In this document: piece after piece, positions 1 to 64,000 of the stretch
Layout of the letters: the number at the start of each line of letters is the position of its first letter
Numbering within the stretch: the first letter of the stretch is position 1
The notes under the pieces: model-generated
The model's database searches: none
What the model was told of the DNA's origin: nothing
The model's input: the letters and a program-made list of their open reading frames with translations, nothing else
Position numbers and translations under genes: made by a program
From: Octopus vulgaris
Taxonomy: Eukaryota
Length of the DNA stretch: 64,000 bases
Direction of reading: 5' to 3'
Assembly (NCBI GenBank): GCA_951406725.2
Contig: OX597814.1
Location: 94,240,001 to 94,304,000 of the forward strand

Positions 1-625
1 TTAGTAAATTAATCTGGTAGTCAAAGATCATAATAAACAATTTCATTAGGGATGGAATATTCTTTCTATTTGTTTACCGTAAACGTTTCTGCTCGCTTTG
101 TAATAGCGAAATGTTTTATATCCTATTCTCAAAAGACCCCCTTGTAAACAATTATATAGAACGCGTTTATCATTGCAAAAATTGGCAGAAACATTACCTT
201 TAGTTCCTACAAGTGATTTCTACTATTATATATATAATTTGACCTTTGTCTTCTTCCATTTCACGTCCACTAAATATATCTAATTCCACGCTTTTAAGCT
301 TTATTCTAATTCACTCGTCGCTATATATTTCTCCACTATTAGTTTTCTGCTAATTTCTTTCCTTCTCCACATTCTCTTTCTATATGCTACCTTTGACGTT
401 ATATCTGCTAACGTTTCATTAAAAATTAATAGCGTTCCCTTCATCATTACACACAGTCATCACATTCTGTTAAAATGTCTTATTGATGTGTTTTGTTTCT
501 TTCTTTCGCTGATGAGAAGATTGCATTGCTTTACACCATTCTATTCCTTCTGGAATAATACTAATGTTGTCTTCGAAACATGTGTCGGAAGTAAAATAAT
601 TTGAATAACACCTGCATTTAACTCT
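1..625 (+). mobile_element. 3' end of a Penelope-like element (GIY-YIG C-terminus plus terminal repeat with hammerhead motif)
   Basis: Degenerate translation SKLIW..KDHNKQF..WNI...RKRFCSLCNSEMFYILFSKDPLVNNYIERVYHCKNWQKHYL* resembles the CxLC..E..I..LN..E..C tail of PLE GIY-YIG proteins. 474-625 is homologous to 9192-9345. Confidence 0.6.
503..592 (+). ncRNA. Type I hammerhead ribozyme-like motif (degenerate stem I)
   Basis: CTGATGA (509-515), stem II GAAGA...TCTTC, GAAA (575-578), C-ATGT-GTC (579-586). Stem I is imperfect. Confidence 0.6.
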
Positions 626-686
626 ATATATAGAGAGAGAGATAGATACATGCATACATATATACGTATGGTATATATGGGTATAT

Positions 687-731
<45 letters not shown>

Positions 732-739
732 TATACGTA

Positions 740-945
740 TGTGTGTCTTTGTGTCTGTAATCCCCCCACCCACGATCGCTCGACAACCAGTCATGTTGAT
801 TTTACGTACTCGTAATTTAACGGTTCCTCAAAAGAAACTACGCGTACAAAGAATACGTCCTGAGATTGATTTATTTGACTAAAACCCTTTAAAGTATTGC
901 TCGGTCATGGCCGCCGTCAAATCACTGGAACAATTAAAAGAATAT
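740..945 (+). mobile_element. SINE 3' portion (family also at 4990-5220 and 24320-24555)
   Basis: Shared tgtgtctgt..cccccacc...acaacc...cggttc..caaaag...ggccgc..caaat.actg.aacaa.taaaagaata body and tail in three copies. Confidence 0.7.
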
Positions 946-1022
946 ATATATTCAGAGATGTTGTTATATTTTAAAATGAATAAATAATTTTATTAATTAC
1001 CTCTCTATTTTCTCCTTATTCG

Positions 1023-1079
<57 letters not shown>

Positions 1080-1080
<1 letters not shown>

Positions 1081-2280
1081 CGGGTGGTCCGGAAAGTTCG
1101 TGCCGATTTATAGTAGCTTACATTTGAGTCCATAAAATAGGATTTGACAACACCTCCATTTAGAACACAGTTTAAGCTATCTTTTTGTGGAAGAAGGTTT
1201 ATGTTCCTATAATCTGTGTTAATTCCGCAACCCTTTAAAATGGAAGATAAGAAAGTTCATTTTCGGCACTTGATGCTTGTCTTTTTCCGTAAAGCGAAAA
1301 ATGCCTCACAAGCAACCAAAGAAATATGTGCAGTTTACGGTGATGTTTCTTTATCCGAAAGAACTGTCTTGAAGTGGTTCACAAGATTCCGAGCTGGAGA
1401 TTGTAGCCTTATTGATAAAGAGCGATCAGGCAGACCATCCACTACAGATGATGACTAAATCAAGTCATTAATTGAGAATAACCTACATTGCACAACCGAC
1501 AATTGGCAGAAATCCTCCACCTATCAAAATACTCGTAACGCTTGGGTACACAAATTCGCTACGATGCTTGGGTACCACATAAGGTGGGTGAGAAGAACCT
1601 TTTGGATCACATTACACTCTGTGATTCTGAATGAAAATGCGCCTTTTTTAAAGCAAATTGTGACAGGTGATGAGAAATGGATCATTTACCGAAATGTTCA
1701 GAGAAAGCGATCCTGGAGTAAGCGATATGAGCCACCCTTAGCCACCCCAAAAGTGGGTCTTCACCCTAAAAAGTCTTGCTTTCTGTCTGGTGGGATTAGA
1801 AAGGAATTCTGTACTATGAGTTTCTCCCAAGTAACCAGACAATTAATTCTGAGAATTACTGTGCACAACTGAATGAGTTAAAAGTAGCAATTCAAGAGAA
1901 ACGTCCAGAATTGGCCAACAGGAAGGGTGTTGTATGCCAACATGATAATGCAAGACCGCACGTTTCTTTGGGAACCAGACAAAATTGCTGCAGCTCGGTT
2001 GGGATGTGTTACCCCACCCTCTATATTCACCAGATACAGTTCCTTTAGATTTCCACATTATTTAGATCTCTGCAGTCTTAATGGTAAAAATTTGAATTCC
2101 TTGGATGACGTAAAATGATACCTTGATGACTTCTTTGCCACGAAACCACTTCAATTCTGGGAAGAGGGTATTTTCAAGTTAAAGGAAAGATGGAGACGCA
2201 TTGTGCAACAAAATGATTCATATTTGGTTGATTAAAAATGTAATGGAAAGTATTTATTGACCTTTTTCTTTCCTTTAAAG
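1080..2280 (+). mobile_element. Mariner (DD34D) transposon, decayed; right TIR missing
   Basis: TA-flanked left end TCGGGTGGTCCGGAAAGTTCGTGCCGATTT. Transposase runs from ATG 1240 to TAA 2235 across stops and frameshifts, with HTH region (LSERTVLKWFTRFRAGD..RSGRP), WVPH, VTGDEKWI, HDNARPH, YSPD and ERWRRIVQQNDSY. Confidence 0.93.
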
Positions 2281-2341
2281 ATATATATGTATATATGTGT
2301 ATATATATATAGAGAGAGAGAGTGAGAGAGAGAGAGGGAGA

Positions 2342-2344
2342 GAA

Positions 2345-2409
<65 letters not shown>

Positions 2410-2448
2410 CAGATAGATAGATAGATAGATTGATAGATAGATAGATAT

Positions 2449-2520
<72 letters not shown>
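2342..2520. repeat. (GATA)n microsatellite
   Basis: Direct read. Confidence 0.95.
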
Positions 2521-2599
2521 CAAAAATTTAGATTCAGATGAATTAGGTACCTAAGTTGAGGCACGAGAATTTATCCATACAGTTTTAAAATAATAAATG

Positions 2600-2785
2600 A
2601 ATAAATGCGCCCTTTTAAAGCCTAGACAGGCTCATGGGCGCCGTTTCCCAGTTTCAATAGCGTATGTGTTCGCCAGCTGAACGGGACGCCAGTCCATCGC
2701 AGCGTTACACATTTTTGCCAGGTGACTGGACTGGAGCAATGTGAAAAGAAGTGTTTTGCTCAAGATCAAAACGCGTCACCTGGTC
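2600..2785 (-). mobile_element. SINE fragment (related to 24015-24200 and 61395-61705)
   Basis: Shared block tttttgccag..g.ggactggagcaa.gtgaaa....ttgctcaag....caacgcgtcac. Confidence 0.65.
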
Positions 2786-2934
2786 CTTCAAAATAAGGTG
2801 ATCAAAATTAAAATAAGCAACAGGATATCCAGACGTAATGCAGTACGATCGTTTCAAGTGAATCCATTTAATTGAACAATTGAACAATACATGTATACAT
2901 ACATATACATATATTAAGAACAAGGAGGAAAGGA

Positions 2935-3265
2935 AGAGGTAATTCATAAAATTATTTATTAAATATAAAATATGACAACATCTCTGAGAGCTGTTTCGAT
3001 TCAGAGATCTTTGGGTAATTAATTTATAACATTAAAATCATTATGAGATGAGGTAGTATGAATACATCGATTAGAAATACAGTTAACGGTTTTATAGCCA
3101 TTACCTCAACATGTATTTCTGATCTGTATATCCTTAGTAGCTCTGAAGCTATTCATCTTATAATGATGTTAATTTTATAAATTAATTATCTAAAGATTTC
3201 TGAATGAAAACAGCTGTCAGAGATGTCATATTTTATAATTAATAAATAATTTCATTAATTACCTC
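2935..3265. repeat. Fold-back element with ~115 bp inverted arms (PLE terminal-repeat-like)
   Basis: 2935-3050 is the diverged reverse complement of 3152-3265. The same tail occurs at 953-1020. Confidence 0.75.
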
Positions 3266-3285
3266 TGCATTTTCTCCTTATTCTT

Positions 3286-3348
<63 letters not shown>

Positions 3349-3586
3349 ATGTGCGTGTGTGTGTATATATAATATAAATTATATATATATATATATGTAT
3401 GCATGTATGTATGTATGAACCACGGTTTATATGGTTGCGTGTACTTGATCTTTCTGTAAACTGAGAGCTAACCAGTATTTTCATTGGATTTATGATACCT
3501 TAATGAGGTTTATTACCTTTACTTGATATACATGTGTATATATACACACGTATATATGTATATATGTATGCATGTATATATAAACA

Positions 3587-3655
<69 letters not shown>

Positions 3656-3664
3656 ATATATACT

Positions 3665-3714
<50 letters not shown>

Positions 3715-3718
<4 letters not shown>

Positions 3719-4120
3719 TAATCATAACACGAAAACACAAAGAGAGAACACAACAATGCGAGGACGTGGAACAAGTATAGTGTTATTGGACGCTCAAGAA
3801 AGGAAAGAAAAAAGGAGGATTTAACGATTCGAACGGAGCTCTTCATCAGAAACACGGGAAAAGAAAGGATCCAAGGAAGGGAAGACGGAGGAAAAAGATT
3901 GCCAACGATACACACGCGATGACATGTTGATATATACATATATAGTTGAAATTTAGAAGACGAAGACAGGTGTATAAACAAGAAGTGGGTGTATAACTTC
4001 GACGTTCGAGGTGAAAAGGTCTTTTACGTTACGAGCCTAGGCTCTTCAACAGAAAGTAACTCGGGGAAATAAACAAAGAGAAAATTTTTTAAAAATATAA
4101 ACTTATGGATTTAGCGATCA
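3715..4120 (-). mobile_element. Two adjacent PLE terminal-repeat remnants with hammerhead-like motifs
   Basis: Minus-strand CTGATGAAGAGCTCCGTTCGAATCGTTA (3820-3852) and CTGTTGAAGAGCCTAGGCTCGTAACGTA (4021-4056). The second is homologous to 29070-29260 and 31435-31620. Confidence 0.6.
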
Positions 4121-4201
4121 GTGGAGTGCTGGTATGCACATGAGGATAGGTACAGAATGTTCACGTAGAAGTAATTCCGAATTGTAGCATGTTAAAACCG
4201 G

Positions 4202-4286
<85 letters not shown>

Positions 4287-4619
4287 CGTAGGGACGCGTA
4301 CAAATTATCTATCTATCTATATATTTATATATACATACATACATATATATATATATAGTGAGATAGAGAGAGAAAGAGAGAGAGATATACAAACATAAAT
4401 ACATACATACATAAGAGACAGGTATTCTCTGTATAGAATACACTTCGTAGTTCTCATGAGATTTGAACTTAAGCAAGTAGTAGAATAGATGTAAGGACTG
4501 GCAGAATTATTAAATATTTTCAATACAAAATTGTACATATGCTTGCTTATAAAATAGTCCAACAGTTCTTTCTGAGTGCTTAGTAGTCAGGAATAATTGA
4601 TAATTACTTAGTTCAATTA

Positions 4620-4880
4620 TCAGATAACACCGTCTCTTTCTTCTGGGGAGAATTATACATTTCAGGTATTGAAATAATGGAGTTTAAACACCATCTGTCT
4701 GTGAGAAAAACAGCACATTGAGACAGTTCACTCCGCCAGAAATTTGGAAACGACATGCTGTCCCGTCTGGCATTCACACCGGAAACTCCAATGGGAACAT
4801 TTCAGAGTGTTTGTGTTTCAATCTGAGGACAGTGCAGAGAAAGTTAGTGTCTGAGTTTCTTATAAGGCAGGTAATCGGTA
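4620..4880 (+). mobile_element. maT/DD37D-like DNA transposon 5' fragment, internally deleted
   Basis: RQFTPPEIWKRHAV..NISECL..NLRTVQR followed by VSEFLIRQV, which matches LSKFLVSQVVHEVI of the 9506-10182 copy. Confidence 0.6.
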
Positions 4881-4989
4881 TTCCTCATAAAAGATCAGAA
4901 AGTACCAATTCTTATTCCAACACATAAAGGAATATATATTCATATATATATAATTCATATATATATAAATATATATATGCATATATTCA

Positions 4990-5220
4990 TGTGGCTTTGT
5001 GTCTGTTTTGTCCCCACCACCTCCGCTTCACAACCTATCTTGGTGTGTTTACATCCCGGTTCCTCAAAAGTGTCCGATTGCATAAGTACTAGGCATTAGT
5101 AACAGCATATGTACTAGGCTTAAACAGAATAAGTGCAGGGGTTAATTTCTTCAACTAAAACCATTTATGGTGGTGGTCGGTGACGGCCGCCGGCAAATGA
5201 CTGAAACAAGTAAAAGAATA
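4990..5220 (+). mobile_element. SINE 3' portion
   Basis: Homologous to 740-945 and 24320-24555. Confidence 0.7.
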
Positions 5221-5248
5221 TACATATACGTATATATGTATATATGTA

Positions 5249-5301
<53 letters not shown>

Positions 5302-5302
5302 T

Positions 5303-5347
<45 letters not shown>

Positions 5348-5372
5348 TCAATATATATATATATATATACAT

Positions 5373-5676
<304 letters not shown>

Positions 5677-5721
5677 TTGTCAAGGAAGAAAATGCAAAAA
5701 TAATTTCTTAAAAAAACATTT

Positions 5722-5757
5722 CAGTACCGGTTTCAATCATTGAGATTTTTTCAACTG
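5722..5757 (-). ncRNA. Minimal type I hammerhead-like motif with U3-A8 core variant
   Basis: Minus strand reads cag-TTGAAAA-aatc-tcaat-gatt-GAAA-CCGG-TA-ctg. Confidence 0.55.
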
Positions 5758-5834
5758 TAAGTATGGAAAACAATTAAATTTTGGAAAACTTAAAAGAAAA
5801 GTTTTCTTAAAAGAATATTTGCATCCCAATATAA

Positions 5835-6125
5835 ATACGTGTACATAGGTGCCACGGAAAACCAATTCAAAGTTTGTTCTCGAAACCATATCTCATCATT
5901 CCGAAAAATAAATAGAGGACACGTGACCTCACTGGCAGACCTTATATGGAGACTGAAAGAATCAAAAATCAAATACCAAATGGAAGTCAAAAATAATTTG
6001 CTATCCGACAAATGTAACCTTTGTCTTGAGGAAGTATACTGCTGAATAGTGAAAATCTCCTAAACAAACATGATGAGAAAATTCCAAGGTGCAGCCACCG
6101 TGCCAAATATGCATTTTCCAGATGA
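5835..6125 (+). pseudogene. Penelope-like GIY-YIG endonuclease fragment
   Basis: YIGATENQFK..RNHISSFR...TSLADLIWRLKE...KCNLCLEE...LLNK..E...CSHRAKY. Confidence 0.85.
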
Positions 6126-6857
6126 AACAGTGTATAAGAATTATAATTATTATTCTATTTCAGTAAACCCATCCTTTCCCGTCTTCACACATATTTAGGG
6201 ATGTCTGTGTTTACGATGGAGTGTCCAACGATATAACTATGTACATGAATATGAGTAGATAAATGTATGGGTGTGAATGTGTTTGTTAATCAGTATGTGT
6301 GGGAGGGATGCATCTGTATATATGTACAGATATTATATATATTATATATACATGTGTGTGTGAGCGTGTGCTTAAATGTGTGTGTGTATGGGGATGGCCA
6401 GAGATGTAATGGTATATATAAGTATGAGCGTATGTGTGAGTTTCTTTGCAAAATAATAAAATTTAGCATATGCAGACTAACATGTGACACAGAATAAATA
6501 GACAACGTACACAATGCCGCTCATGTCGAGCGTGTAGAGGCACGCTCACAGCGAGCAGATTGAAACCGTCGAAATCTAGTAGATTCAAAGGAGCCAGATG
6601 GCTGTGATAGCATCAAAATCAAACATTAACTTACAGAGACAGCGATTTTATATCACCCGAGGAGAGAAAACTAGGTCCTATTATACAGGTAAACCGTTAC
6701 TTAATTTAAATCGAAACCCAGTATATATATGTATCTATGTTATATCGAAACATGTGTATTGGTCATTACAAAGCTGTCGAATCGCACTCCATCTTCCTTT
6801 TGAATCTATTTAAGTTTTCTTTTATATATATATATATATAGAGAGAGAGAGATAGAG

Positions 6858-6916
<59 letters not shown>

Positions 6917-7424
6917 AAGAGGCAAAGGGACAGACAGGCATGCATACACATATTGCGGGTGTCGTAACAGCGCGTTATAACTTTAATATAGTTTCGCTCC
7001 AAGTGTTGCGGGAATTATACTGCCTAAACAGCCGTGTTGCTTGAAACGTGCATAGGGGTTCATCAATAACAAATACCTGATCCAAACACTACAACAGCTA
7101 GATTCAATAAGTATTTATTTTAAATGCAGAAGCTCAGAAACCAAATTTTAACTTTTCCTACTTCAGCAATATGCAGCAAAAAAGCATGACACAACAACAA
7201 AAATCAATAAATCTTTTTTCTATTAAAATATAATAAAGTTTTAAAATCATTAACCACATACTGACAACTATTTCTACTTCATTTTCTAATGTTTATAACA
7301 TATTTCGCCTTGTAGTTATTTATTCAATATTACAAAAAGTTATGTACTTAATTTTGATAAATTAACTTAAAATATTACCTCATTGCTATCTTGTCAAACT
7401 ATAACGAGGTTTCTTCTGGCAGAG

Positions 7425-7473
<49 letters not shown>

Positions 7474-8016
7474 TGCAAATGAATAACTTCTGTAGGGAGT
7501 GAAACCGGTTTGTAATTATGTAATTATGTAATTATGTACTTTAATGCATTTTTCAATTATGGATTTTGGAGAATGTAATGAAGTATTTTAAAATTATTGG
7601 AATGTTATTTTGAGTCAGTAATCTTGAAGTGATTTGATTTTAGTAATGTATTTTGATATGATGTATTTTGGAATATGTAATAATGTCTTTTGAAATAATT
7701 TGGTAGTGCTAATCTGCTTTTCTATAAATATTATTGTATTTTGAACATATTTTAGTGTAATAATATACTTTGGATTTAATTTAGTGCAATATATAAAAAT
7801 AAGGAAATCGTTTTTGTTTTTTGTTATGTCTCCGTATCACCTGACTTCTATGGAATATTTTAAACATTTTCTTTCCACTTTCTTTCGTTTCCTCTCTCTG
7901 TATATATACATACATGTATACATATATATATATATACATAAACATACATATATATATATACATACCAATATGTACATATGTGTATATATACATGTATATA
8001 CATATATATATGTGTG

Positions 8017-8068
<52 letters not shown>

Positions 8069-9091
8069 ATTACGGGTACTAACAGGCAGTAAAATAGCAG
8101 TCAAAATGTCCAAACCACAAGTTTTCGTTTAAACACAAAGGTGGAAGCGGGAAAATGAACAAAAACACTATGCCCCCGTACCAATGAGGAAAATAATCGA
8201 AAATTGACTAAGTCAGACATACCCGTACCACGGTAATTTCGAACTATCAGAAATACCCTTAGTTTCTCTTCAGCAAGACTTACTAACTCCATATTTGAAA
8301 AGCTTGTTCATCTCAACCAATGTGTGCGATGACCATATTTAATGCCGCAGCTAATTTTTTTTTATAATTGATCTCTCTCACACTCTCTCTCTCTCACACA
8401 CTCTCAAAACGGAAGTGATGCAACGTTGAACTAAAGAAATACATTAACATATTACTAAAGCAAATACACAGTCAAAAATATCTCAAGTAATAGAATTATA
8501 TATTCTCATAAGATGCTAAACATTTTCCAAAATAGCTAACGAAAGTGATTTGGTGTGGTATTAAAATACATTGTAGTCACCACATTTTATTGTTTCTTTT
8601 ACCCCAAATATAAGTAGTATTATTAATACATTTTTACTGCTTTATTTACAACTACCAAATAATGTAATATTAACTGGGCAGTTACAGATTGCTCTCTTGG
8701 AGTACTATGAGATATATTGTGATATGCGAAACAACACAGACAGCCCCTCGCTGTAAATGCCATGTCTAGATACCTTTCAGTTTCATAAATAGACAACTAA
8801 ATATCAAAGATTTTTGAAAACTGTTCAGTTACTTTTCAGATTTATTTTTCTTTTTTATTCTGTTTATAATTTTCCCATGTACTGTTTGTTTTATACGTTA
8901 CGTCGCTTTCATTTTGTAACTGAAGCAAAGTATATATATAAATAGATGAGTGTATTTTTACCTTGTTAACAATTAACACGGAAAAATAAATAAATAGTTA
9001 CCAGGATAGCAAAAAATCTCACAAGTAAAAGTGTTGTAACTCCTTGTTTATAAAAGTAGAAACTTCGTGTTTACGTTGAATATTTTGAATA

Positions 9092-9353
9092 ATATGAATA
9101 AAAAATGGCGTTAACGCAGGTGTAATCAAATATTTTTACTTTCGACACATGTTTCTGCCTATCGCTATACAAATCCATCATTTTTTGCTAAAATGTCTTA
9201 TTGACGAGTTTCGTTTTTTCCACTTTCCTGAGGAGAAGATTGCATTGTTTATACCATTTATTCTTTTGAATAGTATCAGTGGAATTTTCGAAACATGTGT
9301 CGAAAGTAAAAATATTTCATTACACCTGCGTTAACTCCATTTTTTATTCATAT
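9092..9353. repeat. Fold-back PLE terminal-repeat remnant
   Basis: 9092-9155 is the near-perfect reverse complement of 9290-9353. Confidence 0.85.
9222..9307 (+). ncRNA. Type I hammerhead ribozyme, intact core
   Basis: Stem I ACTTTC/GAAAGT, CTGAGGA (9228-9234), stem II GAAGATT/AATTTTC, GAAA, C-ATGT-GTC. Predicted cleavage after C9301. Confidence 0.75.
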
Positions 9354-9505
9354 ATATATATACATATATATACATTCATACATACATACATACATACATA
9401 CATACATACATACATACATTATATATATGTGTGTGTATGTATATATGTATGTATACATGTATGTATGTATGTATGTATGTATGTATGTATGTATGTATGT
9501 ATGTA

Positions 9506-10182
9506 CAGGATGTGGTGACTAAATCGTTGTCTTAATTACGTAAAAATGAAAATAATACTGACATGTCATCTTAGCAGATATATTTGCCTAAATTTCATAA
9601 AATATATCTTGAAATACTAAAGAGCAAATTTATTGAATATAATCGCCACTGGCTTCAACGACGGCCTCCAAACGACTTGAGAAACTCCTGCAGCTCTTCT
9701 GGGCGGCCTCTTTTTCTAAGTTGGTGAATGCTGCCATAAACCTTATCTTCAGTTCATCTTTGATGTACAAGGAATTTGCGCCCTACACATACGGATCACT
9801 CCAAACACCATGATATTGACTGGATGTTAGACTCTTATCACTCTCAGTACATGTTTTGGGGACACGGCGATCTAATGGTTGTTCTGTGTGTTCAGCATCT
9901 GATGCTGGCAGAAATTTTCTCGTCTGAGAAACGAAGCACGTTGTGTTGGAGAGGATGCTTGAGTTTGTTCAAAACCATCATAGTGCGGGATTTCCTCTTG
10001 TCCTTTATATCTTGGTATATAAATTGGCCCTTTCTCATCTTGTATGAGGAATACCAAATAACTTCATGTACTACTTGGCTCACAAGAAATTTAGACAGTC
10101 CCATGTCCCTGACGAGGTCCTGATTGACTTGGAGGGATTGTTGTCAATCATGACCTGGATCTCACCAATAAATTCAGCAGTT
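9506..10182 (-). mobile_element. maT/DD37D-like Tc1/mariner transposon, partial
   Basis: AEFIGEIQVMIDNNPSKSIR...QVVHEV..YKMRKGQF...FSDEK on the minus strand. The 3' end is the reverse complement of 61980-62190. TA-CAGG terminus at 9506. Confidence 0.8.
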
Positions 10183-10189
10183 ACGTAAT

Positions 10190-11945
10190 CGTGATTTAAA
10201 ATATGTATGGAGATCAAAGTTTGTTGTGTGTACATATTTAGATGTGTTCTGTATTTTTCGATGAAAACATTTTCTTTATTTAAACGTTCTCGTAAAGAAA
10301 TTGTATCTTTGCACTGGGAGAAGGGGAAAACTGTGAATTTTGGTTTGATGTTACCTGCAGATCTCTCTATGTGTTCACTTAAAGGAATTTGTCTGTATTG
10401 AAGGAACTGGATCTGCTCTTTATGTAGAGTGGTTCTCCATCTCAATGTCATACTCGTCCGTCATATATAGTGATGTCCACAAACCGAGCAGGTTATTACA
10501 TAAATTAGGTTCTCAGAGGCACAAGTAGAGTTGGTTTTAATTGTGAAATCTCTCCTTCTTTGAAAAGGAAATCCGAACCTTCAAGTAAGTTGGGGCATGT
10601 TTCACAGTTTGGGCGTCCACATTTTTTAACCGTTGGTTTCGTGGTTGTTGCGTAAAGCTTCCCATTTGTTAAAAGTCTCTTTAGCGATCTGTGTTGTCTT
10701 TTGCATTTGATGAGTTTATGCGCTTTCGGGATGTTGTTCATTTTTGGGTCTCTAATTAGTAAAGGAAGATTTTTGCCCAATAATGGTGTGTGCCTAATTG
10801 TTTCTAGGGTTGTGGATTGATATATACAGAAGTGCTTTGAGATGAGGTGTGGTGTTATATTTGGTTGTCCTTAGTATTTTTATGTCTAATTTCTTGAGAC
10901 GCTTAATTCCAATGTCTATAAGTGAGGGTGGATATTGTCTTTTAGTTACTGTTGATTTGAGGTCTTGAAGACGAAGGTCCCGAGTAGTTCTATCAGACAC
11001 TTTGTGCAAATCCTTTTTGCCAAATTAATGGGGATATTTATTTGATGTGTTTTGGGTGGCAAAGCCGAAGAGGAGATATTGTTTTTAGCTTGTTGTTTAT
11101 GATAGATGTCAGTTATAATTTGGTTGTTGTCTTTTTTATCATAATATCTAAAAATGGGAGCTGTTCTTTGTTATATTCCATTGTGAATTGAATGTTACTG
11201 TTTATATCATTTAGTATTGATTTGAATTTCATACGTTTGTCAATGGTCTCCTTCCAAATGTTAAAACAGTCATCTAGGTATCTTTTCCAGTTTTCTCTTA
11301 CGTAGTGGTGAAATGGATAACTATATTTTTGCAATGACACTTCATATATGATGTATCCAAAATAACACATTATCAGGTTCGCAAGAACAGGAGCTGCTTT
11401 TGTTCCCATCGCAACTCCGCATTGTTGACGATAGTAGGTGTCATCAAATAGAAAATTATTGTTCTGAAGTATAAATTTTAAAGATTCAATAATAATGATT
11501 TACGCGTTCCGGGAGTACTTCGGGGGTACTTTTACAACCAGAATTTGATTGCTTTTATTCCATAGTCATGTGGGATGTTGGTGTATAGATTTATAACATC
11601 GAAGGAAACCAATAATGTCTCTTCATTGATTGTTTTTGGAAGCTGCTCTAGCATGTCTAAATCGACTCTAATGAAACTTTTGATGTATTTCAGCAATGGT
11701 TTCAGTAGGATGTCTAGAAAATTACTTAGGTGGTGAGTTTCACAGGCTGGGCCAGCTATAATTGGCCTTAACTTTAACTCTTCTGGCGCTTGGGTATTTA
11801 TGTATTTGCCTGGTGATTGTTTGTAGGCTTCATTAATTTATCTTGCTCTTGTGTATTTTTTGATAGGCCGTAAAAAAGAGTACATTTATATTTGAAGTTC
11901 GAGATGTAGTCTGTTCGTTTTTTTCTGTCAGACCTTTCCCAAATG
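10190..11945 (-). mobile_element. Penelope-like retroelement (Neptune-type), RT plus GIY-YIG, decayed
   Basis: RPIIAG, AMGTKAAPVLANL, WKRYLDDCF, LPFLDI, linker CGRPNCETC, LIYVITCSVCGHHYI..T..TLRWR..LHKEQI, spread over several frames. Confidence 0.9.
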
Positions 11946-12116
11946 ACGTTTACTTTCTCAGTGACGTGTACTCACAGCCAGCCACTTATCTAGGCGCGCT
12001 TTGATGTATGAACAATGAAACACATATAGTTAAAGAATGAAAAGCATGTTGTCCTCTCATCTACTTGTTTTGAAACAAGAAAGCATCCACGTGGTCGCTA
12101 GAGTTACCACAATTTC

Positions 12117-12250
12117 GTAGGAGTGGCTGTGTGGTAAATAGCTTGCTTACGAACTACATGATTCCTGCGCGGTATCTTGGCCAAGTGTCTTCTACTATAG
12201 CCTCGGACAGAACAAAGCCTTGTGAGTGCATTTGGTAGACGGAAACTACA
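12117..12250 (+). mobile_element. tRNA-derived SINE 5' fragment
   Basis: A-box-like TGGCTGTGTGG followed by cttggccaagtgtcttctactatagcctcgg..caaagccttgtgagtg. A degraded relative lies at ~49495-49555. Confidence 0.55.
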
Positions 12251-15200
12251 TGTCATACGTTTCTCAAAAAAAGATGGAATACCGCCGGATCATTGGTTTT
12301 CTTCATTGGGGGTTAAACAATTTTGCAGTTCGCGGAAACGATTTTAAATCCACTTGAGACTATTATTATGAAAGGTACACCTTTTGAAAGAACACTATAA
12401 ACATGTACTGTCCACATTAAATGGACATCACGTGTTTCCAACACGTGATATCCATTTTCACTTCAATAGATAATTTTTCTATTGACTATATTATTTTATA
12501 GTGCTTTTTAATGAAATTCTTTTATATTCTTTTAATTTCGCTTTATGTTTTGTTTTTTTCTGTATTTTTTCTTTATTTTCATATTTTGTTCAACCTATCA
12601 CATTTTTATTTCATTTTCTTCCATTTTCTTTTACAGCTTTTCTTCCTATCTTTTATTTTTTGTATTATATTTCTCCATTATCTTTTCTCCTCTCATTATT
12701 TTCGTAATACTCTTATGTTTTAGAACAGTTGTAACGTCAGTCTCTCTAACAATTTATTATCATTGTTACTGCCAGCTACTTTTAGCTCGCTGCATTTTCT
12801 ATTTTACGAGAGCATAGATTTTTTTCTAGTTTTATTTTTAAAAAATTTTTCTTCCATTATTTTTTAGTTTCTTCAATTATGTCAGAATATTTCACTCAGG
12901 AAGTCACAGGCATTTTCTCTATCAGCTTTATGATTTTACGAAATTCTAGATTCGTTTAGCATGTTATTGGGGAAAGCATTCGGGTAGTATAATATCTGCA
13001 AGTGAGGTCAAGTACGCGAAGACACGCCTTTTTCAAAATTACTGCCAGCTACGAGAAGTATCTTACATTCCTTTAACAGAATACAATAACATAAAATAAA
13101 AATTTAGAACGCATCAAACTATTTGAAGCAGCGTCACACATATCGTGATAAATTTTGTGGTAATTATGCGTTAAAGTAACAAAGTATGTCGAGTAACCAT
13201 ACATGGAATCACGATCGCGAGGAAAATTATCTACTTGCTGAACTAACAGGTAACAATCTTCAGACATATGGATCATATCTTGATGTGATATCAACAATAT
13301 ACAACATCATAGTAAAGCTCAATAGATTATTGTATCAATGCAGCAATAAATAATTGATGGTCTTCTTCAAGACAACAAAACAGTAGTTTCAATATTTCCT
13401 TCATGTTGCAACTATTTTAATTTAACACTGATTTTTTTACATCTTTATAGAGTCCATAATACGAGAAAACTGTATTCATTACAAAATATGAATTCATACT
13501 GATTATGGTTGAGGTAAATTTACATGTTCATTACTAATATAACCATAATTAACAATTTGTTGTCACTTCTAATCAAAACTTTGTGAAGAGACTACTGTCG
13601 ATCGAATTCTGAGAAATTCCATCAAATCACACTACCGTCCAAGATAGACGAACAAATTGAAAACTGGAAAAAGGTACTCTTTATCACGGTTGCAATGCTA
13701 AGGTTTCTGCCAGCTCACCGCCTTCGGTTTGTCTATACCGTTGCCCTTCATATCTCGTACATTCGCAGATTAGCAATAGATTTCGATAAACAAATACGAG
13801 GCTGAAGTAAGTGCAGAGAATAATATCATTTACTTAATGTTTGAAGTGGTACTTTTGTACGGCTCCAATGCAACGACTGAAAATAATAAAAAAGTAAAAA
13901 GTAAAGGAATATAAACTATAAACAGATTCATGTATTCCGATTGAAGGAAATGCATATTTAATTAAAGTAAATTCGTAGTTTTTAATCTTGTTTTGCGAGT
14001 TTATTAAATTATCTTTTCCTATATTCTACATGCTTTTCTTTCTCAGGTACGTTCAACTATTCCCAACTCTTTCTCTTTCTTTCACAAACACAAACACATA
14101 TACCAACGCAAATTATCTAACATTATTCTATGCTTGCAAGTATTAAGCTTATTTATAAGCTTAATGCATAGAATAATATAAGATAATTTCTCGGTCATAT
14201 GTGTTTGTGATACGAATTCACTTCTTGATAGTATTTATTTTCATTTTAGAACACTAAATATCACAGGAACACACATTAACATCGTAATTTTATTGATTCC
14301 GTTGAAGTGTGCATTCTATTTTATACAAAGATGGCTATCATATGAAGTTTTATGAAACAGATAGTACCATCCTCTTTCTAAATATAAAGCGATATCTACT
14401 GTATATTCATTTTGCTCGCATTTTACGCAATTTAGCTGACTTCTGTCTACGTCTCAGATTATGTTTGCTTAATTAATCATGATTGTTGAAATGAACGAAA
14501 ACAATAACCGAGAAACAACCTATAGTTACCTGCTCGGTATCATTAGTTCAACAAGTGTAGAAATTCTTATCCAAGATAAAAAAAAAGTGATTCTGTGAGG
14601 GATACTTAAAACCACTTTTCCATTTCACGCTAAAGTCAAGCGAGTTCGTGTAAAATTAGGAAACTCATATGAAGTATTTAGATGAGACTTTATGAAGATG
14701 CTGTTTCGGACTGTACACTATATTACAGATAACTAAATTATCAACTCTTCTTCCTGAAGTGATCTTCTATGCAGACGATAATCATATTAGTTCACAGGAT
14801 TTCATTAGATAATAATCCAATATTGCTACCGCTAAAGAAACATATTTCATTCATTCGGCTAAATTAGATTTATTCTGCATTTACAAAGACAAGCATGTAA
14901 TCTCCGAGCTATACAGTAGACAATGTTTTATATATCAAAGATGAAAGTAAGACAGTCTATTTCTTACTTAATCTTTCTATTGTGATTTACTATATGTAGT
15001 GCAAAATATAAAATATACATATTTAACATTGAAAATGTTAATATATTCTTCTTGATTAATGCCTCTCCATCAAAATAGAGTATATGTATTTTAGAATGTT
15101 GCCTTCGTATTAATTGAAAATTATATTCAACAAAATTAAAAGCAAAACAATAAACAGAAAAAAATTGACTCAGCTGTGCAGTTTTATAATTTTCAAACTT

Positions 15201-16567
15201 AATTAGACAACGTAATCTGTGAACCTGGTATTAGCAACTTCGTACGCCGATGTGTGTGTATGTGTGTGTGTGTGTGTGTGTGTATGTGTGTGCATGCGCG
15301 CGCGTGTGTTACTTTGTTTATATATGTGCATGCGTGTACACGTATGTATATGTGTGCTTGCGAGGATATGTGTTACGTTGATTTTTTGATTTCACTGCAT
15401 CATTTTGCCATTTGTTGATTTCACTTGACAGACAGTAAATATTCATACGTCAAAACAGTAAAACTTGCGATAAATTAATCAGCTTACAGATGGGAAAAAA
15501 ATCAACTTCATGAAACAAAAGAAATACTTCTAAATTCCGGCTTTATACTAATATTTTATAAAACGATTATTTTGTGATGTTATGTTTAAGAAGATTAAAG
15601 AAGAGCTTTCCCAAATATTTTTTCCCGGAAATGTAGCGAAAACTTAAACGTCTAAAATGTTTAAGATAGTTGGATAGTGTACAATTTAGAGGCCGTTCAT
15701 TTCTATGCGATTAATTGTCACCATGTTATGACCATAATTATATTATCTGACATTTCGAAATGGTTATATTTTACCAATCCGAATGCGAACGCGATTTAGA
15801 GTAAGTTATTGTTTTATAATCTGAAAATTAGACTGAGGTATATTGAAATTTTTAAAAATTGCTTCGAACATAACACCCACGAAATGACTAATTTTCCCTT
15901 TTTCAGTGAAATATAAAACTTCCAATGTGTATAGTTTCAAAAGAAATAATTCCCCCCAAACTCACTCTCCTTCAATACACATCATGAAGAAATATATTTT
16001 CAATGGTAGTTCTTCGAGACCTGAACCTGTTTTCGAAGTATTATTGCTGGTACTTCATTTTGACTGTCGCACTATGAAGCTTACGAAACTCCAGAAACCA
16101 TAAAAATGCACTTTTTTCTCAAATGAAGCTAATTTATACGCCATTTAAGTTAAATTATCTCTCGGTAATCATTTAGACGTTACACTTTCTTAGTTTTCCT
16201 CCCTTACTCAGAAATACAAGAAAATTTTTACTTTGCAAGAAAAAGACAATACCATTATTTATTCATACCTTTTTTTCTATATAAGAACAATAGAAATGAA
16301 GTTTAATTGCCGTAAACTAAAATTTTTTAAATAATTCAATTGCTGATTCTATTCAACGTTTCTATTCACGTAGTCTCTATCAAACCATCCTCTAATTACA
16401 AAGTCGCATGCTTTACTGTGAAAGGAAATTAATACAATTAAATATTCGACAAATTCATAAATTATTAATGCTAGAGACTTTCATCCCGTCGCTCTCATAA
16501 TACGCCCAACACCTGCCATCAATTTTGTACTATCCATTTTTAATTATTTACTTTCTTTTTTTTACAG

Positions 16568-16777
16568 GTATATTGGGTTGGTCCGATGTTAGGAGGTATC
16601 ATAGGTGGTTTCACTTATGAGTACACACACGATTCATCCAATCAAATCCAGCATTTCCGAAGGTCGTTTCGCCGGAAGCAGTCAAACTTGCGTCGCAGTC
16701 GAAGTGTGAACTCCAGTAACAATTCAATGTCTACTGAACTCACATTTTCGCCAACGGCTGAACAGCCACGTATTTGA
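16568..16777 (+). CDS. Terminal coding exon of a classical (AQP1/AQP4-like) aquaporin
   Basis: Polypyrimidine tract plus acceptor (tttctttttttttacAG, ending 16567). Phase-0 exon VYWVGPMLGGIIGGFTYEY is aquaporin TM6, at the conserved HW|VYWVGP intron position. The cytoplasmic tail runs to TGA 16775-16777. Confidence 0.9.
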   Translation, partial: VYWVGPMLGGIIGGFTYEYTHDSSNQIQHFRRSFRRKQSNLRRSRSVNSSNNSMSTELTFSPTAEQPRI

Positions 16778-16864
16778 CTAGATGCAGCTGAAGATGAGTG
16801 TGAGGGTCCTGAAGAAGACGAAGAAGAAGAAACAAGTCACCATGAAATGGAGAGGTTTTAGTGA
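16775..16864 (+). other. Candidate programmed stop-codon readthrough site (UGA-CUAG) and 28-aa extension
   Basis: TGA CTAG, then in-frame LDAAEDECEGPEEDEEEETSHHEMERF, then TAG TGA (16859-16864). Confidence 0.6.
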
Positions 16865-16980
16865 ACATATAAACATTATTAACGTCACAAAATGGTTGTA
16901 TCAATTGTATATATATTCTGTATGAAAAGTTACTCGGACACATCTACCGGCATAGAGCACGTGTATATATGCATACATAA

Positions 16981-17235
<255 letters not shown>

Positions 17236-17593
17236 ATACTTACGTAAATACACATATATGTATATAGCTGAAACGAAAAGACACTCGAAAATATATGCAC
17301 TGGCTATACTCATTGTACATACATAACTGCATGTATATGCCACACTTAGAAAGACATTCGTACCAGGAGTAAAAATATTTGCTTTCCAGGTTCTCTTTTC
17401 GTCGTAGCCATATTTATATTCTAATATATTGTTGTTTCATATATGTGAGTATCTCATAAACAGAGTATTCAACTAAAAACCATTACACAAAAAATACATC
17501 TATATCTGCAAAATATCTCATTTCTGTTATTAATACATGTATACTGAAATACACACATACCTACATAGCTACATACATACATACGTACATTTA

Positions 17594-17639
<46 letters not shown>

Positions 17640-18819
17640 CATTCATACATACATACACACATGCATACATACATATAGAAAATACGCAGACAGAGAGATA
17701 GATAGATAGATAGATAGATATATACACACTCACATAGATATACACATATTGAGAATTTAAATATTGTTAATATAACCTGTTTCTATTCATACAGCATTGC
17801 TTCAATTGATTTGGAGAGGAAGATGTGAAAGATCTATTTCCTGTATATTGTAGCAGAAAATATAGGAATGAGAACTAACTGCATCTTGCGCATTTTTGCA
17901 AAAAAATATTTTAATGCAAAATACGTAGATATGTTAACCGGAAATCTCTCTAAATTACTTTACATTACTAAGGTGAACGGTGTTTCATTAACTTTATGAC
18001 TTCTATGTATATTCGGTCTGTGAAACAAGTTCGCAGCACATGGTCCTAGCTTACGAATGCAATCCTTTTTTGCAAAATTTAATTCGATTATATATTTGAG
18101 AGAGGATATGATATGACAAATTTCAATTATCTCTCCTCATTTTCTCTTCTCCCCCCTCCACGCTCAATCTGAAATTCTGGGCAAATTTGCTTTGTTAAAA
18201 GAAGCAAATGAGATGATTCGTTTATATATGCTTGTGCAAGCATCGTCATGTGAAAGTATATATTCCCGACAACCGGACCCCTACCGTGATCTCAATTTCC
18301 CCATGCTATCCAACGTCACTAATATATTTAAGAAAGGTATCAAAGTCAAATAATTACATGTGTTGTTACCACTCCTTTAATTGTGATTCAGTAAATTTAT
18401 GTGCAAAATATGTCAGTATGATAAAATCGTCTACGCCCCAATGTATAAACAATCGAAACATCGAAACACATATGCATAAGGACATTAAGCGTAGACTGAG
18501 CCTGTATTAATTTCATTATCGTGTAACTGTATTGATTTCATTTTCATGTTGCAAAGAATTTAAATTTTAAATTAAATCGGTGTCACATAAAAACAAAACT
18601 TAAAACCAATTAAAGGTTGATTGGCTAAACGTCTGCAGGTTATATTCCAACGATTGGAACCGGTATTTATGATTTCATTGTTTCTGTTGCTTTTACAAGT
18701 TGCACATAATACAGCTATCCTAGCAGCAGTGTGTTGTACAGATATATCTAACCCTATAGATATAAGCTGTTGACTTCAATGCCTTGAACACAACTAGTAA
18801 AACTAGTGGTTCCAATTGA

Positions 18820-18867
<48 letters not shown>

Positions 18868-21800
18868 CATTATTAGTATGGTCATTGAACGATGCTGCGA
18901 GCAGATGTATCGCTATGGAATCTTATCGAGGAAAAACTTCCGGAGCACGTCTGCTGTCTTCTTCATAGCCGGGGAAAGCATAAAATCTGTAATATTTTGA
19001 TATAATTTTATCTTTCTGATTTTGTTTACATCCGATATGGATGCATATCAGATAAACTCTTCTTCATAAAATACAAAATTAACGTTAAAACCCAAAGAAC
19101 AAACAGGAATTTTGGAATATATTTAATTCCTCGGGAAGATTCACACGGTTTGTATAAAAGCTAAAAAACTATACTATTAAACACAAAAACAATACACATA
19201 CATTTTGCAAACGTCGAAAACATGCCTATCTTAATGAATAGTTGTTTTGTATAACATCTACTTTACTAATGTTGTTAGTAGCCAGAAAGTTCACAGAACA
19301 TGAGACACGTGTCAGAGAATACTTTTATGTAACAGTGATGTGTTACCAAAGGAAGCATGATTTTGTCTGAGATCTTTATCCAAAAGAAGACAAGGTGAGA
19401 GAGCTAGTATCTCCCCATTTCTAAGAATACAATTGTTTTATTCATACTTTCAAAGCAACAACACCAAAATAACCTCGGCTGTTCTATAGTGCAATATCAT
19501 CTTCAACAGTAGAAGTAGCGCTTATAGGATCTTATACATGGTTTCAAATTTGTTGACGGAGAGAGAAAGTAGATCGAACTGATGTGTCATATGCTTGACT
19601 TTAGAAGGAAGCCACAATATATGACCCACGTATCAGAAGATCATTCTACTTCCTTTGTCTTAGCACTTGGTGGTGAATGACAAAGTGCCAAGGAAGGGCT
19701 TATAACCTGGATAAAAGAAATGACAGGATAACAACAAACACATCTACAGCAGTAGCAGGCCAGAAAATCCGTTGTTCTCAAAACACTGCCGAATGAGGGT
19801 CCGGAATTAAGAAGATTACCTCATTCCCATCATAGAGTTCAACGAGGAAAGACACTTCTCTCGGACTATAAACAAAAGCACCCCACAGTCAACCTGCAGT
19901 AATGAAGAAGAGTCGGTTAATGAGCAGATAGGGAAATATATTGCCGTGAGATGTGGCAATATTAAAAAGGTAATATAAATACAAACAAAACAATGTATTC
20001 CTCAATGGAGGTCGACTAGAAAGTACGATAAGGAAACAATGTCATGTTGTCTTGAGCTTCACGATCGTTTGAGGAATAAGCTATGTTTATATATTCTTTG
20101 AAGGTAGGTTTGAAGACAGCGTGCTAATTCTAATGGCGGAAATATAGATACTCAGGTGAAAAACTGCCGGTGAAAATGGCAGCATCGGTTTATCACTACC
20201 AGGAAAATGTGTAATTTCTTTACAATATTTTCATACTGGGTGTCTTTGAACAAACAAAATGTCTTCCCACACAGATTTCAAATAGACAAACAGGTGCTGT
20301 CTTGTACGATATTATTTGTTCTCTTTTATCTATACAAGTTCATAAGGCAGTTAAGAAGGAAGTTCAACTAAACAAAGCTAATGAGAAAATAGAGTTTACA
20401 TACTCGCAAAAAGAGGAAGAAAAATGTTTTACAGTAAAAACACACTTTGAAACAAATGTTATTTATGTAAGCAATTTTGGTACTTTCGGAAACATCTACT
20501 ATAGTGACATACAATCATTTTGTCAAACAAAATAACTTCGGAAGTTTGAATGTCAGCACTAAAAATGAATATCTTGCCTCATACTTTACCAGTGCTTTCC
20601 TGCAATGAATAAACGTTAGATGCAAGCCATCTAGCTTTTAGAATAGCTGTTTGACAGCATTATATAACCAAAAGACGCGTATGTTTGATCGAAGCCATCA
20701 ATTAGGCTGAAAATAAAGTCATAGCTTTGGTGAATGAGGAACCGTGATTTCCTATAACGAATGGGGTATTTAAAACTAAGACAGGATAACGAGGCAAGCA
20801 TAACGTTTGCATCATATGCCAGCAAATTGGCTAGACTTCAAATATGAGACGAAATAATATAAAAGCAACCTCCAAAGAGAATGGAGATAACGTTGACTTT
20901 TGGTTTGTTGTGTCTGACTTTTTGTTTGACTTTTGGTTTCATGCCGAGGAAGTTTGAAACTGCGGCACATGGCAGAAAATTGAGTTATTGAACGTGTCAC
21001 TGAGATTATTTTGGCGCTTTCTGCCCAAGAGAGGTTAAGACACTGAAAAGTAAAGAACAATGCAAACAATTATAGCAACAACACATCACAGTTTCTGCTA
21101 CACATGGGATACAACCAATTGCAGTTTTGGAAAGGATAGAAAAGATCACCTGGTCTTACTCCCAAGAACCAAGTCAAGGCCAATAATCAAGAAGCCAGAA
21201 AGTCCAATCTGCCTATCATACCGAAACGCTTAACACCGGGTTCTCGAAAAGATGAAGAGCTGGAAAATTGGTTGGGGTGGTAGAGAGCTTGAGTATGGAG
21301 AATAAAAAAAGAAAAGAGGAACAAGGCAGGCAGCAAAGTTTTGGTTGCGCATATTTCAAACCCACGTTGCATTAACGTTTGTAATTCTGAACAAAAAAAA
21401 ACGATGATATGAAGCGACTGCACAGCCATTTCGGGAAACAATCCAATGCCAATTGGCAATGAGACAGCCTCTAATTATGTGAAACATTCAAAAGACTTGT
21501 TACCAATAAAATTCAGCGGATCATGTTACTGAGAAAACTATATCATCTATTCCAGTATGTTGACTGTCTTTTTTAAGAACTTCTTTCTCAAGCACTTTTG
21601 AAGGGGGCAATTTAAAGTACTATAACTATAAAAGAGAGCATAGTCGGTTTCTAGAGCTATAGAGGGATCTGCTCTGAAGGTTTCTTTCCCGTGTTCAAGT
21701 AGGTTTCTCTATATTTTGTTTCACTTGAATTATATAATGTTAATTATATGTATAAATGTATATAAGTTATTGATTTGACTATTGTATCTAATGTATGCGT

Positions 21801-21968
21801 GCAATTTTAAATATATTTAGCATATGTTAATACGGAGAAGGACGTCTTTTCCCTTCACTCCGTTTCTTTCTATATAGTTTTGTTTATATCCTAAGTTTTT
21901 GCAATACATTTGTGATTTTTTATTGTACATATGAATGAGCCCAGACGGTAAATTTACAACAATGACTT

Positions 21969-21991
21969 TAATAATAATAATGATGATAATG

Positions 21992-22078
<87 letters not shown>

Positions 22079-22250
22079 GCAACAACAGGAACAACAACAA
22101 CCATAGTATAATAATAAGGATAATAACAACAACAATAATAATAATATTAATAATAATAATAATAATGATAATAGCAACAATATTATAATAACAACAACAA
22201 CAGCAACAACAACACTAATAGTAATAATAAAAATAATAATAATAATAAAT
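21969..22250. repeat. (AAT)n/(AAC)n microsatellite
   Basis: Direct read. Confidence 0.9.
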
Positions 22251-23224
22251 AACCGGCACAAACTCATAGATGTACGGGAAGAGGATTAACCTATTACATC
22301 AATCATTAACAGCTGACTTGTGTCAATCTGAATAGGATGAAAAGCAAAGTAGCGTTTCATTTTTCAAAGTACTGGTCAAGTACTGAGATGCATGAAATCA
22401 ACTACTTCCTCCCCAAAAAATCCGACTTATGTTAAGTATTATTAATGATATTGTATACATTCGGGTAGATGTTTTGTCTTTGTTAAAAACGGTGTTTTAA
22501 GACGGTCGTATATTTGCAAAACCGCCAGGGAGTCGTATAAAATACATTGTGCGATTTCTTTTGGCTCGTTACGTTCTGAGATCCAGATACCGAAGTTAAA
22601 TGTGCCTTTAAACCCTTTCTCCAGAATTCCTCAGATAAGGACCAGTAACAAGTTAATGTTGATTTTATCAGTTGTTCTCAATCACAAACCCCGCCCCAGT
22701 ATACCAGCCTTGTACTTGTCTTAGTAAACCTTGTCCTTATTGTTACCGCTTTTATACTTATAGACACCCTTTGAGCAGAAACGATTTACTGCCACTTTTA
22801 TTGTCTTAGAATAAATTCTTTGAATATCAGCATTGGCCAATTTTCTTACGGAAGAGACAATGCATAAACGAAGTACAAGGGTCGATTCAATCCACTATAC
22901 CCATCCCTTGCACGTTTTTATTTAGTAAAAGCCAAGCTAATAAATCATAATCGTGGTCACTATATTCAGCAGTACTATAATGATTACAATTAAAATCATT
23001 ATTGGTTTTGTTTTAAACAGGGCGGTGAATAGCACAATCGGTAGAGTCACGCAGTAGTACAAACCTTGCTAAACCATACCATTAGAATCAATCTTACAGA
23101 GACGAAGATATAAGAAGCACTTAAATAGTTCGGTCGGTTTAATTGACTATACTACATTCCTTCCTCAAAAATATGTCAAAAGTACTTTAGCCTTGTGTTT
23201 ACGCCATAAATCTCTATTATAATT

Positions 23225-23630
23225 TTTTTTTTCACGTTTCAGCTCAGAGCTGCGGCCATGCTGATGCATCGCCGTTTTGCGCTACACTGTTATTACTAAG
23301 AGCCTCCTCTAATATGTGGCACTTGATGAAGAATGGAGTTTGATATAGCTACCCTCATTTGCACCTCTCGCCGTGAGGTAGGCTCATCTGGGACTCTCGA
23401 CAGGAATAGGTCCAGCTTTGATTTAAAAACCCCTACATCTACTTTGTGCAAGTTCCTCAGACTCTTTGGGAAAATATTAAAAAGCTGTGGGCCCTTGAAA
23501 CCCAGGCTGTTCAGTAACTAGTCCTGAAGCGTGATGGCATTGCTGGGATCTTTGGCACTATGCTGTATCGTCCTGTTCTGTCATTGGTGTAGCTTTCAAT
23601 GCCAAAATTGAAACATTAGGACTAATATCT
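23225..23630 (-). mobile_element. CR1-type LINE 3' fragment (related to 26128-29050)
   Basis: Minus strand NFGIESYTNDRTGR..VPKIPAMPSRFRT..LGFKGPQLFNIFPKSLRNLHKVDVGVFKSKLDLFLSRVPDEP, plus the same 3' tail. Confidence 0.85.
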
Positions 23631-23850
23631 AGCGCGTTCCTGTCAAAATGAATTCACTCCGCACAGCTGCTTGATTTGCCTATTGGCACGGTTTTATTTG
23701 AACAAAAAGCGTAGCCTACACTAACACAAAACCTAGTTACATATTTCAGGTGTCGGTACAGTAATATATGTACACACACGCATACATGTATGTATGTATG
23801 TATGTATGTATGTATGTATGTATGTATGTATGTATGTATGTATGTATGTA

Positions 23851-23934
<84 letters not shown>

Positions 23935-24014
23935 TGTATATATATATATATATTCATATATAGTGAGGGAGAGATAGAGAGAGACAGAAAGCCACAGAGA
24001 GACACAGAGAGAGA

Positions 24015-24200
24015 ATGCGCGTGGCTTAGTGGTTAGGGCATTCGGCTCACGATCGTAAGGTCATAAGTTTAATTCCAGGGGACGAGTTGTATCCTTGAGC
24101 AAGATAGTTTATTTCATGTTGCTCCAGTCCACTCAGCCACTTGCACGTTAATTTTACGGGCAAGCTGTTCCGTTGATCGTATCAGCCAGGGCACTCTATT
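24015..24200 (+). mobile_element. tRNA-derived SINE
   Basis: A-box TGGCTTAGTGG, degenerate B-box GTTTAATTCC, then tccttgagcaagat...ttgctccagtccactcagc. Confidence 0.7.
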
Positions 24201-24256
24201 ATATATATATATATATATATATACATAAACACACACACACACACACAAACACGCAC

Positions 24257-24312
<56 letters not shown>

Positions 24313-24319
24313 TTAAGCT

Positions 24320-24555
24320 TTCATGTAGTGTGTCTGTGTTTGCCCCCACCCCACCCCACCACCACCACCACTTGACAATCGGTGTTGGAGTATTTACGTC
24401 ACCGTAACTTAGTGGTTCGGCAAAAGTTATTAATAGAATAAGTACCAGGCTTAAAAACTGAAAACAATAGTGCAGGGATCGATTCATTCGGCTACAATTC
24501 TTCAATGTGGTGCCCCAATATGGCCGCAGTTTAATGACTGAAACAAGTAAAAAAC
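24320..24555 (+). mobile_element. SINE 3' portion with CR1-like tail
   Basis: Homologous to 740-945 and 4990-5220. Tail ggtgccccaatatggccgcagtttaatgactgaaac. Confidence 0.7.
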
Positions 24556-25087
24556 ATACAAGAATGTGTATGCGCGTGGTAAGTGGTAAAATATTTTATA
24601 TGCGTCATACATACATAAATACACACACACCCATTTATAATGTTTGCGCTTGTCAAATTACATCTAAAATCAATATAGCATTAAACTAAAGGATTACGCA
24701 ATAGTTTTTTTTAGTAGCAATCATTAAAATTTTACAAGATTCATTGTGATTTCGAAGTTACGTTTCTCTCAGCTTCGTCATGAATAGTATCTGAGTATGT
24801 GTCTACGTGTGTGTGTGTGTTTGTTTATGTTACAATTTAATAGTCTGTGTAATTATTCTTGATTAGCTTTATACGGAGAAATTAATCTGTAAAAAATTAA
24901 TGTAAACTAATCTTAATGACCAATCTGCCAATTACTCTTATCAATTTGCCCAAATAATTATCTATAATATTCATTTGATATAAAACTATTGAGATAATTA
25001 TTTTCTAGCAATAATTCTTCTTGTACGACTATATGCTACTGAGATTAAATATCGCTGTATTTTGCGTGCTTGAAAGAAAAACACTTT

Positions 25088-25274
25088 GGGTATTCCATGT
25101 ACAAAGAGACAAAAAGATTCAAACACACACACACACACACACACGCACACACACACACAAGGAAACGTAAGCTCACACAGAAACGTGTTTATGTCTGTCT
25201 GTGTGTACATTAGTGTCTGCGTAGACAGAAAAATATAGAAGTTCGCATTATTCATAATCATAGGTATATAAATA

Positions 25275-25331
<57 letters not shown>

Positions 25332-25542
25332 CGAAGTATGGATGGATGATTATGAATATATATATATATATATATAAGTGAAGTATGGATGGATGATTAT
25401 GAATAATGCGAACTTATATATTTTTCTGTCTACACAGACGCTAGTGTACGCACAGACAGACATAAATACGTGTCTGTGTGAGCTTACGTTTCTTTGTGTG
25501 TGTGTGCGTGAGTCTTTTTGCCTATTTGTACATGGAATACCC
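25088..25542. repeat. Diverged inverted duplication centred on (TA)n; third partial copy at 26058-26128
   Basis: 25088-25261 is the reverse complement of 25393-25542 with scattered mismatches. Confidence 0.85.
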
Positions 25543-25576
25543 ATGTCTCTCTCCAATATATACGTGTATATATATA

Positions 25577-25624
<48 letters not shown>

Positions 25625-25631
<7 letters not shown>

Positions 25632-25905
25632 ATCACGTGACCGACCAGGCCATCAGATGTTGGTACACATCACTGGTCACAATGCGCTTCACATTGTTTT
25701 AGCCTTCAATGACACCAACCCGCTGGCTAAGCGAGCAGGCCAACAGAAGGAGTGCAGCAGGGATCACCACAAACCCCTGCCGGAGCCTCGTAGAGATTTA
25801 GGTGTTTTCGCTCAATAAACACTCACAACGCCCTGCTTGGGAATCGAAACCGCGACCCTACAACCACGAGTCTGCTGCCCTAACCACTGGCCCATTGCGC
25901 CTCCA
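25625..25905 (-). mobile_element. tRNA-derived SINE
   Basis: Minus-strand head GGAGGCGCAATGGGCCAGTGGTTAGGGCAGCAGACTCGTGG...GGTTTCGATTCCC with A and B boxes. Confidence 0.75.
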
Positions 25906-25954
25906 CACACACACACACACACACATATATAGATATATAGATATATATATATAT

Positions 25955-26015
<61 letters not shown>

Positions 26016-26127
26016 CATATGCATATATATAATACATATATATATATAGATGAAGGGAAGTATGGATGGATGATTATGAATAATGCGAACTTGTCTGTGT
26101 GAGCTTACGTGTCTTTGTGTGTGTGTG

Positions 26128-29050
26128 CAATCAAGCCTTATGCATAGCACTTACAGAAACACACCTGAAACCGGACATAGCAGATACAGAAATACACATA
26201 CCACAGTATGTTGTACTACGGACCGACAGAAAAGAAAGGAGTCATGGAGGAGCTGCTATGTACATCAGTGAGGACCTCACACTCCAGGTCCTTTTGTCAT
26301 ACTCAAATTCGGTGTGTGACACACTAATTGTACATATAAGGCAACTTGGTGTAGTTATATGTGCTACATATCGCCCTCCAGATGCCCCAAGCCATGTAGG
26401 CAAGTTTGATGACTGCCTTATAAAAATAGTTCTAGTCACATTAGAACAACACATAAGTGTACTTCTTATGGGAGACTTCAATCTACCCAATGTCAGATGG
26501 CCCGAGGGCCTTTCTCTCCCAGGAATGACACGATGTGAACGAGGACAGGCGAGGTCCGTCCTGAACCTCATCAACACTCTGTACATGGAGCAAGTAATAC
26601 TCCAACCAACCAGGGCAGGTAACATACTGGATCTCTGCTTCCCAAATAATATGGATCTCATCCATAATGTGAAAGTGACGCCGACACTACTCTCGGATCA
26701 CAACATGGTAGAGCTGACCATGTACGGGCCAAAGGAAAGCATGGGCATGCAGCCTACAAGAAACTCTCAGAATCTTTCCAGCTTCAACTTCCATAAGGCA
26801 AACTGGAAACAAATTGAGAAAGAGATCCTCAAACAAAACTGGCCTGAATGTCTATCCTCGCCAGACATCGACATGAAACTTCAACAATTCATGTCTGTAA
26901 TACAAGCCATATGCTACAAATGTGTCCCAGAGATAAAGGCCACTGTACACAAGAGCAAAATCCCCAGAGAGAGGAAAATTCTAATGAGACGGCGTACAAA
27001 ATTTTCAAATCGCCTAAACAAACAAATTGAAAGCAGTGAAAAGTCCCGCCTGAAAATAAAACTGTTGGAAATTGAAAAATGCCTGCAACTCTCCCATGAA
27101 AAAGAAAGAGCAGACAAATAAGCCTGGGCTATTGACAACATAAAATCTAACCCCAGAGCTTTCTACAGGTATGCCAAAGAAACAGCTACGGTGCACTGTA
27201 GGATAGAGCCACTCCTTGAAAAGGATGGCACACTCAGAGGAAATCCAATGAGGGTAAGTGAAATACTAAATGAGCAATTCAAGGGTATTTTCACTCCATC
27301 CCTAGGGCATTTTCAAGTCAGCAATCCAACTGACTTCTTTACCACTGCAGATATAAAATCAGAAGCAGCGATGATTGATTACATCAATATAAAGGAAGAC
27401 GATGTAATAAAGGGTATTGATGAAATGAAAACAAACTCAGCTACTGGCCCCGATGGATTCCCAGCAATCCTTCTAAAAGTATGTCAGAGAGTCCTAGCAA
27501 GACCACTGCAGTTCCTCTTTCAGAGCTTCCTTGCAACTGGCAAACTTCCAAGAAAACTGAAGGAAGGTAAAATATGCTCTATTCATAAAGGAGGTAGCAG
27601 AGCGGAGGCCAAGAACTACAGACCTATCTCTCTGACCTCACACATCAGCATGGTCATGGAACGAATAGTCAGAAGGAAACTAATCACCTTCCTTGAAGAA
27701 AATTACTTGCTGCCTGACACCCAACATGGTTTCCGACCAGGAAGAAGCTGCTTAACTCAGCTCCTACAACACTATGACTGGGTGCTAAAACGACTGCTCA
27801 ACCACTCACATGTGGAAGTCATATATCTCGACTTTACAAAGGCCTTTGATAAAGTCGATCATGGAATGATGTGTCACAAACTGCGTGATCTTGACATAGT
27901 TGGAAAATTGGGAGAATGGCTTCATGACTTTCTGAAGGATAGATTGGTAGTAGCCAATGGGGCCACTTCCATTAACACGCAAATAGTGAGCGGTGTTCCG
28001 CAAGGCACTATTCTGGGACCACTATTGTTCATAATGGTCCTGTCAGACATGCCCTCAGCCACGCAGAGAGCCACGATCACAATTTATGCACATGATACAA
28101 AAGTTTCACAGGCAATACAGAACCCTGAACACACTAAGCACCTGCAATGTGAGCTGGAAAAAATATACAAGTGAGCTGAAAAGAATAGCATGCAGTTCAA
28201 TGCTGAAAAGTTTCAAGCTTTATACTATCAGCATGCAAAACTAAATGCAATACCCAATAAATACACTGGACCTGGAGGGATTGCAATCCCAGAGGAACAA
28301 TCAGTGCGAGACCTGGGTATTTACATGAGTGATGATGCAACCTTTCATGTGCATGTTGCTAAATTGGCAATGAAATGTAGGCGGCTGACCGGATGGATTC
28401 TTAGAACCTTTAGAACAAGAGACCAGGAAACTATGCCACTTTGACTATTGCTCTCAGCTATGGTCACCATCCAGTGTCAATTTAATCACAGAACTTGAGG
28501 CGATCCAACGAAGCTACACGAAGAAGATAGTCTTTGTGCAGCATATAAGCTATTGGGAAATACTCAAGAGATTGAGACTCTATTCTTTAGAGCGTAGGCG
28601 AGAAAGATATGCCATAATATACATCTAGAAGATCCTAGAAGGACTTGTCCCAAACTTTGGCATCGAGAGTTACACAAATGCCAGAACTGGGCATCACTGC
28701 ATAGTGCCAAGGACTCCAAATTTGCCATCAAGATGTAGGACAAGATACTGTGATAGCCTGGGCTTCCGAGGCTCACAGCTCTTCAATATCCTCCCGAAGA
28801 ACCTAAGAGACCTGCATGGGGTGGATGCAAATGTCTTTAAAATGAAACTGGATCTCTTCTTGTCAGGTGTCCCAGATGAACCAACCTCACGACAGGAGGT
28901 TCAGATGAGGGCAGCTGCACCGAACTCTCTCATGCACCAGATGGCATTTGCTAAAAAGCATTCGTGAAGTAAAATCATGTAGGAACACCAAATGGCGGTG
29001 ACCCAGCATGGCCATAGCTTGTGAGCTGAAACTAAATAAATAAAAAATAA
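26128..29050 (+). mobile_element. CR1-clade LINE, near-complete ORF2 (APE endonuclease plus RT), inactivated
   Basis: LTETHL, RTDRKERSHGG, YRPP, MGDFN, GNILDL, SDHN; GPDG, NYRPISLTS, QHGFRPGRSC, YLDFTKAFD, GVPQGTILGPLLF, YAHD (mutated YADD). In-frame stops at 27119 and 28172. 3' tail ends in taaataaataaaa. Confidence 0.95.
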
Positions 29051-29069
29051 TATATATATATATATATAG

Positions 29070-29260
29070 TGAGAATTTACAAAAAAAACAAAAGACGAAG
29101 ACGGGTGTGTAAACAACAAACAGGTGTATTAGTTTAACGCTCGGGAAGTGAGAAAGTCTTTTACGTTTCGAGCCGACGCTCTTCGACAGAAAGGAACACA
29201 GAAATAATCAGGGAGATAAAATAGAAAAGTTTTAGTCGCTAGCGATCTATCATGGTGAAT
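29070..29260 (-). mobile_element. PLE terminal-repeat remnant with hammerhead-like motif
   Basis: Minus strand cttt-CTGTCGA-A-gagc-gtcg-gctc-GAAA-CG-TA-aaag at 29158-29193. Confidence 0.6.
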
Positions 29261-30511
29261 GCCGGACTGAGTGGTCATACAGGAGAGCGTGGAAGCAGTG
29301 GTGATCCCAAAACGAAGGTGCGCGTGCATGTGTATGTGAGAGCGTGCATGTGCGTATGGAAAGGGACTGGTGACCTTGACGTGTGCGCGTGTGCAAGTGT
29401 AGGTGTGTGGATGATGGTGTAGGTGCTGGGAGTGGCCAGTGCTAGTGTGTGAGCTGGTGTTGCTGCTGGGAAGTGGTCAGTGCTGGTGTGCACGGGGTGG
29501 TTTAATGTGGTGTTGTATGGTGATATGTGGAGTGGTGGTGTGTGGTGTGGTGGAATGGTGGTGTTGGAGTGTGGGGGAGGCGACAGTGGGTAAGTAAGTG
29601 TGGGGTGTAAGGGATGGGATGTGGTGGGATAGTATGCATAGGGATGGTGGGGTTGGAATGTGTAGGGGTGGGGTAACGACGGAGGGAGTGACGATGATGG
29701 GAGAGGGTGGAATCGAGAAAGTGGGTAGAAGTGAATAGAGGAAGTAGGTGCCAGAACAAGAGAGGATAGGTGGATGAGAAGTAGGTGTGAGAGAAGGCCA
29801 GAACAATGCGAAGTAAATGCAAGGTAAATCACAAGAAAACAAGTATATGAATTAATGTAGAGTTACCTTGCATTCAATATTTCAGGGTTATGACCCCATT
29901 TTCAAGAAATTAATGAATGTTGCTGACGTGCGTATGTGTGCGCGTGTAGAGTGGACATGCGCAGAAAAGTGTTGCTATAGCAACCAGCTAGTTTCCTGAA
30001 ACTCTCTTCTGTTAGAAATATTTGGTTTTCTTCGGTGCATGAGGATGGCCTCGAAGATTCTATGAAATTAGATGATAAAACCAACCCATTTTTAGATTTG
30101 TAGATTGTGTTTACTTATTCCATGGGTACCATTTCACCTTGATTTTCCACTCATTAGATTGATGGCAGTTTTAATCTTGTCCGGAGCTCCTGAAGAAGAG
30201 CTGCACACCCACAATTGATTATGTAAACCGATCCTTGGCGTTGCAGAGCATTTCTTCCTGCCTGTGCTTAGTAGTTTTAAAGTGAGAATCAGTTCACATA
30301 ATACATTCCCACCCTTCAGACGTGGAGGTCCCACCACAGTGGTTCAGTGGGCTAAGACCGTTGCGATGACCAGCAAGTTGTAGATTTTGCATTAAAATGG
30401 ACTTCTCCAGAGCGAATTACAACACAAAACTGGAGAGCTCCACCAAAACTGGAGTTGCTAGAAGAGTGTCAAAGCCTGAAGGACTTTACTCCTTGGCTTT
30501 CAGTTGAACAT

Positions 30512-31040
<529 letters not shown>

Positions 31041-31372
31041 ACAGAACTGTCTTTCAGTTGAAGTTGACTTGTCTAGTCTTTCCTCTTACCAAGGGACACA
31101 CACAAGCCAGTGAGACTCATCATATTATAAATGTAAGAACCTACCTAATTTGCATATTCAGAAAACCGTCTAAGCTAATTTTTCTCAGGCATAAAACCGA
31201 TAATAATAATGTGTGCCACATTAGCTGGTCACACACATACTCATGCAAACTGAATAGAATATTTTTCTCTGATGACGTTTAATAATAACAAAGCCTGTGT
31301 ATGCGTGCGTGTGTGTGCGTGCACGCGCGTGTGTGTGAGTTTGTGTGCATACATATGTACGTATGTGTATGC

Positions 31373-31434
<62 letters not shown>

Positions 31435-31438
<4 letters not shown>

Positions 31439-31620
31439 AGAGTTTACGAAAAAAATAAAAGACGAAGACAGGTGGTGTACAAAACAAACAGATGTATTAG
31501 TATAACGCTCAGGAATAGAAAAAGTTTTTTCCGTTTCGAGCCAATGCTCTTCTACAGAAAGGGACACAGAAAAAACAAGGAGAGAAAAAATGTGTGTAGT
31601 GGCTAACGATCTATCATGGT
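31435..31620 (-). mobile_element. PLE terminal-repeat remnant (same family as 29070-29260)
   Basis: Colinear homology. Motif CTGTAGAAGAGCATTGGCTCGAAACGG on the minus strand. Confidence 0.6.
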
Positions 31621-34039
31621 GATTATATATATTGATAGAAAGGATAAGACAACAAAAGAATGAAAGAAACCTCGATATTATGTAGATAGCGGAATTTATC
31701 TGTAAATATAATATGTGACAATTATTCAGCTTCGGATGTCGGGGCGGAAACCCAGGCCGGCATCTATTCAGTTATCGGGCCATCGAAAAAATGTTATGAA
31801 AATGACCCTTAAAACAGAGAGAAATTACTGTGTGATTGATCGTTAATAAGACAAAAGAGCTAATAAAATGACCGCTAAGTAAGGGGAGAGAGTAAAGGTA
31901 AGGGAGTAAAAATGTTCATATAACAGAATCGCTTAACCTCGTAAAAAGTAGCTTGTGGTGTTTAGTTACACTTCTTTGTGATTTCGATTTCCACAACAGA
32001 CACCTTTAATGTTCTTAAATATGTAGTGAATAATAACGCAATAAAAGTCAAAAATAATCTCTTATATACTTCCCTGCGCGAAGAAAATTGAGTCCTTGGG
32101 CTCAATCTTATTCAAATATCCTATTTATATTTTTGTACAGGAATATAGTTTTATGCGCATAGCTTTGTTAACAGATATTGTAGTTTTAAGACTCAATATT
32201 AGCAGCATTGGTTATTGATGAATATTTATAATGTATATACGTCTTCTATAGCTAAACAACATGAAATACGTAAAGTTAGGACTAGTAAACACAGAGAAAG
32301 GACCCTTCATCAGTTGTCGGCTGTTTATCTACTCCTCATTTCGAGCATATATATATGTGTGTGTGTCGTGTGTGCGTGTGTGTAGGTATGTATATATGCA
32401 TATATACATATATATATTATTTATTATTCTTATTTAATAGAACGCCACGCATCCATTTCTAAGTAAGTTTATATACATGAATATATATATATATATATAT
32501 ATATGGGAAAATCCGAAGCTAGATGCCGGGAAAAATAGCTTATGAATATTGCCTGGCATAAATATTAACCAATGCAAAACAAAACACATACACATTAGAA
32601 CATGAATAAGGAATATACATTTGTGATATATGTTATGCGGAAACCATACTGAATATCATGTACGATTCAAAGAGAAAAATTTTTTATTATAGATTACAAG
32701 GACACATTCCATACACGTATACGGTCAATTAAATCGAGCTTTGTAATTTATTGCGTTTATTTTACTGACGACTGTAAACTTAAAAGGAAAATCGAACATT
32801 GCATTCGAATTATAAAAAAAAAATTCAGTATTGCTCTAAATAATAATGCGTTATCCAGTCAACCTGCTGCCGTTGTTTCTATTTACTTTCTGCAGATGTT
32901 AATAATAATGATTCATAATAGCGGAAAGAAGCCAGAGAGCATTGGGGAGAGATCGCTCGATTAAATTGACTGCAGTATTTGACTGCTAATTTATATTATA
33001 CTGCTGAAGAATGAAAGCAAATTTGACTTCGGAAATGTTTTGACTAAAACTATAAAAAGACGCAAAGAAACACCTCAATATACCTTCAATGAGGATGATA
33101 ATGATGATCATGAAGATGATTATGATGATGATGGTGATGATGATGACAACGACGACAAAAACCAATAGTATGAACAACAACAACAATACTAATGGCTTCA
33201 AATTTTGGCTTAATGTCAGCAATTTTATGGATGGGGTATGTCGATTACGTTAACCCTAGTGCTCGGCTGCTACTTATTTTATCAACTCCGAAATGATGAA
33301 AGGCAGCGTCAATCTCAGCAGGATTTGAGTTCAGAACATAAAGAAGAAGTGTCGCTAAGTATCCGTACAACCCGCCAACTAATTTGCCAATACAGAGCTT
33401 TTCGGTAACTATTTACGATTAAGTAGTAATCACTAGTACAGTGAGCAAGGGCATTTATATCGACCGCTTCAAACATTTTTTATATACATTTAGTGGTTGG
33501 AAAATATTTATCATATCGTGGCAGAATGCAAATTTTAGCTCAGAAAGGATACAAGCGCCATTATGGATAGTGTGTTTGTGTGCGTGTGTGTCAATTAAAA
33601 AAAATATATATATCGTTACGACACTTCAGACAATTAACACAATCATGTATCAGAAAATCTCTTAATTAATTTGCTAAATTAAACGTTATGGGATTCTGAC
33701 TGTGAAATTGAACACTGTAGAAAGATATAAATATATATGACATAAAAAAGTAGGCCTCATAATAATGTTACAATACGTTCAGACACTAAGATCCCAGACA
33801 TGGACAAAATACGGTGATTGAAATGTACAAATGTCAAAAATGTGCTAATAAGTAGTGGCGAAAATGACTGCTGTACCAGTTATCTTTGGAATATTAGGTT
33901 CAATCCACCATAAATGGACATAAAGACAGACATACGATTGGTCTAAAAATCTGTCCATATTCTTAAAAAGGCAATTTCTGTCTGAGTATTTGTTGAGCTT
34001 TGGCTAAATCTATTTTAAATCCACACATTGCCATGAGAC

Positions 34040-34095
<56 letters not shown>

Positions 34096-34099
<4 letters not shown>

Positions 34100-34800
34100 T
34101 AGACCACCTAATCTCAGGGTGTAGAGTCTTAGCACCTGCAGAATATAAAGCAAGACATGACAGAGTCGGCCAGTTTATACACTGGACAATATGTCGGCAT
34201 TATAAAATCAAAACCGCTGACAAATGGTATAAACATCACCCTGAAGCTGTGACTGAGGGAGAAAATGTGTCGATTCCATGGGACTTCCCCGTGCAGACCG
34301 ACAGGACTATAAAAGCCAATAAACCGGATATCATTATAAAAGATCAGACAAAAAGGATGTGTTTATTAATTGACATGAGTATTCCCTGTGATCACAATAT
34401 AGCGGCGAAAGAATTTGACAAGATTAGTAAATATAAAGACCTGCTAATGGAAATTGAAAAAATGTGGCATCTCAAGACGACTACAGTACCAGTGATTGTA
34501 GGATCTCTAGGAATGATAAAAAAAGGCACTGAAACCTATTTGAAAATGATTCCAGGCTTACCATCCCTACAGGAAGTGCAAAAAATCGTATTAACTGGAA
34601 CGGCTCATGTACTGAGAAGAGCACTATCGCTGTGAAAATAACATCCATCCATGAATTTATTTATTTATTAATTTTTAAATACATATGTTATCTGTGAATT
34701 TGCGCGTGTAATCTGGGAATGCATACAATGCCCTTCTCTGCCCTAGATGTATGGAAAACACTCGGCGAGAAACGGAAGAAAATTTGAAGAAAGAAGGAAA
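34096..34800 (+). mobile_element. R4/Dong-type non-LTR retrotransposon, 5'-truncated (RLE domain plus 3' UTR), within (TAA)n
   Basis: TIDHLISGC, RHDRV, WDFPVQTDR, KPDIII, IDMSIP.D, KISKYKDL, VPVIVGSLG. Highly similar to 54875-55560. Flanked by (TAA)n on both sides. Confidence 0.9.
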
Positions 34801-34803
34801 AAC

Positions 34804-34856
<53 letters not shown>

Positions 34857-34857
34857 C

Positions 34858-35110
34858 ATACTGAGGAGAGCATTGTCGCTGTTAATATTCTTTCCTTTTT
34901 TCCTCTTTATTTTTTTGTTTACTTTTTAATTTTTCTCACTGTCTTTCTTCCTCCTTTTCTTTATCACATGTCTTTATAAATCAACAATCTGGAGTGTTCA
35001 TTTTAATGGCCTACCAATGTACACAGAGCGTTTCTCTGCCCTAAGTCTCAGGAAGACATTCGGCAAGAAATGGAAACAGAATTTAAATGATGATAATAAT
35101 AATAATAATG

Positions 35111-35150
<40 letters not shown>

Positions 35151-35295
35151 CTTTAAAAAAAAAAATTAAAAAAAATGAACGAACTACTGAGTTTGGTTTA
35201 ATGGCCTACCAATATACACTATGAGTTTCTTTGCCCTAGGAGTCGGGAAGACACTCGGCAAGAAATGGAAGAAAATTTGAAAGAAGAAAAAAAAA
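34858..35295 (+). mobile_element. Two short Dong-type 3' tails separated by (TAA)n
   Basis: ILRRALSL end plus aatggcctaccaat...tgccctag...agacactcggcaagaaatggaa tail, present twice. Confidence 0.75.
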
Positions 35296-35350
<55 letters not shown>

Positions 35351-35532
35351 CAATAATGTTTCAAGTTTTGGCACGAGGCCTGAAATTTGGAGGAAAATGG
35401 GCCTACTACATAGCCCCTTGTACTACACAAGTACTGTAATTTATTGATCGGAACAAATGCTGCAAAGTTTCTATTCGACACCTAAACTACTCTACCAAGC
35501 CCACAACAACAACAACAACAACAACAGCAACA

Positions 35533-35624
<92 letters not shown>

Positions 35625-36474
35625 ATTATAATATCTTATCATCATTGTTGTTAATATTGTTATCGGAATCCCCTGTGACAAATAAACCTTATACAAACGC
35701 GTGAGAATCTGATAAAAATATATCTGATAACTTTCCAGATGAGATGATTTGATGCGTTGTTTGTTTGTGGTCATAACATGGTCAGAAGAAGAGTCTTTTG
35801 AGCTTATCTCCGTTTAAGGAACATTTTGAATTTTTGCTATCAACGTTTTTAAAATAGAAACATAACAAGATATTCATACAGGCGGAAGAAAGATTAGTAG
35901 TCTATAAATAAAGAATAAACATTTGCGCCCTTAATCAGAATTTTCAGTCACCAACAAAGAGAAACAGAAAATATCAATTAATCAAAAGAACACATTTTCA
36001 AAACAAGACATTCGCATTTTTAATTTGAGGTGTGGTAGACAGAATATGACTATCTGCTTTATAGTATGGCCAACTTGACTGAAGTGCCGAAAATACGCTG
36101 GCCTCTGAATGAGAGACATGACATTCACATGTGACAAAAGCCAGTGTCTTCATGCTCTAGGAATACGATATCTACAAATGGAGGATTGAGAGAAACGCTG
36201 ACCGTCTTCTGTAACTCTGTCGTTTTCGTTAGTCGATCTAGGGTGTATATATATATAAGCTTTTGGCTGGTTCCTACCACCAAGTACGAAGCGAGATGAT
36301 ACTCAAAGCTGATGCGTCACACATCTCCTTACAGGCTCTTGAGGCGGTAAAATATAAAATTACAGCCAGGGTCCTTGGTAGGGAATTTTTATACTTAGAT
36401 CTTTTTCACGAGTTCAAAAGAATACAGGCAGGTGGTGAGCATAGAAAAACATGTTATAATAATATATATATATA

Positions 36475-36937
<463 letters not shown>

Positions 36938-36938
36938 A

Positions 36939-37335
36939 GGCGGCGAGCTGGCAGAAACGTTAGCACGCTAGGCGACATGCTCAGCAGTATTTCGTCTGTC
37001 GCTACGTTCCGAGTTCAAATTCCGCCGAGGTTGACTTTGCCTTTCATCTTTTCGGGGTCGATTAAATTAGTACCAGTTACGCACTGGGGTCGATATAATC
37101 AACTTAATCCGTTTGTCTGTCCTACTTTGTCCCTTCTGTGTTTAGCCCCTTGTGGGTAGTAAAGAAATAGGTATTTCGTTTGTCTTCGTGTTCTGAGTTC
37201 AAATGCCACTGGAGTCGACTTTGCCTGTCATCCTTTCGAGGTCGATAAATTAAGTACCTGTTACACACTGGGATCGATGTAATCAACTACGCCCCTCCTC
37301 TAAATTTCAGGCCTTGTACTTATAGTGGAAAGGAT
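36939..37335 (+). mobile_element. tRNA-derived SINE with Meta-like core, two tandem core units
   Basis: GGCGGCGAGCTGGCAG head, B-box GAGTTCAAATTCC, core gtcgactttgcctttcatcctttcggggtcgataaa..agtacc repeated at ~185 bp period. Confidence 0.8.
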
Positions 37336-37929
37336 TATTATTATCATTGTTATTGATTGAGAGAACAGCGCAAACCATCAATGCGACACTGGAGTAAAAT
37401 ATACGAAGCCAATATACCGATCATGACTACCCGTCTGATAAGGATACACCAGGCACATGCATCGCAACCATAGGTGCGCGACATGGTGATCTTATATCAA
37501 TATAAATAGCGTGTGACCTTGCAGGTGGGAACCAGTTAGAATCTTCTTCAGGTCGAGTAGCCCATCCCGATCAAATGGTCCCTGAATAAGGTTTGTTTAA
37601 GGATGATGAACAAAACACCCATGACTCCGGAGGTGAATAACTCAACCCCCAAAGAATTCTTCTCAACACATGGCTATGATGATCCTCAACTACTTCTGCT
37701 CATGATCAGAGATGCACATATTGTCAACTCAACTGGCTAAGGTCAAGCAACTGACAAGCAAATCTGTAGTATGGAGCAAAATATTTGCTGCAGCCCATTT
37801 TTATACCAAGACAAAAGTATGCGTGATAACATTTCCAATCAGTTAAGATCAAAAGCCATGAGAACCACTGCTTGGTACTGCATCAGAGAATTTATTAATA
37901 TTATTATTGTTGTTATTATTATTATTATT

Positions 37930-38465
37930 CTATTTTTGACTTTTGCTTTATATTTGTACAAGTTGGCTCCAAGTCTCACCCAGAGACCTCAAGAGACAAC
38001 AGGTTGGAAGTTCATGTTGTTGTTATGCCTAGTGTGCCATATATTTTTTTTTTTGGGGGGGGGGGGTTGTACTAATGAATGTCTAAAAAAAAAAATTTTT
38101 TTTTAAACCGAAAATTATGTTTCTTTTAAACCTTGAGATTACATAGAAAGTATTTTGCGTAGGATATGAGCAGTTCCCATGAGCACTATCTTTTGAATTT
38201 CTGCCATTTTGGAGTTTCCTGGTATCTGAGTTAGGTAGCTATCAGCCCCTTTTGCTATCATTCCCAGGGAACCTATGACAACAGGTATTGTTTTAGTCTT
38301 CAGGTTCCACATTTTGCTGATTTCTATTTCAAGATCTTTATATTTGCTCAGTTTTTGGTAGGTCTTGACAGATACGTTTATATCGATTGGGACAGACATG
38401 AGGAGGCATGTTCTTTGTTTGAAGTCTTTCAATATGATGTCTGGCCTATTTGCATCTATTTGCAT
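37930..38465 (-). mobile_element. Dong/R4-type LINE 3' fragment
   Basis: IDANRPDIILKD...KLSKYKDLEIEISKMW..IPVVIGSLG..ILRKILSM, abutting (TTA)n. Confidence 0.88.
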
Positions 38466-38467
38466 CC

Positions 38468-38571
<104 letters not shown>

Positions 38572-38574
38572 TCC

Positions 38575-39316
38575 ATTAGCATCTTTCACTTCTGTTTCCA
38601 TTTCTTGCCGAGTGTCTTCCTGATTCCAAGAGCAGAGAGACATAATGCATACATTGGTAGTCCATTAAAATAAACACCCCAGATCGTTCATTTACAGAGT
38701 CATGTGATAGAGAAAAAGTGTACGACAGAGAGAAAAGGAAAAATATAAAAAATACAAACGTTAACAAATAAAAGGGGGAAAAGGAAAGAAAATTCACAAC
38801 GACAATCTTTTGCACGTTTTTGTACTTTTTGAGCTTATCAAATTCTTTAGCTGAGATATTATGGTCACAGGGTATGCTCATGTCAATCATTAAGCAAACT
38901 TTATTGCTTTTGTCTTTCACAACAATATCTGATAAAGCCCACACTCTCTGCCTTTAGTACTGAGCTCCGTAGCAACTGATGGGTGTGTTTCTGGTCTACG
39001 TCTGCTTGTTTGCTACGGGCCACATATTTGCCATGAAAAGGTTCTTGTAACCATCTATCAGTCAATTGTTCAATTTTGCTTTGCTAATGATTTCACCTTC
39101 TTTTCAAATTCTGTTGCTGTACTTCCCTCATGCTGTTCATTCTGGGTATTATGCACAAACTCACTTGAAGATTTTTGCTCTTCTTCATACCAGAATGAAG
39201 CTTCTTACGTCTTTCATGTTTTTATCAACGAGCCTTAGCATCCAGTCGTTAAGTGTTTCAAGATATTTTGCCTGTCCAATTGTTGTGATTTTGTACATTT
39301 CAAATTGGATCAAGCC
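38575..39316 (-). mobile_element. Dong/R4-type LINE fragment with internal deletions
   Basis: DIVVKDK..VCLMIDMSIPCDHNISAKEFDKLKKYK, the WLQEPFHGKYVAR region, and the 3' tail. Flanked by (TTA)n. Confidence 0.8.
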
Positions 39317-40232
<916 letters not shown>

Positions 40233-40324
40233 TAATGATTTTAATAACAACAACAACAACAACAATAATAATAATAATAATAATAAGTGGAAGATGAATG
40301 AATATTATTATTATTATTATTATT

Positions 40325-40416
<92 letters not shown>

Positions 40417-40459
40417 GTGGGAGATGAATGAATATTATTATTATTATTATTATTATTTT

Positions 40460-41338
40460 TATTATTTACGTTTTATCTGCATGTTTGCTATAACCACTCC
40501 TTGAGACACACCCTGCGTCCTAGAGCGAGTGAAGGACAAGAGAAGTTAAAGTATGACTGAAAGCTTGGGTAGGAGAAGTGGCAGGAGCAGTAGCCAAATA
40601 TTTTCATGTAATACAACACATCCACTTAAACTGACAGGGTTTTTCTAAGGATGTGGGCAGTACTTGTCAGCACAATGTTTTGGATTTCTCTGACATATGG
40701 TTCTCCTGGGATATTATCTAGATGTTTCTGACGTCCCTTTCTTATCATAACTAGGGCACCCACAAAAACAGGAGTAGTTCTCGATTTAATATGCCACAAC
40801 TTTTGCATTTCAATTTCCTTGTCCTTATATTTACTTGATTTGTCAAATTCCTTTACAGATATATTTTTATCAATGGGAGCATTTACATCTATTAGTCTAC
40901 AATTAATTTCGTTTCAGTCTTCAGTGACTATGTCTGGTCGATTAGCTTGGTACGTTCTGTCGATGTTTGGAAAATTCCAGAAAATAATGACATTTTCACC
41001 TTCAGCGACTGGCTCAGGATGATGTTCATACCAGTAAGCAGGAGTGATAATTTTGTAGTGCTTACATATTCGTATGGTATCAGCACATGACATCCCGAAA
41101 CGAGACGATCTATTGTTTCATAAAATTAATCGCAGAATCTGCATTTAGGGTAGAACCGTTTTGAAGAACGTAGCCTAGTAGTTTTTTGTGAAGAAGCTTT
41201 TATCTTGTGCTGCCATTATGAAACCTTCAGTCTCTGCTTTCAGACCTGAGCTTCGGAGTTGTTGCTTGATTTACATCGGTATTTCGGCTTCCAAGTATTT
41301 ACTGTCCATGCAGAGTCTTTTAGCTCCACTGCTGCTCA
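40460..41338 (-). mobile_element. Dong/R4-type LINE fragment
   Basis: LRSGLKAETEGFIMAAQD, CRFC..ETIDRLVSGC, RPDI, KSSKYKD, PVFVGAL, HILRKTLSV. Confidence 0.88.
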
Positions 41339-41339
41339 A

Positions 41340-41345
41340 TTTCTT

Positions 41346-41437
<92 letters not shown>

Positions 41438-41490
41438 CATTATTATTATTATTATTATTATCATCACCATTATTATTATTATTATTATTA

Positions 41491-41521
<31 letters not shown>

Positions 41522-41668
41522 CATTATTGTCATCATCATCATCATCATCATTCTTATTATTATTGTTATCATTATTGTTACTGTTGTTATTGCTGTTGTT
41601 AATTATTATTATTGTTGTTATCATTATTATTATCATTATTATTATTATTATTATTATTACTATTACTA
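41340..41668. repeat. Compound (TTC)n/(TTA)n/(TCA)n microsatellite
   Basis: Direct read. Confidence 0.9.
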
Positions 41669-43906
41669 ATCCTAAAAACATATCTTGAATTTATTTATTG
41701 ACATTTCGAGTTAAATCCTTGAAAATGGTTAATGAAAATTATTTATACCAAACTCTAGATTAATGTACAGATACATTCTTTGCATTGAATCTGTATATAT
41801 ATAACGATTATATAAAGGAACGGTTCCTGATACGTTTATTCTGGAGGCTGTTTAAAGAAAACCTTTCATTTCTGTTTCTCGAATATTTAACTATTGCACA
41901 TCGAAGGTGTACTATATATTTTTAAAAACGACACAAGGTTTTTGAGTTTTGAAAGGTGAAATGATACGTGTATGAAACGCTAAATGATAGTGGACACATA
42001 TTTATTAAAGTGACTATAAATCTTTACATAATGTAGGTAACGTGCACATAGCTTAAGGTATATAATTTATTACTAATATACATTGACTGTATATGTGTGC
42101 ATTTATGATGAATATATGAATTTCGAAGTTATTGAGGAATACATGAATTTCGAATTAAATTCAATGCAATTAATTGAAATATCAAATTATATTAAAACTC
42201 GAATATCATTTTGATACAGAAAATTTAAATTAATAAATGTTGTTTCAAATATATGGTGTTCTGAACGTAATTTTTAACTTTTGAATTGCATTTACACGCT
42301 TACTACTAAACTATCATATGAAATATCAGTTATGTTTACAAATTGTCAGATATTATATGGTTGTATTCAAGCTGTTCTTAAATATATGATTGTCACCTTA
42401 AAGACACTGTATTGCTTTCCATTTTAATTAAAGAAAACACGTTAAAATTTTGTAATTCAAGTACATATACATTCATGGGTATTATTACATAGATTTATTT
42501 ACTATTCATATGAATTCTTGACTATCTTTTACGTCGCAATGGCTGCATTTAAATCCGAAGTAAATGAAAGATGATCGAACGTGTATGGAGATTTGCATTT
42601 ATTTCGAAAATTATGTAATCCATATTTATATTCCAGCTGTAATTTTGTGTTTTCGCATTGCAATTCATTACAGACACCTGGATACAATATTTTCCTAAAA
42701 TATTTGCTTTGGTGTGACTCACTCAAACAGTTCATTGAAGTTTACAAGTTTTACTTGAAGATATATTTAGGTAGCATACTTAACCTAAGTCAACGTTGTG
42801 GTCACTATTTCTCTTCCAGCTAAAATGAAGGGGTTGAAATATTTGAACTCAACCAGATATCAAGTGGTGCTGTCACTGCTTATACTAACTACATGGCCAA
42901 GAAAATGAACAATGTTTTATTTGAGGGTTAATTCTGATATAGTAGGTCGACACTATTAAATCGACTACATGCATTTATATAAGATTTTTGTTGTTTTTTT
43001 TCGTTTTAGGTGAGCATAGCATTTTACTTTCCTTCAACGATTTAACGATGTTCTCATTAATCTATTTATGTAAAACCATTTTACTGGCGAACTTTCATGG
43101 CAAAAGTTATATTGTGATACTTTGACGCGTACTATTTCGTTAAAATAAAAAGAAAATATCAACAATTAGCAGGAATTGTTAACATTTGGCCCATCTTCTA
43201 GTGTTCTTGAAAATCGACTTTTATTTACTTGTGTTTTTCAAATCATATTAAATGAGACATTAATTAAACAATCATATTATAATTAGCAATGATTAATAAT
43301 TGCCTATAACGTCAATCGTCTTAGGAAAAGCCTCCATCGATTAAACAATAATTTAAATTAATTTTTTCCCTTCATCATTATGAATTTTTTATGCTACAAA
43401 ATTGGTTTCCTGTTCATTACTTATCTGCCAATATTCATTCTATGAACAAATCTCCTTTCTAAAATTGAAAGCCTACTTTCAGTACATAAAATATTAATGC
43501 TAGAGGAAGCTATTTGATATTATTTTGTTGAATGTAACATCACACATGAATTCATTTATCATTGCCAAACACTCATAAAACATTTCCGTTTTATTTTATA
43601 TTGAACCAAATGCATATCATGTAAAAACTACACTTTATTTTTCTTCTTTTTACATTTATAGAAAACTAAGTGAAACGCTATTTATTCCGTGCCGATATAT
43701 GTGTGTGTGTGTGTGTGTGTGTGGTCTGCGCCTGTGTAGATATAGATATACATAGATATATAGGTAGATAGATGAATGTATATATGCGCATGCATATATA
43801 TGTGTGTCTGTGTATATATATGTATACATATATATATAGATATAGATACAAAGCTATATGTATATGCACATATGATATATGTATACATGCATGTATGTAT
43901 GTTTGC

Positions 43907-43937
<31 letters not shown>

Positions 43938-43961
43938 GCAGGTTGAAAAGGAACACACGAG

Positions 43962-44020
<59 letters not shown>

Positions 44021-44122
44021 TGAGAGAGATACATAGATAGATACAAAGATATATGTCTATCCACATATGATATATGTATTATTTATGTATCTAAGTATGC
44101 ATATATATACATATACACACAC

Positions 44123-44168
<46 letters not shown>

Positions 44169-45232
44169 CATACATACATATATACACATATATATATATA
44201 TGTATATGTGTGTGTGTATGTGTGTGTGTGTGTGGAAATACATATAACGTTTGCCCACATAAATGTATGTGAAATGACATGTCCAAAAAAAGCTCACATA
44301 TCATTTTTGTATTTTATTTGCTTTATAAGCCAATCAGAAAACTTAATGTTTAAAACATTATATGATTAATTATATTGACGTAAACTCTTCCAACTATGAA
44401 TATCAAACATCGTAACTCTAATACAGTCCTCGAACATGTTACGTTCCCTAAGAGTACCGCCCTTTTCCTGAAAATATGCAATATGTCTAAATGTTTGATC
44501 AAATTGGGTATTATCCTGGAGTTTGTAAAAATATCGTTGCTCTTTCTGATTTATCTTCTAATCAATTCAATAAACATTGTTATGGTGATGCTCTAAGGAT
44601 AAGGAGACACTGTAACTCTATGTAGGCTTATATTGGAAAACTCTGTACTGCACAAGGAACATTTCTCAAAATCACTCTGTCTCAATAAATCATAATAAAT
44701 TCACTCGTTTGTTTGTCTTTTTCAATGTTGGTACATTTTTTTCTTTTTCCCTTAAAGATATGTAAAGATATATCGGGATGCAATGTCAGGCATGAAGAAT
44801 GAAGAAAGATATGGAAATTTGATTTCTGCACTTTAAAAAAGAAATAGTAATCAGTAAGTGCAACTTGCAGAGGAAGTAATAAAATACGTTTCTTGGGATT
44901 TCTGAAACTGTTAACTTTATGTCTGATATTCATTTTTTTATATTTTTAGAATCCATCGATGAATAAAATATTTTATCAAATATTTTTTTTCACTTTGTTA
45001 CACAATATGTAGCATATTATATAAATAGATAGCACGGAACTTCAAATACACTAAGATTTGAAGCAATGGAGAAAACTTTATGTAACACGCTTTTGAATTT
45101 TTAATATGATGACTGACAAAAACATTATTATCCCTTAAATTTGGAAAGCATTTCCGCTTTTCTCTAAAATGCAGTTAAGAACATATCGATAAAAGGATTT
45201 TTTCTGAGACTTTCTTGAGCAGAATATGTATT

Positions 45233-45425
45233 AAAACGCCGGTCAAAATGCTTAGTGGTATTTCGTCTGCTGCTACGTTTTGAGTTTAAATTCCGCCGAG
45301 GCCCATTTCAATTTTCATCGTTTCGGGGTTGATAAATTAAGCACTAGTTGCGTACTTGGGTCGATCTAATCGACTGGCCCTCACCCCCAAAATTTCGGGC
45401 CTTGTGCCTAGAGTAGAAAAGAATA
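45233..45425 (+). mobile_element. SINE with Meta-like core (single unit)
   Basis: Homologous to 36960-37335. Confidence 0.75.
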
Positions 45426-45479
45426 TGTATTAAAAACATTGAAAAGCAATATCAGAATTTAACAACATATGTATATTTA

Positions 45480-46880
45480 TATTATTTACATTTGATGGAT
45501 ATTTGTCCTCATCTTTTTTGTTGCTAACACAACGTTTAGGCTGATATTCCCTCCAGCCTTTATCAGAAGGTTCTTATTCCTAAGGTAGTTTTCGAACTCG
45601 GAATCTTGGGGTTAGTAGCCCGCGCTCTTAACCACCACGCCATATTCCCATGAGCAATTAAGGAGTGAATTTTAGGGCTTATAACTCTAATATTTTCCTA
45701 TCCTTCCCTAATACCGTTTCCCTTATGCTACTCATATCTGCACTCGGTCTGCTTAGGAGTTTGTTGTGTCCTACTAGTATATGCACTGCTTCTTTTAGGT
45801 TTCATATTTTCCAGTGGTGTTCTCTGTCTCTTATTTTAACTTCATCCCACATCTTATTTTAACTTCAGTTTTCCATATATGATCAGCTATACCCGATTTA
45901 TCAATATCGCCCCGTGTTACAGTTTTCCGATGTTCGTCTACCCTTATTTTGAGGGGGAAGCATGATTCGCCTTTGTATAACCTACCACAGCTGCATAGAA
46001 TAGAGTACGCGCAGTCTTTGGTCATATTCACTTCTATAGGTACAGTGTAAAGAGAGGGATTGCTCAGTACCTAAAATATCGAGCAAAGAATATAAGTAGC
46101 GATCGTGATACCCACCATGAAGAAAAGATGAAGCTAAGTAACAATCTATTAAGTAACAACTACCCTCAAAACATAGTATACCCTCCAATTATGGGGAAGA
46201 GAGGGGATGAAACCAATAAACTGTCCACAGTCTGTCTACCCTATATGAAAGGCATTTCCGAAGAGATACAAAATATATGTGGCTCATATGACATCAGGAC
46301 AATATTCAAGTGTAATACAACACTTCGCAAATATCCCCTTCGAGTAAAATCACTAATAGAAGAGAATATGACCAAATACTGCGTGTACTCCATCTTATGC
46401 AGCTGTAGTAGGTTATACAAAGGCGAAACATGCCACCCCCTCAAAATAAGGGTAGAGGAACATCGCAAAACCTTGACACGGGAAGTTATTGATAAATCGG
46501 GTATAGCTGAACATGTTTGAAAAAATGGAGACCACCCCTCCCTGTGGGATGAAATTCAAATAACAGGCAGAGAACACAACTGAAAAATACGAACACTAAA
46601 AGAAGCAGCACATATGCTAGAATACAACAACCTCCTAAGCAGACCGAGTGCGGATATGAGTAGCATACGGAAACCAGTATTAAGTATATGAAAATATTAG
46701 ATTTATAAGCCCTGAAATTCACTCCATAATTGTCCACGGGAAAATGGCGTGAGGAATGAGAACCCAGATTCGAAATTTCCCCAAGACACCTGATGAAGAC
46801 TGGAGGGTATATTAGCCGAAACGATGAGGACAAATATATGTCAAATGTAAATAATCTACATAATTCTTCATCTCTTAAAA
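45480..46880. mobile_element. Penelope-like element (Poseidon-like) in inverted arrangement: two GIY-YIG copies on opposite strands plus terminal repeats
   Basis: Plus strand VCLPYMKGISEEI..CVYSILCSCSRLYKGETCHPLKIRVEEH..SGIAEHV (46128-46520). Minus-strand copy at 45660-46035. Terminal repeats at 45480-45590 and 46750-46880. Confidence 0.88.
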
Positions 46881-48668
46881 CATATATTTATATATTTATA
46901 TTTGGCTCTTCAAGGAGATGTTAGAAAGACTATCGACTACTTCTGATTCGCAAACGAGAAGTATTCTTAGTAGGGGAGTATTAATAATCAATACAATGGT
47001 ATTGTATGAATTATTCTTGATTATTTATAACATGAACAGATCTTACTACGTACCAGACTAGAGCAATCGATGGGAAATCATGAAATTATTTGTGCAAATA
47101 TTCATGATGCAAAATACCATTAATAGTTTGGAAGTTATCGCATATTGAATTAAAATTATGCGAAATTTAAGCAAGTTTTGATTCTTTAACTTAACTCCGG
47201 ATTGTTTTTATGCTTGATTATATTAAAAACAAAAGTAGAAGGCATCGAAATAAGATATGAAGTATGTTCATTGTCAGGCTTTTAGTTTTATACATGCTCA
47301 TAAAGCTGTTAGGACGGGTAAAAGATTTAGTAAAAGACATTACATAACAGATTATGTATATGAGTTTTCATCATTTTTCTGGAGACATAATTGATACTAC
47401 TTCTATAGATAACTGAAATAAGTATATGAATTAACAGGCCGCGTCTTCAAGCGTATTTTCTTCCTTTTTGTAATTTAAATCATTAACATTACTGTAATGT
47501 TTAAAAATTGTGTGAGGACCGTTAAACAAGAAATAAGCTATTGGTTCAAATTTTAGTCAAGCTAATCCACTCCACTATGCTAGAGAAAGGCATCAACACC
47601 TCTAAGACACATTTTATCAATGGGGATTTTGCGTTTACTCTTAAGTGAATTGTCTATATAAATGAATAAGCACTAAGGAGAAGGGTATATGCACTCAGTA
47701 AAACGGTTTTACTCATGGAATACAACAGTTTTTCCCACTTATGCTGTTAACGGCATTAGGAAAGATACAGACATTACATAACCCTTCCCAGTTCTCCCAT
47801 AACAGGAGGATACCTTTACTTAGTCGAAAAGAAATTATTATTGCTACAAAGAACAGATTGCGACAATACATTTGTGACAAATAGATGAAACTAACACCTA
47901 ATATCTAAAATATCATCTATATCTTAATTAAATCGATAATATTAACGTTTTACAGAAGAGTCGTTTCTACTTTAGTGGAAGCAAATTTGTTCGTGTCTAA
48001 GGAAATTTGTTTCACATCATCACCATATCAATAAAAATATGTTATTACCGCATGCTATTAGTTTAGGAATAAATTAGAAATATATCAGTTGATCTATATT
48101 ATCTGAAGTTCTGATACCATAAGTCTAATTAGTACCGTAACAACAGATTAGCTTCCTTAATTAATGTAATTTTCATATAGCTGTAAAATTGTTCTATCTG
48201 ATAAATTCACTCTCGTTCTGTGAATTGAGAGCCATATATACTCTAGATAGATTATAGTTTGAAAGTTAATTTTAATAACAATGCTGATAGTGTTTTTGTG
48301 CAATAAGAATACATGATAAGGAAGATTAATTATCTTTTAACACTTCTACCATTAAATATTTATTATTTGTGTTTGCAACCACTGCTCAGACACACTGAAT
48401 TACGGACTGAAGAAATGGGAGTTATGGAATATGACTTTAGCTTGGAAATTACTGAGTGAAATATCTACAATCCAAACATCAATTTTTCATCGCCAACACT
48501 TCTATTTATGTATTTATTATATATTTTTACCATAAGTTTTTTTAACAATAGCGTTTTTTTTTAATACAATAGCGTTACAAGAATGTTGTTGACAACAACA
48601 CTCTTGTAAAAGAATAATAATGATAGTAATAATATAAAAACGCATATAGAAATGTCAACAATACGCAC

Positions 48669-48711
<43 letters not shown>

Positions 48712-48804
48712 CACATATATATACACATATAGATATATATATATAGCTTCAACACAGTTGCCGCATACCTATACCTCTCCTCACAAACTGTCAGCTACTG
48801 TTTG

Positions 48805-49134
48805 GCCGAGGTCGACTTTACCTTTCATCCTTTCGGGGTCGATTAAATAAGTACCAGTTACGCACTGGGGTCGATATAATCGACTTAATCCGTTTGTCTG
48901 TCCTTGTTTGTCCACTCTATGTTTAGCCCCTTGTGGGTAGTAAAGAAATAGGTATTTCGTCTACCGCTACGTTCTGAGTTCAAATTCCGCCGAGGTCGAC
49001 TTTGCCTTTCATCATTTCGGGGTCGATTAAATAAGTAACAGTTACGCACTGGGGTCGAAATAATCGACTTAAGCCGTTTGTCTGTCTTTGTTTGCCCACT
49101 CTGTATTTAGCCCCTTGTGGGTAGTAAAGAAATA
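48805..49134 (+). mobile_element. SINE Meta-like core, tandem dimer (184 bp period)
   Basis: 48805-48950 is nearly identical to 48989-49134. Confidence 0.85.
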
Positions 49135-50155
49135 CGAATTTGCACTGAGAATGTAAAGTCGGTCGCAATGACGATAAGCATGTTATCGGTTGCACTAACA
49201 ATTCTGCCAGCTCACCGACCTGTACTAGTTTGGTAATGACAGTTATTTCAGGAAATACTTCATTACTTTAGTGATTGAGTGAAACAAAATCATTGCATTT
49301 CAACTCGGAAATCATCGTCGCAGACGTTGTCGTGCAGTAAAGTTGATCGATTCGCCTTCAGCAAGTGTTTTCTAGTTCCTCGGTTGAATCCAAGTCTTGT
49401 AAATGGAATTGTAAAAGCGGAAACTGCGGAAACACTGAGCATGTTCCTGAACTGTAGTTGTAGTCCTCAATCCAGTTTCAAAACAGGAGATTTGCGTCCT
49501 TGAGCAAGCATTTTCTACTATATCCTCAGTTAAATCAAAGCCTTCACAATAAAACTGTTAAAATGGAAACAGTGCAGAAGTACATCTTGTTCTGCATGTT
49601 CTTGAAAAGTAGAACTTAACCGTTACCAAGTTTAAAGCTATGAGGTTTGGAATCTGGAGTAGAATTTCCTGTGTTGGAAACATTCGGGCAAGATCTCCAG
49701 CCTGTGAATAACTCGATATATTGTCACTGATTTGTATCATGGAAAATGCTTCTTTTCTCTTTCGGATGTGGAAGGGCTGGAACATAGTCAAAGCTGCGTA
49801 CATTTCTTCTCTGGCTAATCTGCATCAGTACTTGATTAGTTCTTATTTCTTGGACACCAAATGATAATGGAAGAACTTAATATTCAAGAAATGATTGTGC
49901 ATTCAAAGTTTTGTGGATTGCCTCTGTTCTGTTGCAAAAACAAATTTGGGCTGATATCAGCAATTGTAAGATCAAAAGAATTCAGTCACTAAAGGCCTAA
50001 TTCGTGTCACTTAAGTCCTAAAGGGGAGAACATAATTACAATAAAGAAATTATTTGCTTTTGGAAAGGCAATCGATTCATGTTCGACAAACTCCCTTAGT
50101 TAATTCCTCCAACTTTTCGCCAGAATTGATACTTTATGTATCAGATAAGTAATGT

Positions 50156-50225
50156 TTTCTTCTTCTTCTTCTTCTTCTTCTTCTTCTTCTTCTTCTTCTT
50201 CTTCTTCTTCTTCTTCTTCTTCTTC

Positions 50226-50257
<32 letters not shown>

Positions 50258-50275
50258 CTTCTTCTTCTTCTACTT
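50156..50275. repeat. (TTC)n microsatellite
   Basis: Direct read. Confidence 0.95.
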
Positions 50276-50713
50276 CCCTTTCTTCTTTCTTTGATTCTTT
50301 CTTCCTCTCTCTCTTTCTCTATACCCGTCCCCCAATCTATCTCAAAATCGGCTATGACTCTAAGAGATTGTCAGGGGACCTCACACACGCTGTTCCTTTG
50401 CTCCAAGAAATGGAAAACATCCAGCTCGGGCCGTGCAGCCCCTTCTGAAAGGCCTTAGATAAAAGGAAACAGAAAACGGTGCGCGTAAACAGACTGATAT
50501 GTTTTAAGGCATAGAAAACTTAGATCAAAGCCGGATCAAAGCCTATTTGCCTGTGTGAGTTGAGAGTATTACTGTCTGGGAGAAATCTTATGGTAGGAGA
50601 ATGATATTTAACTGCTATTTCTAAATTTCAGTATTCGATGAAGGAATTTTGCTAAGCCCTAATTGTAATTATGCTTATGATTATAATAATTTATATATAT
50701 ATATATATATATA

Positions 50714-50750
<37 letters not shown>

Positions 50751-50765
50751 ATGCATGTATGTATG

Positions 50766-50835
<70 letters not shown>

Positions 50836-51419
50836 GTATTGGAGCGATGTACAGATTGAATACATATGTGTATGTGTATGTGTGTGTGTATGTATATTTA
50901 TAGATAAGTGTTTATGTATGTATATGTATATCAAACATTGAATAGTAAACCACCTGTTCTTTTAGAAATCCAAAGGAGTGCCAAGTAAGAAATGGACACA
51001 ATATTTTCTTTATTTTTATATTTTATTTTCTATTTTATTTTTTCCCTTTCTTTCCTTCTCTTTTTCAAGGACACACAGTACATGTATGTATGCATGTTTA
51101 TAAAAACACACACACACAATTTCCTCCATATATATATGTGTGTGTATGTATATGTTTATATTTGTATGTAAGGATATATGTGTGTATGTACATAGCAACA
51201 CTCCCGCTATAGAAAAACAAACCCTCTTTTTCCCTCTCTCTTTCCAGGTCATCTAAAAAATGCAAAAGGACCCAAAAGGAAAAAAGAAAATACACATTTT
51301 AAAACTCACACACCCATATTCTCTCAATTTCACCTTCATCCATCTATTTTCATAGCACTCTCCCTCCCTCTCTCTCTCACACTTACCGTCAGGAGAGACC
51401 ATGGGCGAGCCCGACGGTA

Positions 51420-52714
51420 GTGGGTATAGACATTAGGGATTTGGGAGCTGGATGACATTCTATACAAAGAAATGAAAGTCAAGGTCAGCGAGGCTTATCA
51501 AAAATGGGTGAAGATGGTGTTGAAATCCAACCTGAATGCCAAAAAGTTGATTATCGCAAAGAATATCTGCGCAGTTGCGGTGGTCAATTATATATAGTGC
51601 GTCCATCCTCAAATGGATTAAGGAGGAAATATCAACACTGGATAGAAGGGCGAAAAAGTTGATGACGCTGCATGGGGCGCTACACCCAAAAGTAAACGTA
51701 AACAGACTGTATATGAAAAGAAAGGATAGTGGCAGAAGACTAATTAGTATAGAGCATTGTAGAAGGAGTGAAAGAAGAACGCTTGCCGAATATTTAATAA
51801 ACAGTGACAAAGACCTGCTGCAATATGCCGCGAAAGATATGGGTGTAAATGCAGATGAAATGACGAACAAGGAAGAGTTTAACCAAAGAGCTGAGAAGAG
51901 AAAAGAAGACCTTCTTGAAATGAGAATGCATGGACAGTTTGAAAGGAATACACAGGACGTTAAGGATAATAAAGCATCGTGGGCATGGCTGAAGCGCACC
52001 GAAAGCCTGATCCATGCTGCACAAGACTGGGCTCTCGCTACCAATTCAGTGGAGTATAACATATATAAAACTTCTGACACCCAGAAGGGTAGACTCTGTG
52101 AAATGAGGGTGGAAAATGTGACCCATTTGGCAAGTGAATGTGATAGCCTTGCGCAAAAAGAATACAAGCACCGCCACGATAAAATGTGTGTGTATTTTCA
52201 TTGACTCTTATGCCGTAAATACCAGCATGAAGTAACAGAGAACTGGTATGAGCATGTACCAAGTAAAGTTATGCAGGAGGATGGAGAAGTAACGATACTC
52301 TGGAATTATGATTTTCAAAGGGATCATATAATCAAACACCGTCGGCCGGACATTGCCATATTGAATAAGAGAGACAAATACTGTCAGATCATTGATATAG
52401 CTCAACCAAATAACATGAAATTTGTGAGTAAATAGGTTGAAAAAATCACCAAATACTCCGAATTGAAAGTGGAAATGGCAAGACCATATGGAATGAGAGA
52501 GAGTAAAAATGATACCAGTGGTGATCGGAGCGTTGGGCTCAATAACATTTAAACTTCAAGACTTCTTAAGGAAATCCCATGCAAGATTGCAAAAAGCAGC
52601 CTTATTGGGCACAGCGTACATCTTAAGGAAAATATTATCTGTCTGAGGTGCTTGTTGTGACTTATCACAAGACTAAAGACTCCGGTGCATTTTTACGTAC
52701 ACTGTGTTACAAAG

Positions 52715-52715
<1 letters not shown>
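51420..52715 (+). mobile_element. Dong/R4-type LINE, 3' part (distinct subfamily)
   Basis: LDRRAKKLMTLHGALHPK..RLYMKRK.SGRRLIS, MHGQF, AAQDWAL, ENVTHLASEC, RHDK, RRPDI, KYSELK, IPVVIGALG. Ends in (AAT)n. Confidence 0.88.
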
Positions 52716-52783
<68 letters not shown>

Positions 52784-52795
52784 GAATAAGAATAA

Positions 52796-52828
<33 letters not shown>

Positions 52829-52859
52829 TGATGATGATGATGATGATGATAATAATAAT

Positions 52860-55575
52860 GTCAGCGAAAGAAACACTTAAACAAATGTTCAAGCAAAAGC
52901 TCAGAGAATACGCAGATTTGAGAAAAGAATCAAATACTACAAGCAAAATAAGATGTTCAAATCCAATGCCAAATCATTTTACAGGGAAATAGGGAAAGGA
53001 AAAATAACCATTGAAAATACACCCATAATGGAAGAAGTTGAGAACTTTTGGAAAGGGATCTGGAGTAATGAGAAACTATACAATGAAAATGCAGACTGGA
53101 TCAAACGAACCCGAGATGCCTAGAAAAATCTACAAGAACAGGTATGGGAAGACATCTCAATCGCCGACCCAAGGAGGGCACTACCGAAGGCTCATAAGTG
53201 GAAATCCCTTGGCATTGATCGAGTACCAAATTTCTGGCTCTCATCATTCTCGTTCGCACACAAAATGTTAGTAATACTATTTAATAGTATTATGAAAACC
53301 CGGAAAAAACTCCCCATTGGATGGCAAATGGTATTTTTTACCTCCTCCCCAAAAATAACGAAACTAAAGACCCAAAAAACTATCGGTCTATAACATGTTT
53401 GTCTACTACCTATAAGATTTTGATATCCATTCTAGTGGAGAAAGCATATACGTTTATGGAAGAGAATAACGTCTTTCCCACTGAACAAAATGGATGCAGA
53501 CGAGGCTCATACGGATGCAAATATCAGCTCCTAATTAATCATATGATCCTTGAGAACTGCCATAACAAGCGCAGAAAACTCAGCTCTTCATGGATTGATA
53601 ATAAAAAAGACTTTGATAGCATACCACATTCGTAGATTCTGAAATCGCTGGACATTTTTAAAATTTCTCCTGAAATTTCAGATATTTTAAAGTATATGTC
53701 ACTATGGAACACGAAGCTCCAATTATATCATTCTAATGGAGTATTGCGTTCAAACAATATTAGCATAAACTGTGGCATTTTCCAAGGTGACTCACTTTCA
53801 CCGCTGATTTTCTACATAGCACTAATACCGCCCTCAAGTGAACTGAATAGAACAGGGTATGGCTACAAAATTGACAACAGGAAGATAAGCCATCTATTTT
53901 ATATGGATGATGAAGAACTTGAAAGACTACTACATACTGTGAAAGGATTCAGTGATGATATCGGGATGGATTTGTCCTTGAAAAGTGTGCCAGAGCCACT
54001 TTTAAGAAAGGGAAATTGGTAGTCAAGTTCAATTGAATTAGATGTCGAAACAATAATACAGGAACTTGAGCAGGAAGAAATCTATAAATACCTAGGAATA
54101 AATGAAGGCTCTGGTGGTATCCAGCGTGCAAAGATGAAAGAGAAGTTTAGGAAGGAATGTTATAGAAGAGTTCGAGCAGTCCTGAAGTCTGAGCTGAATG
54201 CATATAATAAGGTGTTAGCCATGCATTCCTTAGCAGTCCCAGTTGTTCTTTATAACTTCAATGTGCTTAACTAGAATACAAGTGAAATAATGAAAATTGA
54301 TAGAAAAACCCGCAAGCAACTGACTTGTAATAAGATGCACCATCCAAAGGCAGACGTGGATTGTCTTTCCGATTCTGGAGCTCAGGGAGGTCGCTTAAAC
54401 TTACGTACAAAACCACCACAATCGGACTGGCCAAATACCTTGAAACAGCCAACAATTGGATGCTAAAACTTGTTGAAAAACATGAAAGACCGGAAAAAAA
54501 CTTCACTCTATTCTGAAAGAAAGCAAAAAATTCGCTACTGATCTCTTAGATACCTACCAGATTGATCAGGTTGAAGGAAATGAGCCAACCGCTGTTGCAA
54601 AGAAAATGAAATTAATTGCAAAGACAAAAGCACATGAAAAATTAGCTAGCAGATGGGAACAGAAACCTCTGCATGGCAAGTATGTGACCCGTAACAAACA
54701 AGCTGATGTCGACCAGAAGCACACGCATCAATGGTTACGAAGCACAGAGCTAAAAGCAGAGAGTGAAGGTTTCATATTAGCTGCTCAAGAACAAAGCTTA
54801 TTAACCCGGAACTACCAAGCCAATGTGATAAAAAATAGAGCTGACCCAAAATTCTGTAATGATGAGATTGAAACTATAGACCACCTAATCTGAGGCTATA
54901 GAGTCTTAGCACCCGTAGAATATAAAGCAAGACATGACAGAGTCGGCCAGTATTTACACTGGACAATATGTTGGCATTATAAAATCAAAATCGTTGATAA
55001 ATGGTATAAACACCATCCTGAAGCTGCGACTGAAGGAGAAAATGCGTCGATTCTCTGGGGCTACCCCGTACATACCGACAAAACTATTAAAGCTAATAAA
55101 CCGGATATTATTATAAAAGATCAGACAAAAAAGGTGTGTTTATTAATTGACAATTGTATTCCTTGCGACCAAATATAGCGGCGAAAGAATTTGAGAAGAT
55201 CAGTAAATATAAAGACTTGCTAATAGAAATTGAAAAAATGTGGCATCTCAAGGCGACTACAGGACAAGTGATTGTAGGATCTCTAGGAATGATGTAAAAA
55301 AAGGTTCTGAAACCTATTTGAAAATGATACCAGGCTTACCATCCCTACAGGGAGTGCAAACAATCGTGTTAACTGGAACGACTCATGTACTGAGAAGAGC
55401 ATTCACGCTGTGAAAATAACATCCATTCATGAATGTATTTATTTATTAATTTTTTAAATACATATTTTACCTGTGTAATCTGGGAATGCATACAATGAGC
55501 TTCCCTGCCCTAGGTGTACGGCAAACACTCGGTGAGAAATGAAACAAAATTTGAAGAAAGAAGAAAAGAGCAATA
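52860..55575 (+). mobile_element. Dong/R4-type LINE, RT plus RLE (~2.7 kb), decayed
   Basis: KDPKNYRSITCLSTTYK, EQNGCRRGSYGC, DFDSIPH, GIFQGDSLSPLIF, HLFYMDD, YKYLG, LHGKY, AAQEQSL, RHD, KPDI, KYKDL. Bounded by AAT-type repeats. Confidence 0.93.
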
Positions 55576-56040
55576 AAAATAATAATAACGACAATAACAA
55601 TAATAATCATGTTAAAAGAGTGAAACTCAATCTTAAATGGAATAGGTTTCGATGTACTTTTATGTGAAAGACGCATGTTAAAATATGTCTGAAAGATTAT
55701 AACTGATGTCAACTTGTATCAGCTTTGCTCTACAATAATCTCAGATAGAATACTACTGGGCTATCTTGTATTTAAATAAATTTCTTAATATGAGGTATTT
55801 TTAGTAATTAGAATTGAAGTTTTGAGTCGAATTAAGAAATATGAGTAGACGGAGATATTAACGCAATGTAAATTAGATTACGAATATAATCTTATATACA
55901 ACCGAATAAGATTCTTCAATTTGATTCTTTTCTTAATTCAAGATGTCAGATATTAATTTGCTACATACCAATATAATGCTAACGGGTTACATTCAATCAT
56001 ATATGTGTATATGAATATACATACACACACACACACACAT

Positions 56041-56089
<49 letters not shown>

Positions 56090-56155
56090 ATATATATATA
56101 CATACATATATATATATAATAAATAGTAAATAATATATAATATATATATATATAG

Positions 56156-56738
56156 TGCATATATCGGTACAGGACATTACCAAAGGTACAAATAACATGA
56201 AATACGTAAACAATGAGATGAAAAATGGGAAAGAGGACAAGTACGCACAGAGAAATGACCCTTCAGCAGTTTCGACTGTATGTCTACTCCTCATTTTGAG
56301 AATTCAACGACAATATGAGTCTTCAAAGATAGTTGCTCCTATAAATTCTAAAATAAAATTTAGGTATTTATGGAGGGTCAAAGTTGGGAACAAAACTATA
56401 ACAGTGGAGACATACAAGGAAACCGAACGAAAACAAACGTGGAGGGTCGTTAGACCAGATCGAAAAGAAAATAGTGAACGCAGTGAGAAACATTTTTCTG
56501 AAAAGAGAAAAGATAGGAGAGAGGGAGAGGAAAGAAAATACGTTCGTGCTTTTGAACGTCCATGCAGGAAAAGAAAGACCCATATTGTCGATGAACGCTC
56601 GGAATGAGGAGCAGATATACAGCCGACAACTGATGAAGGATCAATTCTCTGTGTTTACTTGTCCTGTTTTCCAATTTTTCTTGTTTATGTATTTCATGTT
56701 ATTTGCACCGTTGATGATGTCCTGTAACCATATATGCA
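56156..56738. repeat. Fold-back element with ~170 bp diverged inverted arms
   Basis: 56156-56325 versus 56575-56738. Partial relatives at 32258-32348 and 32410-32470. Confidence 0.8.
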
Positions 56739-57842
56739 TGTATATACATAGTTACTATTTATTGTTTAATTGAACGCGACGCATCCATTTCAAGGTAAGT
56801 ATATGTATATATATATATATAAATTATTTATATATATTATACAAAATATTTCACGTAAGCCATTGTTTTAACGCTAAAAGATTATGTAGAAATAATCACC
56901 TGAAGCAATTTTCTCTGATTATGATAACACCCTTGTAGTTAATTAATAGCAAAAGGTAATTAATATTGTTGAGTACTTCATTTTCTGACAACCAAATAAC
57001 ATTTTAAACCTGGAAAAATTATTTTCAAATGAAATGGACAGACGGAATTATCCATTTTTAGATTTCTTATTTTACATTTTCTTTCAGTAACCAGTTTGTT
57101 TTGATTTTACTACCGTAACAACATTATTTTTCATTTATGTATAACTAAATTTAATTATAATTTGAGCATTTAAAAGCACAGATTTAATTTCAAACCGATA
57201 ACTTAGTAAAACTACTAAGTGTAAATTATTAAATAAATATTGCAGAAATTTGGCGTCAGCGACCTTAATTTTCTTTCATAATGATTAATACTTTACTGAA
57301 ATTACTTTAAAATATTTTATTTGATATTGCGTATTTCTATTTCAATGCGTTTTAACAAGTTGAAATTCACCTGGCTCTACCATGTTCTAAATTTAGAAAA
57401 AGACACTTTTCTCTTTCAGTTGTATGAAGAGTCTTAACATACATTCTTTTATTTCTTGGCTCTTTCAATAACAAGATGTTCTGTTTCTACATCTGTATGC
57501 CAATGGAAAGGAAGGATGACATAATGTTTCAGTTAGAATAGATTCATACGTGTGCGGAAGAACGACGAGAGAAATAGGACAGGATACAGCGGAGAGGAAG
57601 GCTCGAACAGGTATAGGGTAGATTGCCAGTACGGAAAAGCGTATCATTTGTAATAATGATAGGTTTATGAGTCTTCGTTCGTTGTATGCTGTTGATTGAA
57701 TCTTTATCGGTATGTCGTAAACACTGTATAATTAGAGTGTTACGGCCCTAGATATTACCCACGTTAGATAGCGGATTATCAAGTGATCATGGACGAAAAG
57801 GAGTTTATCTATATATCTATACTGATAAATGGGTATTTTGTA

Positions 57843-57850
57843 TGTGTGTG

Positions 57851-57923
<73 letters not shown>

Positions 57924-57940
57924 GTGTTTGTGTGTGTGTT

Positions 57941-57979
<39 letters not shown>
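57843..57979. repeat. (TG)n microsatellite
   Basis: Direct read. Confidence 0.95.
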
Positions 57980-59084
57980 CCACATGGCCTCCATGCTTAT
58001 GGACTAAGCTCTCTGGGAACAGCAGGATCAACCCCAACAATAAACATATCTTTGGAACCAGGGTAAACGCTGGAGTATTTTATGCTACTTTGGTCCACCA
58101 ACTGGTGGTACAGGTGGAAATTTTACCCACTTTAAAATACCGTTAGTGCTTACGATCAGTAAAATAAGAAGTATAAGAAGTATAAGCATGGAAATAGAAG
58201 TAGGGGGAGTGAAGAAGGAGAATATTGATCAAAGATTTATACAGTTGATCTATTTTAAATTAGTTGACAGGTAGAGAGAAAAATTAACGTTTTTAGAACT
58301 CAGTTAACTTTTACATATGCTATTCAGGTTGGTTTGGGATAAAATGCTTCTGTGTAGTAGTTTTTTGATGGATCAAATCCTTTCTCTCTAGATGAAATCC
58401 AGGAAGTAAGAAATGATAAGCAGTTCCATCATCCTAAGTTTATTCTCCAAGATAAATGTTCTTTGGTATTATTAGCCAACCGAAGCTTTTTTTTCCAAAC
58501 AGCTTTTAAAATGAAATAAGAATTCACGAACGGAAAACATATTTATTTTCACCGATACGTCATTAGAAAAGTATCACGATAGAATTGTAGAAAAGCTATA
58601 AGGAAAGTGAATATAATTTCTTAAAAGTCAAATGTCAGAATCATGAAGTTGTGAATTCCATCAAAAAGGGGAGATACATCCTGTGAAGTTATAACTGGAC
58701 ATCACTGGATGAAGTCTTAGATTGCATAAATCACTGAGAATCAACGGTTCTAATGTTCAGAAATATGGGTTTAAATTTTGACAACACAATCCACTCTCAG
58801 GATAAATTTTGTTATGCGTATAAAGACTCATTGATGTTATTAATACTTCATGTCCTCCTTTCGATTGCTTCTTCAATTTTAAAAAGCATCAAGCATAGGT
58901 ATTGCTGGAGAGGAAAGAGAAATCTTGTATGTACATGGCTAGCCGAAGCTTAAAAAGGCGCAACCAAACAATGAAAGTTGATATTCATACTGAAGCAAAT
59001 GACAAAAAGGACTCTGGAACATTTTATTTTGTTGTCTGGTCTGACAGATATTCCAGGACATCATAGACTGGATCCTGTCGGCAT

Positions 59085-61385
59085 CCTGCAACTGTGAGTA
59101 AATTCAGGTTAAGATGCAAGCTTAGGAATATAGGATGTTGGAATGTTCGAACTTTATTGGACAATGATTGCCTGAAATCTCGTCTGGAGAAAAGATCTGC
59201 GCTTGTTGCAAAAGTGTTACAGCGATATGATTTAGATGTAGCATTAGCCGAAACCAGATTTCATGGAAAAGGTAATTTTGTAGAGAAATCTGCGGGGTGT
59301 CATTTATTTTGGAGCGGTAGAAATGGGACCTATAAGAGAGAATCAGGAGTGGGATTTGCTATCAAAACCACTCTGGTTTCAAAACTTGAGGAACTACCAT
59401 GTAGTCATTCTGATCATTTGATGTCTTTAAGACTTCCGTTAAGAAAAAAGGTCGCTATGCAACACTCATAAGTATATATGACCCAACTATGAATTCATCA
59501 GAGGATGATAAACTTGATTTCTATCTATCAGTTACAGAGATTATATGCAGTACACCCGCTGATGACAAAGTTGTTATTTAAAGTGATTTTAATGCTCGGT
59601 TAGTGCAGAGTGGGTGACCTTGGGTGTCTTAGGAAAACATGGGGTTGAGAGTTCCAACAGTAATGGTTTACTATTATTACGAATGTGCGTAGAGACGGAT
59701 TTGTGTGTCACGAACACAATATTTCAATTACAAAATAAGTATAAAACGACATGGATGCACTCTAGTTCTAAGAAACGAGATATTAGGGAGTTTGATATTG
59801 TGCAGGTGATGCGTAGTGCAAAGTGCTGGATCGACCATAGTTGAATTTTGTTATCAAGCCTAAGATTAGAGCAAAAATTGACAAGTTACCTAGATGGATT
59901 AATGTCAACAAACTTAAGATACCATCAGTGCACACTGAGTTTCTTTGTGAGATAAATAATTTGTCCTGTGATGGAAGTTGCAAGTCATTCAAAGAAAAGG
60001 TGTATAAGCTTTGTAATAACATTACTGGCTTTGCTGTAAAAAAAGAACCAAGATTGGTTTGACGATAATGATGAAGAATGTAATCTTATCTTATTGGAGA
60101 AGCGAAAGGCATTTAACATTTTGTAAAATGTTGAGATGTCAGCGAATAGGACAGTGGCTACATATTTCAAAGGAGTAAAAGCAACACTGCAGATGAAGCT
60201 GATGATGATGCAGAAAAGTTGGTGGAGTGATAGATGCGATGAAATTCAAGAAGCTTTAAATGCTAACAATTCCAAACTTTTTTACTCTCTCTTAAAAATA
60301 GTTTATATACCAGTTTAATCAATATCTGTGTCACTTCGTAGCGAGGATGGCACAGAATTATTAACAAATCCTAAAGATATTGTTAGGAGATGAAAAGAGC
60401 ATTTCCATGAGTTGCCCTAGATCCACTAAAGTTGACCTCTCTTTTCTTGAGAAAACAAAACATCTTTTAGCAGAGATTTCAACCTGGCTGAAATAAAAGC
60501 AGCAATCAAGAAATCGAACAATGGAAATGACCCTGGTATGGATGAACTATGTGTAGAGACATATGAATATGGTGGTAATCATCTCTGTGCAATGTTGACG
60601 GATGTGGTTCAAAAGGTTTGGCATAATGAAAAGGTACCTCCGGATTGACGTGAGGCGATTATGGTGATAATATATAAATCGAAAGGTGGAAAGGATGTCT
60701 GTGATAATTATCGCAGCACCTGCCTGTTAGTTGTTGCTGGAAAGGCCCTTTGTAAGGTAATTCTGGACAGATTGCTTCTGCACATTGCTGATGAGGTTCT
60801 GCCAGAATTGCAATGTGGGTTTAGGGATAGTAGGAGTACTATGGATATGATATTTACAGCTAGATAGTTGCAAGAGAAGTGCATCGAACAGGATGCGGAC
60901 TTATAGCAGGTTTGTTTTCCTTGAGCTAACGAAAGCATTTGATTATGTCGATAGAGTTGCACTTTGGAAGATCCTGAAAAAGCTAGAATGCCCTGAAAAA
61001 TTTGTGAGAATGCCTGGACATGACAAAATGAAAATGAGAGTTAATGATGGAGGTACCTTATCAGATCCAATTTCTGTGGAAAATGGTGTAAAAGAAGGTG
61101 GTATTCCTGCTCCTACATTGTTTGCTATGTATTTTACAATAGTCTTTCAAACAGCTTTTGAAGATTGCCCTGAAGAGGTTTATATATGATACAGGGCAAT
61201 GGGAAAACTTTCAATCTCAAAAGACTTTATACGAAAACGAAAGTTCAACATTCTCACCTCATTGAGTTCCTGTATGCAGATAATTGAGACCTGTTGGCCC
61301 ATTTCCAGAAAGATATGCAACACATGCTGAATGCTATTTCTGCAGCATGTGCAGCATTGGGTTTAACGATCAATCCGAAAAAAAA
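59085..61385 (+). mobile_element. RTE-clade LINE (APE plus RT), decayed and 3'-truncated
   Basis: IGCWNVRTLLD, RSALVA..LQRY, ETRF, FWSG..RESGVGFAI, DFNAR, SNGLLLL, CDNYR, PELQCGFR..RSTMDMIF, LTKAFD, GVKEGGIPAPTLF, EFLYAD. Confidence 0.92.
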
Positions 61386-61394
61386 GTTATATGT

Positions 61395-61705
61395 ACCAGC
61401 TTGCTCCGTCCAAGATGTATGTGGAATCTTTTATAGAAGCACTCCGTCGGTTACGACGACGAGGGTCCGAGCTTATACAGTCAACAGAAAAGCTTGCTCG
61501 TGATATTAACGTACAGGTGGCTGAGCATTCCACAGACACGTGTATCCTTAATGTAGTTCTCAAGGAAATTCAGCGCGACACAGAGCGCGACAAAGCTGGC
61601 CCTTGAAATACTGGTACTACTCATTTTTGCCAGCTGAGTGGACTGGAGCAACGTGAAATAAAGTTTCTTGCTCAAGGACACAACGCGTCACTGGGAATTG
61701 AACTC
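61395..61705 (-). mobile_element. SINE (related to 2600-2785 and 24015-24200)
   Basis: tttttgccagctgagtggactggagcaacgtgaaataaag.ttcttgctcaaggacacaacgcg, plus a B-box-like segment at ~61695. Confidence 0.65.
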
Positions 61706-61714
61706 AGCAGAGAG

Positions 61715-62195
61715 GCTTACATCAAGTGCTCGGAGAAGGTAGCACTGGCCTGGGTCAAGACGGTGGTTGCTGGAAGACCTTATGTCTGGCAACATGACTC
61801 TGCACCATGCCACACATGCAAGAGAACCTACTCATGGCTATCAGACAGTTTCCGCGCCCACATCACGCCTAACATCTGGCCACCTAGCTCCCCTGACTGA
61901 TATCCCCTTTATTACTATGTGTGAGATGCAGTTGAGTGAGGAACCAACAAAACCCTTTGTAACACCAAGCGTGAACTGAAGGCAAGGATTATGGCAGCAT
62001 TCACCACCTTAAACAAGGAGACTGTCCAGAAGAGTTGCAGGAGATTCCGAAGTCGTCTGGAGGCCGTGGTTGAAATCAGTGGCGATTTTATTGAATGAAT
62101 TTAATCTTTAGTATTTCAAGATATTTTATGTAATTTTGGTAAATATATCTTAAAATAAGAGTTAGTGTTATTTTCATTTTTGCGTAATTTAGATG
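61715..62195 (+). mobile_element. maT/DD37D-like transposase 3' fragment
   Basis: GRPYVWQHDSAPCHT...WPPSSPD.YPL.Y...ELKARI...CRRFRSRLEAVVE..GDFIE. Homologous to 9506-9790. Confidence 0.88.
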
Positions 62196-62212
62196 AATTT
62201 TTGCGTAATTAA

Positions 62213-62585
62213 AAACTTTCATTCAATCAAGATACTCTTGGCTTGACGAGTAGCCTGCAATATACACCTCGCTTGAATATTTACCACTCCCGAGGTCCCA
62301 CAACCTATGAAAAATATGTACCCCGGATCTTATCTTCTATATTCCTTAACTCTTGTGTACATGAAAGAATCGATCAGAATGCCACATTCTGATCGATTCT
62401 TCCATGTGTTATCAAGTACCTCCTTGCGACGATGTAAACTTTCGTTCAGTCAAGATACTCTTGGACAGACGCGTAGTCTACGGTATACACCTCGATTGGA
62501 TATATATACCACTTCCGATGTTCCGCTCGCTATGTAACGTATATATCCCGGAACTTATCTTCTCCATTCATTCCTTAAGTCTTCT
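62213..62585. repeat. Diverged direct repeat, ~224 bp period
   Basis: aaactttc.ttca.tcaagatactcttgg...tatacacctcg.ttg.atat..accact.ccga...cccgga.cttatcttct..attccttaa starts at 62213 and at 62437. Confidence 0.75.
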
Positions 62586-62796
62586 ATTCTTATTTGCATA
62601 CCCGACAACCCTGGTCGCATACCGTGAAATATAAAAAGAACTTTTTCAGTTTATCATACTTCGATATGAAAATAGTCCACAAACATCCGTCTCACTAAAC
62701 CAATATTGTCCCTAAATGTTGTTTTTAATATTTACTACGGTTTGCTTCAAGCTAACTTTCTTCTTACACCTCGATCCTTCGATTTTATATTTATAA

Positions 62797-62839
<43 letters not shown>

Positions 62840-62878
62840 TGTGTGTGTGGTGTATATGTATGTATATGTGTATATATA

Positions 62879-62924
<46 letters not shown>

Positions 62925-62973
62925 TATATATGTATATATATATGTATATGTACATATATATATATGTAGATGT

Positions 62974-63005
<32 letters not shown>

Positions 63006-63035
63006 ATATATAGAGAGAGACAGACAGACAGAGTG

Positions 63036-63100
<65 letters not shown>

Positions 63101-63684
63101 TAATATTGTAATTTAAGCCCTTGCGATTTTCATGTTCTATTTTAATTTATTTCTCCCTCAATGTATTTTATCTCGCTTAATGCCCTCTACAGTCAAATTC
63201 CTTAATTATTATTCAAACAGCTTAAACATCGCATGCTTAAAATCACAAAATTTTAGGTAAGCGATATCTGAGATGCAACGATATCAGCATAATTACAAGT
63301 TTAAATTCTTGATCTAGCAACGGTTTCTTATTCAATCCATTAACAAAATTCATTAATAGCTCTGTCAAATACTACATCATTTTTGTATCACATGCTGCAA
63401 ATTGCAATTTGTTTTATAATCTCTTTCATTTCTGCATTTTAAGACAACCGATGCAAAATATCTCATTAAAAGATCAAATTAATCTTTCTAGGTATCACCT
63501 TTAGGATGAACCTATTGCGCATTGCTAAACACTGAATTATAAATGCTTCATGAAACATACATTGGATTTTTAATAAACCAAAATCTCATTTGTCTAACAT
63601 ACGGTCGTTATATTCGCATGGACCAATGGTTTCAGATTTGAAAAATAAGAATGTATAATCACGGAACATATACTGGATTGCTTC

Positions 63685-63740
<56 letters not shown>

Positions 63741-64000
63741 CATCTAAAGTCTACCTCCTGAAAAAGACTTCGCCTAGCAAATTATTTTATTTTCTAAAAA
63801 ATGTCAGAAACCATTGGTCCAGGAATTAAATGGTAAATGTTTTATTTTTCATTCCCTTCGAAATTTTATCCCTAATAGTGCTTTGGAATTCAAGTGTTCT
63901 CTCTTGCGTGCAGGGAGTCCTATGATGGATGCTTCTTATGTGTTTAAATGTACACTGTATTTATATGAATAATATATAGTCTGTTGACTAAATTTTTACA

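Follow-up and report, generated by a model that had tools for sequence, protein, structure and literature searches.

Does the stop codon of an octopus aquaporin let some ribosomes pass into a second, longer C-terminus? The question is raised by a stretch of 64,000 nucleotides of the Octopus vulgaris genome (the window; G000:C1:94240001-94304000), in which the last exon of an aquaporin gene ends in UGA-CUAG. The same stop context occurs in vertebrate aquaporin-4 (AQP4), whose readthrough isoform is AQP4ex (Loughran 2014, PMC4132726; Palazzo 2019, PMC6444679; Pati 2022, PMC9138620). Judging from its sequence, the octopus gene probably uses programmed stop-codon readthrough at UGA-CUAG to yield a minor channel isoform of 322 amino acids. 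A sequence-only reading of the window had claimed two C-terminal isoforms made in this way. The context, the stop, and a conserved in-frame extension are all present, and the two isoforms are probable.

Gene structure and identity of the channel

The gene has three exons. Exon 1 (198 codons; L001:1453-2046, at ~93.967 Mb of G000:C1) and exon 2 (27 codons; L014:1507-1587, at ~94.148 Mb) lie upstream of the window and were placed by matches to octopod proteins. The last coding exon occupies positions 16568-16774 of the window (+ strand). It has 69 codons, ending in CCA CGT ATT, and encodes helix 6 and the cytoplasmic tail to QPRI. The GT-AG introns measure 180,725 and 108,164 nt, and the 885-nt coding sequence is stretched over ~290 kb (G000:C1:93967598-94256567). 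The second of these introns closes with a polypyrimidine tract and AG acceptor (...ttttttacag; 16548-16567, + strand), evident from the sequence and from the joins in contigs of two runs (X10 and X12). Elsewhere in the window are broken ORFs resembling what we take to be a mariner/Tc1 transposase (1213-2118, + strand) and a Penelope-type reverse transcriptase with a GIY-YIG nuclease (10500-11970, - strand).

The exons match Octopus sinensis XP_029639018.1 at 198/198, 27/27, and 69/69 residues; O. bimaculoides at 195/198, 27/27, and 69/69 (three differences); and Argonauta (Argonauta hians) at 182/198, 25/27, and 62/69 (25 differences). All three of these full-length annotated octopod proteins end in QPRI. 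The public O. vulgaris model CAI9715570.1 (P0008) consists of exon 1 only (198/198), without exons 2 and 3. Literature searches found no expression data for the octopus gene.

By sequence, the octopus gene is a classical AQP4-like aquaporin. The Pfam domain PF00230 (MIP) is found on exons 1 and 2, and the NPA motifs read HLNPA and MNPAR (in P0009). In a ranking of PDB entries, the best solved-structure match is AQP4 (254–270 bits), with AQP0, AQP1, AQP2, and AQP5 at 190–213 bits. Together with the octopod protein matches, these results bear out the sequence-only reading's identification of a cephalopod aquaporin. By resemblance, the gene could conceivably also be the octopus big brain.

The octopods differ from AQP4 in the aromatic/arginine filter, where the His of helix 5 is Gln in 3/3 proteins (motif GQLFA at the end of exon 1, L001). 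Three exon-1 records that are cephalopod-like but not octopod keep the His, as do seven of eight other pattern-caught proteins; Lineus has Asn. The change from His to Gln may widen the pore. Exon 1 also has two in-frame Met codons (M1 and M11, L001:1453-1485), the second of which aligns with the starts of Priapulus and other orthologues. This pair recalls the M1/M23 leaky scanning of AQP4.

The tail defines a protostome subfamily that includes nemerteans, a chiton, bivalves, Priapulus, Strigamia, and chelicerates. Most members end in an aligned ...EDL[RK][ILV] or ...DCR[VA], and the mollusc, nemertean, and chiton orthologues terminate at the place aligned with the octopus UGA. In a quick tree (43 rows, midpoint root, without AQP0/1/2/5 or Bib rows), vertebrate AQP4 pairs with a hemichordate group (SH-aLRT 96). 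The octopus gene falls with lophotrochozoan, priapulid, and chelicerate/myriapod relatives (support 84), in a clade of protostomes separate from the deuterostome AQP4 branch. The tree also contains several protostome paralogues, other octopus paralogues among them.

A Pfam MIP search of the octopus genome gave 21 matches. One locus (L004; G000:C1:93827171-93830698, minus strand) carries exon 1 again, together with its flanking sequence, inverted and frameshifted, ~91% identical and ~138 kb upstream. Because O. sinensis has a similar protein model (P0056), this locus is probably a genuine partial duplication or a pseudogene. Four other loci (L006, L010, L012, and L030; G000:C3, minus strand, 80.59-81.24 Mb) are exons of another large octopus classical aquaporin, which the quick tree places only loosely, toward its AQP4 side. 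A paralogue pattern scan of the genome gave four matches, versus three in the reversed control. The four are the octopus last exon, the helix-6 exon of the paralogue (L030), which is probably followed by another intron, and two chance-like matches.

The stop site and its transcripts

The first stop, UGA, is located at 16775-16777 (+ strand, as are all features of this site). From the sequence, the contigs, and the ends of orthologues, this is the ancestral stop position of the protostome subfamily, here proposed to be leaky. The CUAG context follows at 16778-16781 and forms the start of an in-frame extension of 27 sense codons (16778-16858), which has an acidic middle (14 of the 27 codons encode D or E) and a conserved end, HHEMERF (16838-16858). 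A second stop, TAG, is followed directly by TGA (16859-16864). The 3' UTR begins at 16865; its first part, to 16972, is on the same contigs as the spliced exon, and an AT microsatellite comes next. The sequence-only reading had this arrangement (16775-16864) right, down to the 14 acidic codons and the double stop. The extension is indeed 28 amino acids long once the residue inserted at UGA is included, which lengthens the protein from 294 to 322 residues. Its coding-like composition is also borne out, with a GC content that is 0.45 for the coding part and 0.44 for the extension but drops to 0.33 over the following 100 nt. The preceding tail, which had been called very basic, is fairly called basic, but only moderately so, with nine K/R versus three D/E in 49 residues.

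How much of this could arise by chance was estimated from 283,796 nt of the octopus genome (both strands of the window and of 24 loci, with the site itself among them). In this background, CTAG follows 7 of 5,099 TGA triplets. A frame of 27 open codons follows 3,188 of 15,248 stop triplets (21%), and such a frame alone therefore means little; at least 14 D/E residues occur in 4 of the 3,188. In human, UGA-CUAG is found in 23 genes, four of which have a coding signature (Loughran 2014, PMC4132726). Chance would be expected to put the motif into some tens of genes in any one genome, and the features seen in a single genome are therefore suggestive only.

Of 24 listed runs, four were examined, and two of them gave contigs in which the exon is spliced and neither the stop nor the extension is altered. 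These contigs, from X10 (organism A) and X12 (organism B), extend from 16567 to 16969 and 16972, respectively, and their loose 5' end at 16567 corresponds to the end of exon 2 (L014). None of the listed runs is recorded as RNA, but because this exon-exon join is present, the contigs represent spliced RNA. The other two runs (X17 and X20), picked for being the most divergent, yielded no contigs, an outcome that can be a false negative. Their only difference from the window is a synonymous third-position G>A at 16690 in X12; being near-identical to the window, they are uninformative on constraint, as they are on translation. Neither of the two informative runs has a sense codon at 16775, and the annotated octopod orthologues end there. 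The octopus UGA is not a sequencing error, nor is it the private nonsense allele that had been raised as a possible refutation.

The contigs also bear on two ways of bypassing the stop at the level of RNA. In the first, which the sequence-only reading had offered as an alternative route, A-to-I editing changes UGA to UGI (Trp) in part of the transcripts. The A at 16777 has a 5' G, a neighbor disfavored by ADARs. No A>G change was present at 16777 in either covering run (X10 and X12), although contigs drop rare variants and low-level editing is compatible with this result. No conspicuous duplex was evident by folding, and editing would leave CUAG unexplained. Recoding is heavy in coleoids (PMC8382921, PMC4384741), but the stop loss handled in the coleoid study is of the UAG-to-UGG type (PMC8382921), and stop-to-Trp editing is called 'non-existent' in a ranking based on squid RNA and proteomics (bioRxiv 10.64898/2025.12.15.694494). 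These results weaken the editing route, and we regard it as very unlikely.

In the second, a cryptic intron in the last exon removes UGA through an in-frame join to the AG at 16781 or 16787. The exon has 18 formal in-frame GT..AG pairs (with donors, for example, at 16596, GTATCA, and 16716, GTAACA), and one relative (L026) has an extra intron-like insert in its last exon. Such an intron is nevertheless highly improbable: no splice joint within the last exon was seen in either covering run (X10 and X12), neither AG has a polypyrimidine tract upstream, and most of these introns would remove helix 6 or the conserved tail. A direct join of exon 2 to these AGs would lead into another frame, not the conserved one.

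Selenocysteine insertion, for which the in-frame UGA is the only favorable feature, has almost no probability. No SECIS family was among the 38 Rfam matches at 16500-24000 (E up to 1), although divergent SECIS elements can escape Rfam models; all 38 are microsatellite-driven miRNA or snoRNA matches under the gathering score. In addition, UGA is the ancestral stop, and relatives carry TAA or TAG at this position, not Cys.

Conservation of the extension

Whether the extension is conserved was examined with a HMMER search of 1.84 billion representatives, in which the query was the exon read through with TGA as W. Among the 27 proteins matched, the best (P0013, from Logan) spans the whole read-through query, and its cluster mate (P0039, from ENA) is from a second species. 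A profile search (19 proteins) found no cephalopod-like read-through record beyond these two, which are the only ones among the 27 and 19 matches. Either record could have been retrieved through its pre-stop tail, without help from the extension. The pre-stop tails of both are nearest Octopus, then Argonauta. Because they lack one residue shared by both octopods, they fall outside Octopus and Argonauta, and we infer from their sequences that they come from squid or cuttlefish. What is known of the conservation of the octopus extension comes entirely from protein records of two other species.

Both records read QPRI-W-LEQRTSP...HEMERF-W. Their extensions have 24 residues with no inner W or stop, three codons fewer than in octopus, with the frame kept; neither of the two has a frameshift, which had been named as a result that would count against readthrough. 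The octopus second stop aligns with W in both. The terminal residues are identical to those of octopus at 7/7 positions in P0013 and at six in P0039, an identity run reached by none of 20,000 shuffles. The global score against the octopus extension was reached by 4 (P0013) and 11 (P0039) of 20,000 shuffles. The two records are identical to each other at 54/54 positions before the stop, 15/24 within the extension (including its first seven and last six residues), and 0/12 past the second stop.

The middle of the octopus extension is not alignable with that of the two records. Acidic residues number 7 and 8 of 24 in P0013 and P0039, and the acidic middle is thus kept in kind and not in sequence. 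The part conserved letter for letter is the terminal HEMERF and not the acidic run, which weakens the earlier suggestion that the extension serves to neutralize the basic tail.

The W after QPRI presumably represents TGA. A precedent is found in P0031, a code-4 gene call in which W stands where the DNA of L024 and L026 has TGA. In both P0013 and P0039, L-E comes directly after W, an order that agrees with CTAG without proving it. It could instead be supposed that this W is a real TGG, and that the long form is the only form in those species, with octopods having gained or kept a leaky stop. P0013 and P0039 are protein records, and TGA and TGG are indistinguishable under a call in which TGA encodes W. 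However, the stop is ancestral, with mollusc, nemertean, and chiton orthologues ending at the aligned position; L-E fits CTAG; and no full-length long protein was found in the protein searches. We give a real TGG little credence, and even with TGG in those species, the octopus extension would remain a peptide under selection that only readthrough could produce.

Another account dispenses with functional readthrough altogether. Here CUAG occurs by chance, and the last 18–21 nt are a conserved 3' UTR element, such as a protein or miRNA site, that is in frame by accident. The 21% of stop triplets followed by 27 open codons in the octopus genome make such an accident easier to envisage, and constraint at the level of RNA does occur in relatives, in that the post-stop DNA of L024 and L026 is more conserved than the codons before it (see below). 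However, the boundary of the element would have to coincide precisely with an in-frame stop in each of three lineages. The account would also have to explain a length difference of whole codons, 24–27 codons without a stop or W, and L-[DE] immediately past the stop. We consider a UTR element unlikely.

The pattern in P0013 and P0039 is probably the signature of selected readthrough. It carries the marks of readthrough conservation used by Jungreis 2016 (PMC5100048) save one, synonymous bias, which needs DNA. From these protein sequences, the cross-species match raises the case for readthrough in octopus above chance.

Relatives, AQP4ex, and a possible role

Stop contexts outside cephalopods were sampled by one scan of metagenome contigs, which yielded seven loci with the orthologous exon. 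None of the seven has TGA-CTAG; the contexts are TGA-ATA, TAG-CAT (L023, frameshifted), TGA-CGA, TAA-CAT (twice), TGA-CGC, and TAG-GTC. Four of the loci are nearest heterodont bivalves (L022, L025, and L027, as scored, and L023, by eye). These have TGA-ATA, TAA-CAT, or TAG-CAT, followed, where read, by 2–17 unrelated codons. The context in L028 is TAG-GTC.

The remaining two loci, from marine animals, share TGA-CG[AC]-CTA-CAG (L024, TGA at 655, minus strand; L026:1251, plus strand). Their post-stop peptides are identical at 14/15 residues, and the peptide is present in P0031 as well. At the DNA level, L024 and L026 are identical at 41/45 positions after the stop, 9/45 in the next stretch, and 12/18 before the stop. 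Third positions are identical in 12/15 codons after the stop versus 1/6 in the coding codons before it. The second stops differ, following after 15 and 26 codons, and the peptide is unrelated to the cephalopod extension. This post-stop element is compatible with readthrough at UGA-C, an RNA element, or an alternative acceptor.

Several further observations were made in these records. L026 has an additional GT-AG intron-like insert in its last exon (~935-1190), which is absent from octopus and L024. P0015 reads W-R, with unrelated sequence thereafter. P0023, a single record (Logan) of a Haliotis-like paralogue, reads ...DDPEV-W-L-G..., an acidic stretch, and then another W, which would fit TGA-CTA-G in a paralogous subfamily of gastropods. 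Pattern scans gave 0 matches in viral contigs and 2 in prokaryote genomes, both of them in unrelated bacterial frames.

Beyond the shared UGA-CUAG, the octopus gene resembles AQP4 in the length class of its extension (28 residues in AQP4, 24–27 in cephalopods). In both, conservation is concentrated near the new C-terminus and the 3' side has no conserved structure. No stable structure 3' of the stop was found by folding in octopus (z +0.73 and +0.68) or in L024 and L026 (z −0.57 and −1.38). In four human genes, CUAG is needed for readthrough, its deletion being abolishing, and 12 nt on the 3' side suffice (PMC4132726). The lack of structure in octopus fits this CUAG mechanism, because AQP4 needs none either.

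The differences from AQP4 are equally clear. The last sense codon is ATT in octopus, as opposed to an invariant GUA in AQP4; the short form ends in QPRI and not SSV; and the octopus extension lacks the RxxS site of AQP4ex. The stop DNA of mouse AQP4 reads TGA CTA GAG G (Palazzo 2019, PMC6444679), and conservation of the AQP4 extension has been published as far as cartilaginous fishes (Loughran 2014, PMC4132726). In an ungapped comparison with nine residues of human AQP4ex (327–335; Pati 2022, PMC9138620), octopus matched at 0/9, P0039 at 2/9 (p 0.23), and P0013 at 5/9 (shuffle p 0.0013, for one of three comparisons and noticed post hoc). Human R-Q-D-S is R-N-D-S in P0013, and the Ser falls at stop+11 in each; octopus and P0039 lack the site.

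The sequence-only reading had left open whether the octopus trait is deeply conserved with AQP4ex or convergent on it. Convergence is considerably likelier than descent, because the gene is at best a putative one-to-one orthologue of AQP4, none of the seven non-cephalopod loci has CUAG, and the tails are unlike. These points weaken the claim of deep conservation, and the most likely history is an origin of the trait within cephalopods, separate from that of vertebrate AQP4ex. The likeness of P0013 to AQP4ex is a lead for descent. It would be part of an account in which AQP4-type readthrough is an old bilaterian trait with turnover of the peptide. Vertebrates and cephalopods would have kept UGA-CUAG, the L024/L026/P0031 group would have kept UGA-CG, and bivalves would have lost readthrough. 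This account draws on the L-E-x-R-T-x-x-R-x-D-S pattern of P0013, with its Ser at stop+11 as in human AQP4ex. Cephalopods possess a glial barrier, and the cephalopod long form would, on the same account, anchor the channel at this glial blood-brain barrier. We hold this old-trait account to be doubtful.

Other channels and genes provide further comparisons. OPRL1, OPRK1, MAPK10, MDH1, LDHB, and VDR have the same cis signal and proposed mechanism as the octopus gene. The octopus extension differs in lacking a peroxisomal PTS1 end, and the gene, unlike the other UGA-CUAG genes, is from a mollusc. UGA-CUA alone gives 1.5% readthrough in human cells (Loughran 2014, PMC4132726). Among UGA-CUAG genes, the 5' context changes the strength of readthrough by a factor of more than 15 (PMC12233894), and the rate in octopus may therefore be below 1%. 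Drosophila big brain, an invertebrate AQP4-related channel (PMC4539701), is similar to the octopus gene in having a predicted extension past TGA. It is listed as a readthrough candidate (bib-RA) with a predicted 41-codon extension, in the context TGA-A and not CUAG, and its Anopheles orthologue, whose stop is not orthologous, is entered there as non-readthrough (Jungreis 2016 supplement S1, PMC5100048).

For programmed readthrough, the preferred reading, the following course of events may be proposed. Most ribosomes would halt at UGA and release the 294-amino acid channel ending in QPRI. In a minority, UGA-CUAG would let a near-cognate tRNA beat eRF1, giving the 322-amino acid isoform ending in HHEMERF, which TAG TGA would close tightly. 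The residues usually inserted at UGA are Trp, Cys, or Arg. The extension would be an acidic, probably disordered linker that presents the short conserved terminal motif, and HHEMERF would most likely be a new binding or sorting signal in place of the free QPRI end. The QPRI and ERF ends might also be read as PDZ-type ends. Because aquaporins assemble as tetramers, a small number of long subunits could be enough to position the entire tetramer, just as mammalian AQP4ex anchors mixed AQP4 assemblies at endfeet (Palazzo 2019, PMC6444679). By analogy, we infer readthrough at octopus ribosomes, a binding partner, and a role in localization.

Full-text searches, from which subscription journals were largely missing, turned up no paper that describes stop-codon readthrough of an aquaporin from cephalopods or other molluscs. 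In the published accounts consulted, abundant readthrough is described only for Pancrustacea (Jungreis 2016, PMC5100048, in whose main text the string 'mollus' is absent), and conserved AQP4 readthrough only for vertebrates (PMC4132726). The octopus gene would thus represent a known mechanism in a new phylum, in the same kind of channel and with a different peptide, and is probably functional.

That a mollusc has the same seven-base signal, in the same kind of channel and with an extension of the same size, points either to repeated evolution or to more than 500 million years of descent. Repeated evolution would cover vertebrates, cephalopods, and perhaps a third group and fly bib. Either origin makes it testable what the AQP4ex extension is for, and cephalopods, with their large brains and closed circulation, are a natural comparison. 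The gene also hints at an unsurveyed layer of readthrough in the diversification of the cephalopod proteome, which has so far been studied through A-to-I editing.
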